Assembly (NCBI GenBank): GCA_965223415.1
Contig: OZ245002.1
Coordinates: forward strand, 1,600,001-1,664,000
Length of the DNA stretch: 64,000 nt
DNA from: Myxococcota bacterium
GTDB taxonomy: Bacteria; Myxococcota_A; UBA9160; UBA6930
Direction: 5' to 3'
The notes beneath the pieces are model-generated. The model saw only the letters and a program-made list of their open reading frames with translations, searched no databases and was not told the origin of the DNA. Positions 1-64,000 of the stretch are shown piece by piece. The position numbers were made by a program, and so were the translations under genes. Each line of letters opens with the position of its first letter. The stretch's first letter is position 1.

Positions 1-810
1 GATACGGTGATCACGGTGGGCGGCGTGCAATCGAACCACGCCCGGCAGACCGCCGCCGCCGCGGCGCGGCTGGGTTTGCGCTGCGAGCTCGTACTGCCCC
101 GGGTGGTGCCGCGCGACGGCGTCGACTACGAGCACGGCGGCAACGTCCTGCTCGACGAGCTGTTCGGGGCCCGGGTCCATGTCGTCGACGACGAGACCGC
201 CGCCGCCCGGACGATCCAGCAGCTGGTGCAGGCCGCCAGCGAGCGGGGAGACAGGGCGGTGGTCCACCCTCCCGGCGGATCGACTGCGATCGGGGCCCTC
301 GGCTACGTGCACGCCGCCATGGAGCTCGCGGAGCAGATCGGCGTTGGTCGACCTCCTTTCGAACGCATCTACCTCGCCGTCGGAACCGGAGGCACGCTGG
401 CCGGGCTGCTCTGCGGCCTGCAGCTCGCCGGCAGGGAGATCCCGGTGCGAGGCGTCTGCGTCGCGCGACCGGCGGCGGAGCAACGGGACGCCGTGATGGC
501 CCTGGCTGCCGAGACGAGCGCGTTGCTGGGCCGGTCTCCGCCGGACGCGGAGGCGCTCGATCTGGACGACGGGCATCTGGGCGACGGCTACGGCGTGCCG
601 AGCGCCGCCGGGAGGGAGGCGATCGGGCGCTGTGCCCGCAACGAAGGGCTGCTCCTGGATCCGGTCTACACGTCCAAGGCGATGGCCGCGCTGCTCGCCG
701 ATGCGGAGCGCGGCACGCTCGGGAGCGGACCGGTCCTTTTCTGGCACACCGGCGGCGCGCCGGCCCTCTTCGCCTACCGGGATGAGCTGAGCCCGGCCCG
801 CCCGGGCTAG
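1..810 (+). CDS. D-cysteine desulfhydrase / ACC deaminase family PLP enzyme (5'-truncated by window edge)
   Basis: ITVGGVQSNHARQTAAAAA, GTGGTLAGL, LLDPVYTSKA and LFWHTGG motifs typical of the DcyD/AcdS family. Confidence 0.9.
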   Translation, partial: DTVITVGGVQSNHARQTAAAAARLGLRCELVLPRVVPRDGVDYEHGGNVLLDELFGARVHVVDDETAAARTIQQLVQAASERGDRAVVHPPGGSTAIGALGYVHAAMELAEQIGVGRPPFERIYLAVGTGGTLAGLLCGLQLAGREIPVRGVCVARPAAEQRDAVMALAAETSALLGRSPPDAEALDLDDGHLGDGYGVPSAAGREAIGRCARNEGLLLDPVYTSKAMAALLADAERGTLGSGPVLFWHTGGAPALFAYRDELSPARPG

Positions 811-845
811 ACTGATCCACAACAGCCCTCGCCACGGAGGCACCC

Positions 846-1469
846 ATGCGAAGGATTCCCTTCTACTTCGACTACGCCTGACCCTGGGCCTACTTCGGCA
901 GTTGCCGAATCGATGCGTACTTCGAGGACCTGGACGTCGAGCTCGACTTCCGACCGGTCCAGCTCCGCAAGCTGATCGAGCTGCCCGAGGGCCAGGACAA
1001 GCCGGCGCCGCGAGCGAAGCTGGGGCCGCGCAAGCAGGCCGACTACGAGGCCAACGTCCGGCACTGGTCGGATCTCTGCGGCGCTCCGATCTCGCCCGAC
1101 GCCCGCACCTACATGAAGAGCGACACGAGCCTGGCCCTGCGCGCCGCCCTGGTGGCCAAGGACGCGGGGCGCTTCCGGGAGTTCCATGATCCCATGTACC
1201 GCTCCCGTTGGGCGGAGCCCACGGATCCCTCGGACCCGACCCATGTCCACGCGCTCCTCGACCGGGCGGGGCTCGATCCGGACGCGGCGTTGGCCCGGGC
1301 CGAGTCGGAAGAGCTGGTGGCACGCCTCGACCTTGACACGAAGGAAGCGATCGAACGCGGATTGTTCGGCGTACCCACGATCTTCGTGGGCGACGAGATG
1401 TTCTTCGGCAACGACCGCTTCGAGCTCGTTCGGCACTACCTGACGAAGGCGGAAGAGCGCTCGCGATGA
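846..1469 (+). CDS. DsbA/2-hydroxychromene-2-carboxylate isomerase (kappa-GST-like) family protein with in-frame UGA at codon 12, probable selenoprotein
   Basis: GGAGG RBS then ATG 846. Reads MRRIPFYFDYA-TGA(879-881)-PWAYFGSC and continues in frame into ORF 1113..1469, which carries GLFGVPTIFVGDEMFFGNDR near its C-terminus. Confidence 0.85.
894..909 (+). promoter_or_regulatory. Putative bacterial SECIS hairpin
   Basis: TTCGGC-AGTT-GCCGAA perfect 6-bp stem; G-containing loop begins after an 18-nt spacer from the UGA. Confidence 0.65.
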
Positions 1470-1488
1470 GCTGAGCGTGCGGCCCGCC

Positions 1489-2640
1489 TCATCCTCCGGC
1501 GGGCGGGTGCTGGACGGTCTCGCTCGCGGGTGCCGGCCCGTGCCCGCGCAGCCGATGGTCGAGCACGGCTCGCACGCGCTCGATGATCTCCGGCCGGATG
1601 AAATCGCCGTGGCCGCCGCTCTCCACGGTCAAGAGCGCCGTCGGCACCCCGGCTTCGCGCAGGGTCCGGTCGAGGTTCACGGAGTGGGCGTAGGGAACCA
1701 GCGGGTCCTCGGTTCCGTGGACGAAGTAGAAGGGCGGGTCGTCCGCATCGACGTGGTGGATGGGCGACGCGCTGCGCGCGGCCGAAGCGACCTCCGCGCC
1801 GCGACCGCCGAGGAAGGCATCGCGTCGCGCGGATCCGCCGGTCGATTCCGGCGCGGCGGCCAGGAGATCGGTCGAGCCGAAGAACGGGATGGCGCACTGG
1901 ACGTCGGAGGATTCCGAGGCGTTCGGACCGAGCGTGCCGGCATGCTCGGCGCTCCCGTTGGTGGTGCCGATCAGCGCCGTCAGGTGTCCGCCCGCGGAGG
2001 CCCCCATCACGCAGATCCGGGCCGCGTCGAGGCCGTAGCGTTCGGCGTTGGCGCGGATCCATCGAATTCCGGCCTTCAGGTCGTGGAGCGGAGCCGGGTA
2101 CGTCACCTCGCCGCTCAAGCGGTAGCCGATCGCGACGGCGGCGTAGTGGCCGGACGCGACGTGGGGAACGACCTGGGGCCTCGCCATCAACCGGCTGCCC
2201 ATGCTCCAGCCGCCGCCGTGCACGTAGGCGATCACCGGCAGGCCCCCCTCGGCCGCGCGGGTCTTCGGGAGGAGCAGATCGAGCTGCTGGCGATGGTGCG
2301 CGGTCCCGGCGTAGGGGATGTTCTCGATCAGCTCGATGGTCGCCGGCAGGGCGCCGAAGCGGCCGCCGGGCTCGTTCAGGAATGCGATGTACTCCTCGGC
2401 GTCGAGGCTACCGTCCCGATTCCGGTCGCCGATCCGCAGGTAGGGAGCCAGAGCGGCGGGCGCCTCGTCGAGCCCCACGCGACCGTCTCCGTTCGCGTCC
2501 ATCGCCGCGAACGCCGCCTGCTGGCGCGCCCGCTCCGCGGCGAGCGAGGCTGCCTCCGCAGCCGATCCGGAGGCGAAGAGGAGGACAGCCCAGGCCAGCA
2601 GGGGGGAGACGATTCGAGTGGATCGAGTAGCGATTGTCAT
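1489..2640 (-). CDS. Secreted alpha/beta hydrolase (HSL-like esterase) with N-terminal EF-hand pair
   Basis: Signal peptide; DANGDGRVG and DRNRDGSLD EF-hand loops; HGGGW, GASAGG, HGTED and a C-terminal His. Confidence 0.85.
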   Translation of the reverse strand: MTIATRSTRIVSPLLAWAVLLFASGSAAEAASLAAERARQQAAFAAMDANGDGRVGLDEAPAALAPYLRIGDRNRDGSLDAEEYIAFLNEPGGRFGALPATIELIENIPYAGTAHHRQQLDLLLPKTRAAEGGLPVIAYVHGGGWSMGSRLMARPQVVPHVASGHYAAVAIGYRLSGEVTYPAPLHDLKAGIRWIRANAERYGLDAARICVMGASAGGHLTALIGTTNGSAEHAGTLGPNASESSDVQCAIPFFGSTDLLAAAPESTGGSARRDAFLGGRGAEVASAARSASPIHHVDADDPPFYFVHGTEDPLVPYAHSVNLDRTLREAGVPTALLTVESGGHGDFIRPEIIERVRAVLDHRLRGHGPAPASETVQHPPAGG

Positions 2641-2742
2641 GGAAGTCGAGCTCCTTCTTCCTCGTGGGCGAGGCGGCGCCAACGGCCGAGGTCCTTGCCG
2701 CCACTACGCTAGCCTCCGCCAGCTACCGCAGAGGATTCCACG

Positions 2743-4437
2743 ATGATTCTCCTGAATCCCCGCCATCCGGGCCACGAAGGCGACGACGCGCGAACCCGCG
2801 AGCTGATGCGCCAGACCGTGGAGTTCTTCGAGACCAAGGGCAAGAAGCGCCTGCTCGAGGACTACTACGATCGCGGCTGGTACGCCGATTTCCTCGAGTA
2901 CGCGAAGGATCACCGACTCCTCGCCACGATGTGCACGCCCGAGGGCGAGGGCGCCGACGACGCGCGTTGGGACACCTGGCGGGTCTGCCAGTTCGCCGAG
3001 ATCCTGGGCTTCTACGGCCTTCAGTACTGGTACACCTGGCAAGTCTCGGTGCTCGGGCTCGGACCGATCTGGATGAGCCCGAACGAAGCCGTCCGCAAGC
3101 GCACCTCCCGGGCCCTGGAAGACGGCGGCATCTTCGCCTTCGGCCTGTCCGAGAAGACACACGGCGCCGACATCTACTCGACGGACATGGTGCTGACGAA
3201 GGACGGCGACGGCTGGAGGGCCAACGGCCGAAAGTACTACATCGGCAACGGCAACGAAGCGGCGATCGTCTCGACCTTCGGTCGCTTCGACGGCGGCGAC
3301 GAGTACGTGTTCTTCGCCTCCGACCCGAGGCACGAGAGCTACCAGCTGGTGAAGAACGTGGTCGCCAGCCAGAACTACGTGTCCGAATTCGAGCTGCGCG
3401 ACTACCCGGTCGGCGAAGCCGACATCCTGCACCGCGGCCGCGACGCCTGGAACGCGGCGCTCAACACCGTCAACATCGGCAAGTACAACCTCGGCTGGGC
3501 CTCGATCGGCATCTGTACCCACGCGCTCTACGAGGCGATCACCCACGCGAACAACCGGGTTCTCTATGGCAGTCCGGTGACCGACATGTCGCACGTCCGC
3601 AACATGTTCGTCGACGCCTACTGCCGATTGGTCTCGATGAAACTCTTCGCACTGCGCGCCGCCGACTACATGCGCGTCGCCTCCCGCGAAGACCGCCGCT
3701 ATCTGCTCTTCAACCCGATGGTGAAGATGAAGGTCACCACCCAGGGCGAAGACGTAATCAACCTGTTGTGGGACGCCATCGCCGCCAAGGGCTTCGAGAA
3801 GGACACCTACTTCGGCCAGGCCGCCATCGACATCCGCGCCCTACCGAAGCTCGAGGGCACGGTGCACGTGAACATCGCGCTGATCGTGAAGTTCATGGCG
3901 AACTACTTCTTCAACCCGGGCGAGCATGCGGAGGTGGAGCGCCAGGACCAGCCGCGCAACGACGGCTTCCTCTTCGACCAGGGGGGCGCCGGCGGCCTCG
4001 GCCAGATCCAGTTCCACGACTACCGGAAGGTCTTCGACGAGTTCGCGCGCATCCCCAACGTCGCGCTCTTCGCCGAGCAGGCCGACGCCTTTCGCGAGCT
4101 GCTCGCCAGCGACCCGCCCGGCCCCGACCAGATGAAGGACGTCGATTTCCTGCTGGCGGGCGGCAACCTGTTCGCGATGGTCGTCTACGCCCAGCTCATC
4201 CTCGAGAACGCCGGGATCTACGGTCTGGACGACGACCTGGTCGGCCAGATCTTCGACTTCATGATCCGCGACACCGCGCAGCACGCGCTCCACCTCTCGC
4301 TCCAGGCGAGCAGCACCGAGAAGCAGATGGCCCAGTGCCAGAAGATGCTGCGCAGGCCGGTCGCCGATCCGGCTCGCTACGACCGGGTGTGGCAGAGTGT
4401 CCGGGCGTTGGACGGCGCCTACGAGATGAATCCGTAG
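2743..4437 (+). CDS. Acyl-CoA dehydrogenase
   Basis: FGLSEKTHGAD, NGRKYYIGNG and LPKLEGTVHVN motifs. Confidence 0.9.
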   Translation: MILLNPRHPGHEGDDARTRELMRQTVEFFETKGKKRLLEDYYDRGWYADFLEYAKDHRLLATMCTPEGEGADDARWDTWRVCQFAEILGFYGLQYWYTWQVSVLGLGPIWMSPNEAVRKRTSRALEDGGIFAFGLSEKTHGADIYSTDMVLTKDGDGWRANGRKYYIGNGNEAAIVSTFGRFDGGDEYVFFASDPRHESYQLVKNVVASQNYVSEFELRDYPVGEADILHRGRDAWNAALNTVNIGKYNLGWASIGICTHALYEAITHANNRVLYGSPVTDMSHVRNMFVDAYCRLVSMKLFALRAADYMRVASREDRRYLLFNPMVKMKVTTQGEDVINLLWDAIAAKGFEKDTYFGQAAIDIRALPKLEGTVHVNIALIVKFMANYFFNPGEHAEVERQDQPRNDGFLFDQGGAGGLGQIQFHDYRKVFDEFARIPNVALFAEQADAFRELLASDPPGPDQMKDVDFLLAGGNLFAMVVYAQLILENAGIYGLDDDLVGQIFDFMIRDTAQHALHLSLQASSTEKQMAQCQKMLRRPVADPARYDRVWQSVRALDGAYEMNP

Positions 4438-4452
4438 GGCGGCAGCCGGGAC

Positions 4453-4594
4453 CTACTTCTCGACGTAGCGCACGAGCAGCTCCGTCACTTCGTCGACGAA
4501 AGCGGGAGTTGGCCAGCCGCTCGGGCTCGTCGAGCGCGGTGTCGGTGCCGTGGATCACGGCCTCGAGGGCGCGCATCGCGACGAAGCTCGCCAT
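4453..4594 (-). pseudogene. C-terminal remnant of a TetR-family regulator (frameshifted)
   Basis: ASFVAMRALEAVIHG..LDEPERLANSR, then after a frame change FVDEVTELLVRYVEK-TAG; no HTH or start present. Confidence 0.5.
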
Positions 4595-4619
4595 CGGTGG
4601 CGTTCCTCTTCGGGGTCTG

Positions 4620-4946
4620 CTCACGATCCGAGAGCTCGAACGCTCGCTGCGCTTCCACGGCGCCCTCGGCTACCGCGAGGTCACGGGCTATTCGCCGACG
4701 GACCACGAAGGCGAGGGCCTCCACTTCCTCGTGCGACCCGGCTTCTCGGACATCCTGACGCTGCGCGTCGGCGGCCCGCCCGGCGTCGACCACTTCGGCT
4801 TCTTCATGAGGGACGCGTCGACACTCGACTCAGCCATCGAGGAGCTCGAGAAGGCGGGCGGACCCTTCCTCGAGAAAGACGAGTTGGCGCCGGGCGTGTG
4901 GTCGGCGTTCCTCGCGGACCCGGACGGCTACAAGATCCAGATCTGA
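4620..4946 (+). pseudogene. VOC/glyoxalase family protein lacking its start
   Basis: LTIRELERSLRFH..LG, VDHFGF and FLADPDGYKIQI VOC motifs; no credible start or RBS. Confidence 0.6.
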
Positions 4947-5018
4947 GCGGCCGACAGCGCGGCATCACCGGGTGCCCACGATCAGCGGCGCCTCGGCAGC
5001 CCGGGAAACGGAGGCTGC

Positions 5019-5095
5019 TGGCGCGCCCGGCACGACTCGAACGTGCGACCTCCAGGTCCGCAACCTGGCGCTCTATCCAACTGAGCTACGGGCGC
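5019..5095 (-). tRNA. tRNA-Arg(GCG)
   Basis: GCGCCCGTAGCTCAGTTGGATAGAGCG-CCAGG-TTGCGGA-CCTGG-AGGTCGCACGTTCGAGTCGTGCCGGGCGCGCCA; 77 nt, encoded CCA. Confidence 0.93.
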
Positions 5096-5141
5096 TCTCA
5101 GAGCGGGGCGCGAATCCTAGCGAACCCTGCTCGGGAAGCCT

Positions 5142-5229
<88 letters not shown>

Positions 5230-5280
5230 GGGCGCTCGCGTGGGCTGAATTCGCGAGCGATCACATGCACTTGGGGGATC

Positions 5281-5370
<90 letters not shown>

Positions 5371-5479
5371 GGTCCGCCGCGCTCCGCGACGGGAGGCGTA
5401 GGATACCGGCTCCCAGGGCCCCGGAAACCCCCGGGGACGCTCTGCCGGGAACTGTTAAGAGAGGTTCCTGGCACCTTTC

Positions 5480-6016
5480 TTAACGGATGTCGCGGTCGAG
5501 GACGGTCTTGCGTTCGTCGCGGCGGGCGTTCTCGATGGCCTTGTCGCAGGCGGTGCGGATGAGGTCGGAGAGGGGGGCGAGGACGCGGTCGGAGGTGTTC
5601 ATGCCAGAGCGGGCCTTGATGTAGTCCTTGAGGCGGCTGGCGATGACGAGGACCTCTCGCGGGACGTTGGCGGCGGGGGGCGGGCTCGGCGCGGCCTGGG
5701 CGGGCTGGCTGGGGGCGACGCGGCGGCGGGGCTCGCGCTTGGCGCTCCGCTCCCGCTCGGCCGCGGGCTTCGGCGCGGGCTCGCTCTCGGCGGCCTGCTG
5801 GCGCCGCCACTCGGCGGCGCCGGGGCTCTTCTTCTCCTCGGCCCAGGCCTCCCGGTGGTTCATCGTCGGCAGGTGGGCGTCCCAGCAGTCGACGGAGCAG
5901 AACACGAAGGCCGTGTTGCGGCGGTTGCAGGTGGAGACGTTGCAAACGTAGTAGGCGGTCTCGAACGGGATGGGCTCCCGGCAGGAGCTGCAGCGGCGCC
6001 AGGCCTCGTCGCTCAT
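5480..6016 (-). CDS. Bacterial histone-fold protein with N-terminal Cys/His zinc-finger domain (ZZ-histone-like)
   Basis: AAGGAGG RBS. N-terminal C9,C12,C25,C30,C40,C44,H48,H54; Pro/Ala/Arg linker; C-terminal EVLVIASRLKDYIK..GMNTS..LSDLIRTACDKAIENARRDERKTVLDRD resembling Bdellovibrio Bd0055-type histones. Confidence 0.85.
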   Translation of the reverse strand: MSDEAWRRCSSCREPIPFETAYYVCNVSTCNRRNTAFVFCSVDCWDAHLPTMNHREAWAEEKKSPGAAEWRRQQAAESEPAPKPAAERERSAKREPRRRVAPSQPAQAAPSPPPAANVPREVLVIASRLKDYIKARSGMNTSDRVLAPLSDLIRTACDKAIENARRDERKTVLDRDIR

Positions 6017-6026
6017 GGGTCCTCCT

Positions 6027-9000
6027 TCAGCGGGTCTCTTCGAACACCCCGGCCAGGCGCTGGAGCACGATCTCCTCGGTCCGGGAGACCGTGCGCAGGC
6101 CCACCACGCCGCCGGCGGCCTGGGCGACGCCCCGCGCGCGCACGAGCACGGTCTCCTGGAGGCGCAGGCGGCCCTCCACGCTGAGCTGGGGAAGGAGCGC
6201 CTCGACGTAGCCGCGCCAGGCCTGGAAGAGGCGGTCCTCCGGCGGGCCGGCCAGCCACTCGGAGAGGAGCTGCAGGCTCTGGCCGTCGCGCTCGAGGCCC
6301 AGGCTCCCGGCGGCCTCCAGGATGGCAGAGCGCTCCTTGTCGTCGAGCTGGCCGTCGGCCCACGCCACCTGCACGAGGGGAATCAGGGCGAGGGCGCGCA
6401 GGGTTTGGTCGTGGATGCCGAGGGACGCGAGGGACGCCTGCAGCGAGGCGTCGCCCAGCTCGACGTCGCCCGCGAGCACGTGCTCGCTCCAGCGGACCTC
6501 GCGGCGGGCGAAGGCCTCGCCGAGCTGCTGGCCGCGAGTGTGCAGGGCAAGGCGCGACGCGAGCAGCTCGTTCGTGTTCTGGAATAGCACCGTGGCGATG
6601 CGCGGGTAGCGAAGGGCCAGGTGACTCATCGCCTCCTGGGAGAGGCGCAGGAGCCGCGCGTCCTCGACCACCTCCGCGTTCAGCGCGTGCTCGCCGTGGA
6701 AGAGGCCCGCCTCGCCGACCGTGTCGCCCCGGTCGTGGAGCGAGGCGATCAGGTTGCGGTCGCCGGCGTCGACCCAGCTGCGCACGGCGCCGCCGATCAC
6801 GACGTACATGCCCTGGGCCGGCTCGCCGGCGTGGAAGAGGGCGCGCCCTGCCGGCGCCTCCACCAGCGTCCCCATCAGCGCGACGATGCGGGCCTGGCCC
6901 GCCCGCAGCCCCTGGAAGAGGCCGATGGTCCGGCGCGGGTCGTCACCGAGGTCGAGGCTCACGAGGTCCCAGAGCGTGACGATGCGCATGCGCGCGCAGA
7001 GCGCCGGCGTGAACGTCACGTCGGTGAGCCAGGCGAAGGCCAGAGCGAAGGCGGCCAGCACGCCGATCTCCCGCTGGGTGGAGAGATCGCTCACCAGCAG
7101 GCACAGGAAGCCGGCGCAGAGCGCCATGGTCGTCACGGTGACTGGCGGGCCCACGGCGGCCAGGGTCGCGGCCGTGGCCTTCTCCTCGTCGCCCAGGCGC
7201 TTGGCATCGCGGATGAAGCGGGCGAAGTAGTGGATGGTGTCGTCGACGGCGATGCCCAGCACCATCGGCGCGATCAGGCTCGTGCCCGGCGAGAGGCTGA
7301 CGCCGGTCCAGCCGAGGGCACCGAAGTAGACGGCTACCGGCACGGCGTTGGGGAGCAATGCCACCAGGCCGACACGCAGGGAGACGAAGAGCGCCGCCAG
7401 CACCACGTAGATGATCCCGAAGGCCGCCAGCACCGAGATCGTCTGCCCGCGGATGATCTGGTCGAGGGCGTCGCTGATGATGACGGAGGTCCCGGTCACC
7501 CGCGCGTCGATCGAATCGGGCAGCTCGGCCAGGCGCGTGGCGATCCGCCCGGTCAACGCCGTGACGTCGTCCGAGTCGATCACCTTGGCGCGAACGCGAA
7601 CGACAGTCCGTTGATAGGCGACGTCCACCAGGTTGCGCAGCTCCCGGCTCTCGCCGAAGAGCAGGATTTGGCTCACCAGGCGCTGGCGCTCGGGGAGCGC
7701 GAAGTACTCCGGATCGTTCTCGTGGAAGCCGCGGTTCAGGAGCTTCAGGTGGTCGACCAGGGAGGTCGTCTCGCCCACGGCGGGATCGGCGGAGAGCCAG
7801 GCCTGGAGCTCCTCGATCTCGCGCAGGTGCTCCGGCTTCTTGAAGGTGTCGCGGGTCTCGCCCTCGAGCACGATCAGGAGCGGGTTCGCGCCGCCGAGAC
7901 GATCGTTCACCGCTTCGTAGTGGAGCCGTACCTCGGAATCCGGCGGGAACTTGCGGATCTGGTCGGAGCCCACGCGGATGGAGCCCGCCCCGACGAGCGC
8001 CAGCACCAGCGCCGCTGCGAAGCCGCCGAAGATCCACGGCCGCTGGCGCACGGCGAAGTGGGCGACCCGTGTCGCGATGCCCTCGGCCCGGCCCGTCGCC
8101 GGCGGATGCCGGCGCGGAAGGGGCAGGAAGGCCAGCACCGCCGGCGTGAGGGTGAGGGAGGCCAGCACCGTGCATCCGACGCCCAGCACCGAGAGCACGC
8201 CGAACTCGCGCACCGCCGGGAGGGGGGAGAGGATCAGCGTGGCGAACCCGATCGCGGTGGTGAGGCCGGTCAGCAGCACCGGGAGCTGCACCTGGCCCGT
8301 GGCCGCGGCGGCGCGGACCGCCGGCCGCTCCCCCTCCACCTCGTAGTACTCGCTCACGACGTGGATGGCGTAGGAGAGCCCGAGCGTCGTGAGCAGCGCG
8401 GGCACGAGGACGGTGACGGCGTTCAGCACGTGGCCGGTCGCCACCATCAGGCCCAGGGCCCACACCACCGCCACGGCCACCGTCACGAGGGGCACCAGGA
8501 CGCCGCGCACGGTGCGGAAGGCCAGCACCAGCACGAGGGACATGGCGCCGAGGATCAGGCTCGGCAGCAGGAAGGTCTCGCGCACCAGGACCCGGGCGTT
8601 GGCGACGCCGAAGTGGGGGCCGCCGGTCAGCCAGATCTGGGCGTCGCCGGCCTCCGCGTGGGCGATCTCGAGGAGGCGGTCGCTCACGCCGCGCTCGCCG
8701 TACTCCCGGCTGTCGAGGGGCGCCAGGGTGAGGAGCAGGGCGGTGGCGCTCTCGTCGCGGGCCACCAGGCTGCCCGCCGTGAAGGGGTTGCCCATCACGG
8801 CGTCGCGGACGGCGGCGAGCCCCGCCTCGTCCTCGGGAATCGCCCGCACGAAGGGGCCGATCTCGATCCCCTCCTCGGTGCCCACCACGTCGACGGCGTT
8901 GGTCAGCGAGGTGACGCTGCGGATCTCCTCCAGCTCCGCCAGCCTGCGCGTGATGCGATCGATGCGCTGCAGCGAGTCGGTCGTGAAGAGCGCGTCCGGG

Positions 9001-9230
9001 GCGAAGCCCAGCACCAGGCTCTCGTCGCTGCCGAAGCGGCGTCGGGCCTCGGCGAGGAAGGTGCGCGCCTCGCTGTCCTCGGGAAGCAGGCTCTCGATCG
9101 AGGGCTCGATGTGGAGCCGGGAGCGCCCGTCCTCGAGATCCACGAGCGCGGCCAGGGCGAGCAGGGTCGCGACCACGACACCCGCGAGCACCCAGGCGGC
9201 GTGGTGCTCGATGGCCGCACGCAGGCGCAC
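6027..9230 (-). CDS. MMPL/RND family transporter fused to cyclic-nucleotide-binding and TerB-like domains
   Basis: Two RND TM repeats (GLSYAIH; GIAVDDTIH); cNMP-like LFHAGEP..MYVVIGG..GDTVGE; C-terminal IPLVQVAWADGQLDDKER. Confidence 0.85.
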   Translation of the reverse strand: MRLRAAIEHHAAWVLAGVVVATLLALAALVDLEDGRSRLHIEPSIESLLPEDSEARTFLAEARRRFGSDESLVLGFAPDALFTTDSLQRIDRITRRLAELEEIRSVTSLTNAVDVVGTEEGIEIGPFVRAIPEDEAGLAAVRDAVMGNPFTAGSLVARDESATALLLTLAPLDSREYGERGVSDRLLEIAHAEAGDAQIWLTGGPHFGVANARVLVRETFLLPSLILGAMSLVLVLAFRTVRGVLVPLVTVAVAVVWALGLMVATGHVLNAVTVLVPALLTTLGLSYAIHVVSEYYEVEGERPAVRAAAATGQVQLPVLLTGLTTAIGFATLILSPLPAVREFGVLSVLGVGCTVLASLTLTPAVLAFLPLPRRHPPATGRAEGIATRVAHFAVRQRPWIFGGFAAALVLALVGAGSIRVGSDQIRKFPPDSEVRLHYEAVNDRLGGANPLLIVLEGETRDTFKKPEHLREIEELQAWLSADPAVGETTSLVDHLKLLNRGFHENDPEYFALPERQRLVSQILLFGESRELRNLVDVAYQRTVVRVRAKVIDSDDVTALTGRIATRLAELPDSIDARVTGTSVIISDALDQIIRGQTISVLAAFGIIYVVLAALFVSLRVGLVALLPNAVPVAVYFGALGWTGVSLSPGTSLIAPMVLGIAVDDTIHYFARFIRDAKRLGDEEKATAATLAAVGPPVTVTTMALCAGFLCLLVSDLSTQREIGVLAAFALAFAWLTDVTFTPALCARMRIVTLWDLVSLDLGDDPRRTIGLFQGLRAGQARIVALMGTLVEAPAGRALFHAGEPAQGMYVVIGGAVRSWVDAGDRNLIASLHDRGDTVGEAGLFHGEHALNAEVVEDARLLRLSQEAMSHLALRYPRIATVLFQNTNELLASRLALHTRGQQLGEAFARREVRWSEHVLAGDVELGDASLQASLASLGIHDQTLRALALIPLVQVAWADGQLDDKERSAILEAAGSLGLERDGQSLQLLSEWLAGPPEDRLFQAWRGYVEALLPQLSVEGRLRLQETVLVRARGVAQAAGGVVGLRTVSRTEEIVLQRLAGVFEETR

Positions 9231-9234
9231 GTGC

Positions 9235-10023
9235 TCAGTCCACCGAGCGTCCGAGAGTGGAGATCTCGAAGATGCGGCGTCGGATCTTCTTGTCGACCTC
9301 GAGGGCGGTCACCTCCAGGGTCGTGGTCGAGCCAGCCAGCAGGTCCTCCATCACGAGCCGACTCGGGATGCGCACGCCGTCCTGCTCGATCAGGGACGAC
9401 AGGTCCGCCCGCATCACCTTCCGCAGCTGACCGCCGGGCTCGAACATTTCGCTCTTGGCGGGGACGCAGGTCCCCTGGGAGACGTAGGTCACGACCCGCT
9501 CGTAGGCCGATCCGTCTTCCGGCTTCTTCGTCTGGGCGAAGGCGTCCATCGCGACGCCGTCCACGTCCGTGGCGGGAAGTCGCTCGGTGGCGCCCGCCAT
9601 CGCCAGGCCCTGGAGCTGCTGGAAGTCCTCGTAGGTGAAGTCACTCCCGAAGAGCGAGCCGGACACGGTATGGGAGGTGATCCGCCGGCTCTTCTGCAGC
9701 TCCGGCGAGTAGAGGAAGAGATCGGTGCCGTCGTCCCGCTCGATCAGGAGCACCGCGGAGCCGCGCACGTCTTCCGGACTCAAGACCTGGATACGCGCGC
9801 GGGAACGCTTCTCCTTGAAACGGTTCCACCAGATCTTCGCCTTGAGCTCACGGCTGGAGCCCCCGCGGTCCTGGGTGCGCAGCGTTACTTCCTGGACGCT
9901 GCTCTTCTCCGGGAAATTGGCGCGGACGCAATCGGCGAGGGCCTCGATGCCCTCCTCGGCGGCGAGGGCGGGGCTGGAGCCGAGGAACACGACAAGGAGC
10001 AGGGCGGAGGGGGTGCGGAGCAT
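9235..10023 (-). CDS. Outer-membrane lipoprotein-sorting (LolA-like) protein, MMPL partner
   Basis: Signal peptide; SPEDVRGSAVL, LYSPELQKSRRI and LFGSDFTYEDF motifs; directly upstream of MMPL. Confidence 0.8.
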   Translation of the reverse strand: MLRTPSALLLVVFLGSSPALAAEEGIEALADCVRANFPEKSSVQEVTLRTQDRGGSSRELKAKIWWNRFKEKRSRARIQVLSPEDVRGSAVLLIERDDGTDLFLYSPELQKSRRITSHTVSGSLFGSDFTYEDFQQLQGLAMAGATERLPATDVDGVAMDAFAQTKKPEDGSAYERVVTYVSQGTCVPAKSEMFEPGGQLRKVMRADLSSLIEQDGVRIPSRLVMEDLLAGSTTTLEVTALEVDKKIRRRIFEISTLGRSVD

Positions 10024-10295
10024 GCCCGGGAGGGTAGGCCCGCTGGTACCCCGCGCTCAACCCGAGCGGGTCTGCTCCCATTCTTCAAGCTCCAACACGG
10101 CGATGACGTCCGGGAGAGAAGGCACGCCGAACCGCCTCGCATGCAGAAGGCGGGCGCCAGCGACGACGGATGCCAGGCCGGAGGAATGGAAGCCGCGGCT
10201 ACGAGGCCAACGAGCGCGAAAGCTGCTGGTCGCCCTGCGGCGCTGCTAGGCGGGCCGAACGGCGGGGGAACCGCCGAGCCCGGCGGCGGACGCGG

Positions 10296-10380
<85 letters not shown>

Positions 10381-10797
10381 GGGGGAGAAGGGTAGCAAGG
10401 GCGGTCAGTTGCAGAGGCGCCGCAAACACCCCGCGGGTGTGACGTCGCTTGTTGCTGCTCCTGCCTCTCGCGTATCGTGTACAGACGGCGCTTCCGTACA
10501 TGGCTACAAGCCAAGCTCCTGACGAATCGCTGCGACTCGAATAGGTCCTGGAGGGGGAGTGAGTGAGCCCCGGTGGTTCCCGAGTAGCTGAGAGGCCGCC
10601 CAGACGATCTGCAGAGGTTGTGCGCCGCGCTGACGAAGCCGGCGCTCCACCCCATCGATCTGCGGCCAACTCCATCTGGGGCATGAGCCAAGGCTGGCTC
10701 GCTCCGATCGCCGTTCCTGCATCGGAGGTCTGCCCGCTCATGCGGTGGATCGGCGGGATGAACCGCATGCAGCGGCGCCTCCGGGGAGGGGAGTGAC

Positions 10798-11377
10798 ATG
10801 ACGAAGTCGAAGTGGACCTGGGCGATCCTGGCCGGGATCTGGACCGCCTTCTTCAGCTGGTACACCTCCTTCGGAGGGCCGCTCACCGACGAGGAGGTCG
10901 CGCACTACATGGAGCTCATGGCGCAGGGGGAGCCTGCGCCCCGGGCCGAGGGACTCGCGAGCATGCGGAAGTGGATGGAAGACGCCCCTGCAGATCGAAG
11001 GGGTCGAGCCGGGGGAGACCAGCGAGGAGGTGCAGGCGAAGTACATGGAGTACATGACCCCGCTGCTGTTCAAGCGCGCGTGCCACCCGGTGTTCTGGGG
11101 CCGCGCGGCCAACACGGCGATGGACCTGATGAACGCCGACGGGATGGAGACCTGGTCCGCGGCCGCGGGCATGCGCTATCGCAGCCGCCGCGACCTGCTC
11201 GAGATCGCGATGAACCCCGAGTTCGCGGGACGCCACGAATTCAAGGTCGCCTCGTTGGCGAAGACGATCGCGTTCCCCATCGATCCCTGGTTCCAGCTGG
11301 GCGATCCCAGGCTCGTGCTCGGCATGCTCTTGGGGCTGATCGGATGCGCGGTTTCCTGGTGGGCCGCCGCCCGCTGA
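10798..11377 (+). pseudogene. Membrane-anchored hypothetical protein, frameshifted near 10981
   Basis: Protein-like N-terminus MTKSKWTWAIL..MRKWMED in one frame; continuation TPLQIEGVEPGETSEEVQAKYMEY..RYRSRRDLLEI..C-terminal TM in the +1 frame. Confidence 0.6.
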
Positions 11378-11559
11378 CGCGTCGTCAGCGCGGGTCCTCG
11401 TCGTCCTCGTAGCCACCTGCCTGGTGGTCGGCCTCGGGCTGTGGCTCGGCGGGGCGCGATCGCTGGTGGTGCAGGTCGCCCACCGGATGGCCGAGCCCGC
11501 AGCGCTGGAGCCGCCCGCGGACATCGAGGTCCGACGGGAGCGTGGAGCTTCATGACGGC

Positions 11560-11862
11560 CTACGGTGCCTGCTTGACGTGGATGTCGTTCACCTTCCACG
11601 CGCCGCCGATCTCGCGCCAGACGGTGCCGATGACGGCTTCCTGCGCGTCCGTGCCGACGTGGAGGTCGACGGGATGGTCCTCGCCTTCCGGGGCCAGCAG
11701 CTTTGCCTCCTTGCGGATCACGGCGCCTTGCGGTTGCTGGCCCTGTCCGAGGGCCATCGCCTTCTGCATGCCTTCGGGTGTGAACGTGGCCATCAACCCG
11801 GCCATGTTCTGGGCGATGAGGTCTTCGATGAACTGGTTGGCAGCTTCCTGGAGGTCGGCCAT
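11560..11862 (-). CDS. Hypothetical protein, possibly NTF2-like fold
   Basis: AAGGAG RBS, coding-like composition, WREIGGAWKVNDI C-terminus. Confidence 0.65.
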   Translation of the reverse strand: MADLQEAANQFIEDLIAQNMAGLMATFTPEGMQKAMALGQGQQPQGAVIRKEAKLLAPEGEDHPVDLHVGTDAQEAVIGTVWREIGGAWKVNDIHVKQAP

Positions 11863-11889
11863 GGGGGGCTCCTTCTCGGGGTCGGGTTC

Positions 11890-13527
11890 CTAGTTCGGGT
11901 AGTAGACGAACTCGTCGTCGGGCGACTCGGGCTGGTTCAGATGCTTGTCGATCGAGATCGCGGTCGCCGCGCGTGACGGCCAGCGCGGCGGGGCCTGCTC
12001 GGCGAGGTGCCCAGCGAGGATCGCGTCGAGCTCGGCCACCTTGTCGTGCCGTTCCCCGGCGAGGTTCCGCTGCTCGGTCGGGTCGGTGTTCAGGTCGAAG
12101 AGCCACACGAGCTCGTCGTTCGGTCCGCTGCGCTGCAGCTTCCAGCCCTGGTGCCGCACGACGCGGTAGTGGTCCTGCGTCCAGAAGAGCGTCTCGTGCG
12201 GAGTGCCCTCCGCTTCGCCGCGGACGTAGGGCAGCAGGTCGACGCCGTCCACCTTGCGGTCGCCCGGGATCTCCGCGCCCGCGGCGGCCGCCGCCGTGGC
12301 GAAGATGTCGAAGTGATGGACCGCTTCGCCGTAGCGCCGCCCGGGCGCGACGCGCGCGGGCCAACGCAGCATGTACGGCACGTGGATGCCGCCTTCGAAG
12401 ATCTTGCGCTTGCGTTCGTCGCTCCAGTCCGCGCTGATCTCTGCGATGTACTCCTGCACATCGGGGTACAGACAGGTGGGGTGCGGGAAGTCGGTTTCGA
12501 ACATCACGTTGTCCTCGCCGACCACATCGATCAGCGCCGTCGGTGCGATCCTCTCGAACCAGAAGCACCCCCAGAAATGGTCGCGGAAGTACTCGCTGGG
12601 CTCCTTCTGCAACGGCTGCTCCTGCTGGGAGCCGGTCTCATGCCATTCATAGTCGAGCGCTTCGAGCACGAAGGGGATCCAGCCGATGCCGCTCTCGACG
12701 GAGACGCACTTCAGGTTGGGGCAGCGGTCGAACACGCCGCTGTAGATCATGTTCGCGATCACACGCGAGTTCTCGATGAAGAGCGCCGCGCTGCCGAGCG
12801 CGAGCCTGCGGCGCATGCCGTTGCTGGCCCAGGCCGCACGACCGAACATGTTGAACGAGGTCTCGCTGGCCCCGATGTGGAAATTGATCGGCATGTCGGC
12901 GGCGTCTGCCGCTTCCCAGAAGGGAAGCCAGGCGGGATCACCGAGGTCGGGCAGCCCGACGCTGTCGGGGTCGCTGCACATCACGATTCCGCGCAGACCC
13001 ATCTGCTTCGCGCGCTCGAGCTCGGCGACGCTCTGCTCGATGTTCCACCACGGCATGAGCGCCATCGGAAGCAGACGGTCGTTCGAGTCGGCCTGGATCT
13101 CGGCCATTGCCTCGTTGTAGATCTGGGCGCACGAGAGCCGCAGCCCTGCATCCTCGACCTTCATGAAGTTCTGGCTGCCGAAGCCGGCGACGTTCGGGTA
13201 GAGGATCTGCGCGTACAGCCCGGACTGGTCCATCACCTCGACGCGCGCCTTCATGTCGTACGACGCGAGGTGCACGTCCTCGATCTGCCAGCCGAAGAAC
13301 TCGGTCCCTCGTGACTTCGAGCCGTCACGGGCGATCACGCTCGTCGGGATGGCGGTCTGAAGCTGGATGTCACCATCGACGATCCAGGCGCGCTCGGCGC
13401 CCGTGCCCTTCACCTGAGGGACACGGTCCTTGAGCGAAGCTGGGGCTCGAGCCGTCCAGAGGTCGTGCGGTTCGGTGATGTGGGCATCGACGTCGATGAC
13501 CGAGAGATCGCTTGCGACTGCAGCCAT
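11890..13527 (-). CDS. Chimeric ORF: amidohydrolase_2 family protein fused in frame to the C-terminal part of a sulfatase
   Basis: IDVDAHITEP..FHIG..VESGIGW..FETDFPHP, then FEGGIHVPYMLRWP..DGVDLLP..LFDLNTDPTEQRNLA. Confidence 0.75.
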   Translation of the reverse strand: MAAVASDLSVIDVDAHITEPHDLWTARAPASLKDRVPQVKGTGAERAWIVDGDIQLQTAIPTSVIARDGSKSRGTEFFGWQIEDVHLASYDMKARVEVMDQSGLYAQILYPNVAGFGSQNFMKVEDAGLRLSCAQIYNEAMAEIQADSNDRLLPMALMPWWNIEQSVAELERAKQMGLRGIVMCSDPDSVGLPDLGDPAWLPFWEAADAADMPINFHIGASETSFNMFGRAAWASNGMRRRLALGSAALFIENSRVIANMIYSGVFDRCPNLKCVSVESGIGWIPFVLEALDYEWHETGSQQEQPLQKEPSEYFRDHFWGCFWFERIAPTALIDVVGEDNVMFETDFPHPTCLYPDVQEYIAEISADWSDERKRKIFEGGIHVPYMLRWPARVAPGRRYGEAVHHFDIFATAAAAAGAEIPGDRKVDGVDLLPYVRGEAEGTPHETLFWTQDHYRVVRHQGWKLQRSGPNDELVWLFDLNTDPTEQRNLAGERHDKVAELDAILAGHLAEQAPPRWPSRAATAISIDKHLNQPESPDDEFVYYPN

Positions 13528-13729
13528 GGGGTCCTCGAATGACTCGCGGGCGCGAAGGCGCCGCCTCTCGGATGGTACCCCGTCCCCTCGACCAGCCAGC
13601 CAGGAGAAGCTCATGGGCAGCCTGACCGACGGGATCCATGGAGGCCGTCGCGAGCGTCGCCAGACCTGCCAGCGGGCCCGGGCGTTGCGGGATGCTACCG
13701 CTACGTGGTGACGGCGCCGCGCACAGCGC

Positions 13730-15400
13730 CTATCGGAAAACGACCGGAGGCCGATGGGGAAGGTCAGCTGGCGGGACGCGATGATGGCCGGTGGCCGGTC
13801 CCACCCCCTTCATCTTGCGGGCCACGCGCTCGGCGACCATGACGCAGCCGAGGTAGGTGTTGCCGGCCGGGATCGTCGGCATCACCGATGCATCGGCGAC
13901 GCGCAGGTTGGGGATGCCGTGCACCCGACAGTCGGCATCGAGGACCGGGCCCATCGGACAGGTGCCGACCATGTGGCCATAGCTCATCGTGTTACGCTCG
14001 AGCGCGGTGGCGATCGCGTCCTCCGCCCCGAGATCGTGGGGGAACAGGGGCTGCGCCTCCAACGCCAGGTAGGCGGCGGAGCGTTCCCAGGCCGCGAGCT
14101 GGTCGAAGGCGTGGCGCAGCCGCTGGGGTGCGTCTTCCGGAAGCGGCGGGGCCACGACCGTGGGGCCGGCCTCGGGCGTGCTACCCAGCCTGATGCTGCC
14201 GCGACCGCTCGAGCGCAGCAGGAAGACGGCGAGCACGAACATGGTGGACGCGGCGGTTGGCGTGGCCAGGAACTTCATGGCACCCCACGAGGCCCTCCAT
14301 CCCGGGTTGGTGCTCTCGTTCCTGGATCGCGCCATGAAGCGCAGCTTCTCCTTGAAGGTGAGAGGATTCTCCTCGGGGTCATGGACCGAGATGGGCATCA
14401 GGTGGTAGTCGACGTCCTTCCCGTTCGACGCGCCGACGAGAACGATCTGTGCGGGCCCGGCGATGCCACCCCGCGGCCCGTCGTGGCGGTAGGGAATGCC
14501 GGCACCGAGGTGATCGCTCATCGTCGACCCCACCGGAAGATCGGTATGAACGGGGATGCCGTGCTCCGCGAGGTGCTCCTTCGGCCCGACCCCGGATCGA
14601 AGCAGCATCGTCGGGGACCAGAGCGCCCCGGCCGCGATCACCACTTCGTCCGCCTCGATCTCCTCACCGCTCGTCAGCACCACACCCTTCGCGCGTCCAG
14701 CCTCGATCTCGATCGTCGCGACCTCGGCGTTCGTCCGGATCGCGAGATTGTCGCGCGTGCGCACCTCGGAGCGGAGGTAGGCGAGACTCGTCGAGACCCG
14801 CCGCACCTGCTCGTCGATCGTCACCGGGAAGATTCCGATGCCCGGAAGCTCGCTCGGATCGTTGATGTCGGCTGAGGCCGGCTGGCCAGCCTCGATCATC
14901 CCGTCGTAGAACGCGGCCTGGCTGCGGCTGATCTCGTCCTTGCGCCATCGGCGGACAGGCAGCGGCCCGTCGCCCCCGTGGATCGGCGAGGCGCCGAAGT
15001 CCATATCCCGCTCTGCCGCCATGAACGTGCTCTTGACGTCGTCCCAGCCCCAACCGTCGAGGCCGGCATCGGCCCAGGCGTCGTAGTCGGCCGGCTGTCC
15101 GCGCAGTGTCGCCAACCCGTTGACCGCGGAGGTCCCGCCCAGGAGGCGCCCCTGGACCATCGAGATCGGGCCCGTCTCCGTGGCCATCGCCGTGGGTACG
15201 AGGTGCTCCTCCACGTCCGTCCAGTTCCGGGAGGCACGGCGAGGCTCGAGGACGGCCTCGTCGTACGCATCGTGATCGGGGCCCGCCTCCAGCAGCGTCA
15301 CCGAGTGGTTGGCGTCTTCGCTGAGCCGCGCCGCGAGCACGCAGCCCGAGGTCCCTCCACCAACGACGACGATGTGCCGCTTCCGATCGGCCGTCTCCAT
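13730..15400 (-). CDS. GMC family oxidoreductase
   Basis: VVGGGTSGCVLAARLSE, GRLLGGTSAVNG, HMVGTCPMG and LRVADASVMP..GNT motifs; GGAGG RBS. Confidence 0.9.
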   Translation of the reverse strand: METADRKRHIVVVGGGTSGCVLAARLSEDANHSVTLLEAGPDHDAYDEAVLEPRRASRNWTDVEEHLVPTAMATETGPISMVQGRLLGGTSAVNGLATLRGQPADYDAWADAGLDGWGWDDVKSTFMAAERDMDFGASPIHGGDGPLPVRRWRKDEISRSQAAFYDGMIEAGQPASADINDPSELPGIGIFPVTIDEQVRRVSTSLAYLRSEVRTRDNLAIRTNAEVATIEIEAGRAKGVVLTSGEEIEADEVVIAAGALWSPTMLLRSGVGPKEHLAEHGIPVHTDLPVGSTMSDHLGAGIPYRHDGPRGGIAGPAQIVLVGASNGKDVDYHLMPISVHDPEENPLTFKEKLRFMARSRNESTNPGWRASWGAMKFLATPTAASTMFVLAVFLLRSSGRGSIRLGSTPEAGPTVVAPPLPEDAPQRLRHAFDQLAAWERSAAYLALEAQPLFPHDLGAEDAIATALERNTMSYGHMVGTCPMGPVLDADCRVHGIPNLRVADASVMPTIPAGNTYLGCVMVAERVARKMKGVGPATGHHRVPPADLPHRPPVVFR

Positions 15401-15689
15401 GCCATGGCCTCCTGCCGGTGGCGTCGTGCGCCCCCAGCAGCCTACCTCACCGACGCCCCACGCGAGGGTGCCGTCGGTCAGGGCAACAGCACGGCAAGGC
15501 ACTGGCGGAACCCGCGCTCCTCGTCGCTGCGGACGTCGCGGGTCCCATCGACTAGCACCAGGCCCTCCTCGTGCCGCTGGAAGCCTGCTTGCGCGATCAT
15601 CCCTACCGGCTGGGCGGCCACCCCTCGGCGGCCGACGACTCCTCACTCCTCTCGTCCGGGTTTCGCCGGGCGGGTACGGCGGAAGGGGT

Positions 15690-15937
15690 ACTCCCAGGCG
15701 TTCGACCTCAACGCCGTGGGCGGGATGGCCGGCGTGCCCCTGGCCCCAGGCTGGACGCACACCAGCGAGCTGCTGACTTCGCCCTTCGTCCTCAATACGC
15801 CCGGCGGCGTCGCCAGCGTGCTCGCGCCCGGTGGCGGCCCCTCGGCCTGGCAGAAGATCGTCGTGCCGGAACCGGCCCTCGTCGCGCTCGCGCTGGCCGC
15901 AGGGTTCGCCTCAGCGCGTCGGCGAGCACGCAGCTAG
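15690..15937 (+). pseudogene. C-terminal remnant of a PEP-CTERM sorting-domain protein
   Basis: VPEP (15863-15874) + ALVALALAAGFASA + RRRARS-stop; no upstream start or signal peptide. Confidence 0.55.
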
Positions 15938-17196
15938 CCGGGCTTCGACTCCGAAATTTCGTAGCGCACCTGCAGGTGCTTCAGGCCCGGCACCAGGTTG
16001 GACGCGACGCGCTGCGGCTCGCTCGCCAGCTCGATCGATTCGATGCGCGGGATCAGCTCGCTGTAGAGCGCACCGGTCGTCATCCGCGCCAGGTTCGAGC
16101 CGATGCAGAAGTGCTCACCGATGCCGAAGCCGAGATGGGGGTTCTTCTTGCGGTCGACCCGAAACGCATGCGGCTCGTCGAAGACCTCTTCGTCCCGGTT
16201 CGCCGACGCGTAGAAGAGCACGATCGCGTCGCCGGCCTTGATCGTCTTGCCTCGTAGCTCGTAGTCAACCTGGGCGGTACGCACCATCGTGTTCACCGGC
16301 GTCACGTACCGGATGATCTCGTTGACGGCCTGCTTCTCGATCGAGAGGTCGGCTTTCCAGTTGGCGATCTGTTCCGGGTTCTCGATGAGCGCACGGAGCC
16401 CACCGCCAATTCCTCCGCGCGTGGTCTCGTGCCCCGCGGTGAAGGTGATCAGGAAGTAGCCGAGCGTGTCGCCGGGGCTCATCGGCTCGCCGTCGACGGT
16501 GGCGTTGGCGATCACGCTCGAGAGGTCGTCGGTCGGGTTCGCGCGGCGATCCTCGATGATGCCCGAGAAGAACTGGAACATCTCCAGGCCGAGTTCCATC
16601 ATCCGCGTCTTGCGGTCCGGGTCACGCTGGAACTCGGGATCCGCGCTCCCGAAGAGCTCGTTCGTCAGCTTCAGGATCAGCGGCTCGTCGGACTCGGGCA
16701 TGCCCAGGATCCGGCAGATGATCTTCAGCGGGTGGATGTTCGCGACGTCCGTGATGAAGTCGCACTCGTCGCGCGCCGCCATCTCGTCGATCAGTCCCTT
16801 CGCGGTCTCGTCGATTGCCGGCTTCAGCTTCTTGATCACGTTCGGCGTGAACGCGTGGGCCGCGACCTTCCGGAGCTTGCGATGGTCGTCGCCATCCATC
16901 TGGATGATCGTGCGCATCGTCCCCATGAAGCCGCCCTCGCCCTGCATTCGCTCCGCCTCGAGCTCCTGCTCGAGCGGGTTGATCACCATACGCGGGTGGT
17001 TCGTGAACTTCTCGGGCTGCTTCGAGATCTCGATGACGTCGGCGTGCTTCGTCACCGCCCAGAAGGGCCTCCACCCGGGGAGGTCGAACCTGTGAAGCGG
17101 GTCGTTCGCCCGAAGCTCGTTCCAGATGTCGTGCGGGTAGCCGTGCTCGGCGTAGGCCGACGGCTCCACCAGCCTGAGTCCGTCCAATTCGTTCAT
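15934..17196 (-). CDS. Cytochrome P450
   Basis: AGHETT, EIIR and HLGFGIGEHFCIG heme motif. Confidence 0.95.
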   Translation of the reverse strand: MNELDGLRLVEPSAYAEHGYPHDIWNELRANDPLHRFDLPGWRPFWAVTKHADVIEISKQPEKFTNHPRMVINPLEQELEAERMQGEGGFMGTMRTIIQMDGDDHRKLRKVAAHAFTPNVIKKLKPAIDETAKGLIDEMAARDECDFITDVANIHPLKIICRILGMPESDEPLILKLTNELFGSADPEFQRDPDRKTRMMELGLEMFQFFSGIIEDRRANPTDDLSSVIANATVDGEPMSPGDTLGYFLITFTAGHETTRGGIGGGLRALIENPEQIANWKADLSIEKQAVNEIIRYVTPVNTMVRTAQVDYELRGKTIKAGDAIVLFYASANRDEEVFDEPHAFRVDRKKNPHLGFGIGEHFCIGSNLARMTTGALYSELIPRIESIELASEPQRVASNLVPGLKHLQVRYEISESKPG

Positions 17197-17197
17197 C

Positions 17198-17854
17198 TCA
17201 TCCTCCGGCGGGTCGCGCTCCGGCCGTACCCGGGCTCGTTTGGGGAAACAGGTGCTCGAAGTAGTCGAGCAGGAAACGGGTCTGGCGCCGCAACGCGTCC
17301 GGTGCGAGCGGGTCGGTGCCGCTCGTCTCGCGGAGCAGAGCCGCGAGTGCGAAGTGACCGAACACGACCTGCAGGATCGATGCGGTCAGCAGCGGCAGTT
17401 CCTCGTCGGGCCACTCGTCGGCGCCCGGTCCGCCGCGCACCATCTCGGTCATCCGCTCGATCAGCGGGCCGATCCAGGTACGCGCCAGGTGGGCGAGGAA
17501 GGGCCCCTCGCTGATCGCCTCGACGTAGATCAGTCGCGAGAGTGACGGGTGCGCAGCGAGGTGATGAAGCAGATCCTCGATCAGCCTCGCGAGGTCGGCC
17601 TCCGGGCGATCGCGGTCGATCGCGTCGAGCACCCCGGCGACGGGCTGGAGTCCGCGGTCGAGCACGGCCTGGTAGAGCGCGGTCTTGCTCGGGAAGTAGA
17701 TGTAGAGCGTCGCCGGGCTCACGCCGGCGGCGAGCGCGATCTCGCGCACCCGGGTCCCGGTCAGCCCGCGCTTCGCGAACTGCTCCTCGGCGGCATCCAG
17801 GATCCGAGCTTCGGTGGCTTCGGATTGGCTCGTGGCGACGGCGGCCTGCGACAC
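17198..17854 (-). CDS. TetR/AcrR family regulator
   Basis: RILDAAEEQFAKRG..TRVREIALAAGVSPATLYIYFPSK HTH. Confidence 0.9.
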   Translation of the reverse strand: MSQAAVATSQSEATEARILDAAEEQFAKRGLTGTRVREIALAAGVSPATLYIYFPSKTALYQAVLDRGLQPVAGVLDAIDRDRPEADLARLIEDLLHHLAAHPSLSRLIYVEAISEGPFLAHLARTWIGPLIERMTEMVRGGPGADEWPDEELPLLTASILQVVFGHFALAALLRETSGTDPLAPDALRRQTRFLLDYFEHLFPQTSPGTAGARPAGG

Positions 17855-17877
17855 CTGCAGGGCCCTCCCGACATGAA

Positions 17878-17891
17878 TGAACGTTTGTTCA
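17878..17891. promoter_or_regulatory. Putative TetR operator
   Basis: TGAAC-GTTT-GTTCA inverted repeat in an AT-rich patch just upstream of the tetR-P450 pair. Confidence 0.55.
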
Positions 17892-18202
17892 CATATATCG
17901 TGGAGGTCTTGGGAATGCCAGCCCCATGAGCCTGCTCAGCTCGGTGGGTCGATCCTGATGGGTGACGACCGGGCCCGTTCGCGAATCGTCGCCGGCACGC
18001 GCGGATCCAGCAGGATGCCCAGACGAATAGCGTCGGGTCGGCCATCGCCTCGAGACCGTGAGCACCATCGATCTCCCCGTCGACGACGCGCAGGAGGCCG
18101 AACGCCGCTCGGCGCCTTCGGTTGCGGTTCCGATTCGATCCAGAACGGCGCCGCTGAGGACGCATGCTCGGAGCATCCTGGCTGCGATACCCTCCGACAC
18201 CC

Positions 18203-18919
18203 ATGATCCAGCTGTACGCCCTGCCCCCGGCCTTCGGTCTGCGCAACACGGGACCCTTCGCGCTCAAGTGCGAGATGGCCCTCGTCCACCTCGGGGTCGA
18301 CTTCGAGATCGTTCACGAAGGCGACCCCAGGAAGGGCCCCAAGGGCAAGATGCCCTTCTTGAAGGACGGCGACGCGGTGATCGCCGACTCGGAGCTGATC
18401 CTTCAGCACCTCGACGCCCGAACGAACGGGGGCCTCTACGGGAAGCTGAGCGATGCGCAGCAGGCCGACGGCGTGGCCTTCTCGCGGCTCGCAGAGGAGC
18501 ATCTCTACTGGATCGGGGTAGCCAGCCGCTGGCTCGACGATGATTGGTTCCCTCACATCGCTCGCGGCTTCTTCGGCACGATGCCCATGCCCGTGCGCTG
18601 GATCGCACCCCGCCTGGCTCGCCGCGAGGTGCGACGGACCTACCATCTGCAGGGCCTGGGCCGGCACACCCTCGACGAGCAGAAGGGTTTTGCCCGCCGC
18701 GATCTCGACGCGATCGCCCGCAAGGTCGGCGAGAGACCTTTCCTGCTCGGCGACGAGGTGAACGCCCATGATTTCGCCGTCGCCGCGCTCATTGCAGGCT
18801 TCCTCGACAACCAGCCTGCCACCTGGGCGTCCGCCGTCATCCGCGAGTTCCCGACCGTGGTCGACTACGTGGAACGCGTGCAGGCGACGGTCGGCGTCTA
18901 CGCAAGGGCGAAGTCCTAG
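18203..18919 (+). CDS. Glutathione S-transferase (metaxin/FAX-like) family protein
   Basis: GPFALKCEMAL, GPKGKMPFL and IADSELILQHL motifs. Confidence 0.85.
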   Translation: MIQLYALPPAFGLRNTGPFALKCEMALVHLGVDFEIVHEGDPRKGPKGKMPFLKDGDAVIADSELILQHLDARTNGGLYGKLSDAQQADGVAFSRLAEEHLYWIGVASRWLDDDWFPHIARGFFGTMPMPVRWIAPRLARREVRRTYHLQGLGRHTLDEQKGFARRDLDAIARKVGERPFLLGDEVNAHDFAVAALIAGFLDNQPATWASAVIREFPTVVDYVERVQATVGVYARAKS

Positions 18920-19049
18920 CCGGCGCCACCGCTGTTCGCATGAAGATCCTCGCAGGGCTCTTCCTGATACGGGTGGTGCCCCTGTTGCAGCACCTCTGAA
19001 CAGGCTTTGCGCGGAACGGCGGCCGGCTGCCTCGGTCCTGGATCGTGCG

Positions 19050-19928
19050 TCAGCGCTCTCGCGCGCGGGCGCGTTCCAGGATCCGCGGTGCAGCGAGGTC
19101 CGCGCACACGGCCTCGAGCTCGTCGTCCCGGACGCCTCGCCACTCGAGGTCGTCGAGCGACTCCTCGAGCGGCACATCGGTGACGAGCGTCGCGAGCTTC
19201 TTGAACAACATCGCGTCGTCGCGCTCCGCGGCCAGTGTCTCCGCCAGGCGCGCCGCGCCCCGTACCTTCACGTCCCATTCGGCTGCGTCGTCGGGGATCG
19301 ACTCGATGGAGCCGTAGCGATCGAGCAGGAGTGCAGTGCTCTTCTCGCCGAAGCCGCGCAGGCCGGGGATTCCGTCGGCGGCGTCGCCCACCAGCCCGAG
19401 GAAATCGGGGATGGCCGAGGGCGGAACGCCGCGTCGCTCCCGTACGGCCTTCTCATCGATGACCTTGCGACGGATCGTGTCGACCTGCACCACCTGCTGA
19501 CCGCGCACGCTCTGGCCGAGATCCTTGTCGGGGCTCATGATGCGCACCTGCTGGACATCGTCCGCCCAGCGCGCGGCCGCGGTGGCCAGCGCGTCGTCGG
19601 CCTCCCAGCGATCCATGCGCCATACCGTCAACCCGAGCGCATGGGCGGCGAGCTCCACCAGGTCGAACTGGGCCTTGAGCGCCTCTTCCATGCCCTCGCC
19701 CGTCTTGTAGCCATCGAAGAGATCGTTGCGGAAGGACTCGACGGGGTTGTCGAAGGCGGCCGCCAGGTGGGTGGCTCCTTCTTCGGGGCTGTCCAGCAGG
19801 TTCAGCATCGAGCTCATGAAGCCGACGGTGGCCTTGACGTCGCTGCCATCGGCGGCCGTGTGGTCCGGCCTCTTGGAGTAGTGGGCGCGAAACAGCTCGA
19901 AGGTGCCGTCGACGATGTGAAGGCGCAT
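19050..19928 (-). CDS. Stand-alone 5'-3' exonuclease / flap endonuclease
   Basis: IVDGT, FRNDLFDGYK, EADDALAT, SPDKDL and LVGDAADGIPGLRGFGEK (H3TH) motifs. Confidence 0.9.
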   Translation of the reverse strand: MRLHIVDGTFELFRAHYSKRPDHTAADGSDVKATVGFMSSMLNLLDSPEEGATHLAAAFDNPVESFRNDLFDGYKTGEGMEEALKAQFDLVELAAHALGLTVWRMDRWEADDALATAAARWADDVQQVRIMSPDKDLGQSVRGQQVVQVDTIRRKVIDEKAVRERRGVPPSAIPDFLGLVGDAADGIPGLRGFGEKSTALLLDRYGSIESIPDDAAEWDVKVRGAARLAETLAAERDDAMLFKKLATLVTDVPLEESLDDLEWRGVRDDELEAVCADLAAPRILERARARER

Positions 19929-19988
19929 GGCGTGACGAAAGGGTAGCGACCGGCCCGAAGGCACCGCACGCCGCGGTATCGTCCCGTC

Positions 19989-21224
19989 ATGGCTACGTCT
20001 TCGGGCTCGACCTTTGCGGCGCTCGCCGTGCGCGACTTCCGCATCCTGTGGGTCGGGACCTGGCTCTCGTTCACCGCCTTCTTCATGTCGACGGTGGTGA
20101 ACAGCGTCGTGGCCTTCGAGCTCGAAGGTCTCAACACCTCGGTGGGTTGGGTGGTGTTCGCACAAGGGATCACCATGATGACCCTGTCGCCCATCGGCGG
20201 GGCGGTAGCCGATCGTCTGCCCAAGCGACGCGTGGTGGCGCTCGGACTGGTCGTCACGGGCAGCATCTTCTTGACGGTCTCGGCGCTCGTGGCCTTCGAG
20301 CGCATCGCAGTCGTGTTCCTCGCGATGGGCTCACTGGTGATGGGCGCCACCTTCTCGTTTCAGGGACCCGCGCGACAGGCGCTGGTGGTCGACCTGGTAC
20401 CGACGCCGCTACGCCCGAACGCGATCGCGCTCGCGACCGTGGCGAACACGGGGAGCCGCGTCTTCGGGCCGGCGCTGGCGGGCCTGTTCCTCGTTGCGGG
20501 CGGCGCGGGGCCGGGCGTCGCCTACGCGTGGATGGCCGGCCTGTACTTTCTCTCGGCTGCGCTGCTGATCCTCCTCCCGAAGTCCCGCATTCCGGAGAAC
20601 GCCGAGCAGCGCGGTCTCTTCGACGACGTGGCGATCGGGCTGCGTTACGTCGCCCACACCCCGCGCCTGCGGCTCCTGCTCCTGTTCTACACGCTCGTCA
20701 TCATGGCTGGCTTTCCGCACATCACGTTGCTGCCCGGGCTGCTCGAGAATCAGCTCGGACGGGAGGCCTCGGAGGTGAGCCTGCTCTTCGCATCATCCGC
20801 AGTGAGCGCGCTGGCATCGAGCCTCGTCGCTGCGCGCCTCGCGGATTCCCGCCGAGGACTTACGTACTTCGCGGGCTCGGGCCTGCTGTTCGCGCTGTCC
20901 GTGCTCGGCCTGGGAGCGGTGCCCAGCTTCGCTTGGGCGTTCGTGGCGATGTTCGCGGTAGGGCTCGGGAGCGGCGCCTTTCAGACGCTGGGCTCCGCCG
21001 TGGCGGTGCAGGAGGCAGAGCCCCAGTACGTGGGCCGGGTGCTCTCGCTCACCATGTTGGCGTTTGCGGGCTTCGGGCTGGTGGGGCTGCCGGTGGGCTT
21101 GATCGCGGATCACGTGGGCGAGCGGGAGACGATGATCGGAATGGGGCTCGTGGTGCTCGGCCTGATCGGCATGCTGGCGGTGGGGTCGACTCGGGTACCG
21201 GCACGGGCGCCGCGGAGCTCCTGA
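19989..21224 (+). CDS. MFS transporter
   Basis: About 12 hydrophobic segments; GGAVADRLPKRR motif A. Confidence 0.9.
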   Translation: MATSSGSTFAALAVRDFRILWVGTWLSFTAFFMSTVVNSVVAFELEGLNTSVGWVVFAQGITMMTLSPIGGAVADRLPKRRVVALGLVVTGSIFLTVSALVAFERIAVVFLAMGSLVMGATFSFQGPARQALVVDLVPTPLRPNAIALATVANTGSRVFGPALAGLFLVAGGAGPGVAYAWMAGLYFLSAALLILLPKSRIPENAEQRGLFDDVAIGLRYVAHTPRLRLLLLFYTLVIMAGFPHITLLPGLLENQLGREASEVSLLFASSAVSALASSLVAARLADSRRGLTYFAGSGLLFALSVLGLGAVPSFAWAFVAMFAVGLGSGAFQTLGSAVAVQEAEPQYVGRVLSLTMLAFAGFGLVGLPVGLIADHVGERETMIGMGLVVLGLIGMLAVGSTRVPARAPRSS

Positions 21225-21356
21225 CGCGGCGGAGAGGACCGATGCTCCGGTGGAATCACGGGACTTCCGTCCCGTTCTCCAGCTACGTCGAGTGCGAGAT
21301 CGAGATCCTCGCCGATTCACGAGTGCCGAGGGGGACATGTGATTGTCGTGCGGGCT

Positions 21357-22109
21357 TCAGTCCAGGTGTTGCCTCAGCGCGGCCAGCACCACCTCCGGCC
21401 CCGAGCGCCGCTGGTAGTTCTCCGACTGGTCCATCCACAGGACCTTGCCCTCGGCATCGACGAGGAGCGAGGTCGGGACCGGCAGCGCTTCCGCGTCGTC
21501 GCCCGGCGGCGCCGAGTGCGCCAGCAGGTTTCGCAGCCCGAAGGCGTCGGTGACGACCAGGTCCGGGTCCGAGATCATGACGGCCTGCAGGCCGTGGGCA
21601 CCGCGGCCCTCGCGGATCTCCTCCGGATGGTCGGTGCTGACGGTGAGCACCTGCACGTTCCGCTTGTCGAACTCGGGCCGGAGCTCTTCCCATCGCCGCA
21701 ACTCGGCGACACAGTAGGGTCACCAGTGGGCGCGGAAGAACTTGATCAGGACGGGCTTTCCGCGCAGGTCCGCCGAGTCGAAGATTTCGCCGCGATCGTC
21801 CGGGCCCGTGAAGTGCGGAAGCGTATCGCCGACCTGGATCGAGCCGGCGGCGACTTCCTGCGCACTGATCGCGACCGTGAACGGGAGGAAGCCTCCGATC
21901 ACCATGGCGCCGACGCCCGCGATCGCGCCGTACCAGTTTACGCCCCGGAAGAACGAGAACAGGCCGAGCAGCGCTGCCGACACCCACGTGACGACGAACA
22001 GCGTCCGGTTCACGGGGAGGTCGACGGCGCGGGCCTGGGAGAACCACAGGACGGTACAGCCAAACGCCAGGACGAGAGCTCCGAGTGCGATCTTGCTTCC
22101 GGTCTTCAT
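21357..22109 (-). CDS. Membrane-anchored AhpC/TSA peroxiredoxin-like protein with UxxC motif, probable selenoprotein
   Basis: GGAGG RBS; three N-terminal hydrophobic segments; VGDTLPHF..GKPVLIKFFRAHW-TGA(21722-21720)-PYCVAEL continues in frame into ORF 21357..21701. Confidence 0.88.
21693..21709 (-). promoter_or_regulatory. Putative bacterial SECIS hairpin
   Basis: TCGCCG-AGTTG-CGGCGA perfect 6-bp stem; loop begins after a 16-nt spacer from the UGA. Confidence 0.65.
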
Positions 22110-22134
22110 GCAAACCCTCCGAGGGTCGGATACT

Positions 22135-24453
22135 CTAGCTGGACTCCGCCGCCCCGGCAGCGCGGAGCGCGTCGACCGTTCCATCGATGGTGAGGAGCTC
22201 GGGCAGGAGGACGGCTTCCGCGCCCGGGTCGGCCGGGTAGACGAGGTACATCGGCACGCCCGCGCGCCCCCAGGCGGCCAGGGCCTGACCGATCTCCTCG
22301 TCGGGAAGGGTGAAGTCGGCCGTGAAGGTGGCGAAGTTCCAGGTCTCGAGCTCGGCTTGGACCGCGTCGCTGGCCAGGACCGCCGTCTCGTTCACCTGGC
22401 ACGTGATGCACCAGTCGGCCGTGAAGTCGACGAAGACCGGCCGGCCGGCGGCGCGCTCCCGGCCGATGGCCGCCGCGTCGTAGACCTCCCAGGCGTCGAC
22501 GCCCTCCGGCCCGGCGACCGCCCCGGTCGGCGTCGCCGGAGCCGGGTCGAGCGGGAGGAAGGCGAGGGCGCCTGCCACGATGAAGGCGGTGCCGACGGCG
22601 ACCGCGCGCGCGGGTCCCACGCGTCCCGTGGCCTGGAGGCTTCCGAAGATCCAGAGCAGGAACGCGATGCCCACGAGGGCGGCCAGCAGGAGCGCCACGG
22701 CGTCCACGCCGACCGTGCGTCCCATCAGCCAGAGCAGCCAGACGACGGTGGCCAGCAGGGCGAAACCGAGGCCCGCCCGCACGCGCAACATCCAGGCGCC
22801 CGGCCGGGGAATGAAGCGGGCCCAGCCGGGGACGAGAGTGACGAGGACGAAAGGCAGAGCCAGGCCGACCCCGATCGCGGCGAAGATCGTGAAGATGACG
22901 GCGGGCGGGCTCGCGAAGGCGAAGCCGACGGCGGTTCCGAGGAAGGGCGCCGTGCACGGGGTGGCGACGGCGACGGCGAGCGCGCCCTCGAAGAAGCTCC
23001 GCCGGCGAGCGGGCGCGGCTTCCGGTGCCGCGACACCGGGCCCCGCCGCCTGCCAGGTCACTTCGAAGACGCCGAAGAGGTTCAGGGCGAAGACGACCAG
23101 CAACGTTCCGATGGCCGCCACGAAGACGGGCTCCTGGAACTGGAAGCCCCAGCCGACCGAGGCGCCCGCCGCGCGCAGTGCCACGACGCCGGCGGCGAGC
23201 GCCAGCATGGAACCCAGGACACCACCCAGGTACGCGAGGCCGTGCTGGACGACGCGTCCGCGCCCCTCGTGGGCGAGCTCGGCGACGGCGAAGACCTTGA
23301 GCGCGAGGACGGGCAGCACGCACGGCATCAGGTTCAGGATGAGCCCGCCGAGCAATGCGAGGAGGAGGGCACGGACGATCGGGAGGCCGCCTCCAGTCGC
23401 AGTGGTGGCGGCGGTCGGATGGCCGTCGTCTCCCGCGGCCGACACCAGCGGGTCGACGATGGCGAAGTCGTCGACGTTGGCGGGCGTGATCGCGGCCCCT
23501 GGCGGCGCGAAGACGAGGGGAAGGTCGACGGCCAAATGAGCGACCTGTCCCTCCCGGGCGAGGGGCAGGACGCCACGGAGCCGAGCGACGCCATCCTGGG
23601 CGTCCTGGGCGAAGCGGCCCGAGAGCACCACCGAGAACCCGGAGCCGTCCGTGGACGGCGCGGGCCCGAGGCCCAGTGGCGCGAACCGGGCTCCCTTCGC
23701 CGGATCCGGAACGAAGGCCGCTTCGACGCGATCGGGCGAGAGCTTCCAGGGCTGGCAGTCCGCGGTCTCGGCCTCGCAGGAGGTGACGTCGAGCGCGACC
23801 TGGAACGCATCCCCGGGACGCACGGGCGTATGGGACGTCCGCGCCTCGGCCCGGATGCCGAGCGCCTCGGGCGGCTGCGGGACCCGCGCGGCCGCGAGCG
23901 CAAAGCGATGGCGCACCGACGAGGGCGGTGGTGCAGCGCCGGCCACGACGGGCACGCTCCGCATCAGCCGGATGCCGCCCTTGATGCACTGCACCTTGCA
24001 GGCGACGAACCTCGTCTCGACCTCGAGCCGCCAGGTGTCCCGGGCCGTCGGCGCGACCACGGCGTCGCTCGCCAGGAGCACGTCGCCGTCGTACCCGTAG
24101 GTGGTGAGGACGTCGGCCTCGCGATAGGCGCGCGGCGCCGGCCAGTGCGTCGGGCCGATCTCAGCGTTCGGGCTCTGCCAGTCGAGCTCGGTCGCGGCGC
24201 CCGAATCCCCGGGATGACGCCAGTAGATGTGCCAGCCCGGGGCCATGGTGAACAGCACCCCGACGCGGACGGTCTCGCCGGGCCGGACGCCGGCGGCATC
24301 GACGAGGAGCTCGGCGGCAACGCGCGCCTCGCCCTGGTCGGTCGCGCCCTCACCTCGGGCCTCCGCGGCGCCCCAGGCCGGGTGGGCGCTCGTCAGCAGG
24401 AACGCGAGCACGAGTGCGGCGCGCCAAATCCCCGCGTGGGTTGCGCTCGGCAT
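22135..24453 (-). CDS. dsbD: Thiol:disulfide interchange protein, DsbD family
   Basis: GWHIYW and ACKVQC (alpha domain); LNLMPCVLPV and ATPCTAPF (TM domain); DFTADWCITCQ (thioredoxin domain). Confidence 0.9.
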   Translation of the reverse strand: MPSATHAGIWRAALVLAFLLTSAHPAWGAAEARGEGATDQGEARVAAELLVDAAGVRPGETVRVGVLFTMAPGWHIYWRHPGDSGAATELDWQSPNAEIGPTHWPAPRAYREADVLTTYGYDGDVLLASDAVVAPTARDTWRLEVETRFVACKVQCIKGGIRLMRSVPVVAGAAPPPSSVRHRFALAAARVPQPPEALGIRAEARTSHTPVRPGDAFQVALDVTSCEAETADCQPWKLSPDRVEAAFVPDPAKGARFAPLGLGPAPSTDGSGFSVVLSGRFAQDAQDGVARLRGVLPLAREGQVAHLAVDLPLVFAPPGAAITPANVDDFAIVDPLVSAAGDDGHPTAATTATGGGLPIVRALLLALLGGLILNLMPCVLPVLALKVFAVAELAHEGRGRVVQHGLAYLGGVLGSMLALAAGVVALRAAGASVGWGFQFQEPVFVAAIGTLLVVFALNLFGVFEVTWQAAGPGVAAPEAAPARRRSFFEGALAVAVATPCTAPFLGTAVGFAFASPPAVIFTIFAAIGVGLALPFVLVTLVPGWARFIPRPGAWMLRVRAGLGFALLATVVWLLWLMGRTVGVDAVALLLAALVGIAFLLWIFGSLQATGRVGPARAVAVGTAFIVAGALAFLPLDPAPATPTGAVAGPEGVDAWEVYDAAAIGRERAAGRPVFVDFTADWCITCQVNETAVLASDAVQAELETWNFATFTADFTLPDEEIGQALAAWGRAGVPMYLVYPADPGAEAVLLPELLTIDGTVDALRAAGAAESS

Positions 24454-24762
24454 GGCATGAACCCTTCCTTCGGGCGATTCCTGTGACCCGGGGGCGCATC
24501 CGGCTCGGGAGAGCTTGTTGTCGGCATATGCTATGCCATTAGTGAGGGATGGCAAGGCTGACCGTCACCGTTGCGCCGAAGAAGGCGGGGCCGGGACTTC
24601 GTCGGTGCCGTCGAGCGACCCGAGTCACGCGGCCTGGGAAGCGGCTTCGGCCAGCCGAGCGCGCCGGACCTCGAGTCCCGATTCGGGGACTCCGCGGTGA
24701 CCCGATCCCGCGCGGCTAGTCCGACAGACCCGGCCCAACTCGTCCTGCGCACCAGAACTCGA

Positions 24763-26559
24763 TCAGATGCTCGCCCGCCGATGGAGCCGTGCATACGCGC
24801 CCTCGGCCGCGAGCAGTTCGTCGTGCGTGCCTTCCTCGGCGATGCCCTCGTCGGCTAGCACGATAATCCGCTTCGCGTGCCTCACCGTCGAGAGCCGATG
24901 CGCGATGACCAGGGTCGTGCGTTCGCGCGCGAGCTGCAGCAGGGACTCGTGGACGGCCTCCTCGCTCTCGCTGTCCAATGCGCTTGTAGCCTCGTCGAAG
25001 ATCAGGACGGGCGGATCCTTCAGGAAGACACGGGCGATGCTCAAGCGCTGCTTCTGTCCGCCCGAGAGCTTGACCCCCCGCTCACCGATGTCGGTGTCGT
25101 AGCCGCGTGGCAAGGCCGTGATGAACTCGTGGGCGTGCGCGCGCATGGCGGCTTCCACGATCTCGTCCCGTCCGGCGTCGGGACGGCCGTAGCCGAGATT
25201 CTCGGCGACGGTGCCCGCGAACAGGTAGACGTCCTGCTGGACCACCCCGATGCTGCGGCGCAACGCTTCGAGGCGGATGCGGCGGACGTCGATGGCGTCG
25301 AGCAGCACTGCGCCTTCGGTCACTTCGTAGAAACGCGGGATCAGCGAACACAGCGTCGTCTTGCCGGCGCCCGACGGCCCCACGAGGGCCACGAACTCCC
25401 CGGGCTCGATCTCGAGCGTCAGATTCCGGACGACCCAGGCCGTGCCATCGGAGTAGCGGAAGCTCGCGTTGTGGAAGCCGATGCGCCCCCGGACCCGGGA
25501 CGGCACGATCGCGTCCGGATGATCGGACAGGTCGGGCTCGACCTCGAGCATCTCCATGAAGCGATCGAAGCCCGTGATCCCTTCCTGAAACGAGCGCGCG
25601 AAGTTCGCGAACCGCTTGATCGGATCGACGAGGACCGCCACGCAGAGCAGAAAGGTGACCAGGTCGGCCAGGTCGAGCGAGTCGTGTGCGATGGCTACGG
25701 CGCCGAGAACGATCACCGCGATCGTAATGAGCTGCGCGAAGGCCTCCATGCCGCCGGAGAACCACGCCTCACTGCGATACCCGTCGCTACGACTCGCGAG
25801 GAAGCGCTCGTTGTCGTACGCGAAGCGCGAGCTCTCGAGCTCTTCGTTCGTGAAGGACTTCGCGACGCGGATGCCGGCGAGCGAGTCCTCGATCCGCTCG
25901 TTGATGTCGCCGATGCGGTCCTTCGTGCGGCGTAGTGCCCGATTCATGCGGCGGTTGAAGTACAGCGCGTAGGGAAGCATGGCGGCCAGGATGGCCGCCA
26001 CGACGAGCGTCAACCCCACGTCGATCCATGCCAGGATGGCCATCACCCCAGACAGCTTGAAGAACGCGATCGCGAGGTCTTCCGGTCCGTGGTGGTAGAG
26101 CTCGGCAAGCGAGAGCGGGTCATTCGTGATTCGGGTCATGAGCTGACCCGTGCGCTGCTGGTCGTAGAAGCGAAACGAGAGCTTCTGGTAGTGCTCGAAG
26201 AGCTCGCGGCGCATGTCGCGCTCCATCCTCGCGCCCATCACGTGGCCCCGGCAGTCCACGAACCAGCTGCACAGCGCCTGGATCGCGACGAGCGCAAGCA
26301 TGACTCCGCCCAGGAGCCAGATCTCGCTGAGCAGCTCGGACGCAGGCTCTCCGCTCAGCAGCCGCTTGGTCACGTGGTTGGCACAGAGCGGCAGCAACAA
26401 CGCGGCAGCCGCCACGACGAACGCACAAGCGAGATCGGCGGCCAGCAGACTGCGGTAGGGCCGGTAGTAGGAGAGGAACTTCTTGAGCCGCGAGCCTGCG
26501 GCTAGGGTCGGGCTACCGGCGGCTGCATGTACCGGGGCCTCGAGAGTTTGAGACTGCAT
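24763..26559 (-). CDS. ABC transporter, fused permease + ATPase (exporter)
   Basis: N-terminal TM domain; GPSGAGKT, LSGGQKQR, IFDEATSALD and IAHRLST motifs. Confidence 0.93.
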   Translation of the reverse strand: MQSQTLEAPVHAAAGSPTLAAGSRLKKFLSYYRPYRSLLAADLACAFVVAAAALLLPLCANHVTKRLLSGEPASELLSEIWLLGGVMLALVAIQALCSWFVDCRGHVMGARMERDMRRELFEHYQKLSFRFYDQQRTGQLMTRITNDPLSLAELYHHGPEDLAIAFFKLSGVMAILAWIDVGLTLVVAAILAAMLPYALYFNRRMNRALRRTKDRIGDINERIEDSLAGIRVAKSFTNEELESSRFAYDNERFLASRSDGYRSEAWFSGGMEAFAQLITIAVIVLGAVAIAHDSLDLADLVTFLLCVAVLVDPIKRFANFARSFQEGITGFDRFMEMLEVEPDLSDHPDAIVPSRVRGRIGFHNASFRYSDGTAWVVRNLTLEIEPGEFVALVGPSGAGKTTLCSLIPRFYEVTEGAVLLDAIDVRRIRLEALRRSIGVVQQDVYLFAGTVAENLGYGRPDAGRDEIVEAAMRAHAHEFITALPRGYDTDIGERGVKLSGGQKQRLSIARVFLKDPPVLIFDEATSALDSESEEAVHESLLQLARERTTLVIAHRLSTVRHAKRIIVLADEGIAEEGTHDELLAAEGAYARLHRRASI

Positions 26560-26916
26560 GGAACGTCATGTCCTCGTGATCGGTGCACGAATCCCGGGCT
26601 CTCTGGCTGGACATCGACGTTGTCATTGTGCTCTCCCTCGGGGATCCGATGGCGTTCGGATGGTAGGTCCGCGCCCGATCCAGCGTCAACTTCGAGGCGC
26701 CTGCGATCCTGGGCACCGCTCTGGGGCGCCCCCGACGCACCGTACCCGACGAAGAATGCGTGGTAGACCAGCGCGAGAACGAGGCGGCGAAGCGGGAACG
26801 GAGTCGCGCGGTGGCCCAGGCATGCCCCCCGGCCTTCTCGCTGGCATACTGGGCGCCGAGATCCTCGCGGATGCACCCTCGAGCGCCCCCCACTCCGCGA
26901 GACGAAGGAGGACGCC

Positions 26917-28413
26917 ATGACCGAGCCCGCCCGGAGAAGAAGGACGGGGCAGCTCGCCCTCGCTGCGTGGCTCGCCGCCTGCCCGCTCGCCTTCGTGGGG
27001 CTGGGCGGTTTCCTTGGGGAATCCCTCGAGGGGGTGGACCGGGCGATGATCCCGAAGCTCCTGCCCGCGCTGGCCGTCCTCGCGGTGCTCGTCGCGGGGG
27101 TGATCACGGTTCAGTGGGCCCGCCAACTCGGGCCGCCGGCAGGCGCCGAGAAGCCTACAGGCCTGGAGCGCCGCCGCCTCCTGGCCGGCTCGGCCGCCCT
27201 GGCAGGCGGTGCGATCGGCGTCGTCGCCTCCGTCCTCGCGCGGCTCTTCGGCTGGATGACGGTGACCGGGCCCAACATCGGCCCCGCCGTCGAGCAGACC
27301 GCCCCGAACCGCCGGACGGAATGGGAGGGTTCGCGGATCCAGCGCTATCGGCGGCTCGGGCGGACGGACACCCGGGTCTCGGACATCGCGTTGGGCACGA
27401 CCCAGCTCTTCCGCAACGCCGACCCGGTCTCGGTCATGCGTTCGGCGCTCGACCGCGGCGTCAACTACATCGACACCTCGCCCGACTACGCCGGCTCCGA
27501 GGCCGAGAAAGCCATCGGCGAGGCGATCCGCGGCCGCCGGGACGGGCTCTTCCTGGCGACCAAGTGGTGCACGACCGAGGGGCACGTGCGCCAGGGCGCC
27601 CCCGTCGCGACCTACGTGGAGAGCATCGAGGGGAGCCTGCGGCGGCTCGGCACCGACCACGTGGACCTCGTCCACGTGCACTCCTGCGACTCGGTCGAGC
27701 GGCTGCTCGACCCGAACCTCCACGAGGCCTTCGACCGGCTGAAGCAGCAGGGCAAGGTGCGTTTCATGGGCGTGTCGACCCATACGCCCAACCTCGAGGA
27801 GGTGGCGAACGCGGCCCTCGAGAGCGACCGCTTCGACGTGATGATGCTCGCCTACCATCACGGTGCCTGGCCCCGGCTCGCCGACATCGTCGATCGCGCG
27901 CACGCCCAGGACGTGGGCCTCGTGGCCATGAAGACGCTGAAGGGCGCCAAGCACCAGGGCCTCGCGGAGATGCGGCCCGAGGCGGACGCCTACAGTCAGG
28001 CCGCCTTCAAGTGGGTACTCGCGAACCCGAGCGTCTCCTGCCTCGTCGTGTCCTTCTTCGAGCACCAGCACGTGGACGAGTACCTCTACGCCTCGGGCGC
28101 CGCGCTCACCCCCGCCGACACCGCTGTGCTCGAGAAGTACGACCGGCTGATCGCCGGAACGCACTGCTTCCAGCACTGCGGCGCGTGCCTGGACGCCTGC
28201 CCGGAAGGGCTCGCCATCCACGACGTCCTGCGTCACCGCATGTACTTCGAGGACTACGGCGACCAGAAGCAGGCCATGCAGCTCTACGCGAAGCTCTCGC
28301 CCCAGGCCGACGTCTGCACGGGCTGTGCGGCCCCTTGCGCGAGCACCTGCCCCCACGGCGTGCCGATCGCGGAGCGAACGGCCGGGGCCCACGAGCTGCT
28401 CACGCTCGCCTGA
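26917..28413 (+). CDS. Aldo/keto reductase with C-terminal 4Fe-4S dicluster and N-terminal membrane segments
   Basis: YRRLGRT, YIDTSPDY, LATK and VHVHS; CFQHCGACLDAC and CTGCAAPCASTCP; GAAGGAGG RBS. Confidence 0.85.
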   Translation: MTEPARRRRTGQLALAAWLAACPLAFVGLGGFLGESLEGVDRAMIPKLLPALAVLAVLVAGVITVQWARQLGPPAGAEKPTGLERRRLLAGSAALAGGAIGVVASVLARLFGWMTVTGPNIGPAVEQTAPNRRTEWEGSRIQRYRRLGRTDTRVSDIALGTTQLFRNADPVSVMRSALDRGVNYIDTSPDYAGSEAEKAIGEAIRGRRDGLFLATKWCTTEGHVRQGAPVATYVESIEGSLRRLGTDHVDLVHVHSCDSVERLLDPNLHEAFDRLKQQGKVRFMGVSTHTPNLEEVANAALESDRFDVMMLAYHHGAWPRLADIVDRAHAQDVGLVAMKTLKGAKHQGLAEMRPEADAYSQAAFKWVLANPSVSCLVVSFFEHQHVDEYLYASGAALTPADTAVLEKYDRLIAGTHCFQHCGACLDACPEGLAIHDVLRHRMYFEDYGDQKQAMQLYAKLSPQADVCTGCAAPCASTCPHGVPIAERTAGAHELLTLA

Positions 28414-28477
28414 CACAGGCCCGCCGACCGTCCCGGAATCCCGGCGCCCGATCGGGTTGGATTGCCTGGTCCGGATG

Positions 28478-29197
28478 CTAGGCCAGGATCAGCCGCTTGC
28501 AGGAGGGGCATGGCGTCCAGGAGCCCGGGCCCTCGGCCTTGATGCGGCTCACCTCCACCACGGGCAGCACCACGCGACAGGTGCCGCAGGTGTTCTCGAC
28601 GAGGTGGCTCATCACCAAGCCGCCCAGCCGTGCGAGACCTCGCTGCTTCTCGTAGTCCTTCAGCAAGGCGTCGCCGACTTCTGGCGTGACCAGCTTGCGG
28701 GCGTCGGCGAGACGCGCGAGCTCGCCGTCGATGCGCCCCTCTTGGGTCGCGATCTCGGCCCGCAGGGCCTCGCAGTCGCCCTCGAGTCCGGCGCGCAGCG
28801 CGTCGATCTCGGCCATCTCGGCTTCGTGCTGCTCGCCGCATTCCATGATCTCGAGCTCGCGCTCCTCCCTCTCGGCCTGGCGCGTCCTCCAGGAGGCGGA
28901 CTCGGCCTGCAGGGCCTCGAGGTCCTTCGCCGCGGTGACGCGACCGGAGTAGAGATCGTCTTCGAGCGCCTTGGCGCGGGCCGCCAGGTCCGCGACCTCC
29001 GCCGCGACCGTGCTCTCTTCCTGCGTCAGCGCCGCGCGTCGGGCCTCGGCCTCGGCGCGGCGGAGGAGGAGTGCCCGGTCTTCGTCGCCCCTGGCCTCGA
29101 GGCGGGCCCGTTCGGGGAGCCCTGCGCGTTCGTCCCGCAGCCGATCCGCCTCCGAGTCGAGGCCCTGGAGCGTGAGCACCGGATGGAGCGTGGGCAT
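28478..29197 (-). CDS. Coiled-coil protein with C4-type zinc ribbon (DUF164-like)
   Basis: LQGLD start, long coiled coil, CGTCRVVL..CPSCKRLI. Confidence 0.85.
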   Translation of the reverse strand: MPTLHPVLTLQGLDSEADRLRDERAGLPERARLEARGDEDRALLLRRAEAEARRAALTQEESTVAAEVADLAARAKALEDDLYSGRVTAAKDLEALQAESASWRTRQAEREERELEIMECGEQHEAEMAEIDALRAGLEGDCEALRAEIATQEGRIDGELARLADARKLVTPEVGDALLKDYEKQRGLARLGGLVMSHLVENTCGTCRVVLPVVEVSRIKAEGPGSWTPCPSCKRLILA

Positions 29198-29262
29198 GGC
29201 GGGGAGCGTAGGCCAGGGGTGGGGAGAGGCGGAGCCCGGAGGCTGCCGCCTCTCCCTGGGAG

Positions 29263-29541
29263 CTAGCGGTTGTAGCCACCGCCGCCGCCACCGCGGCGGT
29301 CCTGGGCTTCGTTCACGCGCAGGGGACGACCCCCCATGTCGCTGCCGTCGAGGGCGCGGATCGCGTCGTTCGCGGCGCTCTCCTCGCTCATCTCGACGAA
29401 CGCGAAGCCGCGTGCCCGCCCCGTCTCGCGGTCGGTGATGACCGCGACGGAGTCGATGCTCCCGTGACGACCGAACAGGTCGCGAAGCTCCTGCTCGGTG
29501 GCGGAGAAGGGAAGGTTGCCGACGTAGATCTTCTTGCTCAA
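29263..29541 (-). CDS. RNA-binding protein (RRM, Gly-rich tail)
   Basis: TTG start after GAGG; KKIYVGNLPF (RNP2), RGFAFVEM (RNP1), LRVNEAQDRRGGGGGG. Confidence 0.93.
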   Translation of the reverse strand: MSKKIYVGNLPFSATEQELRDLFGRHGSIDSVAVITDRETGRARGFAFVEMSEESAANDAIRALDGSDMGGRPLRVNEAQDRRGGGGGGYNR

Positions 29542-29572
29542 TGCATGGTCCTCGTGACTCGCGCAGATCGCG

Positions 29573-29721
29573 CGGCCACGGATCGCTCCGGTCGCGGGTC
29601 CGGACGATCCGGACGGGTTCCCGTCGCGTGGGTGAGCCCCGGGGATCCGGGCCTCGAGGGGATTCGACGGGAAACAGTGGCTGGCCAGGGCCGAGCCAAG
29701 GGAACCGATCGGAGGCCTCTC
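29573..29721 (-). ncRNA. Putative structured 5' leader RNA, copy 1 (upstream of RRM gene)
   Basis: Aligns with 33809..33984 with compensatory changes in the predicted stems; preceded by TGT-TAGCCT extended -10-like box (29738-29730). Confidence 0.65.
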
Positions 29722-29900
29722 AACGACGGAGGCTAACAAGTGTTCCGGATCCGGCCCGGGGAGCCGGAAGCCCCCGGGAACTCAGGCGATTTCCGTCAGC
29801 CCTCGGCCGATGACCAGCCCGAAGCCCTGAGGCCCTCGGGCCTGGGCGCCCGCTCAAGACCTGCCTCCGGCGGTTCGATGCGCTGCTCGGGGAGGCCGCG

Positions 29901-32213
29901 ATGCTTCGATTCACCCGATCTCGGCGCCTGCTCTTGCCTGCGAGCCTCTACCTGGTGCTCGCAACGGCCGGCCTGACGTTTGCGCACCAGGCGGGAGCCC
30001 AGCGCTCGAGTGACGGTGGCGACGACAAGCCGGCGATGGAATGGGTCGCGGACCTGAAATCCCCGACCCCGGGAACCCGCACCCGCGCCACGATCGCCCT
30101 GGCCAAGCTCGAGCCCACCCCGCCCGAGGTGGTCGCCGGGGTCGCCGCACTCCTCGAGCAGGAGAGCTGGTCCGTCCGCGCCCAGGCGCTGATGGTGCTG
30201 GGGAACCTCGGCCCAGAGGCCTCGAGTGCGTTGCCGAGGATCCTGGACGCTCTCCACGACGAGAACGAGCACGTCCGTCGCTCGGCCGCGGGCGCGCTGC
30301 CCAAGGTCCCGGCGCGGACCCACGAGACGCGGCTCGCGCTGGTGGAGATCCTCGCGGCCGAGAACCGCTACCTGCGCACCCAGGCAGGCTACGCCCTGGC
30401 TGCCGTGGGCGACGAGGCGGGAGACGTTGCGCCGGAGCTTGCTCGTCTCGTGACGGGCGACGATCGCCTGGTACGCGAAACGGCCGTCAACGTGCTCGCG
30501 AAGCTTCCCCCCGACGCGGTGGTGCCCGTCCTCATCCCGCTGCTGACCCACGAGGACCGCTCCGTCCGTCAGGGGGCGGCAGGAACGCTGGGCTCCTTCG
30601 GACCGGCGGCGCGGGCCGCAGTCCCGACCCTGGTCGGATTGCTCGACGAGTACCCACACCACCTGATGGCGGTTCACACGCTGGGTCGCATCGGTCCCGG
30701 TGCGAAGGAGTCGATTCCCGCGCTCCTGGCACTCTTCGACAGATCGGATCCCAGCCGCCAGCTGCGGATCGCAGCCGCCCAGGCGCTAGGCGGGATCGGT
30801 CCCGAGCCGCGCGAGGTGCTGCCCCTCTTCCGCGACGAGCTGGCAGCGCAGGAGCTCTCGGAAGCGACCGGGCGCTATCGCACGACGCTCGCTGCGGCGA
30901 TTCTCGAGATGAGCGGTCCCGACGACCCGGCCATCCGGTCCTATGTGAAGCGCCTCGGGCGCGCGGGGAGCAGCTGGATTCCGATGACCCGGGTGGAAGC
31001 GGTCAAAGCCCTCGCCGCCCTCGGTCCCGCAGCGAGCCCGGCGGTGGACTCGCTGCGCTCCTCGCTGCGCGAGGATCGCGAGCCGAAGATCCGCGGCCTC
31101 GCCGCGGAGGCGCTGGGTGGGATCGGCGCAGCGGCGCGCCCGGCCCTGCCGGACCTTCTCGAGGCTCGGACAGACGACGACGAGGAGTACGTCCGCAAGC
31201 GGGCCGACGCCGCCATCGCCAGGATCGAGGCCCGCGGCACCGAGACGGCCCCTCCGGCAGCGGCGGCGAAGTCGACGCCCGGGGCCGAGCGCGCGGAGCG
31301 GCAGAAGGAGATCGCCGCCGACATCGCCGCGCTCGGCGCTTCGGGATCGCGTCAGACGCGAGCCGCCCTCCGGCTGCTCGAGCGCGCTCCCGAGAGCCTT
31401 CCCGCCCTGCACAGGGCCGTACTCTCGCCGGATACCGACGAGGCGGCCCGGGGCCGCCTGATCGCGCTGCTCCTCGACCTCGGCGATCCCCGCTCGGTGG
31501 ACGTCCTCCTCCAGGCGGTGCGGGCCCATCCGCAGGAGCGCGGGCTCCGCATCGACGTCCTGCGTGCGCTGGGCGAGCTGCCCCCGACCGAGGCCTCGTT
31601 CGAGTTCGCGAGACGTACGCTCGTCGACGCCCAGGAGATCCCGCGCGCCAAGCGCCAGGCGCTCCTCTACTTCGCCATGCAGCGCGACGAGCGTGGGCGC
31701 GAGTGGGCTGAGCGCTTCCGGAACAGTCCCGACCTCGACTTGCGTGCGGCCTCGCTCTACCTGGCCGCGTCGATCGGAGACACGACCGCCCTGGAGCCCG
31801 CTACGACGCTCCTTCGCGAGCAGCCGCGATCCTCGATCCGCTACGGCTTGCTGCTGGCCCTGACGGAATTGGTGGATCCGGCGGAGCTCGTGCGGCGCGT
31901 CGAGCCGGAGCAACGGCACGGCGACGCGTACGACAGCGCACTGCGCATCGCGAAGCTGCGGTCCGCCGCGCCGAACGAGCGCGTGGCATTGGCTCGCGAG
32001 ATGATCGAATCGCCCTTCCCGAACGAACGCCGCATCGCGATGAGGGCTCTCATCGAGAGGAACGCGCTGGGCGAGCTCGCGTCCCTGCTCGAGCAGTGGT
32101 GGTTCGTCCCGGCACACGTGCGCGCCACCGTAGCGGCCGAGCTCTACCGCGGTGGCTATCGCTTCGTGGAGAGGGACCGGCGCCTCGAGATCGCGAGACG
32201 GCAGTCGGGCTGA
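29901..32213 (+). CDS. HEAT/PBS-lyase repeat protein with signal peptide
   Basis: Many VRxxAAxALGxIGPxA-type repeats; N-terminal signal peptide. Confidence 0.85.
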   Translation: MLRFTRSRRLLLPASLYLVLATAGLTFAHQAGAQRSSDGGDDKPAMEWVADLKSPTPGTRTRATIALAKLEPTPPEVVAGVAALLEQESWSVRAQALMVLGNLGPEASSALPRILDALHDENEHVRRSAAGALPKVPARTHETRLALVEILAAENRYLRTQAGYALAAVGDEAGDVAPELARLVTGDDRLVRETAVNVLAKLPPDAVVPVLIPLLTHEDRSVRQGAAGTLGSFGPAARAAVPTLVGLLDEYPHHLMAVHTLGRIGPGAKESIPALLALFDRSDPSRQLRIAAAQALGGIGPEPREVLPLFRDELAAQELSEATGRYRTTLAAAILEMSGPDDPAIRSYVKRLGRAGSSWIPMTRVEAVKALAALGPAASPAVDSLRSSLREDREPKIRGLAAEALGGIGAAARPALPDLLEARTDDDEEYVRKRADAAIARIEARGTETAPPAAAAKSTPGAERAERQKEIAADIAALGASGSRQTRAALRLLERAPESLPALHRAVLSPDTDEAARGRLIALLLDLGDPRSVDVLLQAVRAHPQERGLRIDVLRALGELPPTEASFEFARRTLVDAQEIPRAKRQALLYFAMQRDERGREWAERFRNSPDLDLRAASLYLAASIGDTTALEPATTLLREQPRSSIRYGLLLALTELVDPAELVRRVEPEQRHGDAYDSALRIAKLRSAAPNERVALAREMIESPFPNERRIAMRALIERNALGELASLLEQWWFVPAHVRATVAAELYRGGYRFVERDRRLEIARRQSG

Positions 32214-32349
32214 GGGGAGGCCGCTGAGCGGCGATTCGTTCTCTGCGGCCCAGCTCGCGAACTCGCCGGGGCTCTCCACGGGGTCAACGCCATCCCATCG
32301 CCGCCGGGTCCGTCGGCGAGGGTCGGCAGGAAGCCCCTAGAATCCCGCC

Positions 32350-33327
32350 ATGCGAATCATCATCGATACCGATCCCGCGATGGGCACGTTGGGCGGCGAT
32401 CCCGAGGACTCGTTCGCCATCATGCTGGCGCTGGGCTCACCGGAGGTCGTGGTGGAGGGCATCACGATCGTCCAGGGCAACGTCCCCGCCGAGAAGGGCT
32501 ATTCGAACGCCCACCATCTCCTTCGGCTCCTCGGCCGGGAGGACGTGCCGCTGCGGCGGGGGTGCCTGCGCCCCCTCAGCACCGAGCGGAAGGTCCAGGT
32601 CACGTGGTTGGAGCGTCGCTATGGGTCCAAGCAGATCACCGAGAGGGTCGAGCCCTCGGACGCGGAGGCGGATGCCGCCTCCTTCCTGATCGACACCGCC
32701 CTGGCCAACCCGGGCGAGATCACCCTGGTGACGATCGGGCCCCTCACCAACGTCGCTGCGGCCATGCAGCGGGCGCCGGAGCTCGCCGGGGCCCTCGAGC
32801 GAATCGTGATGATGGGCGGCACGGCGGCTTGCGCCGGGAACATCTCCCCGGCCGCCGAGTTCAACTACTGGCAGGATCCGGAGGCCGCCGACGTCGTGTT
32901 CCGGTCGGGCGCGGACATGACCATGGTGGGCCTCGACGTCTGTCACCAGACCCAGCTCCGTCCGGAGCAGGTCGAGGAGTGCGCGAGGGCCGGCTCGGAC
33001 CTGGGACGGTTCGTGCTCGAGGCCACGGCGCCCTGGTTCAAGATCATGGCCGCGGGCTCCGGCACCGAGGCCCTGCACCTCTACGACAGCCTCGCCATGG
33101 CCGTCGCCATCGATCCCGGCCTGGTGACCCTCGCGGACTCCTTCGTGGAGATCGAGACCGGGAGCGGGCCGGCCCAGGGGATGAGCGTGTCGCACCACCT
33201 CCTCTATCAGCGGGCGATCTTCGGCCATCGCGAGACGAACGCGAAGGTGGCGCTGGACGTCGACGCGGAGAGGTTTCACGAGCTCTTCCGCCGGAGGGTC
33301 CTCGACTCGATCGCGGGAGGTGCGTGA
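32350..33327 (+). CDS. Nucleoside hydrolase (IU-NH family)
   Basis: IIDTDP..DPEDSFA, IGPLTNVA, AEFNYWQDPEAA and LYDSLA motifs. Confidence 0.9.
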   Translation: MRIIIDTDPAMGTLGGDPEDSFAIMLALGSPEVVVEGITIVQGNVPAEKGYSNAHHLLRLLGREDVPLRRGCLRPLSTERKVQVTWLERRYGSKQITERVEPSDAEADAASFLIDTALANPGEITLVTIGPLTNVAAAMQRAPELAGALERIVMMGGTAACAGNISPAAEFNYWQDPEAADVVFRSGADMTMVGLDVCHQTQLRPEQVEECARAGSDLGRFVLEATAPWFKIMAAGSGTEALHLYDSLAMAVAIDPGLVTLADSFVEIETGSGPAQGMSVSHHLLYQRAIFGHRETNAKVALDVDAERFHELFRRRVLDSIAGGA

Positions 33328-33357
33328 CCCGCGGCGAAGCGACCCGGCCACGGCGGG

Positions 33358-33798
33358 TCACTCGGGCGGGGGCACCCGCTTCAGCCGTTCCGGCACGTTC
33401 GGGGGCTGCGCCTTGCGGTGGTTGGCGATCAGCTGGTCCTCCAGAATCTGGCGAGTCCAGCTGTACATGCAGTCGTTTGCCAGGGCGCCGACGGGCTTCT
33501 TGCACATCACGTCGCGCCGGGACCAGAGCAGGATGAAGGGCTTGTCCAGCTCTCGCGCCAGGAGCAGCTCGGCCGCGACCTGGGGCGACGCGTCCGTGTG
33601 CTCGCCGCAGACGAAGACCACCTGCTCCGCCGCGGCGATCTCCCGGCGGGCACGCTGGTGCCAGGCGTCCGTCATGTCGCCGCCTCGCGAGCGGCCACAC
33701 AGCTCGAAGACCGGCGGGCCGTCGGTGCTCGAGGCGATCCGATCGAGGGCGTCCGCGTCGTGGTCGACGTCGAAGGCGAGGTAGATGCGGTGCGTCAT
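33358..33798 (-). CDS. Stand-alone TIR-like (MTH538/DUF1863, ThsB-type) domain protein
   Basis: RIYLAFDVDHD..RREIAAAEQVVFVCGEHTDASPQVAAELLLARELDKPFILL. Confidence 0.72.
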   Translation of the reverse strand: MTHRIYLAFDVDHDADALDRIASSTDGPPVFELCGRSRGGDMTDAWHQRARREIAAAEQVVFVCGEHTDASPQVAAELLLARELDKPFILLWSRRDVMCKKPVGALANDCMYSWTRQILEDQLIANHRKAQPPNVPERLKRVPPPE

Positions 33799-33808
33799 GG
33801 TCGTCCCT

Positions 33809-33984
33809 CGGCCACGGTCGGCGCCGGTCACGGGCCCGGACGATCCGGACGGCGTTCCGCCGCATGGAGGATCCGGTTGCCGTCGGTGACATCTGCGTCT
33901 TCGGCGGCGCCGGAACCTGGAGGGTAGTTCGACGGAAACGGAGGCAAGGCGAAGCCGTGCCTGGGGATCTATCGGTGACCTCTC
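33809..33984 (-). ncRNA. Putative structured 5' leader RNA, copy 2 (upstream of TIR-like gene)
   Basis: Homologous to 29573..29721; preceded by TATTTT -10-like box (33998-33993) at the same 8-nt spacing. Confidence 0.65.
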
Positions 33985-34133
33985 GTAGGCAAAAAATAGC
34001 GAACCTGGCCTCGAACGCTCGCTGCCGCCGTCGGGCGCACCGGGTGCTACCGGCGCGATCGCGAGCCGTGTAGCGTCAGCGTTGCGGCGGCCTCGGCCCG
34101 GCGAGGCCGCCGGGACACCACGGGGACTCCAAC

Positions 34134-35246
34134 TTGAACCGCTTCTCTGCCGAAGAGCGCCTTGCCCTCCAGGAGTCGGTTCGGCAGCTGCTCGCCAACG
34201 AGAGCGACGAGCGCGCCGTACGAGCGACGATGGACACGACGAGCGGCTACGACCCGGAGCTCTGGAAGCAGCTCGCCGAGATGGGAGTGGTCGGACTGAT
34301 CGTAGACGAAGCCCACGGCGGAGCGGGCCTCGGCCCGGTGGAGCTGGAAACGGTCATGGAGGAGGTTGGCGCGGCGCTGCTGTGCTCGCCCCTTCTCGCC
34401 AGCGGCGTTCTCGCGGCCGCCCTGCTCGGGGCGCTGGGCGACGAGCAGACCAACGCCCGCCTGCTGCCGGGCATCGCCGATGGAAGCCGCATCGCCACCG
34501 CCGCACTCACCGGGGCCCGCGGTCGCTGGACGCCGGACGGCGTCGCGATCTCGGCGGAGGCGGATGGAGCGGTTTGGAGGCTCACGGGCCACGCCGGCTT
34601 CGTGCTGCACGGTCAGAACGCCGACGTCCTGTTGGTGCTCGCCAACACGGCCCAGGGCCTTGGCTGCTTCGTGGCCGAACCCGGCCCGCCCGGTATCGAG
34701 ATCTCCCCCCTGCCCACCTTCGACCACACCCTGAGGCTGGCGGAGGTCGCCTTCGAGGGCGCGGTCGCCGAGCCCGTGGCCGCGCGGATCCCGGCCTGGG
34801 AGGCGGTGCGGCGCGCCATGGACGTGACCCTCGTCGCACTCGCGGGGGAGCAGGCGGGCGCCGCCAGGCGCTGCCTCGCGTTCACGGTCGACTACGCCAG
34901 GAGCCGCATCCAGTTCGGCCGGGCCATCGGCAGCTTCCAGGCGGTGAAGCACATGGCGGCGGATCTCCTGCTCGAGACGGAATCGGCCACCTCGGCGGCG
35001 CGCCACGCCGCGGCCCGGCTCGCCGAGGATGTGGACGGCGCGGCCCAGGCGGTGAGCCTGGCCGCCTTTGCCTGCGCGGACGCCTTCGTCACCACCGCGG
35101 CGGACAGCATCCAGATGCACGGCGGCATCGCCTTCACCTGGGAGCACCCGGCGCATCTGTACCTGCGGCGTGCCCGGGCAGACGCCCAGCTGTTCGGCTC
35201 CCCCTCGTTCCATCGGGAGCGATTCCTCGAAGCCCTGGGTGCGTGA
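34134..35246 (+). CDS. Acyl-CoA dehydrogenase (short subunit of a paired ACAD)
   Basis: RIQFGRAIGSFQAVKH and IQMHGGIAFTWEHPAHLYLRRA motifs. Confidence 0.9.
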   Translation: MNRFSAEERLALQESVRQLLANESDERAVRATMDTTSGYDPELWKQLAEMGVVGLIVDEAHGGAGLGPVELETVMEEVGAALLCSPLLASGVLAAALLGALGDEQTNARLLPGIADGSRIATAALTGARGRWTPDGVAISAEADGAVWRLTGHAGFVLHGQNADVLLVLANTAQGLGCFVAEPGPPGIEISPLPTFDHTLRLAEVAFEGAVAEPVAARIPAWEAVRRAMDVTLVALAGEQAGAARRCLAFTVDYARSRIQFGRAIGSFQAVKHMAADLLLETESATSAARHAAARLAEDVDGAAQAVSLAAFACADAFVTTAADSIQMHGGIAFTWEHPAHLYLRRARADAQLFGSPSFHRERFLEALGA

Positions 35247-35247
35247 C

Positions 35248-36468
35248 ATGTCCCCTGGAAAGCCGATGAGCGACGACGAGCTGCGCCAGGAGGTCCGCGA
35301 GTGGCTGGCGGAAAGCTGGTCCGAGGAGAGAGCGGCTGCGCTGAGGGAGCAACCGGTCTGGGGCTCCTCGACCGAGCTGACGGCCTGGCTCGGCGAGGTG
35401 GTGGAGGCGCGATGGGCCGTGCCGAGCTGGCCCGCCCGTTGGTTCGGGCGCGACCTGGACGACGCCCAGGCGAAGATCGTCGCCCAGGAGTTCCGCCGCG
35501 CGCGGGCACCGGGCGCCGGGCAGGACCGGTCGAACATGTGGGCCAACACGCTGCTCGCACGCGGCACGGACGCGCTCAAGGCCCGGCTGCTCGGCCCGCT
35601 CCTGAAGAACGAAGTCAACATGTGCCTCCTCTACAGCGAGCCCGGCGCCGGCTCGGACCTGGCGGGCATCCGCACCCGAGCCGACCGGAAGGGAGACCAC
35701 TTCGTCGTCAACGGGCAGAAGGTCTGGACCTCCGGCGCCGCGATCGCGGACTACGGCATGCTGATCGCGCGCACTGATTGGGACGTACCCAAGCATCAGG
35801 GCATCAGCTTCTTCTTCTGCCCGATGAAGCAGCCCGGCATCGAGGTGCGCCCCCTGCGCCAGATCACCGACGAGAGCCACTTCAACCAGGTCTTCATCAC
35901 CGATGCCCACGTGCCGGCGGAGAATCTGCTCGGAGAGGAGGGCTCCGGATGGCGGGTGCTGCAGACCGCCCTCGCCTACGAGCGCTCGCTGCTGGGCGAT
36001 GCCGCCCGCGGCGCTCGGAGCGGTGCCAAGGAGGCCGCGCACGAAGAAGTGCTCGTCTCGTTGGCCCGCGAGGCCCACGTACTCGACGACCCTGCACTTC
36101 GGCAGGAGATCGCCCAGGCCATCGCCTACAAGAGGCTGAACGCCTTGAACAACGCCCGGGTCAAAGCCGAGATGGAGCAGGGCACGAGCTCGTCGCTGAT
36201 GAGCCTCGGCAAGCTGGCCATGTCCCGGGTCCTCCACGAGGAGGCCCGGGTCCGCACCGCGATCCTGGGCGCGCGGAGCCTGTTCGAAGGCAGCGACCAT
36301 CCGCGGGCCGAGGATGCGAACTTCCTGACCCTGAACGCCTACTTCACTTCGATCGGCGGCGGCACCGACCAGATCCAGCGCAACATCATCGGCGAGCGGG
36401 TACTCGGCCTGCCGAAGGAGCCGGAGGTCGACACGGCCGTTCCCTTCCGCAAAGTGCGCAAGAGCTAG
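35248..36468 (+). CDS. Acyl-CoA dehydrogenase
   Basis: LYSEPGAGSDLA, NGQKVWTS and IGGGTDQIQRNIIGERVLGLP motifs. Confidence 0.9.
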   Translation: MSPGKPMSDDELRQEVREWLAESWSEERAAALREQPVWGSSTELTAWLGEVVEARWAVPSWPARWFGRDLDDAQAKIVAQEFRRARAPGAGQDRSNMWANTLLARGTDALKARLLGPLLKNEVNMCLLYSEPGAGSDLAGIRTRADRKGDHFVVNGQKVWTSGAAIADYGMLIARTDWDVPKHQGISFFFCPMKQPGIEVRPLRQITDESHFNQVFITDAHVPAENLLGEEGSGWRVLQTALAYERSLLGDAARGARSGAKEAAHEEVLVSLAREAHVLDDPALRQEIAQAIAYKRLNALNNARVKAEMEQGTSSSLMSLGKLAMSRVLHEEARVRTAILGARSLFEGSDHPRAEDANFLTLNAYFTSIGGGTDQIQRNIIGERVLGLPKEPEVDTAVPFRKVRKS

Positions 36469-36533
36469 GGCGACTCACGGCAAGCGCCGCGTGGAGGCGC
36501 AGGTGGTCGATGTGCCGCCGGAGCGACGGCCGC

Positions 36534-37682
36534 CTAGAGACCGAGCTCCCGGGCGATCATGTTCCGTTGGAGCTCGCTCGATCCCTCGCCGAGCTCGAAG
36601 ACCTTGCAGTCGCGGTAGTAGCGCTGGATGGGCGAATCGCTCAGGTAGCCCGACGCGCCGTGGTAGTGGAGCGCCCGCTCCACGATGTGGGTGCACGCTT
36701 CCGTGGCATAGAGCTTGGCCATGGATGCCTCGCGACCGTGCGGAAGCCCGCGGTCCGCCGCGATCGCGGCCCGGTGACAGAGCAGCCTGGCGGCCTCGAT
36801 CCGCACCGCCATGTCGGCGATCCCGAAGCGCACGGCCTGGAAGCTGCCGATGGGCTGGCCGAACTGGACCCGGTCCCCGGCATGAGCGAGCGTCGCTTCG
36901 AAGGCGGCGCGCGCCACCCCGATCGCGAAGGCCGCGGAGGCGATCCGCCCGAGGGTGAGGGTCGCGAGCGAATCCAGGAAGCCGCCGTGCTCGCGACCGA
37001 TGAGGTTCCCCTTCGGAACGCGGCAATCGTCGAACACGAGCGCACCCATCTCGGAAGCCCGCACGCCCAGCTTGGAGAGGGAGGCTTCGACACGAAAGCC
37101 GGGCCGGTCGCACTCGACGAGGAACAGGGAGAGGCCCTTCAGCCGCTTCTCGGGGGCCGTCGACGCCACGACGACGAGGAAGTCCGCGATCGGGCCGTTC
37201 GTGATGAACATCTTGGAGCCGTTGATCACGTACGCGTCCCCGTCGGCGACGGCGCGGGTCGCGACCTGGCCCGCGTCGGAGCCGGCGCCGTCCTCGGCGA
37301 AGGCCCAGCCTCCGATCTTCCGGCCGGAGAGCGCGGCCGGAAGCCACTTCGCGCGAACCTCTGACGAGCCGAAGGCCTCGAGCGCGGCGCAGGCCAGCGC
37401 CATGTGGACGTAGATGCCCAGGGCGATGCCGCCGGATCCGTAGGCGAGCTCCTCGCAGAGGAACGCGTAGTCGAGATTGCTGCCTCCCGACCCTCCCACC
37501 TCTTCCGGGAACCCGAGCCCGAGGTAGCCGAGGGAGCCGAGCTTCGGGAAGAGCTGCACGGGAAAGCGCTCCTCCGCGTCGCACTCGGCGGCCAGCGGCG
37601 CGACCTCTCGGGAGACGAACTCGCGCAGGGCCCGCTGGAGCTCCCGCTGCTCGTCGCTCAGGTAGAAGTCGGGCTCGGCCAC
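36534..37682 (-). CDS. Acyl-CoA dehydrogenase
   Basis: GTG start; AEDGAGSD, NGSKMFITNG and LGEGSSELQR motifs. Confidence 0.9.
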   Translation of the reverse strand: MAEPDFYLSDEQRELQRALREFVSREVAPLAAECDAEERFPVQLFPKLGSLGYLGLGFPEEVGGSGGSNLDYAFLCEELAYGSGGIALGIYVHMALACAALEAFGSSEVRAKWLPAALSGRKIGGWAFAEDGAGSDAGQVATRAVADGDAYVINGSKMFITNGPIADFLVVVASTAPEKRLKGLSLFLVECDRPGFRVEASLSKLGVRASEMGALVFDDCRVPKGNLIGREHGGFLDSLATLTLGRIASAAFAIGVARAAFEATLAHAGDRVQFGQPIGSFQAVRFGIADMAVRIEAARLLCHRAAIAADRGLPHGREASMAKLYATEACTHIVERALHYHGASGYLSDSPIQRYYRDCKVFELGEGSSELQRNMIARELGL

Positions 37683-37683
37683 C

Positions 37684-38463
37684 TCACTGCCCCCGGAAGA
37701 CGGGCGGGCGCTTCTCCTGGAACGCCCGCACACCCTCGCGATGGTCTTCGCTCTGGATGCACTGCACCTGGGCGAAGATCTCGAACTCGAACTCGGCCTC
37801 CATGTCCACGCCGAGAGACCGGTGGATGGCGCGCTTCGTCCAGCGGTGCGCGATGGGTGGGCCCGCGGCCAGCTGGGCGGCGAGTGCCGCGACCTCATCC
37901 TGGAAGGCGTCGGGCCCGGCCACGCGATGGACGAGGCCGATCTCCAGGGCTTCGGCCGCCTCGACCAGGCGGCCGGTGAACATCATCTCCGTGGCAGTCC
38001 CGAGGCCGAGCAGACGCGGCAGGAACCAGCCGGCGGACATGTCGCAGCCCGCCAGACCGATGGGCGTGAAGGGCGCCCCCAGCCGGATGCCCGCTGCGGC
38101 GATGCGGAAGTCGCAGGCCAGGGCCAGGCCGAGCCCGCCTCCCACCGCGTCGCCGTGCAGGGCGGCGACGACCGGCTTGTCCATGCCGACGATCGCGCGC
38201 ACCGGATCCAGGTAGCGGCGCACGATCGGCTCCCATTCCTGGGAGCCCCGCAAGGTCATCTCGGCCTGGTCGGCGCCGGCGCAGAACTTCCGACCCCTTC
38301 CGGCCAAGACGACCACCCGAACCTCCTCCGACGCGCCGACCTCGGTGAGCGCTTCCACGAGGCAGTCGACGGTCGGAATGGCGAGGGTGTTGAGTCGATC
38401 GGGGCGGTTGAGGGTGACGGTGCCGACACCGTCGGCCACCTGGACCAGGACTTCGTCGCTCAT
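37684..38463 (-). CDS. Enoyl-CoA hydratase/isomerase
   Basis: TLNRPDRLN, FCAGAD and HGDAVGGGLGLALACDFR motifs. Confidence 0.9.
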   Translation of the reverse strand: MSDEVLVQVADGVGTVTLNRPDRLNTLAIPTVDCLVEALTEVGASEEVRVVVLAGRGRKFCAGADQAEMTLRGSQEWEPIVRRYLDPVRAIVGMDKPVVAALHGDAVGGGLGLALACDFRIAAAGIRLGAPFTPIGLAGCDMSAGWFLPRLLGLGTATEMMFTGRLVEAAEALEIGLVHRVAGPDAFQDEVAALAAQLAAGPPIAHRWTKRAIHRSLGVDMEAEFEFEIFAQVQCIQSEDHREGVRAFQEKRPPVFRGQ

Positions 38464-39491
38464 CGGCTGGATTCCTCGGCACGGGGAAGGATCACGGTTC
38501 GGGCGGGCCCGCTCGGCTCGGAGAAGACCCGCACGGCGTCGTCGAGCGGCACCTCCCTCGCCACCGAGCGAGACACGTCGAGGCGGCCCCGCTGCACGAG
38601 ATCGAGCACCAGCTCGATCTCGGCCGGGGTCGAGCCGAACGACCCGTGGATACTCAGCTCCGTGCCGATGAACTGGGAGAGGGGCGGGAGCATGGGACGG
38701 CCGGGACCGACGCCGACCACGACCAGCCGCCCCCCCGCGACGAGCGCCGCGAGACCGAGCTCGACCGTCTCGGGCCTGCCGACGCACTCGAGGGCGAGAG
38801 TCGCACCCGGTGCGAGTCGACGCAGCGATCGCCCGGCGTACTCCTCGGCGGCGGGATCGAGAACCGCATCCGCTCCCGCCTCGAGCGCCGCCTTCCGGGC
38901 AGCCTCCGAGGGGTCGGCGGCCACCACGCAGGCCGCGCCGGCGAGCCGCGCCAGCTGGATCGCGTGGAGACCCAGGCCCCCGGCGCCGATCACGACCACC
39001 GTCTCCCCCGCGCGCAGGCGGCCCACCGAATAGAGCGCGTGGAGGGGCGTCGCGATCGCGTCGGACGCGATCGCACCCACCGGGCTCGAGACCGTGTCGG
39101 GCAGACGGAGGAGACAAGATGCGGGAAGTGCGATCCGCTCCGCGAAGCCGCCCTGTCGCGCCATTCCCAGCACTGCGGGCCTGCGGCAGCGATTGGATGC
39201 ACCGGCGAGGCAGGCGGCGCACTGCCCGCAGGTCACCTGGCCGAAGGAGGCGACACGTTCCCCCGGCTCGAAGGTCTTGACGTCGGACCCCGTGCCCACG
39301 ACCGTGGCGGCGATCTCGTGGCCGAGCACGGTGCCGGGCGCCACGCCGAGCTCGCCCTCGAGGATGTGGCGATCGGTTCCGCACACGCCCGCCGCGTCGA
39401 CGGCCAGGAGAACCTCGTCCGAAGCCGGCTCCGGATCGGCGACCTCCTCGAGACGGATCTCGCCCGGCCCCCGATAGACCAGCGCCCTCAT
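38460..39491 (-). CDS. Zn-dependent alcohol dehydrogenase (MDR)
   Basis: GVCGTD, LGHE, CGQCAAC..C and GAGGLG motifs. Confidence 0.9.
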   Translation of the reverse strand: MRALVYRGPGEIRLEEVADPEPASDEVLLAVDAAGVCGTDRHILEGELGVAPGTVLGHEIAATVVGTGSDVKTFEPGERVASFGQVTCGQCAACLAGASNRCRRPAVLGMARQGGFAERIALPASCLLRLPDTVSSPVGAIASDAIATPLHALYSVGRLRAGETVVVIGAGGLGLHAIQLARLAGAACVVAADPSEAARKAALEAGADAVLDPAAEEYAGRSLRRLAPGATLALECVGRPETVELGLAALVAGGRLVVVGVGPGRPMLPPLSQFIGTELSIHGSFGSTPAEIELVLDLVQRGRLDVSRSVAREVPLDDAVRVFSEPSGPARTVILPRAEESSR

Positions 39492-40639
39492 CCCATGCCC
39501 ATCGCGCGGGAGATGATGTTGCGTTGGATCTGGCTGGTGCCGCCGCCCAGCTCGCACCCCCGCACTTCGAGGACGCGCCTCATGAAGTGGGAATCCCGCT
39601 CGTAGCCCCGCGCACCGGCGCACTGCAGCGCCGCACTGGTCGCCCGGGCGGCGACGTTGTTGGCGAGCATCTTGGCCATCGAGGCCTCCTTCGGGCACGG
39701 CCCCTCGACGTCGCGCTTGCGGGCCGCGGCGTAGACGAGCAGGCGCGCCGCCGCCACCTCGGCCTGGGCCTCCGCCAGCGGATGGGAGACCGCCTGGAAG
39801 CGGCTGATCGGCTGCCCGTACTGCTGCCGGCCGTTCGCGTAGGCGACGCCGTCGTCGATCGCCGCCTGGGCGACGCCGATGGTCTGGGCCGCGTTGGCCA
39901 GGCGCTCCGGGTCCATCAGCCGGGCCAAGTTCAGCCAGCCCTCGTCCGGCGGGCCGAGCATGGCCGAATCGGGCACGACCACGCCTTCGTAGTGGACCTC
40001 GTTGACCATCAGGGCGCGCATGGCCGCATAGCGCTTCTGCTCGAAGCGAAGCCCCTCCGTGCCGTTCTCGACGAGGAACAGGCTGATGCCCCGATGCCTC
40101 GACTTCCCGGGGAAGCTGGCGGTCCGGGCCGCCGTGATGACGACCTCCGCCCGCTCCGCACCCGAAATGGGGCCCTTCACGCCATCGATCCGCCATCCGC
40201 CTTCGACCCGCTCGGCCCGGGTCTCCATGCCGGCGAAGTCCGAGCCCGCCCCCGGCTCGGACATCCCGAGGGCGAAGCGCGTGTCTCCGCTGACGATGGC
40301 CGGCAGGTAGCGCGTCCGCTGCTCCTCGGAGCCACAGATGTGGAGCGCGTGGGAGCCGAAGATGGTGCCCGTGATGTAGAGCGTCGAAAGGGAGATCGAG
40401 GTTCGGCCCACCTCTTCGACGAAGACGCAGAGGTCGAGGACGGAGCCGTCGGAGCCGCCGTGCTCGGTCGGCACTGGAATCCCGGTCCAGCCCCGCTTCG
40501 CGCACTCCCGATAGAAATCATCGGGGTACTCCTCGTCCTGCTCCATCTGCAGGATCCGCTCCGGCGGGTAGTGCTCGTCCAGGAACGCCCGGACGTCGGC
40601 CCGGAGATCGAGCTGCTCCGGCGACAGGTAGATGTCCAT
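39488..40639 (-). CDS. Acyl-CoA dehydrogenase
   Basis: MSEPGAGSD, RQQYGQPISRFQ and GGGTSQIQRNII motifs. Confidence 0.9.
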   Translation of the reverse strand: MDIYLSPEQLDLRADVRAFLDEHYPPERILQMEQDEEYPDDFYRECAKRGWTGIPVPTEHGGSDGSVLDLCVFVEEVGRTSISLSTLYITGTIFGSHALHICGSEEQRTRYLPAIVSGDTRFALGMSEPGAGSDFAGMETRAERVEGGWRIDGVKGPISGAERAEVVITAARTASFPGKSRHRGISLFLVENGTEGLRFEQKRYAAMRALMVNEVHYEGVVVPDSAMLGPPDEGWLNLARLMDPERLANAAQTIGVAQAAIDDGVAYANGRQQYGQPISRFQAVSHPLAEAQAEVAAARLLVYAAARKRDVEGPCPKEASMAKMLANNVAARATSAALQCAGARGYERDSHFMRRVLEVRGCELGGGTSQIQRNIISRAMGMG

Positions 40640-41430
40640 CACTTCCCCTCGAAGTTGGGCGTTCGCTTGTTCTGGAACGCCTCCAGGCCCTCGCGGAAGT
40701 CCGCGGAGCGGATGCAGTCCGCCTGGAGCTGGGCCTCGAGGGCGAGCTGCTCCTCGAGGGACCTCGCGTGCAGGTCGAGCAGCGCCCGCTTGTTGGCCCG
40801 GAGGGCGAGCGGCGCCAGTGCGGCCAGGCGGTCCACCAGGGCCGCCACGCCTTGCTCGAAGCGATCGGCCGGCGTCACCTCGGTTACCAGTCCGGCGGCG
40901 AGCGCCTGCTCCGCGTCGAAGACCCGGCCGAGACTCAGGATCTCGAGCGCCCGGCTCGGGCCCACGAGACGGGAGAGCCACCAGGTCGCGCCGGTGTCGG
41001 CCCCGCTGATGCCGAGGCGTGCGAAGACGAAGCCGAGCCGGGCCCCGTCGCTCATCACCCGGTAGTCCGCGCTGAGCGCCACCGCTGCGCCGCCGCCGTA
41101 GGCATCTCCGTTCAGTGCGGCCACCGTGGGCACCTCGAGGCGCGCCAGTGCCGAGATTCCCGCGTTGGCGTTCTCGAGCTCGGCCACGGCGTAGGCACGA
41201 TTTCCGTCGAGCATCGCCTGCAAGGAGTCAAAGTCGCCGCCGGCCGAGAAGGCGCTCCCTTCCCCGCCGAGAACGAGCACCCGTGCCGAGCCGTCGGATG
41301 CGACCTGGGCGCAGGCCGCGCGCAGCTCGCGGAAAGCCCGGTCGTTGAGCGCGTTGCGCACCGTCGGCCTGCGGATCGTGAGCCGGTAGACACCGCGGTC
41401 GTCCCGCTCGAGGGTGAGGAGGTCAGACAT
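40639..41430 (-). CDS. Enoyl-CoA hydratase/isomerase
   Basis: RPTVRNAL, FSAGGD and NGDAYGGG motifs. Confidence 0.9.
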   Translation of the reverse strand: MSDLLTLERDDRGVYRLTIRRPTVRNALNDRAFRELRAACAQVASDGSARVLVLGGEGSAFSAGGDFDSLQAMLDGNRAYAVAELENANAGISALARLEVPTVAALNGDAYGGGAAVALSADYRVMSDGARLGFVFARLGISGADTGATWWLSRLVGPSRALEILSLGRVFDAEQALAAGLVTEVTPADRFEQGVAALVDRLAALAPLALRANKRALLDLHARSLEEQLALEAQLQADCIRSADFREGLEAFQNKRTPNFEGK

Positions 41431-42283
41431 CGATGTTGAACACGCGCGCTGCGTTGTCTCGGAGGATCTTGCGTGTCGCCTCCTCGGAGAAACCGCAGTC
41501 GTACACATCGTCCACAGTCCGCTTGAAGGGCAACAGCGGGTAATCGGTTCCCCAGATCATCTTGTCCTGGCCGTAGCCGCCCGAGAACTCCTTCAGGCGC
41601 TCGGGCCAGTGGCGCGCCGCGCGCGCGGAAGACTCCACGTAGACGTTCGGGTGCTTCCAGGCGAGGATCATCATCTCCTCCTCCCAAGGATTGCCCACAT
41701 GGGTGCCCAGGATGCGGAGTTCGGGGAAGCTGAGCGCCACCTCGTCCAGGTAGATCGGACGCCCGCACTCCGAAGGCAGGAGCGGCCCGGTGTGTCCGAC
41801 CTGGATGGCGATCGGGATGTCGTACTCGCAGCAGGCCACGTAGAAGGGCCAGTACATGCGATCGGTGGGCGGCGGGGCCGTCGTCCGACCGTCTCCGTAC
41901 TGGTAGGGCTCCACGCGGAAAGCGCGGTAGCCGAGCTCCTCGACACAGCGACGGAACTCCTTCATGGCGGGCATGGGTTCGCGGATGTCGACGGTGAAGC
42001 ACCCGACGAAGCGATCCGGAGCGCGCGCGATGTAGGCCGCCGTCTCGTCGTTGTCGACCACCCAGGTGTCCAGGAACTTGAACGACGAAGCGACACCGAT
42101 CTCGACGCCGGCCTCGTCCATCTCGTCGATGATCTGGTCGAGGGTGAAGCCCTTGCGGAACCGTTCTTCGACTCCGTACTTCCGGAAGATGTGCCAGAAG
42201 GAGTCGGGCCAACGGTCGGCCGTCTCGGGCGACATGATGGACATCCAGGCGTCGATGGCGCCTACGCGCTTCGTGGTGCTCAT
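41423..42283 (-). CDS. Amidohydrolase_2 family protein
   Basis: IDAW, QVGHTGPL..GRPIYLDEVA and WGTDYP..ILRDNAARVF motifs. Confidence 0.85.
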   Translation of the reverse strand: MSTTKRVGAIDAWMSIMSPETADRWPDSFWHIFRKYGVEERFRKGFTLDQIIDEMDEAGVEIGVASSFKFLDTWVVDNDETAAYIARAPDRFVGCFTVDIREPMPAMKEFRRCVEELGYRAFRVEPYQYGDGRTTAPPPTDRMYWPFYVACCEYDIPIAIQVGHTGPLLPSECGRPIYLDEVALSFPELRILGTHVGNPWEEEMMILAWKHPNVYVESSARAARHWPERLKEFSGGYGQDKMIWGTDYPLLPFKRTVDDVYDCGFSEEATRKILRDNAARVFNIDV

Positions 42284-43455
42284 GAGCTCTCCGTGGTCTT
42301 GACCAGCGAGCGCGAGATGATCTCGCGCATGATCTCGGAGGTGCCGGCTCCGATGGAGAAGCCGGCAACGTCCCGGTAGTAGCGGGGGATGGGGGACTCC
42401 TCGATCTGGCCGTAGCCGCCGTGGAGCTGGAGCACGTGGGCGGCCACCGACTGGACGGCCGCCGCGGCGTGAAGCTTCGCCATGGAGACGGCCACGTCGC
42501 CGCCCCGGTCGCCATCGCTCAACAGGCGCGCCGCCTGGTAGCAGAGCGCCCGGGTCGCCTCGAGCTGCGTGGCCATCTCGGCGAGCCGGTGGCGCCAGGA
42601 TTGGAAGTCGAGGAGCGCGGAGCCAAACGCCTTGCGTTCGCGAGCGTGGTCGAGACCCAGCTCGATGAGACGCTCCATGATGCCGACGGCGAATGCGGCG
42701 ATGACGAGCCGCTCCCCGCCGAAGTGGGAGAGGATATAGTGCATCCCCTTCCCTTCCTCACCGATCAGGTTGGTGACGGGGATCCGGCACTCGTCGAAGA
42801 AGAGCTCGCCCGTATCCGACGCCCGCGATCCGAGCTTGTCGAGGCGACGACCGACCTTGAAGCCGGGCGTGTCGGTGGGAAAGACGACGAGCGAAATACC
42901 GCGCGGTCCGACCTCCCCCGTTCGAACGGCGAGCGTCACGAAGTCCGCGCGCGTGCCGTTCGTGATGTAGGTCTTCTGGCCGGAGATCACGTAGTCGCCA
43001 CCCACCCGTCGGGCGCGTGTGCGGATCGCGGCGACGTCGGAGCCGGCGCCGGGCTCGGAGACCCCGATCGAACCGATGCGCTCCCCGCGTATGGCGGGCG
43101 CCAGCCACTCCTCCTTGAGCTCGTCCCTCGCCTCGTCCGCGAGAGCCGAGAGGGCGAACTCCGACTGCGCCAGCAGGCCGACGGCGGTGCCGACCGAATC
43201 CCCCTTCGCGAGCTCCTCGCAGAGCACGCAGGTGGAGAGGAAATCCAGACCGCTGCCGCCCCAGCGCTCCTCGTAACGCATGCCCAGGAATCCGAGCGCG
43301 CCGGCCTTGCGGTAGAGCTCGCGCGGGAACTCTCCGGCGGCCTCCCAGGCATCCGCGTTCGGCCGGATCTCCCGATCGGTGAAGGCCGCCGCGCTCTCGC
43401 GCAGCGCCTGGTGATCGGCTCCCAGGTAGAGGGAGGGAAGGCGGAGGAGGCTCAT
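42280..43455 (-). CDS. Acyl-CoA dehydrogenase
   Basis: VSEPGAGSDVA, GQKTYITNG, LQLHGGYG and IGAGTSEIM motifs. Confidence 0.9.
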   Translation of the reverse strand: MSLLRLPSLYLGADHQALRESAAAFTDREIRPNADAWEAAGEFPRELYRKAGALGFLGMRYEERWGGSGLDFLSTCVLCEELAKGDSVGTAVGLLAQSEFALSALADEARDELKEEWLAPAIRGERIGSIGVSEPGAGSDVAAIRTRARRVGGDYVISGQKTYITNGTRADFVTLAVRTGEVGPRGISLVVFPTDTPGFKVGRRLDKLGSRASDTGELFFDECRIPVTNLIGEEGKGMHYILSHFGGERLVIAAFAVGIMERLIELGLDHARERKAFGSALLDFQSWRHRLAEMATQLEATRALCYQAARLLSDGDRGGDVAVSMAKLHAAAAVQSVAAHVLQLHGGYGQIEESPIPRYYRDVAGFSIGAGTSEIMREIISRSLVKTTESS

Positions 43456-43469
43456 CGGGGTGTTCCTTC

Positions 43470-43511
43470 TTGACTGATGACCAGACTATGATATTGGTCA
43501 TTCATCGTCAA
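43470..43511. promoter_or_regulatory. Divergent control region: TetR operator overlapping a sigma70-type promoter of the ACAD operon
   Basis: ATGACCA(43477-83)/TGGTCAT(43495-501) inverted repeat; minus-strand TTGACG-17nt-TAGTCT. Confidence 0.6.
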
Positions 43512-43531
43512 CCGCTCTCCGGGAGCCTCCC

Positions 43532-44152
43532 ATGGCCGCCCTGCCCGACCCGGCGACCCGCCTGATCGCCGCCGCCGAGACCCAGTTCCGCCGCTTCGGC
43601 TACCGGCGCACGACGATCGACGACATCACCGCGGACGCCGGCACCGGAAAGGGCAGCCTCTACCTCCACTTCGAGTCGAAGCAGGCCGTCTACCTGGCCG
43701 TCGTGGGGGCGTCGGTCGAGCGCTTCGTGGGCGGCGCCTCCGAGCTACTGGAGGGGCCGGGCGCGGTCCCCGTGCGGCTTCGCTCCCTGGTCGAGCTGAC
43801 GATCGACCACTACGGAAGGGACGAGCTGCTCCAATCGTCGCTGTTCGGGAACGGCGCCCTCGTGGATGGCGAGGTCGCCCGAAGAGCGGCCGACCTCCAG
43901 CGCACCCGCATCGTCCACCTCCTGCGCGAGCTCCTCGCGGAGGGAACGCGAGAGGGAACAGTGCGCGCCGACATCGATGTGGACGCTGGCGCAGCCGTGC
44001 TCTTCGAGATCGGCTGGGCGGTCGTCCGCACCGCCCTCGAGGGCTCGAGCCGGATCCCCCTGGACGAGGCACTGAACACACTCAACCTGATCGTCGGCCT
44101 GGGCCTGCTGCCGCGGGGTGGCGGGTCGCCCGGGCCCCGACCGGAGGCGTGA
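43532..44152 (+). CDS. TetR/AcrR family regulator
   Basis: FRRFGYRRTTIDDITADAGTGKGSLYLHFESK HTH. Confidence 0.9.
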   Translation: MAALPDPATRLIAAAETQFRRFGYRRTTIDDITADAGTGKGSLYLHFESKQAVYLAVVGASVERFVGGASELLEGPGAVPVRLRSLVELTIDHYGRDELLQSSLFGNGALVDGEVARRAADLQRTRIVHLLRELLAEGTREGTVRADIDVDAGAAVLFEIGWAVVRTALEGSSRIPLDEALNTLNLIVGLGLLPRGGGSPGPRPEA

Positions 44153-44153
44153 C

Positions 44154-44519
44154 GTGGACAACGAGCAGATCATCCGAAACTTCATCCAGGCCTGGTCGCG
44201 GCTCGATGCGGAGGAGCTCGCCAGCTACTTCACCGAGGATGGCGTGTACCACAACATGCCAACGGGCCCGGTGGCGGGGCGCAAGAACGTCCAGCAGATG
44301 ATCGCGGGCTTCATCTCGAGCTGGACCCGGACCGAGTGGGACATCCTCCATCTCGTGTCGGCGGGTGACGTCGTGATCGCCGAGCGCCTCGACCGCACGA
44401 AGGCCGGGGACAAGGGCGTCGATCTTCCCTGCACCGGCGTCTTCGAGATGAAGAACGGCAAGATCCGCGTGTGGCGCGACTACTTCGACCTCGGGACCTA
44501 CGCCAAGGGAATGAGCTGA
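44154..44519 (+). CDS. Limonene-1,2-epoxide hydrolase family (NTF2-like) protein
   Basis: YHNMP, VIAERLD and GVFE..GKIRVWRDYFD motifs. Confidence 0.88.
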   Translation: MDNEQIIRNFIQAWSRLDAEELASYFTEDGVYHNMPTGPVAGRKNVQQMIAGFISSWTRTEWDILHLVSAGDVVIAERLDRTKAGDKGVDLPCTGVFEMKNGKIRVWRDYFDLGTYAKGMS

Positions 44520-44525
44520 CCGGGC

Positions 44526-45428
44526 CTAGAGGTAGGACACCCCGGTCAGCTCCTGGCTCAGATCCCACAGCCGCCGGGCCACCCCCTCGTCGTGGATGTG
44601 GTCCGCGATCACCGCCGGCCCCGCGGAGCGGGCCATCTCGAAGCGCTTTGTGGGCCCGTAGTAGTCCCGCGGCTTCGCCTCGGGGGAGGTCGCGGCCAGG
44701 AGCGAGGGGAGCGCGCCCTCCGCCGGCGTGTTGAAGATGGGGCGGATGATCGGCGCGAAGATCCGGAACCACTTCGGGAAGGTCCGCGAGAGCTCCGTAT
44801 CGGCGACGCCGGGATGGCAGGCCACGCTGGTCACGCCGACGCCCCGGGCCTCGAGACGTCGCGCCAGCTCGAGGGTGAAGTAGAGGTTGGCCGCCTTGCT
44901 CATCTGGTAGCGCTCCATCGCCTTGTAGGAGCGCTCGGCGTGGGGATCCTCGAAGTCGATCCGGCCGCCCCGGTGGGCGCCGCTGCTCACGTTCACGACG
45001 CGGGCCCCTGGCGTCCCGGCCAGCAGGTGCAGCAGGTGGCCGGTGAGCGCGAAGTGGCCGAGGTGATTGACGCCGAACTGCAGCTCGAAGCCGTCCTCGG
45101 TGAGGGTCTTCGGGGGGATCATCACGCCGGCGTTGTTCACGAGGACGTCGAGGCGCGGCTCGCTCTTCACCGCCTGCGCCGCGCCCTCCGCGGACTTCAG
45201 GCTCGTCAGATCGAGGGGGATCCAGGCGAGGTCCGCCCCGGGGTGCAGGGCACGGATCTCGTCCATGGCCTGCGTGGCCTTCTCCTCCGAGCGACAGCCA
45301 AACAGCACCCGGCCGCCGCGGCCCGCGAGGACCCGCGAGGCCTCGTACCCGATGCCGGTGTTCGCGCCGGTGATGAAGAAGGTCTTGCCTTCTTGGGACG
45401 GGACGGAGGACTCGGAGTAGTCGGTCAT
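44526..45428 (-). CDS. SDR oxidoreductase (retinol-dehydrogenase-like)
   Basis: TGANTGIG, NNAG, FGVNHLGHF and YQMSK motifs. Confidence 0.92.
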   Translation of the reverse strand: MTDYSESSVPSQEGKTFFITGANTGIGYEASRVLAGRGGRVLFGCRSEEKATQAMDEIRALHPGADLAWIPLDLTSLKSAEGAAQAVKSEPRLDVLVNNAGVMIPPKTLTEDGFELQFGVNHLGHFALTGHLLHLLAGTPGARVVNVSSGAHRGGRIDFEDPHAERSYKAMERYQMSKAANLYFTLELARRLEARGVGVTSVACHPGVADTELSRTFPKWFRIFAPIIRPIFNTPAEGALPSLLAATSPEAKPRDYYGPTKRFEMARSAGPAVIADHIHDEGVARRLWDLSQELTGVSYL

Positions 45429-45540
45429 GGGTCGGGTCCGGGGATGAGCGATTGAATCCGGATCTTAGGGCAGATATCGTGGCCAGCCCGATGGGCCTTC
45501 GAACGCAGAGCGTCGGACGCGCCCACCCACGGAGGTCTCC

Positions 45541-45978
45541 ATGACCAGGCTTCTCGCCCTCGGGCTGATCGCCTCTCTCCTCGGCTGCAACGGCCCCCTC
45601 GTTCTGCTGCCCGGCGGCACGATCGAAGGCACGCTGGCACCGGCGCCCGCCGACTGGTCGTTCACGGACGCGGTCGACACGGTGCAGCTCGAGACGAACC
45701 CGACCGAGCCCTACTCGGTGAACATCTGGCTGATCGGCCTGGGCGAGCATGCCTACGTGCACGCCGGGGACAACCGGTCCGCCTGGGTGGAGCACATGGA
45801 GGCGGATCCGAAGGTGCGCGTGCGGGTGGAGGAATCGATCTACGAACTGGCCGCCGCGCGGGTCGACGGCCAGGACGAGTTCGATCGCTTCGCGGACGCC
45901 TACGAGAAGAAGTACGGGCGCCGCCCGGGCAACGAGAACGTGGCGGAGGCCTACCTCTTCCGCCTCGGGGCGCGCTGA
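45541..45978 (+). CDS. Lipoprotein, DUF2255/split-barrel-like
   Basis: LLGC lipobox; PYSVNIW..W..DPKVRVRV..YEKKY. Confidence 0.6.
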   Translation: MTRLLALGLIASLLGCNGPLVLLPGGTIEGTLAPAPADWSFTDAVDTVQLETNPTEPYSVNIWLIGLGEHAYVHAGDNRSAWVEHMEADPKVRVRVEESIYELAAARVDGQDEFDRFADAYEKKYGRRPGNENVAEAYLFRLGAR

Positions 45979-45982
45979 TCCC

Positions 45983-46966
45983 ATGGAACGGCGCACGCTG
46001 GGAGGCCTCGAGGTCAGTGCGATCGGGCTCGGCTGCATGAGCATGACCGATTCCTACGGGAAGGCGGATCCCGAGGAGTCGGAGAAGACGCTCCGCCGGG
46101 CCCTCGAGCTTGGCGTGACCTTCTTCGACACCGCCAACGCCTACGGCCTCGGAGAGAACGAGCGACTCGTCGGACGCGTGCTGGCGGACCACCGGAACGA
46201 GATCCAGCTCTCCACGAAGTTCGGCTTCGTCGTGCGCGAGGGCGGGCCCACGATCGACGGGCACCCCGACCGCGTCGAGGAACGCTGCGACGAGTCCCTC
46301 GAGCGCCTCGGCATGGAGGCGATCGATCTCTACTTCCTGCATCGCCCCGACCCGGAGGTTCCGATCGAGGACACCGTCGGTGCGATGGCGCGACTCGTGG
46401 AGGCCGGGAAGGTCCGCCACCTGGGGCTGTGTGAGATCTCCGCGCGGACCCTGCGCAAGGCCTGCGCGGTCCACCCGATCGCCGCGGTGCAGTCGGAGTA
46501 CTCGCTCTGGACCCGCGATCCGGAGACCCACGTGCTGCCGGCCTGCCGGGAGCTCGGGGTGGGCTTCGTCCCGTTCAGCCCGATCGGTCGCGCCGTGCTG
46601 ACCGGGACCATCGATCGCGAGACCCGCTTCGAGAACGGCCCGGACATGCGCTCCAGCATGCCGCGTTTCCAGGGGGAGAACCTGGAGAAGAACCTCCAGC
46701 TGGTGGACGGGCTCAAGGCGGTGGCCGCCGAGCTGGAGGTGACGCCGGGCCAGCTGGCCCTGGCCTGGCTGCTCGGAAAGGGCGAGCACATCGCGCCGAT
46801 CCCGGGAACGAAGCGGCGGCGCTACCTGGAGGAGAACGCAGCCGCCGCCGGGATCGCCCTCGACGCTGCGATGATCAGCCGCCTCGATGGGATCTTCGCG
46901 CCCGAAGAGGTGTCCGGCGAGCGCTATGGCCAGCGCTGGATGCAGTCCACGGACACGGACGACTGA
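45983..46966 (+). CDS. Aldo/keto reductase
   Basis: IGLGCM, FDTANAYG, STKFG, YFLHRPD and PIPGTKR motifs. Confidence 0.92.
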   Translation: MERRTLGGLEVSAIGLGCMSMTDSYGKADPEESEKTLRRALELGVTFFDTANAYGLGENERLVGRVLADHRNEIQLSTKFGFVVREGGPTIDGHPDRVEERCDESLERLGMEAIDLYFLHRPDPEVPIEDTVGAMARLVEAGKVRHLGLCEISARTLRKACAVHPIAAVQSEYSLWTRDPETHVLPACRELGVGFVPFSPIGRAVLTGTIDRETRFENGPDMRSSMPRFQGENLEKNLQLVDGLKAVAAELEVTPGQLALAWLLGKGEHIAPIPGTKRRRYLEENAAAAGIALDAAMISRLDGIFAPEEVSGERYGQRWMQSTDTDD

Positions 46967-47005
46967 GACGAGCACCCTGGTGGAGCGCGACCCACCGGAA
47001 GCGGC

Positions 47006-48490
47006 TCACCTCATCTCGTAGTCGTCGAAGCGCGGGTTCCCCATCTCCTCCCGGAACCGGTCGAAGGTCCACGGCCACACGGCCGGCACCCCATGGGCGT
47101 CCAGGTACCAGCTGTTGCAGCCGCTCTGCCAGATCGTGGTCTTGGCGGCCTCCTTGCGCTCCTCGTCGAAGCGCTCCACGGATTCCTGCGCCGCGCTGAT
47201 CTCCCGGCACTCGCCGGATCGGACTTTCTCCACGAGCTGCATGATGTAGGAGAACTGCAGCTCCGCGACCTCGATCAGGGAGAAGTTGCCGACCGGGCCG
47301 TTGGGGCCGTTGAGCATGAACAGGTTCGGGAATTCCGCGACCGAGATGGCCATGTATGCGCACGGGCCGTCGCTCCAGGCCTCCTCCAGGGAGAGCCCGT
47401 CGCGTCCCACGACCTCCATCGGCCGCATGAAGCGGTCGACGCGGAAGCCGGTGGCGAGGATCAGCACGTCGAGCTCGTGCAGCTCGCCGTCGCGGGTGCG
47501 GACGCCACCGGGCTCGACTCGCTCGATTCCCTCGGTGACGAGATTCGCGTTGGGCTCCTGGATGGCCTCGTAGAAGTTCTCGGACATGATCAGGCGCTTG
47601 CAACCGGCGCGGTAGTTCGGGCGCAGCTTCTCCTTCAGCTCCGGGTCGCGGACGCTGGTCTCGAGGTTCTGCTCGCAGGCGTCGTGCATCGCCTGGAGCA
47701 CCGGCGAGTAGGCATCGACGACCGCGTTGGCGAAGCCGTCCACGAACTGCTTCGAGGTCTCCTCCCGGAGCTGGGCGATCGCCTCCGGGTGCTTGCGAAA
47801 CTCCTCCTTCTCCTCCTCGGAGTAGGCCGGGTTCTCCTGGGGCATGATCCACTGGGCGGTGCGCTGGAAGAGCGTGAGCTCCGCAACCTCGTCGATCAGC
47901 GCGCCCACGATCTGGATCGCCGTGGAGCCCGTCCCGATGACGCCGACCCGCTTGCCCGCGAGCTCCACGTCGTGGTTCCAGCGGGCGCTGTGGAACATGT
48001 CGCCCTCGAAGCTGCTGAGGCCTTCGATGTCCGGGTAGGAGGGGTGGTGCAGGACGCCGGTGGCCGCGATGACGAAGTCCCCCTCGTCCCGCGTGCCGTC
48101 GGCGGTCTCGATCCGCCAGCGCCCGTCCTCGAAGGCGCAGTGGGTGATCTCCTGGCCGAACTGGATCCTCCCCGTCACGCCGTAGCGCTTGGCGACGTCC
48201 TCGAAGTAGGCCTGGATCTCCGGGCCCGGCGAGAAGCGGTGGCTCCATTCCGGGTTGTACGCGAAGGAGTAGCTGTAGAAGTGGGAGGGAACGTCGCAGG
48301 TGAGGCCCGCGTACTCGTTCTCCCGCCAGGTACCGCCGAGGCGCTCGGCCTTCTCGTAGATGGCGAAGTCGAGGCCGGCCTCCTCCAGCTTGATCGCGCT
48401 GAGGATGCCGGACATGCCGGCTCCGATGATGAGGAAGCGCAGATCGGTGCGGGCCTCGGGTGTCGCAATCGGGGTGGCGGCGGCGGTCAT
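47006..48490 (-). CDS. Baeyer-Villiger-type flavin monooxygenase
   Basis: GAGMSG, GGTWREN, FEGDMFHSARW fingerprint and GTGSTA. Confidence 0.92.
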   Translation of the reverse strand: MTAAATPIATPEARTDLRFLIIGAGMSGILSAIKLEEAGLDFAIYEKAERLGGTWRENEYAGLTCDVPSHFYSYSFAYNPEWSHRFSPGPEIQAYFEDVAKRYGVTGRIQFGQEITHCAFEDGRWRIETADGTRDEGDFVIAATGVLHHPSYPDIEGLSSFEGDMFHSARWNHDVELAGKRVGVIGTGSTAIQIVGALIDEVAELTLFQRTAQWIMPQENPAYSEEEKEEFRKHPEAIAQLREETSKQFVDGFANAVVDAYSPVLQAMHDACEQNLETSVRDPELKEKLRPNYRAGCKRLIMSENFYEAIQEPNANLVTEGIERVEPGGVRTRDGELHELDVLILATGFRVDRFMRPMEVVGRDGLSLEEAWSDGPCAYMAISVAEFPNLFMLNGPNGPVGNFSLIEVAELQFSYIMQLVEKVRSGECREISAAQESVERFDEERKEAAKTTIWQSGCNSWYLDAHGVPAVWPWTFDRFREEMGNPRFDDYEMR

Positions 48491-49164
48491 GTCTTCTCCT
48501 CGTCTTCCGGTTCCCAGGCCAGGGCGGGCAGGCCGCCCATCGTGAAGCGCACCAGGGCGTCGAGCAGGCGCTCACGCGCCGCGGGCCGTTCGTCGTCCGG
48601 CAGGTCCTGGTAGAGAGCCACGCTGCTGAGGCCCAGGTCGATCACCAGCTGCGCGGCGAGCCGGCAATCCGTTTCGGGGACGCCGGCGGCGGCGAGCCGG
48701 TGGTAGTAGGCGGCGAGTCGATCGACCCAGCCTTCGTGGCTCTCGCGCAGGTAGCCGGACACCACCGGGTCGTCGTTGTCCCGCTCGCGTCGCTGGATGC
48801 GGAGCAGGTCCCCGTGCTCGTCGGCCAGGTCGAGGGCCATGCCGTAGCAGGCCCGGGCGAGGTCCACGAAGCCGGCGCGCTCCGCGGCGCCCGGGGCCTC
48901 CAGGCTCGCGAGCAGCCGATCGCGGAAGGCGCGGCCGTGCTCGTCGAGGATCGCCACGAGCAGCTCGTTCTTGTCGCGGAACTGGTGGTAGAAGCTGCCG
49001 GTGGAGACGCCAGCGGGCCGCAGGATGTCGTCGACCAGGATGGTGCCGGCGAGCCCCTTGCGCGCGAAGGCCTTGCGGCCCGCCTCCATCAGGCGTTGCC
49101 GCGTCGCGAGGGCACCCCGCCGGCGCGGGGCCGGGGTGGCGGGACTGGCGGAGGCGGGGGCCAT
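48487..49164 (-). CDS. TetR/AcrR family regulator
   Basis: AGVSTGSFYHQFRDK HTH. Confidence 0.88.
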   Translation of the reverse strand: MAPASASPATPAPRRRGALATRQRLMEAGRKAFARKGLAGTILVDDILRPAGVSTGSFYHQFRDKNELLVAILDEHGRAFRDRLLASLEAPGAAERAGFVDLARACYGMALDLADEHGDLLRIQRRERDNDDPVVSGYLRESHEGWVDRLAAYYHRLAAAGVPETDCRLAAQLVIDLGLSSVALYQDLPDDERPAARERLLDALVRFTMGGLPALAWEPEDEEKT

Positions 49165-49168
49165 CCGC

Positions 49169-49188
49169 TCTAGAATACAGCTTCTAGA
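49169..49188. promoter_or_regulatory. Putative TetR operator
   Basis: TCTAGAA-N6-TTCTAGA inverted repeat just upstream of the tetR start. Confidence 0.5.
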
Positions 49189-49192
49189 AGAA

Positions 49193-50044
49193 TTATTCCA
49201 ATCTTGTCGCCGGCGCGAGGCCCCAGTCGATTGCGTTGCGCAGCAGGCGCTCGAAGGGCTCCGTCTCCCAAGGGCCGCGGAAGTGCGGGGGCGTCGTCCC
49301 CGCGGCGTCCACGCTGGCGTCGACGAAGGGCTGGATATTGGTCGAAGGCGTGTGGCAGTGGCCCAGGGCGAAGTAGGCCACGGCCCCGGCTCCGTGCTGC
49401 CGGACGTAGCCGAGCACCCGGGTGTGTCCGTCGGATCCGACGGAGGTGTCGTCTCCGTAGGTGAATCCGAACGTTCGGGGCGCCGGGTCGTCGGCCGGGA
49501 GATCGGCGGTCGTGAGCAGCACCCGGGTCTCCGCGGCGGCGCGGAGCTCGAGCAGGTAGAGCTCGTCCATCACCTCGAAGGACGCCGGCAGGCCGCGGGT
49601 CAGGGGATGTCCTTCCTCGTGCACGTCGACCCGGAAGCGCCGGATCGGGGGATGGTTGAGGAAGAAGGCACCGAGCACGTCGTGGTGACGGGCGCTCGAC
49701 AGGGTCCGGCCCGGACGCCCGTCCGGAAGCGGCACCGCCTTGCCGCCGCTCGTGCCGTGGAGGGCGAGCCAGCGCCCTCCCCCGTCGAGCCAGGCGGCCA
49801 GCTCCTCCGCCTGCACCTCGTTCGGGAACGGGCCCGCGACGTAGGTCACGAGTAGGTCGCTCTCCGGCAGCCAGCTCCCGAGGTCCGTGAAGTCCGGCGC
49901 GACGCTCGCCCTCGTCCGGTCGCCCTCCTGCAGCAACGAGAGGATGCGGAGCCGCGCGTAGTCGATGTCGTGGCCCGCGGCGGAGCCGCGCGGGAAGCCG
50001 CCGGCGACGACGTGGGCGCGAGCGGGCGCGGGGGAGGAGGACAT
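49193..50044 (-). CDS. ThuA-like (class I GATase-like) domain protein
   Basis: GGRWLALHG, FLNHPP, HPLTRGLP..DELY and YFALGH motifs. Confidence 0.8.
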   Translation of the reverse strand: MSSSPAPARAHVVAGGFPRGSAAGHDIDYARLRILSLLQEGDRTRASVAPDFTDLGSWLPESDLLVTYVAGPFPNEVQAEELAAWLDGGGRWLALHGTSGGKAVPLPDGRPGRTLSSARHHDVLGAFFLNHPPIRRFRVDVHEEGHPLTRGLPASFEVMDELYLLELRAAAETRVLLTTADLPADDPAPRTFGFTYGDDTSVGSDGHTRVLGYVRQHGAGAVAYFALGHCHTPSTNIQPFVDASVDAAGTTPPHFRGPWETEPFERLLRNAIDWGLAPATRLE

Positions 50045-50122
50045 GGCGGGCGACAGGGTAAAGCGGTACCGGTTCGCGGCAAGTGACCGGATCGGTCACG
50101 GCGCCGAGCCATCCTTCCGGCC

Positions 50123-51169
50123 GTGGCTGGCGTTCGCATCCTGCTGCTCTCGGATACGCACATCGGGTTCGACACACCCCGCCGGCCGCGGGTGGCCCGC
50201 CGGCGCCGGGGGCCGGACTTCCAGGCGTCCTTCGAGCGAGCCCTCGAGCCAGCCCTTCGCGGAGAAGCCGATCTCGTCGTGCATGCCGGCGATCTCTTCC
50301 ACCGCAGCCGGGTGAGCACGGGGGTCGCCGAGCAGGGCCTGGCTCCGCTGCGCCGCGTCGCCGAGTGCGGCGTGCCCGTCTTCCTGGTGCCCGGCAACCA
50401 CGAGCGCTCGCGGATCCCCTTCCCCCTCCTGGCCGCCCATCCGAACCTCCACGTGTTCCACGAGCCGACGACCTTCTCCGGAAGGTGGGGAGGCGTGCGC
50501 GTGGCGGTCGCCGGGTTCCCGTTCGTCCGAAGGATCGGCGGCCGCAGCTTCGCCGAGCAGCTGGCCCGGACCCGCTACGAGGATCACCCGGCGGACGTGC
50601 GGATCCTGTGCCTCCACCAGGCGGTGGAGGGAGCCCGCGTCGGGCCGGCGGACTTCCTGTTCCGGTCCGGAAGCGACGTGATCTCCTGTGCCGAGCTGCC
50701 TGCGGGGTTCGATGCCTTCCTCGTCGGGCACATCCACCGCCACCAGGTGCTGACGCGAGATCTCGGCGGTCGTCCCCTTTGTGCGCCGGTACTGTTCTGC
50801 GGATCCACCGAGCGCACGTCCTTCGCCGAGCAGCACGAGCGCAAGGGAGCGCTGCGCGTCCATGCCGCTCCGGGCCGACCCGTTCGCTGGCGCTTCGATC
50901 CGCTGCCGACGCGGCCGATGCTCACCCTGCCCCTGGCCGCGGGTGGCAGCGCGGCCGAGCGGCTACGGCTGCTGCTCAGCGGCTGTCCGCCGGACGCGAT
51001 CGTGCGCATCGATCTGCAAGGGCCGGGCACGCTGCCGAGCCTGGCTCGGATCCGGGCCCTCGCGCCGGGAATGAACGTGAGCCTGTCGCGCTCGCCAGTC
51101 GGCGCGGCGCCTGCGGCCACGCCTTCCCTGGATCGCCGTCAGCTGCCGCCGCTGCGAGCACGCAGGTAG
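50123..51169 (+). CDS. SbcD/Mre11-like metallophosphoesterase
   Basis: SDTHIG, HAGDLFH, PGNHE, GHIH and GSTERTSFAE motifs. Confidence 0.85.
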   Translation: MAGVRILLLSDTHIGFDTPRRPRVARRRRGPDFQASFERALEPALRGEADLVVHAGDLFHRSRVSTGVAEQGLAPLRRVAECGVPVFLVPGNHERSRIPFPLLAAHPNLHVFHEPTTFSGRWGGVRVAVAGFPFVRRIGGRSFAEQLARTRYEDHPADVRILCLHQAVEGARVGPADFLFRSGSDVISCAELPAGFDAFLVGHIHRHQVLTRDLGGRPLCAPVLFCGSTERTSFAEQHERKGALRVHAAPGRPVRWRFDPLPTRPMLTLPLAAGGSAAERLRLLLSGCPPDAIVRIDLQGPGTLPSLARIRALAPGMNVSLSRSPVGAAPAATPSLDRRQLPPLRARR

Positions 51170-51909
51170 TCGCGGCGCGCGGCAGCACACTCCGGGTCGC
51201 TGAATGCGGTCACGAGGCCGTCCGCGTCGGACCAGCTGCGCATGGTGCCCACCATCTGGTCGGTCACCGCGTTCACGTGGCGCTTGGTGGAGACGAGCGC
51301 GTGAGCCGGCTTCGAGGCGAGGGTGCGCGCCAGGGTCAGGGCCTCGTCGTCGAGCTGCGCCGCGGGCACGACGCGGTTCAGGAAGCCGGCCGCGCGGGCC
51401 TCCTCGGCGTCGAAGGGCCGGCAGGTGAGCACGAGCTCCTTGGTGAGGGCCGGGCCGATCTCGCGCACGAGGCGCGGTATGCCGCCCCAGGCGAGGGGAA
51501 TGCCCAGGTCCACCTCCGGGATCGAGAAACGCGCCTCCTCGGCGGCGATCCTCAGGTCACAGGCCGCCGCCAGCACGAGCCCTCCGCCCACGCACCACCC
51601 ATGGATCTTCGCGATGGTCAGCGCCCGCATGCCCTCGAGGGCCTCGGCCATGACCCGACCCCGGTCGGCCGCATCCCGGGTCGACCCCTCCTGGGGCCCC
51701 TGGAACGTCGAGAGGTCGGCCCCCGCCGAGAAGGCGCGCCCGGCTCCCTCCACGAGGACCACTTTCACGTCGGGCTGCTCGTCGAACCAATGCGCGGCAA
51801 GGGCAAGCTCGCCGAGCGTCTCGGTCGAGAGGGGGTTGAGCTTCTCGGGGCGATCGAGGACGAGGCGTCCGAGGGCGCCGTCGGCTGCGGTGCGAAGGGT
51901 CTGGAACAT
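51139..51909 (-). CDS. Enoyl-CoA hydratase/isomerase
   Basis: DRPEKLN, FSAGAD, HGWCVGGG and PEVDLG motifs. Confidence 0.9.
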   Translation of the reverse strand: MFQTLRTAADGALGRLVLDRPEKLNPLSTETLGELALAAHWFDEQPDVKVVLVEGAGRAFSAGADLSTFQGPQEGSTRDAADRGRVMAEALEGMRALTIAKIHGWCVGGGLVLAAACDLRIAAEEARFSIPEVDLGIPLAWGGIPRLVREIGPALTKELVLTCRPFDAEEARAAGFLNRVVPAAQLDDEALTLARTLASKPAHALVSTKRHVNAVTDQMVGTMRSWSDADGLVTAFSDPECAAARRDYLRARSGGS

Positions 51910-51962
51910 CTGGGCTCCTCCGGGGCCGAGCCTACCACTGCCGGGGCGGCCGACGTGGTAGC

Positions 51963-52739
51963 GTGGCCGGTCTCTTCATGTTCAGCGACTTCACCCTGCC
52001 GCTCTGGCTGCTCAAGCTCGGCGCGCTCGTCAACCTCGGCTTCCTGGCGAACACATGGGCGCTGCCGTCGGACACGCCCGGTGCGCTGGTCGTCCTCCCG
52101 GCGCAGGTGCTGTTCGCCGTGTCCGCCTACCGCTGCCTCTTCCCGGTCTGGTACAAGGACAACGTCGTCTTCCACGCCTCCCCCCTCTCGTCGGTCTTCC
52201 TGACCCGGCTGCTCGCCACCTTCTCCGAGGTGGCCTTCATCTTCCTCTTCTCCCAGGTGGTCCGGCTGCTCAACGTCGACCGGGTGGGTTGGGTGGACGC
52301 GCTCTCCTGGCTGATGGTGCTGCAGGTCGTGGTGTCCCAGGGCTGCGTGTGGTGGGCCATCCTGACCGGACGGCTCGCCTACTACGTCTACGAGGAGCTC
52401 GGGTGGCTCGTCATCTTCGCAGCGAACACCGCGGCCAGCGCCTACCTCTACGCGACCGTCGAGCCGCCCGGCCGTGGGGAGATTCTCCTCCAGCTGAACC
52501 TGCTCTTCGGCGCGGTGTACCTGCCGTGGCAGCTCCTGCACCTCCGGGCGCTGCGTCGCGATGCGATCGCAGCGGGGCTCGTCGCAGGCGGTCTCTCCCG
52601 CTCCATCCACGAGAGGAACCGGACGAGTGACGCCACGGCGTGGGGCGGCCTCATCGGCCTCACCTGGATGGTGGCCTACTGGGCGACCCTGATCCCGATG
52701 TGGGTTCACCAGGTCGTCGTGGTCCTGGCTGCCGCCTAG
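51963..52739 (+). CDS. Multi-pass membrane protein of unknown function
   Basis: About 7 hydrophobic segments; coding-like codon usage. Confidence 0.7.
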   Translation: MAGLFMFSDFTLPLWLLKLGALVNLGFLANTWALPSDTPGALVVLPAQVLFAVSAYRCLFPVWYKDNVVFHASPLSSVFLTRLLATFSEVAFIFLFSQVVRLLNVDRVGWVDALSWLMVLQVVVSQGCVWWAILTGRLAYYVYEELGWLVIFAANTAASAYLYATVEPPGRGEILLQLNLLFGAVYLPWQLLHLRALRRDAIAAGLVAGGLSRSIHERNRTSDATAWGGLIGLTWMVAYWATLIPMWVHQVVVVLAAA

Positions 52740-53629
52740 GACCGCTCCGCGGCGAGCTCCTCGAAGTACGATCGGAGCGTCGTGGTCCCTACGCTCGGCG
52801 CGACGCCGTCGATCTCTCCCGCGGTGACGATGAACTCGACGAGATCTCCGAACTGCCGGTTCAGCAGGCCGACGAGCTTCACGCCGCCGCGCATCAGCCC
52901 CATCGGGAGCACGATGATCTTCGGTGGCTTGCCGAGCACCTCGAAGGCCAGCTCGGCCGCCTGCCGCTGGGTCATCGTGTCGGGGCCGCCGGCACCGATC
53001 TCGGCTTCGTCGGATTCCATCGCCCGGACACAGACCTCGGCCAGGCCGGGGCCGTGGATCGGATTGAAGCGGTTCGTTCCCTTCCCGACCAGGAAGGAGC
53101 GGCCCTTCCGCGCCATGTCCATCAGCACGCCCATGTCCGAGAAGTAGCCGGAAGGCCGGACGATGCAGTGGGGCAGCCCCGATTCCCGGAGCGCCTCCAC
53201 CACCTTCTCGTGGGCGCGGACGATCTCCAGGTGGCGGATCTCCTCTTGTCCCCAAAGCGAGACGTAGACGAACTTCGCCACGCCGGCCCGCTTGGCCAGC
53301 TCCACCAGCCGCCGGTTGGCCTGGTGATCGACCTGCTCGAAGGTCAGGCCGTCGCGCTGGCGGGAGATGCCGATCGACGAGAAGACGAGGTCCACGCCGT
53401 CCATCAGCCCGTCCAGGGTCTCCGGCTTCGTCACCTCGCCGACCAAGACCTCCGGGGCCCACTCGGCCACGGCCGGAGCGCCGAAAGGGCCGGTCTCGCC
53501 GAGCCGCGCCGCGCTGCGCGTCAGCGCGCGGACGCGGAAGCCGTGCCGGGCGAAGGCCCGGACCGCGAACCTTCCGAGATACCCCGTCGATCCGGCGACC
53601 AGGACCACCCTGCCCTGCCCGTTCTCCAT
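52736..53629 (-). CDS. Atypical SDR / NAD(P)-binding oxidoreductase
   Basis: VAGSTGYLG and IVRPSGYFSD motifs. Confidence 0.85.
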   Translation of the reverse strand: MENGQGRVVLVAGSTGYLGRFAVRAFARHGFRVRALTRSAARLGETGPFGAPAVAEWAPEVLVGEVTKPETLDGLMDGVDLVFSSIGISRQRDGLTFEQVDHQANRRLVELAKRAGVAKFVYVSLWGQEEIRHLEIVRAHEKVVEALRESGLPHCIVRPSGYFSDMGVLMDMARKGRSFLVGKGTNRFNPIHGPGLAEVCVRAMESDEAEIGAGGPDTMTQRQAAELAFEVLGKPPKIIVLPMGLMRGGVKLVGLLNRQFGDLVEFIVTAGEIDGVAPSVGTTTLRSYFEELAAERS

Positions 53630-53674
53630 GGCCCCTCCCGGTGATTTCCGCGAGATTGAGTCTGTAAAAGCGAT

Positions 53675-53688
53675 TTTAACATGTTAAA
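53675..53688. promoter_or_regulatory. Palindromic operator TTTAACATGTTAAA
   Basis: Perfect 14-bp palindrome upstream of the P450-Rieske genes; two related sites at 57968 and 57987. Confidence 0.7.
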
Positions 53689-53712
53689 GTCCTCGGAGAC
53701 AAGGAGGACGCG

Positions 53713-54972
53713 ATGAGCGAGGTGTCCCTGGACGGATACAACCCTATGGATCCGGCCACCCAGCAGGATCCCTTCCCCCACTACAAGGCCCTGCGCGACC
53801 AGGCGCCCGTCCATCGGGGGCCGAACGGGATCTTCTTCGTGTCCCGGCACGAGGCAGTGCAGGAGGTCCTGCGCCAGCCGAATACCTTCTCCTCCCAGTG
53901 GTTCAACACGGCCGCTCCGCCCCCGGTCCCCGGAGCGGAGAAGGAGCTCGAGGAGATCCTGAAGGACGGCTACCCCGCGGTGAGCACCATGCTCACCCTG
54001 GATCCGCCCCTGCAGACCCGTTACCGGAAGACGGTCGGCCGGGCGTTCTCGACGAAGCGGATCGAATCCCTGGAGCCGCGGATCCGCGAGCTCACGGTGG
54101 AGCTGCTCGAGGCGTGGCCCGAGCAGGGGCGCGTCGACTTCATGCGCCAGCTCTCCAACCCGCTCCCGGTACGGGTGATCGCCCATGCCCTGTGCATTCC
54201 CCTCGAGCGCGAGGACGACGTCAAGCGCTGGTCCGACGACTCGGTCGCCGCCATCGGCGTCAAGATCACCAGGGAGCGCGGCCTCGAGGTCGCGCGTAGC
54301 ATCGTCCGCATGCAGAACTACCTGGCGTCGCTGATCGAGGATCGACAGAGGGAGCCGCGGGACGACTTCCTGAGCGATCTCGTCCAGGTCGACTTCGAGG
54401 ACGGCGAGGGCCGGAGGCGGCAGCTCGAGATCCCGGAGATGCTGAGCATCCTCCAGCAGCTGATGGTGGCAGGCAACGAGGCCACGACCAAGGGCATCAA
54501 CGAGATCCTGAAGCTCCTGATCCAGAACCCGGACGAGTGGAAGCGCATCCAGGAGGACCCGACGCGCATCCCCGTCATGGCCGACGAGGGCCTGCGGCTG
54601 GCGAGCCCCAACCAGGGGCTCTTCCGCCTGTGCACGGAAGACAGCGAGGTGGCGGGAACGCCGATCCCGAAGGGCTCGATGCTCTGGGTGATGTTCGGCT
54701 CCGCCAACCGCGACGAGAGGGTGTTCCCGGATCCGGACCACTTCGACCCCGATCGCCCGAACCTGAACGAGAGCTTCGCTTTCGGGCGCGGCGCCCACTT
54801 CTGCATCGGCGCGCCGCTGGCGCGGCTCGAGCTCCGGGTGCTCTTCGAGGAGCTCTCCCGCCGGATCGAGACCGTGGCCTTCGCCCCCGGCACGACACTG
54901 CGGTACGAGCCGAGCTTCATCCTTCGGGGCCTCGAATCGCTGGAGATCGAGATCACGAAGCGGGCTGCCTGA
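53713..54972 (+). CDS. Cytochrome P450
   Basis: AGNEAT, EGLR and FGRGAHFCIG motifs; AAGGAGG RBS. Confidence 0.95.
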   Translation: MSEVSLDGYNPMDPATQQDPFPHYKALRDQAPVHRGPNGIFFVSRHEAVQEVLRQPNTFSSQWFNTAAPPPVPGAEKELEEILKDGYPAVSTMLTLDPPLQTRYRKTVGRAFSTKRIESLEPRIRELTVELLEAWPEQGRVDFMRQLSNPLPVRVIAHALCIPLEREDDVKRWSDDSVAAIGVKITRERGLEVARSIVRMQNYLASLIEDRQREPRDDFLSDLVQVDFEDGEGRRRQLEIPEMLSILQQLMVAGNEATTKGINEILKLLIQNPDEWKRIQEDPTRIPVMADEGLRLASPNQGLFRLCTEDSEVAGTPIPKGSMLWVMFGSANRDERVFPDPDHFDPDRPNLNESFAFGRGAHFCIGAPLARLELRVLFEELSRRIETVAFAPGTTLRYEPSFILRGLESLEIEITKRAA

Positions 54973-54998
54973 TCGGATCCAACGAGTAGGAGATAGCC

Positions 54999-56543
54999 GT
55001 GACGGAAACGACCACCGGAACCAACCGTTCCGCCGGAACGACCTATCAAGAGCTGCTCGAGCGCGATAGCCACCCGGTGCCCGAGATCTTCCGCACCGAG
55101 TCGCCGATGCCGCCGGGCCCGACGCGGGTGCCGGTGGAGCGATACGTCTCGAAGGAGTTCCACGATCTCGAGGTGGAGCGGCTCTGGAAGCGGGTCTGGC
55201 AGATGGCCTGCCACGAGGACGACATCCCGGACGTGGGCGACTACCTCGTCTACGACATCGCCGACCTCTCCTTCCTGATCGTCCGCACCGGCGAGCGGGC
55301 GTTCAAGGCCTACTACAACGCGTGCCTGCACCGGGGCCGCCTGCTCCGCGAGGAGCGCGGCAAGTGGGCACGGGAGCTGCGCTGCCCCTTCCACGGCTGG
55401 AGCTGGAACCTGGACGGCTCCCTGAAGGAGGTCCCCTGTCAGTGGGACTTTCCCACCGTCGACGCGGCGGACTTCTGCCTGCCGGAGGCCCAGGTGGGCC
55501 GCTGGGGCGGCTTCGTGTTCATCAACCCCGACGAGAACGCGGAGCCCCTGGAGGAGCACCTCGGGGACCTCGACGCGCACTTCCCGATCCTGCCCTACGC
55601 CGATCGCATCAAGGTGGCCCACGTCGCCAAGATCCTGCGCTGCAATTGGAAGGCGGCCCAGGAGGCCTTCTCCGAGGCGTACCACGTGGTGGCGACACAC
55701 CCGACCATCCTGGGCGGGATCGGGGACGCGAACTCCCAATACGACGTGTTCGGAAACGTCAGCCGCGCGCTGTCGCCGAACGGGCTCCCGAGCCCCCACC
55801 TCACCGGGTTGCCGAAGCCGGAGCCGCTGCCGGACGGGCGCTTCTACACCAAGCTACGCCACCCCCTGAGCGGAGCACTCTACGAGCGGGTGAGCGAAGG
55901 CAGGGTGCAGGTGACGACGCGGGACGGACGCACCGGGCTCTTCGGCGCCGATGGCCTGCGCATCGAAGGCGACCTGGGGCAGGTCGATCCGAACATGTGC
56001 GACTGGATCGGTGGGAAGCAGCTACCCGACGCCGAGGGCCTGCCGCTTCCGGAAGGGATGCCGGAGGCGGATCCCCCGGAGGTCCGGGCCGCCATGGCGG
56101 CGCCGCGCCGGGAGGCCTTCCGCCAGCTGCTGGGCGACCGCATGGACCAGGTCTGCGATGCGGAGCTGGTCGACTCGATCTACCTCACCGTGTTCCCGAA
56201 CTTCCACCCCTGGGGCTCGTTCAACCAGGTCGTCTATCGCTTCCGCCCGCACGGGAGCAACCCGCACGAGTGCATCCACGAGTGCATGTACTTCGCACCG
56301 GCGCCGGAGGGCGAGCGGCCGCCGGCGCCGCCGATCCACTGGCTCGGCCCCGACGACGATTGGGTCGACGCCCCGGAGCTCGGGATGCTGGCGAAGGTGT
56401 TCAACCAGGACGTGGCGAACCTGCCCTCGGTCCAGCGCGGGCTCAAGACGATGAAGCAGCCCTTCGTCATCTTCGGCGACTACGGCGAGACGAAGGTCCG
56501 CCACTTCCACGAGCTGCTCGAGAAGTGGATCACGCGGGACTGA
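54999..56543 (+). CDS. Rieske aromatic-ring-hydroxylating oxygenase, alpha subunit
   Basis: CLHRG..CPFHGW Rieske motif; EAYHVVATH mononuclear Fe site; NQD. Confidence 0.92.
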   Translation: MTETTTGTNRSAGTTYQELLERDSHPVPEIFRTESPMPPGPTRVPVERYVSKEFHDLEVERLWKRVWQMACHEDDIPDVGDYLVYDIADLSFLIVRTGERAFKAYYNACLHRGRLLREERGKWARELRCPFHGWSWNLDGSLKEVPCQWDFPTVDAADFCLPEAQVGRWGGFVFINPDENAEPLEEHLGDLDAHFPILPYADRIKVAHVAKILRCNWKAAQEAFSEAYHVVATHPTILGGIGDANSQYDVFGNVSRALSPNGLPSPHLTGLPKPEPLPDGRFYTKLRHPLSGALYERVSEGRVQVTTRDGRTGLFGADGLRIEGDLGQVDPNMCDWIGGKQLPDAEGLPLPEGMPEADPPEVRAAMAAPRREAFRQLLGDRMDQVCDAELVDSIYLTVFPNFHPWGSFNQVVYRFRPHGSNPHECIHECMYFAPAPEGERPPAPPIHWLGPDDDWVDAPELGMLAKVFNQDVANLPSVQRGLKTMKQPFVIFGDYGETKVRHFHELLEKWITRD

Positions 56544-56571
56544 GGCGTCGGGCTCGGCGGGCCCGGTGGGC

Positions 56572-57918
56572 TCAGGCCGGATCGGGGATCCAGCTGCCGT
56601 GGAAGCCGAAGGGCACCCGCTGCGGGAGCTTGACCCGGGCGACCGGCGGGCCGGTGAAGTTCGTGGCATCGGCGATCACGAACTCGCTCTTGCCGCTGCC
56701 GTCGTCGTAGACGTAGGTCATCACCCAGCCCTCGTCGCTGTTCGGGTCGGCGCCAGACGCGGACACGAACACGGGCTCGCCGGGGTTGCGGCCCTCGCCG
56801 CAGGGGTGCAGCTCGGTCGTTCCCTTCTCGTGGTCGAACTTGTAGTGGCCGATGAAGGACGACATCGAGCCCGCCTGCTGCTGGCCGAAGGCCAGGGTGT
56901 AGGCGTAGCGGTTCTTGAGGCCGACCCGACCGTCGGCGACTCGCGGGAACTCCATGCCCCGATCGTCCAGCGCCTCCTCCTTCACGTTGCCCGTGGCCAG
57001 GTCGAAGGTGTAGCGGTGGAGGGTGAGCTTCGTGTTCTCGCCCATCATGTCGCCGGCCTCGCGCCACACCTCGCTCATGCGGATGGCGTCGTAGACGACC
57101 TTGTCGCCTTCGTCCCAGGCGTTCATGGCGTGGAAGATGTAGCAGGGCTCGATGTCGAACCACTTGACGTCGGCGTTCGTGCCCGTGCGCGGCATGAGGC
57201 CGATGCGGGCGTCGTAGTCGTCGCTCCAGCTGAAGGGCATCGTACCCGCGAGAGCTGCCTGGAGGTCGAAGACCACCGGCAGGTCCATGAAGATGGCCCG
57301 CTTCTCCGTGATCATGAAGTCGTGCATCATCGTCGGGCCGGGGACGTCGATCACCTCGCTCTGCACGAGCTTCCCGTCCGGGCTCACCCGGTAGTAGATG
57401 AGGTAGGGCGGGAACTGCGCATAGCCGAAGCCCAGCATCTCTCCCGTCACCGGACAGGTGTGCGGGTGGGCGGTGAAGGCGGTGGTGAGCTTGCCGTCGA
57501 AGGTCATGCAGCCGACGGTCTCGAGCTCGGCGTCGAGCTCGTAGGGGAAGGAGCCCTCTTCCAGGGCGAGGATCCGGCCACCGTGCCCGACCACGTGGGT
57601 GTTCGCGGCGGAGACGTCGTGGTGGATCACGCCGTCGTCGGTGACGCGCTTGGCGTCCGGGTCGTCGAGCATCGTCGTGTGCACGTAGCGGTTCCGGTAC
57701 CAGGAAGCGGCCCCGTTCTCGATGCGGACGCCGTGGACCATGCCGTTGCCCATGAACCAGTGCTCGGACTGGCCCGTCGCCGGGTTGGAGCCGTTCCGCG
57801 CGTACATCCCGCAGAGCTCCGGCGGAATCGACCCCACCACCTCGAGATCGGTGGCGGTCAGCTCCTCCTCGATGGGCGCGAAGTTTCCCTGGAGGTGAAA
57901 CGGCTTGTCTTCGGACAT
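56572..57918 (-). CDS. Carotenoid/lignostilbene cleavage oxygenase family
   Basis: RNGSNP, four Fe-His (TAHP, MHDF, FHAMN, GFHGSW) and EFPR. Confidence 0.92.
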   Translation of the reverse strand: MSEDKPFHLQGNFAPIEEELTATDLEVVGSIPPELCGMYARNGSNPATGQSEHWFMGNGMVHGVRIENGAASWYRNRYVHTTMLDDPDAKRVTDDGVIHHDVSAANTHVVGHGGRILALEEGSFPYELDAELETVGCMTFDGKLTTAFTAHPHTCPVTGEMLGFGYAQFPPYLIYYRVSPDGKLVQSEVIDVPGPTMMHDFMITEKRAIFMDLPVVFDLQAALAGTMPFSWSDDYDARIGLMPRTGTNADVKWFDIEPCYIFHAMNAWDEGDKVVYDAIRMSEVWREAGDMMGENTKLTLHRYTFDLATGNVKEEALDDRGMEFPRVADGRVGLKNRYAYTLAFGQQQAGSMSSFIGHYKFDHEKGTTELHPCGEGRNPGEPVFVSASGADPNSDEGWVMTYVYDDGSGKSEFVIADATNFTGPPVARVKLPQRVPFGFHGSWIPDPA

Positions 57919-57967
57919 ACTGGCTCCCGTCTTCCGGGCGGGCGGATGCCGCCGGTTGATCCTGGAC

Positions 57968-58000
57968 TTTAGCATGTTCAATTCGATATAACATGTTGAA
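57968..58000. promoter_or_regulatory. Two tandem operators TTTAGCATGTTCAA and TATAACATGTTGAA
   Basis: Match the 53675 palindrome; lie between the divergent oxygenase and tetR genes. Confidence 0.7.
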
Positions 58001-58001
58001 A

Positions 58002-58685
58002 ATGAGCCTGATGGACGAGCAGATGCGGGAGCGCCGCGGACGGATCCTGGAGACCGCCCGGGAGCTGCTCGCCGAGCGCGGCTACGCGGCCGTCACCGTG
58101 CGCGAGCTGGCGGAGCGCTGCGGCGTCTCCGTGCCCACGCTCTACAACCGCTTCGAGAGCAAGGACGCGCTGATCGCCGAGGCGGTGCAGGACCACTTCC
58201 ACACGATCCTGCGCGCCGCCAGCTCGGGCGACGAAGCGCCCGGCCAGGAGCGGCTGCTCGCCATCGTCGGGCGGTGCGTCGAAGAGGTGACCCGACTCTC
58301 CGACTATCATCGCGCGCTCCTGTCCGCCTTCGCGCGGGCCCCCGAGACCGGGCCCCTCCACTTGACTCTCGCGGCCGACCTGGTCTCGGCGGTGTCCGCG
58401 GAGCTCGCGACGATGGCGAGGCGTCGGCAGCTCGCCGAGTGGGTCCGCGTCGACCAGCTCGCGGCCCAGATCACGACGGCCTGCATCAGCGCCGCCATGG
58501 CCTGGGCTGCCGGGGGCGTGGTCGACGCGCGCATCCGCGCCTTCGCCGAGCAGTCGGTCGGCCTGATGCTCCTGGGCGTCGTGCGCGGCGCGGCGCGCGA
58601 CCGGCTCGAGGAGCGCCTGCAGGCCGGCCAGGTGGTTCTCGCGGGCGCTGCGGCGGGCGTCCCGGCCGAGGCCAGCGCGGGCTAG
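58002..58685 (+). CDS. TetR/AcrR family regulator
   Basis: RILETARELLAERGY..TVRELAERCGVSVPTLYNRFESK HTH. Confidence 0.9.
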   Translation: MSLMDEQMRERRGRILETARELLAERGYAAVTVRELAERCGVSVPTLYNRFESKDALIAEAVQDHFHTILRAASSGDEAPGQERLLAIVGRCVEEVTRLSDYHRALLSAFARAPETGPLHLTLAADLVSAVSAELATMARRRQLAEWVRVDQLAAQITTACISAAMAWAAGGVVDARIRAFAEQSVGLMLLGVVRGAARDRLEERLQAGQVVLAGAAAGVPAEASAG

Positions 58686-58731
58686 GCCGGCACGGCCCAG
58701 CACCCTGCGTTTCCCGGTACGTTTCCACGCG

Positions 58732-60126
58732 ATGCAGTCCCGCCTCCGTGCTGCCACTGCGTGCGCGGCCCTCGCCGTGCTCGCGAACGCGGCGTCGGCC
58801 GCCGACCTGACGCCCCGCTGTGCCGGGTGCAACCTGATCGTCATCTCCGTCGACACCGTGCGGGCCGATCACCTGAGCTGTCAGGGCCACATGCGGGACA
58901 CGAGCCCCGCGATCTGCCGCTTCTTCGCCGCGGGCACCATCTTCGAGAACGCGGTCAGTCAGTCCCCCTGGACCGGTCCGGCGCACGCCTCGATGTTCAC
59001 CTCGCGCTACCCCCACGAGCACGGGCTGAACTTCGGGCCCAAGGCGCCCCGGGTGCGGAGCGACGCCGATCTCTTCTCGATCCTGGGGCGGCACGGCTAC
59101 TTCACAGCGGCGATCCACGGCGGGGGCTACGTCACCCAGGCCCTGCCGGAGGCGGGTCTCGACGCTGTCGTCGCGGGCAAGTCGATCACTTTCCGGCGCA
59201 GCCCGGTCCAGCTGATGCGTCGGGCGTTGCAGGACAAGCCGGCCGGCGCGCCGTTTGCCCTCTTTCTGCACGGCTACGATCCGCACCTCGACTACAAGCC
59301 GACGCGGAACTGGTTCGGCCCGCCGCAGCCGCGCTTCGACGCGGTGGCGAGCGAGGGCGGGCGACTCTGCGCCTACGAGACCCTGGGCGACGACTCGAAG
59401 CGCATCGACCCGAAGACCGTTCCGCAGGATCCGGCAGCGCGGCACCACTTCGAGCTCCTCTACGACAGCGAGATCCGCGACGTGGACCGCTCCCTCGAGC
59501 GGCTCTTCCGGCATCTGGAGCGCAGCGGTCTCGTGGCACGCACCGTCGTGCTCTTCACGTCGGATCACGGCGAAGAGTTCTTCGAGCACGGAAGCTGCGA
59601 GCACGTGAAGACGGTCCACCACGAAGTCCTGCACGTCCCCTTCATGCTCCGCGTCCCGGGCCGCCCGGCGGGGCGGCGCCGGGAGTTCGTTCCTGCGTCG
59701 ATCGGTCTGGCGCCCACCGTGCTGGATGCGTTGGGCATCGATCCGGCTCCCTTCGGCTTCTCCGGGTGGAGCCTCCTGCCCCCGGGCCCGGAGCGGACCT
59801 TTTTCGCGGAGACGGCCTTTCACTACGACGGTCGGATCCTCCGGCGCCACGCCGTGCAACGGGGAGCGCGAAAGCTCCTCTTGGACGTGGAGACGGGGCG
59901 GATCCAGTCCTTCGACCTCTCACGAGATCCCGCCGAGAGCGTGGATCTGGCGGCCGACGGCCTCCGCGCGGAAGACCGCGAGCTCGAGAAAGCACTGCGC
60001 CGGCGCGTTCGAGAGTCGATCGCGGCGACGGATACCGGAGGCGCGGCGATGGACTGCGACACCATCCGCGCCCTCCGCAGCCTCGGCTACCTGGACGCGG
60101 GGAGCGACGCCGAGCGGTGTCCCTGA
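58732..60126 (+). CDS. Secreted sulfatase-like (alkaline phosphatase superfamily) protein
   Basis: Signal peptide; ISVDTVRADH, WTGPAHASMFT, DPH, TSDHGE and LRSLGY motifs. Confidence 0.85.
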   Translation: MQSRLRAATACAALAVLANAASAADLTPRCAGCNLIVISVDTVRADHLSCQGHMRDTSPAICRFFAAGTIFENAVSQSPWTGPAHASMFTSRYPHEHGLNFGPKAPRVRSDADLFSILGRHGYFTAAIHGGGYVTQALPEAGLDAVVAGKSITFRRSPVQLMRRALQDKPAGAPFALFLHGYDPHLDYKPTRNWFGPPQPRFDAVASEGGRLCAYETLGDDSKRIDPKTVPQDPAARHHFELLYDSEIRDVDRSLERLFRHLERSGLVARTVVLFTSDHGEEFFEHGSCEHVKTVHHEVLHVPFMLRVPGRPAGRRREFVPASIGLAPTVLDALGIDPAPFGFSGWSLLPPGPERTFFAETAFHYDGRILRRHAVQRGARKLLLDVETGRIQSFDLSRDPAESVDLAADGLRAEDRELEKALRRRVRESIAATDTGGAAMDCDTIRALRSLGYLDAGSDAERCP

Positions 60127-60165
60127 AACCGGCCCGGCCGGCTGTGGGCAGCCCGCGCCTGCTAC

Positions 60166-60324
60166 GACGGGCAGGTCTTCCGCACTCTTCACCTCCCCCA
60201 GGCCGACGGCGCCGTCGCGGACGACGGGCCCGAGCGTCCGGTAGCCCCGCTCCGTCAGCGCGCCGAGTAGACGCGGCAGGTCTCCGTCCGGGAGCCAGCG
60301 CTCGTCACCGTTCGACCGGTCCAG
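60166..60324 (-). pseudogene. N-terminal remnant of an AsrA/sulfhydrogenase-beta-like 4Fe-4S subunit
   Basis: AAGGAGG RBS, then DLPRLLGALTERGYRTLGPVVRDGAVGLGEVKSAEDLPV; the resemblance stops abruptly. Confidence 0.55.
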
Positions 60325-60568
60325 GGGGTGCGCCTCCTTCGCGATCGTAGCAGTGCGGCCGCGGAGGAGACCCGGGTTTCGACGCGTCGACGCTGCGGGG
60401 CGCGGGGCGTTCCGGCGGGCTGGTGGGGCACGGCGGTGCACTGGTCGCAGATCGCGGCGGCGTCTGGCGCGAGACAGCCGTCGCGTGGTCATCACGTCCG
60501 ATCCGGAGGGCAGCGAGGACGTCCGCCAGTGGGCGTTCGACCTTGACGGCGGCAGGCTGCGCCGACGC

Positions 60569-61963
60569 CTACGCGCGCAGTCCGCTCCGATGGCGGGCCA
60601 GGTAGCTCGCCGTGAGCGCCTCGATCTCCTGGATGCCCAGCTCCCGCGCGTAGGCCAGCAGGAACCCCCGGAGATAGGGCTCGGGAGGAAGCGATGCGAA
60701 GCGCTCGCGCTCGATATCGCCGAGGCCGTGGATACACGTGCGCTCGGTCATCTCGCGCAGCGTCAGGCCGAGCCGTCTGCGACACCGGCGCAGGTAGGCG
60801 CCCGGTCGCTCGAGATCGAGAGCGGGCAGCGAGGGGGACGGCGGGGGCGTTGCCGGAGGCGCCACCTGGGTGCGCCGCCCCGTCCGGGTGGGCTCCGCTC
60901 GGCGCGACGCGAGGGAACCGCCGGGCTCCGCTCCGCGCGACGCGTGGGAACCGCCGGGCTCCGCTCCGCGCGACGCGTGGGAACCGCCGGGCTCCGGCGT
61001 CTCCCACTCCTCGCGGAGGAGACGCCCCGCAAGCGCGTCGATCTGGCGCGCGAAGGCGCTCCGCGCGAACAGCTGGGGTGCGGGTCTCCTCCGCGCGACG
61101 GCCTCCCGCACGTGGGGGTCGGCATCGATGTGGCCCGCGTAGTCGATCGCTACGCCCAGACGCTCCCAGCAGCGCGCGGCGAGTGCCGGTCCGACCTGCC
61201 GGTCCTCGAGATCCCGGGCCTGGTTGACCAGCAGGAGCGGTGCGAAGGCCTCGGCCTGCTCCGCCAGCAGCTTGGCCGCAAGCGGGTCGATCCGCCGGAC
61301 CCCTGCGATCAGGTCCCAGGTCGAGCCCACGCGACGCAGCGAGCCGTCCTCGTTGGCCCGAAGAATGGCGGCGCGCACCTCCGGACGGCGCGTCACCACC
61401 CGCAGCGAGCGGTAGAAGGCGGCCCGGATGAAGTGCTGCGCATTCTCGATCGCCGTGGGCTCGGACGTCACCACGACCAATCCGCGCCGTGCGACCAGGA
61501 ACGCGTCGAGCACGTTGAACGCGCTCCCGGCGCCGAGGTCGATCACCACCTCCTCCACGTCCAGGCCCCTCACGTGCCGGAGAAACTTCTCCTTCTGGCA
61601 GTGCTTCGGGTTCGCCATGTCGAGGAGCGCGCGGCTGGCGCTCACCAGGGAGAGGTGAGGGACGGATGTCGGCACCAGCAGCTCCGCAAGCGCTTTGACC
61701 TCTCCGCTCAGGAAGTGCGAGAGCGTCCACCGGGGCGCCGGGACCCCGAGCATGGTGTGCAGGTTCGCACCACCGAGATCCGCGTCGATCAGGGCACAGC
61801 GGCGCCCGCTCGCGGCCATCGCGCAGGCGAGGCTGGAGGCGACGAGGGACTTCCCAACGCCCCCCTTGCCGGCCCCGACGGCCCAGATTCGGGCTGCTCC
61901 GTCCAGCCTCGGCGCCGGAGCGGCCGGTTCCGTGAGCGTTCTCCGTTGTCCCCGTCGGTTCAT
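60569..61963 (-). CDS. MinD/FlhG-like P-loop ATPase with C-terminal RodZ-like HTH
   Basis: GKGGVGKS, IDADLGGANLH, DLGAG and EPTAIENA; C-terminal GAYLRRCRRRLGLTL..TCI..IE..YLRGFLLAYARELG. Confidence 0.85.
   Translation of the reverse strand: MNRRGQRRTLTEPAAPAPRLDGAARIWAVGAGKGGVGKSLVASSLACAMAASGRRCALIDADLGGANLHTMLGVPAPRWTLSHFLSGEVKALAELLVPTSVPHLSLVSASRALLDMANPKHCQKEKFLRHVRGLDVEEVVIDLGAGSAFNVLDAFLVARRGLVVVTSEPTAIENAQHFIRAAFYRSLRVVTRRPEVRAAILRANEDGSLRRVGSTWDLIAGVRRIDPLAAKLLAEQAEAFAPLLLVNQARDLEDRQVGPALAARCWERLGVAIDYAGHIDADPHVREAVARRRPAPQLFARSAFARQIDALAGRLLREEWETPEPGGSHASRGAEPGGSHASRGAEPGGSLASRRAEPTRTGRRTQVAPPATPPPSPSLPALDLERPGAYLRRCRRRLGLTLREMTERTCIHGLGDIERERFASLPPEPYLRGFLLAYARELGIQEIEALTASYLARHRSGLRA
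60890..60996. repeat. 33-bp in-frame tandem repeat (3.2 copies)
   Basis: gggctccgctcSgcgcgacgcgWgggaaccgcc units at 60890, 60923 and 60956; encodes EPGGS(H/L)ASR(G/R)A. Confidence 0.9.
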
Positions 61964-62258
61964 CCAGCCCCTCCCCCGAAGCGAGCGGCACGACCTCCTT
62001 CTGCTCGACATCTTCCGGGCCGCCGCGCGTGAGCCCACTCACACGCCCGCCGCCCGCCTCCTCCCCAGGCAGCCCGTGCGCAGGTTTCCCAGGCCTGTGC
62101 GCCCGAAGCGAGCACCAAAGCGGCGCCCCCGCCTGCGAAGGCGGCCGCGACGGCCCCGAGATGGGTTGAATTCGCCCCGCTTCCCTTCGCAGTCAACGGG
62201 TGGGCGCGATCGACCGATAGGGACGAACCACCCGGCCAGCGGTGACACCCGGGGAACC

Positions 62259-64000
62259 ATGCAACTCCAGAAGTTCCGCGTCAGCAATTTCCGCAACATC
62301 CACGACAGCGGGTGGGTCGAGCTGGCTCGCACGACGGCTCTCGTCGGCCGCAACGAGAGCGGGAAGACGAACCTCCTGAGCGCACTGATGGCGCTCGTGC
62401 ACGACGAGGACACGTCGCCCTTCGATCGAGCGCGCGACTTTCCGGCGGACCGGATGCGGAAGGAGTACCGGGGCGATCTGACGGTCCTGCGCACGTGCTG
62501 GCAGCTCACGCCCGAGGAACGCTCGGAGCTCGCCGCCCTGCTCCGGGACGACGAGAGCCCCGGGACGGTCGAGGTGGAGCTCCGCTTCGAGGGTCCGCCG
62601 CTCGTGCACTTCGGTGATGCGTCGTCCGGCCGCCGCGACGAGTGTGATGTGGATGCGAGAGCGGAAGGAGACACGCCCGATGCCACGAGCGCCTTCCCGG
62701 GGCTCGAGGTTCCCCGCGTTCACGACCCCGCGGCTGCAGCCCAGTGGGTCCTGGATCGCCTGCCCTGCATCCTCCACGCTGACCAGGCGCCCGACATCGA
62801 CGGCCGCATGGATCTGCGCGGCTTCGCGCGTCGGCGCCGCGAGGGCGAGCCCGCGCCCGGCGATCTCCAGTTCGCGCTGCTGCTCGACGTCGCCGGGATC
62901 GAGGACGAACAGCTCGACGAGATCCTGGAGACCGATGTCGAGGCGCGCCGCCAGCTCATGGCCCAGGCCGGCGCCACCGTGACGCGGGCGATTCGCGAGA
63001 TCTGGACGGATCGACCGCTCAAGGTGCGCTTCCATCTGGATGGCGATCAACTGAACACCCTGGTCTGCGACCCGACCGCCCTCGCCGACGTGGAGGTCAA
63101 CCTGAATCAGCGCAGCTGCGGCTTTCGCTGGTTCTTCGCGTTCTTCGTGATCCTGAAGGCCTCCCAGAAGGCGGCCGACGATCGCGGCATCCTGCTCATC
63201 CTCGACGAGCCCGGACGTCACCTGCACCCCGTGGGTCAGCTCGACTTGATCCGCTTCCTGACCGCGCTCGACGCTCCGTCGCTCATCACGACACAGTCGC
63301 CGGCCTTCCTCCCCTCGGGCGCCGGCTCGACGATCCTGTCCGTCCTTCACGATCCGCAGACCGGAACGAACGTGTCGACCGGGGCCATCGATCTCCACGC
63401 GATCCCGGGGGTGGTCACCGCCGCGGCTCCCGACGTCGCCGAACCCGTTGCGGAGCCGATCGTGTTGCCCGCCGCGGCCGAGCGTCCTGTTCGCGAATCG
63501 GAAGAGCCGGCCGACTCGGAGCCGACTCCGATCGACGAGGGCGGTGAGCTTCTCGGAGACGCCGCCGGGGAACCGGTCGCGGAGGCCGAAGGAGCCAAGC
63601 CCGCCTCACTCGAGATCGCGAACGAGCCGGACGATGCCCCGCCCGCCGCCGGTCCGGAGAACCTCGAAGCTCCCGAGTCCGCCACCGCAGTCGAGGCGCC
63701 CGCCGTCCAGGTCCTGTCCCTCGACGACGCCGGCGCGCGCATGGTGTCCGGGCTGGTCGGCGACGGCCCGGCCCTGCTCGTCGAGCACCTCTCGGACTTC
63801 TGGTACCTGCGCTCCATCTCCGAACACCGGAAGGCACTCGGCCACACCGGACTCCCGAATCGGATCGTTCCGGTGCCGGCTGGCGGCGCGGCCTACCTCG
63901 GACTGCTCGCGCGCCTCACCCGCCAGGGCAGACACGAGGCGGTCGTCGTGCTCGGCAGCCGACCGCCCGCGGAGATGAGCGCCGCGCTCGGCCCCCTGTC
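62259..64000 (+). CDS. AAA_15/OLD-family ABC-type ATPase with TOPRIM-like C-terminus (3'-truncated by window edge; absent from ORF track)
   Basis: MQLQKFRVSNFRNIHDSG, Walker A GRNESGKT, RSCGFRWFF signature, Walker B LILDEPGRHLHP, then ALLVEHLSD..PAGG. Confidence 0.8.
   Translation, partial: MQLQKFRVSNFRNIHDSGWVELARTTALVGRNESGKTNLLSALMALVHDEDTSPFDRARDFPADRMRKEYRGDLTVLRTCWQLTPEERSELAALLRDDESPGTVEVELRFEGPPLVHFGDASSGRRDECDVDARAEGDTPDATSAFPGLEVPRVHDPAAAAQWVLDRLPCILHADQAPDIDGRMDLRGFARRRREGEPAPGDLQFALLLDVAGIEDEQLDEILETDVEARRQLMAQAGATVTRAIREIWTDRPLKVRFHLDGDQLNTLVCDPTALADVEVNLNQRSCGFRWFFAFFVILKASQKAADDRGILLILDEPGRHLHPVGQLDLIRFLTALDAPSLITTQSPAFLPSGAGSTILSVLHDPQTGTNVSTGAIDLHAIPGVVTAAAPDVAEPVAEPIVLPAAAERPVRESEEPADSEPTPIDEGGELLGDAAGEPVAEAEGAKPASLEIANEPDDAPPAAGPENLEAPESATAVEAPAVQVLSLDDAGARMVSGLVGDGPALLVEHLSDFWYLRSISEHRKALGHTGLPNRIVPVPAGGAAYLGLLARLTRQGRHEAVVVLGSRPPAEMSAALGPL

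Follow-up and report, generated by a model that had tools for sequence, protein, structure and literature searches.

Bacterial RRM proteins are little understood, with recent work pointing to cold-shock-type chaperones whose genes carry long regulated leaders. Ehira et al. 2005 reportedly ascribed a role at low temperature to the 5′ UTR of Anabaena rbpA1. The cspA gene, which encodes a small nucleic-acid chaperone, has a long (~160-nt) structured 5′ UTR, and its post-transcriptional control is thought to combine refolding with autoregulation, according to one account (PMC13370968). In the same source, the Bacteroides genes rbpA, rbpB and rbpC are given 5′ UTRs of 122–155 nt and both feedback and cold regulation (PMC13370968).

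Here we describe a candidate leader from an uncultured Myxococcota/‘Deltaproteobacteria’ lineage. It is found twice in the window (the whole 64-kb stretch of DNA that was analyzed), once in front of an RRM gene and once in front of a TIR-like gene. We consider it rather probable that it acts in cis, as a structured 5′ leader RNA of ~180–210 nt that belongs to a conserved RRM/TIR-like gene pair. Like the cspA leader, it is long, structured and placed before the gene of a small nucleic-acid chaperone, but there is no match in sequence or structure (no Rfam family at E ≤ 10) and the gene encodes an RRM rather than a CSD protein. Alternative closing helices, as a cspA-type leader would need, exist here on paper. 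The gene belongs to the same family (RRM_1, NF058537) as Bacteroides rbpA/B/C and Anabaena rbpA1. With these leaders the likeness is one of gene family, and no leader homology is claimed. The present leader is GC-rich, is predicted to form a four-way junction and is also found on a TIR-like gene. It further resembles the orphan cis-regulatory motifs of the Breaker-lab type, since a conserved and apparently covarying structure lies between genes, directly upstream of a small set of genes in a single lineage. It is absent from Rfam 15 but might be listed, unnamed, among published motifs of this type.

Organization and distribution of the leader copies

Both leader copies, A and B, lie on the minus strand and are homologous by sequence alignment, with a mean column identity of 74% over 261 columns. 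A repeat finder independently recovered them as a 71-nt pair of 77% identity (family D6), so that the alignment of two minus-strand non-coding segments noticed in the initial annotation is borne out. The genes behind them, RRM for copy A and TIR-like for copy B, are now 4 kb apart. A covariance model run on the window with filters on and off found copies A and B alone (next best, 11.4 bits), and so no dispersed repeat is seen in the 64 kb. The 17-nt P4 core has two exact occurrences in the window and a third at three mismatches, where ~2 matches with up to three mismatches are expected by chance. No third target of the leader was found in the window.

At gathering scores, Rfam 15 returned four tRNAs for the whole window and no leader match, and at E ≤ 10 the region 29400–34200 gave four chance matches (E = 1.4–6), none on either leader; the element is thus, as first thought, not a riboswitch known to Rfam 15. 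A blastn search of a plasmid collection with leader A gave no match. Public genome contigs, a collection outside which the window’s own genome lies, were scanned with a 22-nt core pattern that hit 31 loci. One is a further true copy, on a contig of a ‘Deltaproteobacteria bacterium’ MAG (L016), with no additional leader elsewhere in its 6 kb. The other 30 were dismissed as chance, their similarity spanning 22–57 nt at the pattern site and their covariance-model scores reaching at most 19.7 bits. Judged from sequence, the leader family is conserved, foldable and outside Rfam.

Copies A, B and L016 are all in sense orientation and each ends at a ribosome-binding site (RBS), which agrees with the initial assignment of a structured, non-coding leader directly 5′ of genes. 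A dispersed repeat of the REP/MITE type was rejected: there are two copies in 64 kb of a 5.8-Mb genome, both sense and both ending at an RBS, and the L016 copy sits at the equivalent position.

The 5′ boundary is shared as well. Similarity sets in at the same GAG in all copies, with a TAnnnT hexamer 8 nt upstream. The spacing of exactly 8 nt between the hexamer and GAGAGG, initially noted for TAGCCT (29735–29730) and TATTTT (33998–33993), holds for both copies in the window, and L016 has TAGGCT at the same distance. Between copy A and L016, blastn places the onset exactly at 29721, whereas the 100 nt upstream of the leader are just 60–62% identical in every comparison. A promoter scan found no sigma-70 consensus promoter at the leaders and a terminator scan no terminator-like site within them.

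Table 1. Features of the two leaders and their genes (window coordinates; P, predicted paired element).
Feature	Position	Strand	Details
−10-like hexamer TAGCCT	29730..29735	−	8 nt upstream of start of conservation in copy A; presumed promoter element
−10-like hexamer TATTTT	33993..33998	−	8 nt upstream of copy B
Leader copy A	29542..29721	−	180 nt, from conserved GAG to base before RRM-gene TTG; 184.7 bits (covariance model)
Leader copy B	33799..33984	−	186 nt, from GAG to base before TIR-like ATG; P1–P4, without P5; 172.3 bits
P1 5′ strand, copy A	29706..29717	−	pairs with 29584–29594; RNAalifold consensus
P1 3′ strand, copy A	29584..29594	−	RNAalifold; holds GGAG 6 nt before conserved GTG
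P2 hairpin, copy A	29678..29698	−	RNAalifold consensus
P2 hairpin, copy B	33942..33962	−	RNAalifold consensus
P3 of copy A, including its variable insert and the inner hairpin (P3a)	29619..29672	−	every P3 cell paired
P4 hairpin, copy A	29598..29614	−	7 bp, loop TCG; most conserved part
P4 hairpin, copy B	33834..33850	−	same core
P5 hairpin	29553..29580	−	abuts RBS GAGGA (29549–29553); shared by A and L016, lacking from B
GTGGCC and RBS GAGGGA, copy B	33804..33815	−	RBS directly after GTGGCC, which can pair 6/6 with 5′ GGTCAC 33975–33980
RRM (Rbp-type) RNA-binding protein gene	29263..29541	−	92 aa, TTG start, glycine-rich tail
GC-rich hairpin after RRM stop	29222..29256	−	without T-run
TIR-like (ThsB-type) protein gene	33358..33798	−	146 aa, ATG start

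Coding status and further copies

Additional copies appear as mis-called extensions of proteins. Three of 12 N-terminally extended RRM homologues match the translated leader, namely P0180 (E = 4e-10), P0187 (E = 1.3e-4) and P0231 (E = 3.4e-4), with weak matches in P0185 (E = 0.015) and P0191 (E = 0.077). The first three each translate a different leader frame relative to the RRM ORF; the leader being translated in three frames, further copies must exist and the element is non-coding. Among 30 N-terminally extended TIR-like homologues, no leader-derived peptide was convincing (best E = 0.048).

That the leader is instead coding, as an N-terminal extension or as a short upstream ORF running from a conserved GTG to a TGA that overlaps the main start, is very improbable. 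In A and L016 the leader frame is indeed free of stops and continuous with the RRM ORF, and GGAG precedes the GTG by 6 nt; the overlap of GTG frame and start codon is common to A, B and L016. However, copy B has GGCG in place of GGAG, 1-nt indels separate the copies, and the phase between core and start codon takes all three frames among relatives. Coupling through an upstream ORF was rejected on the same ground, the phase being different in P0180, P0185 and P0321. A protein search with the main-frame translation of leader A, which had five candidates, gave no matches.

Gene pair and leader duplication

L016 has a single leader followed by the RRM gene, with the TIR-like gene directly after it. 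The TIR-like protein MAE95450.1 and the RRM protein MAE95451.1 have consecutive accessions and both a longest contig of 107673, and homologues of the two also share longest contigs of 19894, 24887 and 3741, which suggests that the same pair is present on at least four more contigs. Because the genes are adjacent behind one leader in L016 and homologues share contigs, the window is better read, from these sequence comparisons, as a gene pair that was split and whose leader was duplicated than as a regulon. The initial annotation had proposed the latter; its link between the TIR-like and RRM genes through the leader stands, but the wider regulon does not.

In this genome two opposite-strand genes would have come to separate the pair. 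The duplicated segment would begin at the −10-like element and stop just short of the RBS, so that the TIR-like gene would keep the same leader. The leader is 72–79% identical, compared with 65% of nucleotides and 52% of amino acids for the TIR-like coding sequence. Duplication of the leader at the splitting of the pair is a natural experiment, and it speaks for action of the RNA in cis, because one copy acting in trans would suffice.

Predicted fold of the leader

The three sequences (A, B and L016) support a four-way junction in which the closing helix P1 would surround P2, a long P3 arm with a variable insert and the near-invariant P4. In the consensus fold 93.9% of 148 cells are paired, compared with 31–47% when the partners are slid, and nine pairs change on both sides (two of them in P2 and two in P5), whereas RNAalifold gives 52 pairs, eight with changes on both sides; since structure and fitted alignment both derive from these same three sequences, the counts lean towards the structure. 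MFE z-scores are −2.47 for A, −1.29 for B and −3.23 for L016, and 24 of 200 shuffles fold at least as well as copy B.

P2, P3 (with a one-pair indel and a G-U wobble) and P4 are as initially described. Compensatory changes are present in P2, P3a and P5 and absent from P1 and P4 in the three sequences. Across the copies, P2 has two pairs altered on both strands (U-A/A-U) and P3a has four, although the alignment of P3a is uncertain. P1 is paired in 27 of 30 cells, with two mismatches in copy B. P4 is identical in the three copies apart from a single A/G position, giving U-A or U-G. The copies on RRM genes (A and L016) add P5 as a fifth hairpin beside the RBS, in which A and L016 differ by one C-G to U-A and one G-U to G-C change. 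Copy B lacks P5, and the part nearest the start codon is therefore not common to all copies. In back-translated leader-derived peptides P3, P4 and P5 are still compatible with pairing; their wobble positions are undetermined, so these are not counted as covariation.

The closing stem first proposed, GGCCTC or GGTCAC with GTGGCC, fares less well. It pairs in 16 of 18 cells, but two of the three sequences have a U-U mismatch and there is no compensatory change. In the RRM copies, moreover, GTGGC is the 5′ strand of the stronger local P5, and RNAalifold closes the junction with another helix, which is longer.

P4 is a near-perfect, invariant palindrome (7-3-7), and one could picture it as the DNA site of a transcription factor with the remainder of the leader hitch-hiking. 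We regard such an operator as highly unlikely, given that P4 lies ~110 bp downstream of the presumed start, that its one variable position yields U-G, keeping RNA pairing and breaking DNA symmetry, and that P2 and P5 change in an RNA-compensatory fashion.

Possible modes of regulation

As a cis-acting leader, the junction RNA would set translation or stability of both mRNAs jointly, through feedback binding of the RRM protein, temperature-dependent refolding or both. P1, P5 and an alternative helix between the 5′ end and GTGGC could compete and so form a switch. Feedback control, a response to cold or both would be its likeliest role, in line with what is reported of the leaders of cspA and Bacteroides rbp genes.

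The thermosensor put forward in the initial annotation finds no backing in the predictions: RBS accessibility, by prediction only, follows no temperature trend. From 10 to 45 °C, the share of the RBS predicted to be unpaired stays at 0.33–0.37 in copy A and at 0.00–0.01 in copy B, and it rises modestly within 0.06–0.24 in L016. A zipper-type RNA thermometer (ROSE/fourU) was accordingly rejected, predicted RBS pairing being flat with temperature in A and B. The three copies have no common anti-RBS partner.

A small-molecule riboswitch, in which the junction would be an aptamer whose ligand chooses between P1 and the helix of 5′ end and GTGGC, is quite unlikely. Very conserved junction-proximal sequence in a multi-branch junction (P4, the linker that follows and the 3′ strand of P1) and two mutually exclusive closing helices would suit it; the downstream genes, however, encode RNA-binding and TIR-like proteins with neither metabolic nor transport roles, and there is no ligand clue in what are three sequences only. 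An expression platform was rejected as well, with no consistent terminator-like site in the leaders and no anti-RBS partner shared by the three copies.

Alternatively, the structured 5′ end might only protect both mRNAs from 5′-end-dependent decay or direct their processing, with no sensing involved. The GC-rich stable fold starts 4 nt from the presumed 5′ end, and in both genomes a strong hairpin lies behind the RRM gene: the 65 nt after the RRM stop in the window fold at −34.9 kcal/mol, mostly through the hairpin listed in Table 1, and L016 has a comparable one between its RRM and TIR-like genes. The absence of a temperature trend and of anti-RBS pairing would fit this too. Nonetheless we hold it to be unlikely, as conserved multi-branch structure over ~170 nt and a near-invariant P4 are more than a simple protective hairpin would need.

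The TIR-like and RRM proteins

The TIR-like protein of the window matches TIR_2 weakly (17.1 bits, cutoff 28) and is below both Pfam cutoffs, whereas eight of nine homologues scanned pass PF08937 (23.3–31.2 bits; cutoff 21.2). Its AF2 model (pLDDT 93.6) has a ThsB-type TIR fold: the best PDB match in Foldseek is 8fz9 (E = 6e-6, TM 0.67–0.75), followed by EcThsB, SPARTA TIR and SARM1 TIR. The third helix carries a nearly invariant Glu, E77, which we take to be the putative equivalent of the catalytic Glu of TIR NADases. Although initially annotated as an orphan, the protein matches 263 representative clusters at E ≤ 0.001.

The protein thus shares its fold with ThsB and other bacterial TIRs (Thoeris; BcTir). 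Unlike Thoeris ThsB, its conserved partner is an RRM protein, and no ThsA-type partner was seen next to the gene (PADLOC on four proteins and Pfam on the flanking genes, which encode HEAT repeats, a nucleoside hydrolase and an acyl-CoA dehydrogenase). PADLOC at E ≤ 0.001 gave no match for the RRM protein, the TIR-like protein and a zinc-ribbon neighbor from the window or for the L016 TIR-like protein, although the last has a weak match to ThsB1 (E = 0.0012) and the three window proteins have none. BcTir is reported to be without NADase activity (10.1101/2023.05.26.542521). The conserved partnership of an RRM protein with a ThsB-type TIR-like protein, described in no paper that we found, is among the things that the present finding adds, and it offers a direct handle on the role of a stand-alone TIR-like protein beyond the known Thoeris settings.

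With RNA, RRM and TIR-like genes kept in this order and a ThsB-type fold in the last, the leader could conceivably be cut off and act in trans, partnering both proteins like the non-coding RNA of a defense system. This is distinctly improbable, given the duplication of the leader when the TIR-like gene moved and the lack of PADLOC matches for the RRM and window TIR-like proteins, with only the weak L016 match to set beside it.

A bolder reading, which we think unlikely, would join leader, RRM protein and TIR-like protein in a new functional module. RNA recognition would be lent by the RRM protein to a NAD- or nucleotide-acting TIR enzyme, and the junction RNA would sense the RRM protein or a small molecule and gate both genes. 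If true, it would wire a TIR system to RNA metabolism or cold stress, or represent an unrecognized RNA-triggered defense pair. No RRM domain was found in 16 longer or N-terminally extended TIR-like relatives scanned for a fusion, and the predicted complex of the two proteins scored 0.00, which weighs neither for nor against binding.

The RRM protein itself is clearly assigned, with 83.5 bits to PF00076 (cutoff 20.7) and 105.1 bits to NCBIfam NF058537, Rbp_regulator (cutoff 100). A start at the ATG at 29546 was rejected as out of frame (ATG CAT TGA); translation is assigned to the TTG at 29541, in agreement with the public 92-aa call P0310.

Homologous leaders in the window and in a related genome

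The two minus-strand segments that the initial annotation had aligned are clearly homologous, with a mean column identity of 74% between leader copy A, 5′ of the gene for an RRM protein, and copy B, 5′ of the gene for a TIR-like protein (pairwise alignment). A 71-nt pair, 77% identical, was recovered independently from these copies by a repeat search, and the whole window contains two copies, no more, of a 17-nt core. Both copies indeed start with GAGAGG, 8 nt past a −10-like TAnnnT hexamer (TAGCCT in A, TATTTT in B), and both end at the ribosome-binding site. With filters on or off, a covariance model built after the initial alignment of the copies retrieves solely A (184.7 bits) and B (172.3 bits) from the 64 kb, the runner-up scoring 11.4 bits. 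Comparison with Rfam, which the initial annotation had suggested, gave no match in Rfam 15 at gathering scores and none even at E ≤ 10 on either window leader.

Immediately 5′ of copy B lies the run TATTTTTT, which is odd for DNA of ~70% GC and is the sole AT-rich patch of the divergent intergenic region upstream of this copy. It is likely a promoter element.

Positions of the leaders, their genes and neighbouring features in the window
Feature	Position	Strand	Remark
Leader copy A	29721-29542	minus
Leader copy B	33984-33799	minus
RRM protein gene	TTG start 29541	minus	92 aa, behind copy A
TIR-like protein gene	33358-33798 (ATG start 33798)	minus	146 aa, behind copy B
HEAT-repeat gene	29901-32213	plus	between RRM and TIR-like genes
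Nucleoside hydrolase gene	32350-33327	plus	between RRM and TIR-like genes; inosine-uridine-preferring
CT398-like protein gene	28478-29197	minus	downstream of RRM gene
Hairpin 3′ of RRM stop codon	29222-29256	minus	GC-rich, no T-run
AT-rich run	33985-34000	minus
GTG frame, copy A	29539-29580	minus
GTG frame, copy B	33796-33815	minus
Tandem repeat (family D2)	60890-60996	plus	three head-to-tail copies
tRNA genes	5022-5370 and 10296-10380	minus	four genes

One scan of public genomes with a 22-nt core pattern returned 31 loci, none of them from the genome of the window. Thirty of these are chance matches, with likeness confined to the pattern site (≤19.7 bits). The sole real locus is on L016, a contig of a public 'Deltaproteobacteria bacterium' metagenome-assembled genome, where a 212-nt leader (2862-3073) starts with GAGCGG 8 nt past TAGGCT. 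It is followed by an RRM gene (TTG at 3074), a GC-rich hairpin and then directly a TIR-like gene (ATG at 3442). Similarity between A and L016 sets in exactly at GAG. For the 100 nt 5′ of the leaders each of the three comparisons gives 60-62% identity; the leaders themselves are 72-79% identical. Identity is 85% for the RRM coding sequences and, for the TIR-like ones, 65% at the nucleotide and 52% at the amino-acid level.

A conserved RRM/TIR-like gene pair

The RRM protein matches PF00076 (83.5 bits) and, above the cutoff of 100 bits, NCBIfam Rbp_regulator (105.1 bits); an ATG at 29546, near its start, is out of frame. The TIR-like gene had been called an orphan, which does not hold: a word-indexed search found 29 homologues, and 263 representative clusters match at E ≤ 0.001. 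Homologues pass PF08937 (ThsB_TIR), with the window's own copy under the cutoffs. The AF2 model of the TIR-like protein (pLDDT 93.6) best matches a B. cereus TIR domain (8fz9; TM 0.67-0.75), followed by EcThsB, DNPH1, SPARTA TIR and SARM1 TIR. PADLOC gave no match for either window protein, and none of 16 TIR-like relatives that are longer or extended at the N terminus is fused to an RRM.

The 90% cluster of P0310, the public 92-aa call for the window's RRM protein, also contains P0301 (MAE95451.1), whose accession is consecutive with that of the TIR-like homologue P0010 (MAE95450.1); each has 8 contigs listed, the longest of 107673. Further RRM and TIR-like homologues agree in the length of their longest contig: P0303 and P0007 (19894), P0314 and P0002 (24887), P0308 and P0300 (3741), P0214 and P0014 (79373, in L016) and P0205 and P0011 (2716, which could be coincidence). 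The window thus contains a conserved pair that is now split. In that event the leader was copied along with the moved gene, which argues for action in cis.

The nucleoside hydrolase gene is convergent with the TIR-like gene, their stops 30 nt apart, and both proteins have N-glycoside-cleaving folds. This neighbourhood is probably incidental, because it is not conserved in L016. Folded stretches 3′ of the RRM stop codon reach −34.9 (window) and −35.8 kcal/mol (L016), and the L016 hairpin (~3383-3410), which also has no T-run, could set the relative expression of the two genes that it separates. The CT398-like product combines a coiled coil with a C4 zinc ribbon and has a weak NCBIfam match to CdsZ; its gene is absent beside the L016 pair.

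Predicted RNA structure

The RNAalifold consensus of A, B and L016 contains 52 pairs and forms a proposed four-way junction. P1 pairs the 5′ end with a segment past P4, P2 and P4 are hairpins, and P3 is an arm that contains the inner hairpin P3a and a variable insert. An extra hairpin, P5, adjoins the ribosome-binding site in copy A and L016 but not in copy B. Of 148 cells in the model-fitted alignment, 93.9% are paired, against 31-47% with partners slid by 1-3 columns. Nine pairs change on both sides (P2, 2; P3, 1; P3a, 4; P5, 2), counted over three sequences from which the structure was derived, in an alignment fitted to that structure. The two U-A/A-U swaps claimed for P2 are real, and in P5 A and L016 differ by C-G versus U-A and G-U versus G-C. 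P1 and P4 show no covariation across the three sequences. Fold z-scores are −2.47 for A and −3.23 for L016; copy B folds no better than 24 of 200 shuffles and has two mismatches in P1.

A closing stem in the initial annotation is paired in 16 of 18 cells, with a U-U mismatch in both A and L016 and none of its changes compensatory. This stem and P5 compete for GTGGC. In copy B, where P5 is missing, all of its pairs can form (6/6), and P1 is weaker. The three helices (P1, the closing stem and P5) are thus candidates for alternative states.

Coding status and further copies

The leader could instead be coding sequence, as in copy A and L016 it can be read through into the RRM ORF without a stop. 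The relatives rule this out. N-terminal extensions longer than 3 residues are present in 13 RRM homologues, 12 of which were compared with translated leaders: P0180 (E = 4e-10), P0187 (1.3e-4) and P0231 (3.4e-4) match, each in another frame with respect to the RRM ORF, so that no frame is conserved. Matches of P0185 (0.015) and P0191 (0.077) are weak, and P0304, P0314 and P0321 supply additional variants. Other RRM genes of uncultured relatives are thus also preceded by copies of the leader.

A short frame begins at a conserved GTG (in CCGTGGC; 3033-3077 in L016). In A, B and L016 alike, its TGA stop codon overlaps the start codon of the main gene (TTGA or ATGA), and copy A and L016 have GGAG 6 nt 5′ of the GTG. 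P0180, P0185 and P0321 depart from this GTG-to-TGA phase. In some relatives the GTG instead shares its frame with the RRM ORF, and gene callers took it as the start (P0321, P0185).

Regulation and novelty

In the predictions, accessibility of the ribosome-binding site shows no trend between 10 and 45 °C, the three leader copies have no common anti-RBS segment, and scans found no terminator or sigma-70 consensus promoter at the leaders. We favour a feedback and/or cold-responsive leader by analogy with Bacteroides rbp genes, whose 122-155 nt 5′ UTRs are described as under feedback and cold control and are likened to cspA (PMC13370968). Alternatively, the element could be a riboswitch, a DNA operator, a ribonucleoprotein partner or a stability element, besides the coding region weighed above.

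The RNA family is new, possibly listed earlier without a name among motif-discovery candidates, but structured leaders 5′ of RNA-chaperone-type genes are a known kind. What is less ordinary is that RRM and TIR-like genes form a conserved pair, of which a literature search found no description.

Other features of the window

The tandem repeat has a 33-nt unit with 95% identity. Three of the four tRNA genes are long-variable-arm types with common 5′ and 3′ halves. Several acyl-CoA dehydrogenase paralogues lie at 34134-37898 and about 42900-43950, and the repeat families D9 and D19 (spacing 5761), along with D15, mark paralogous stretches.
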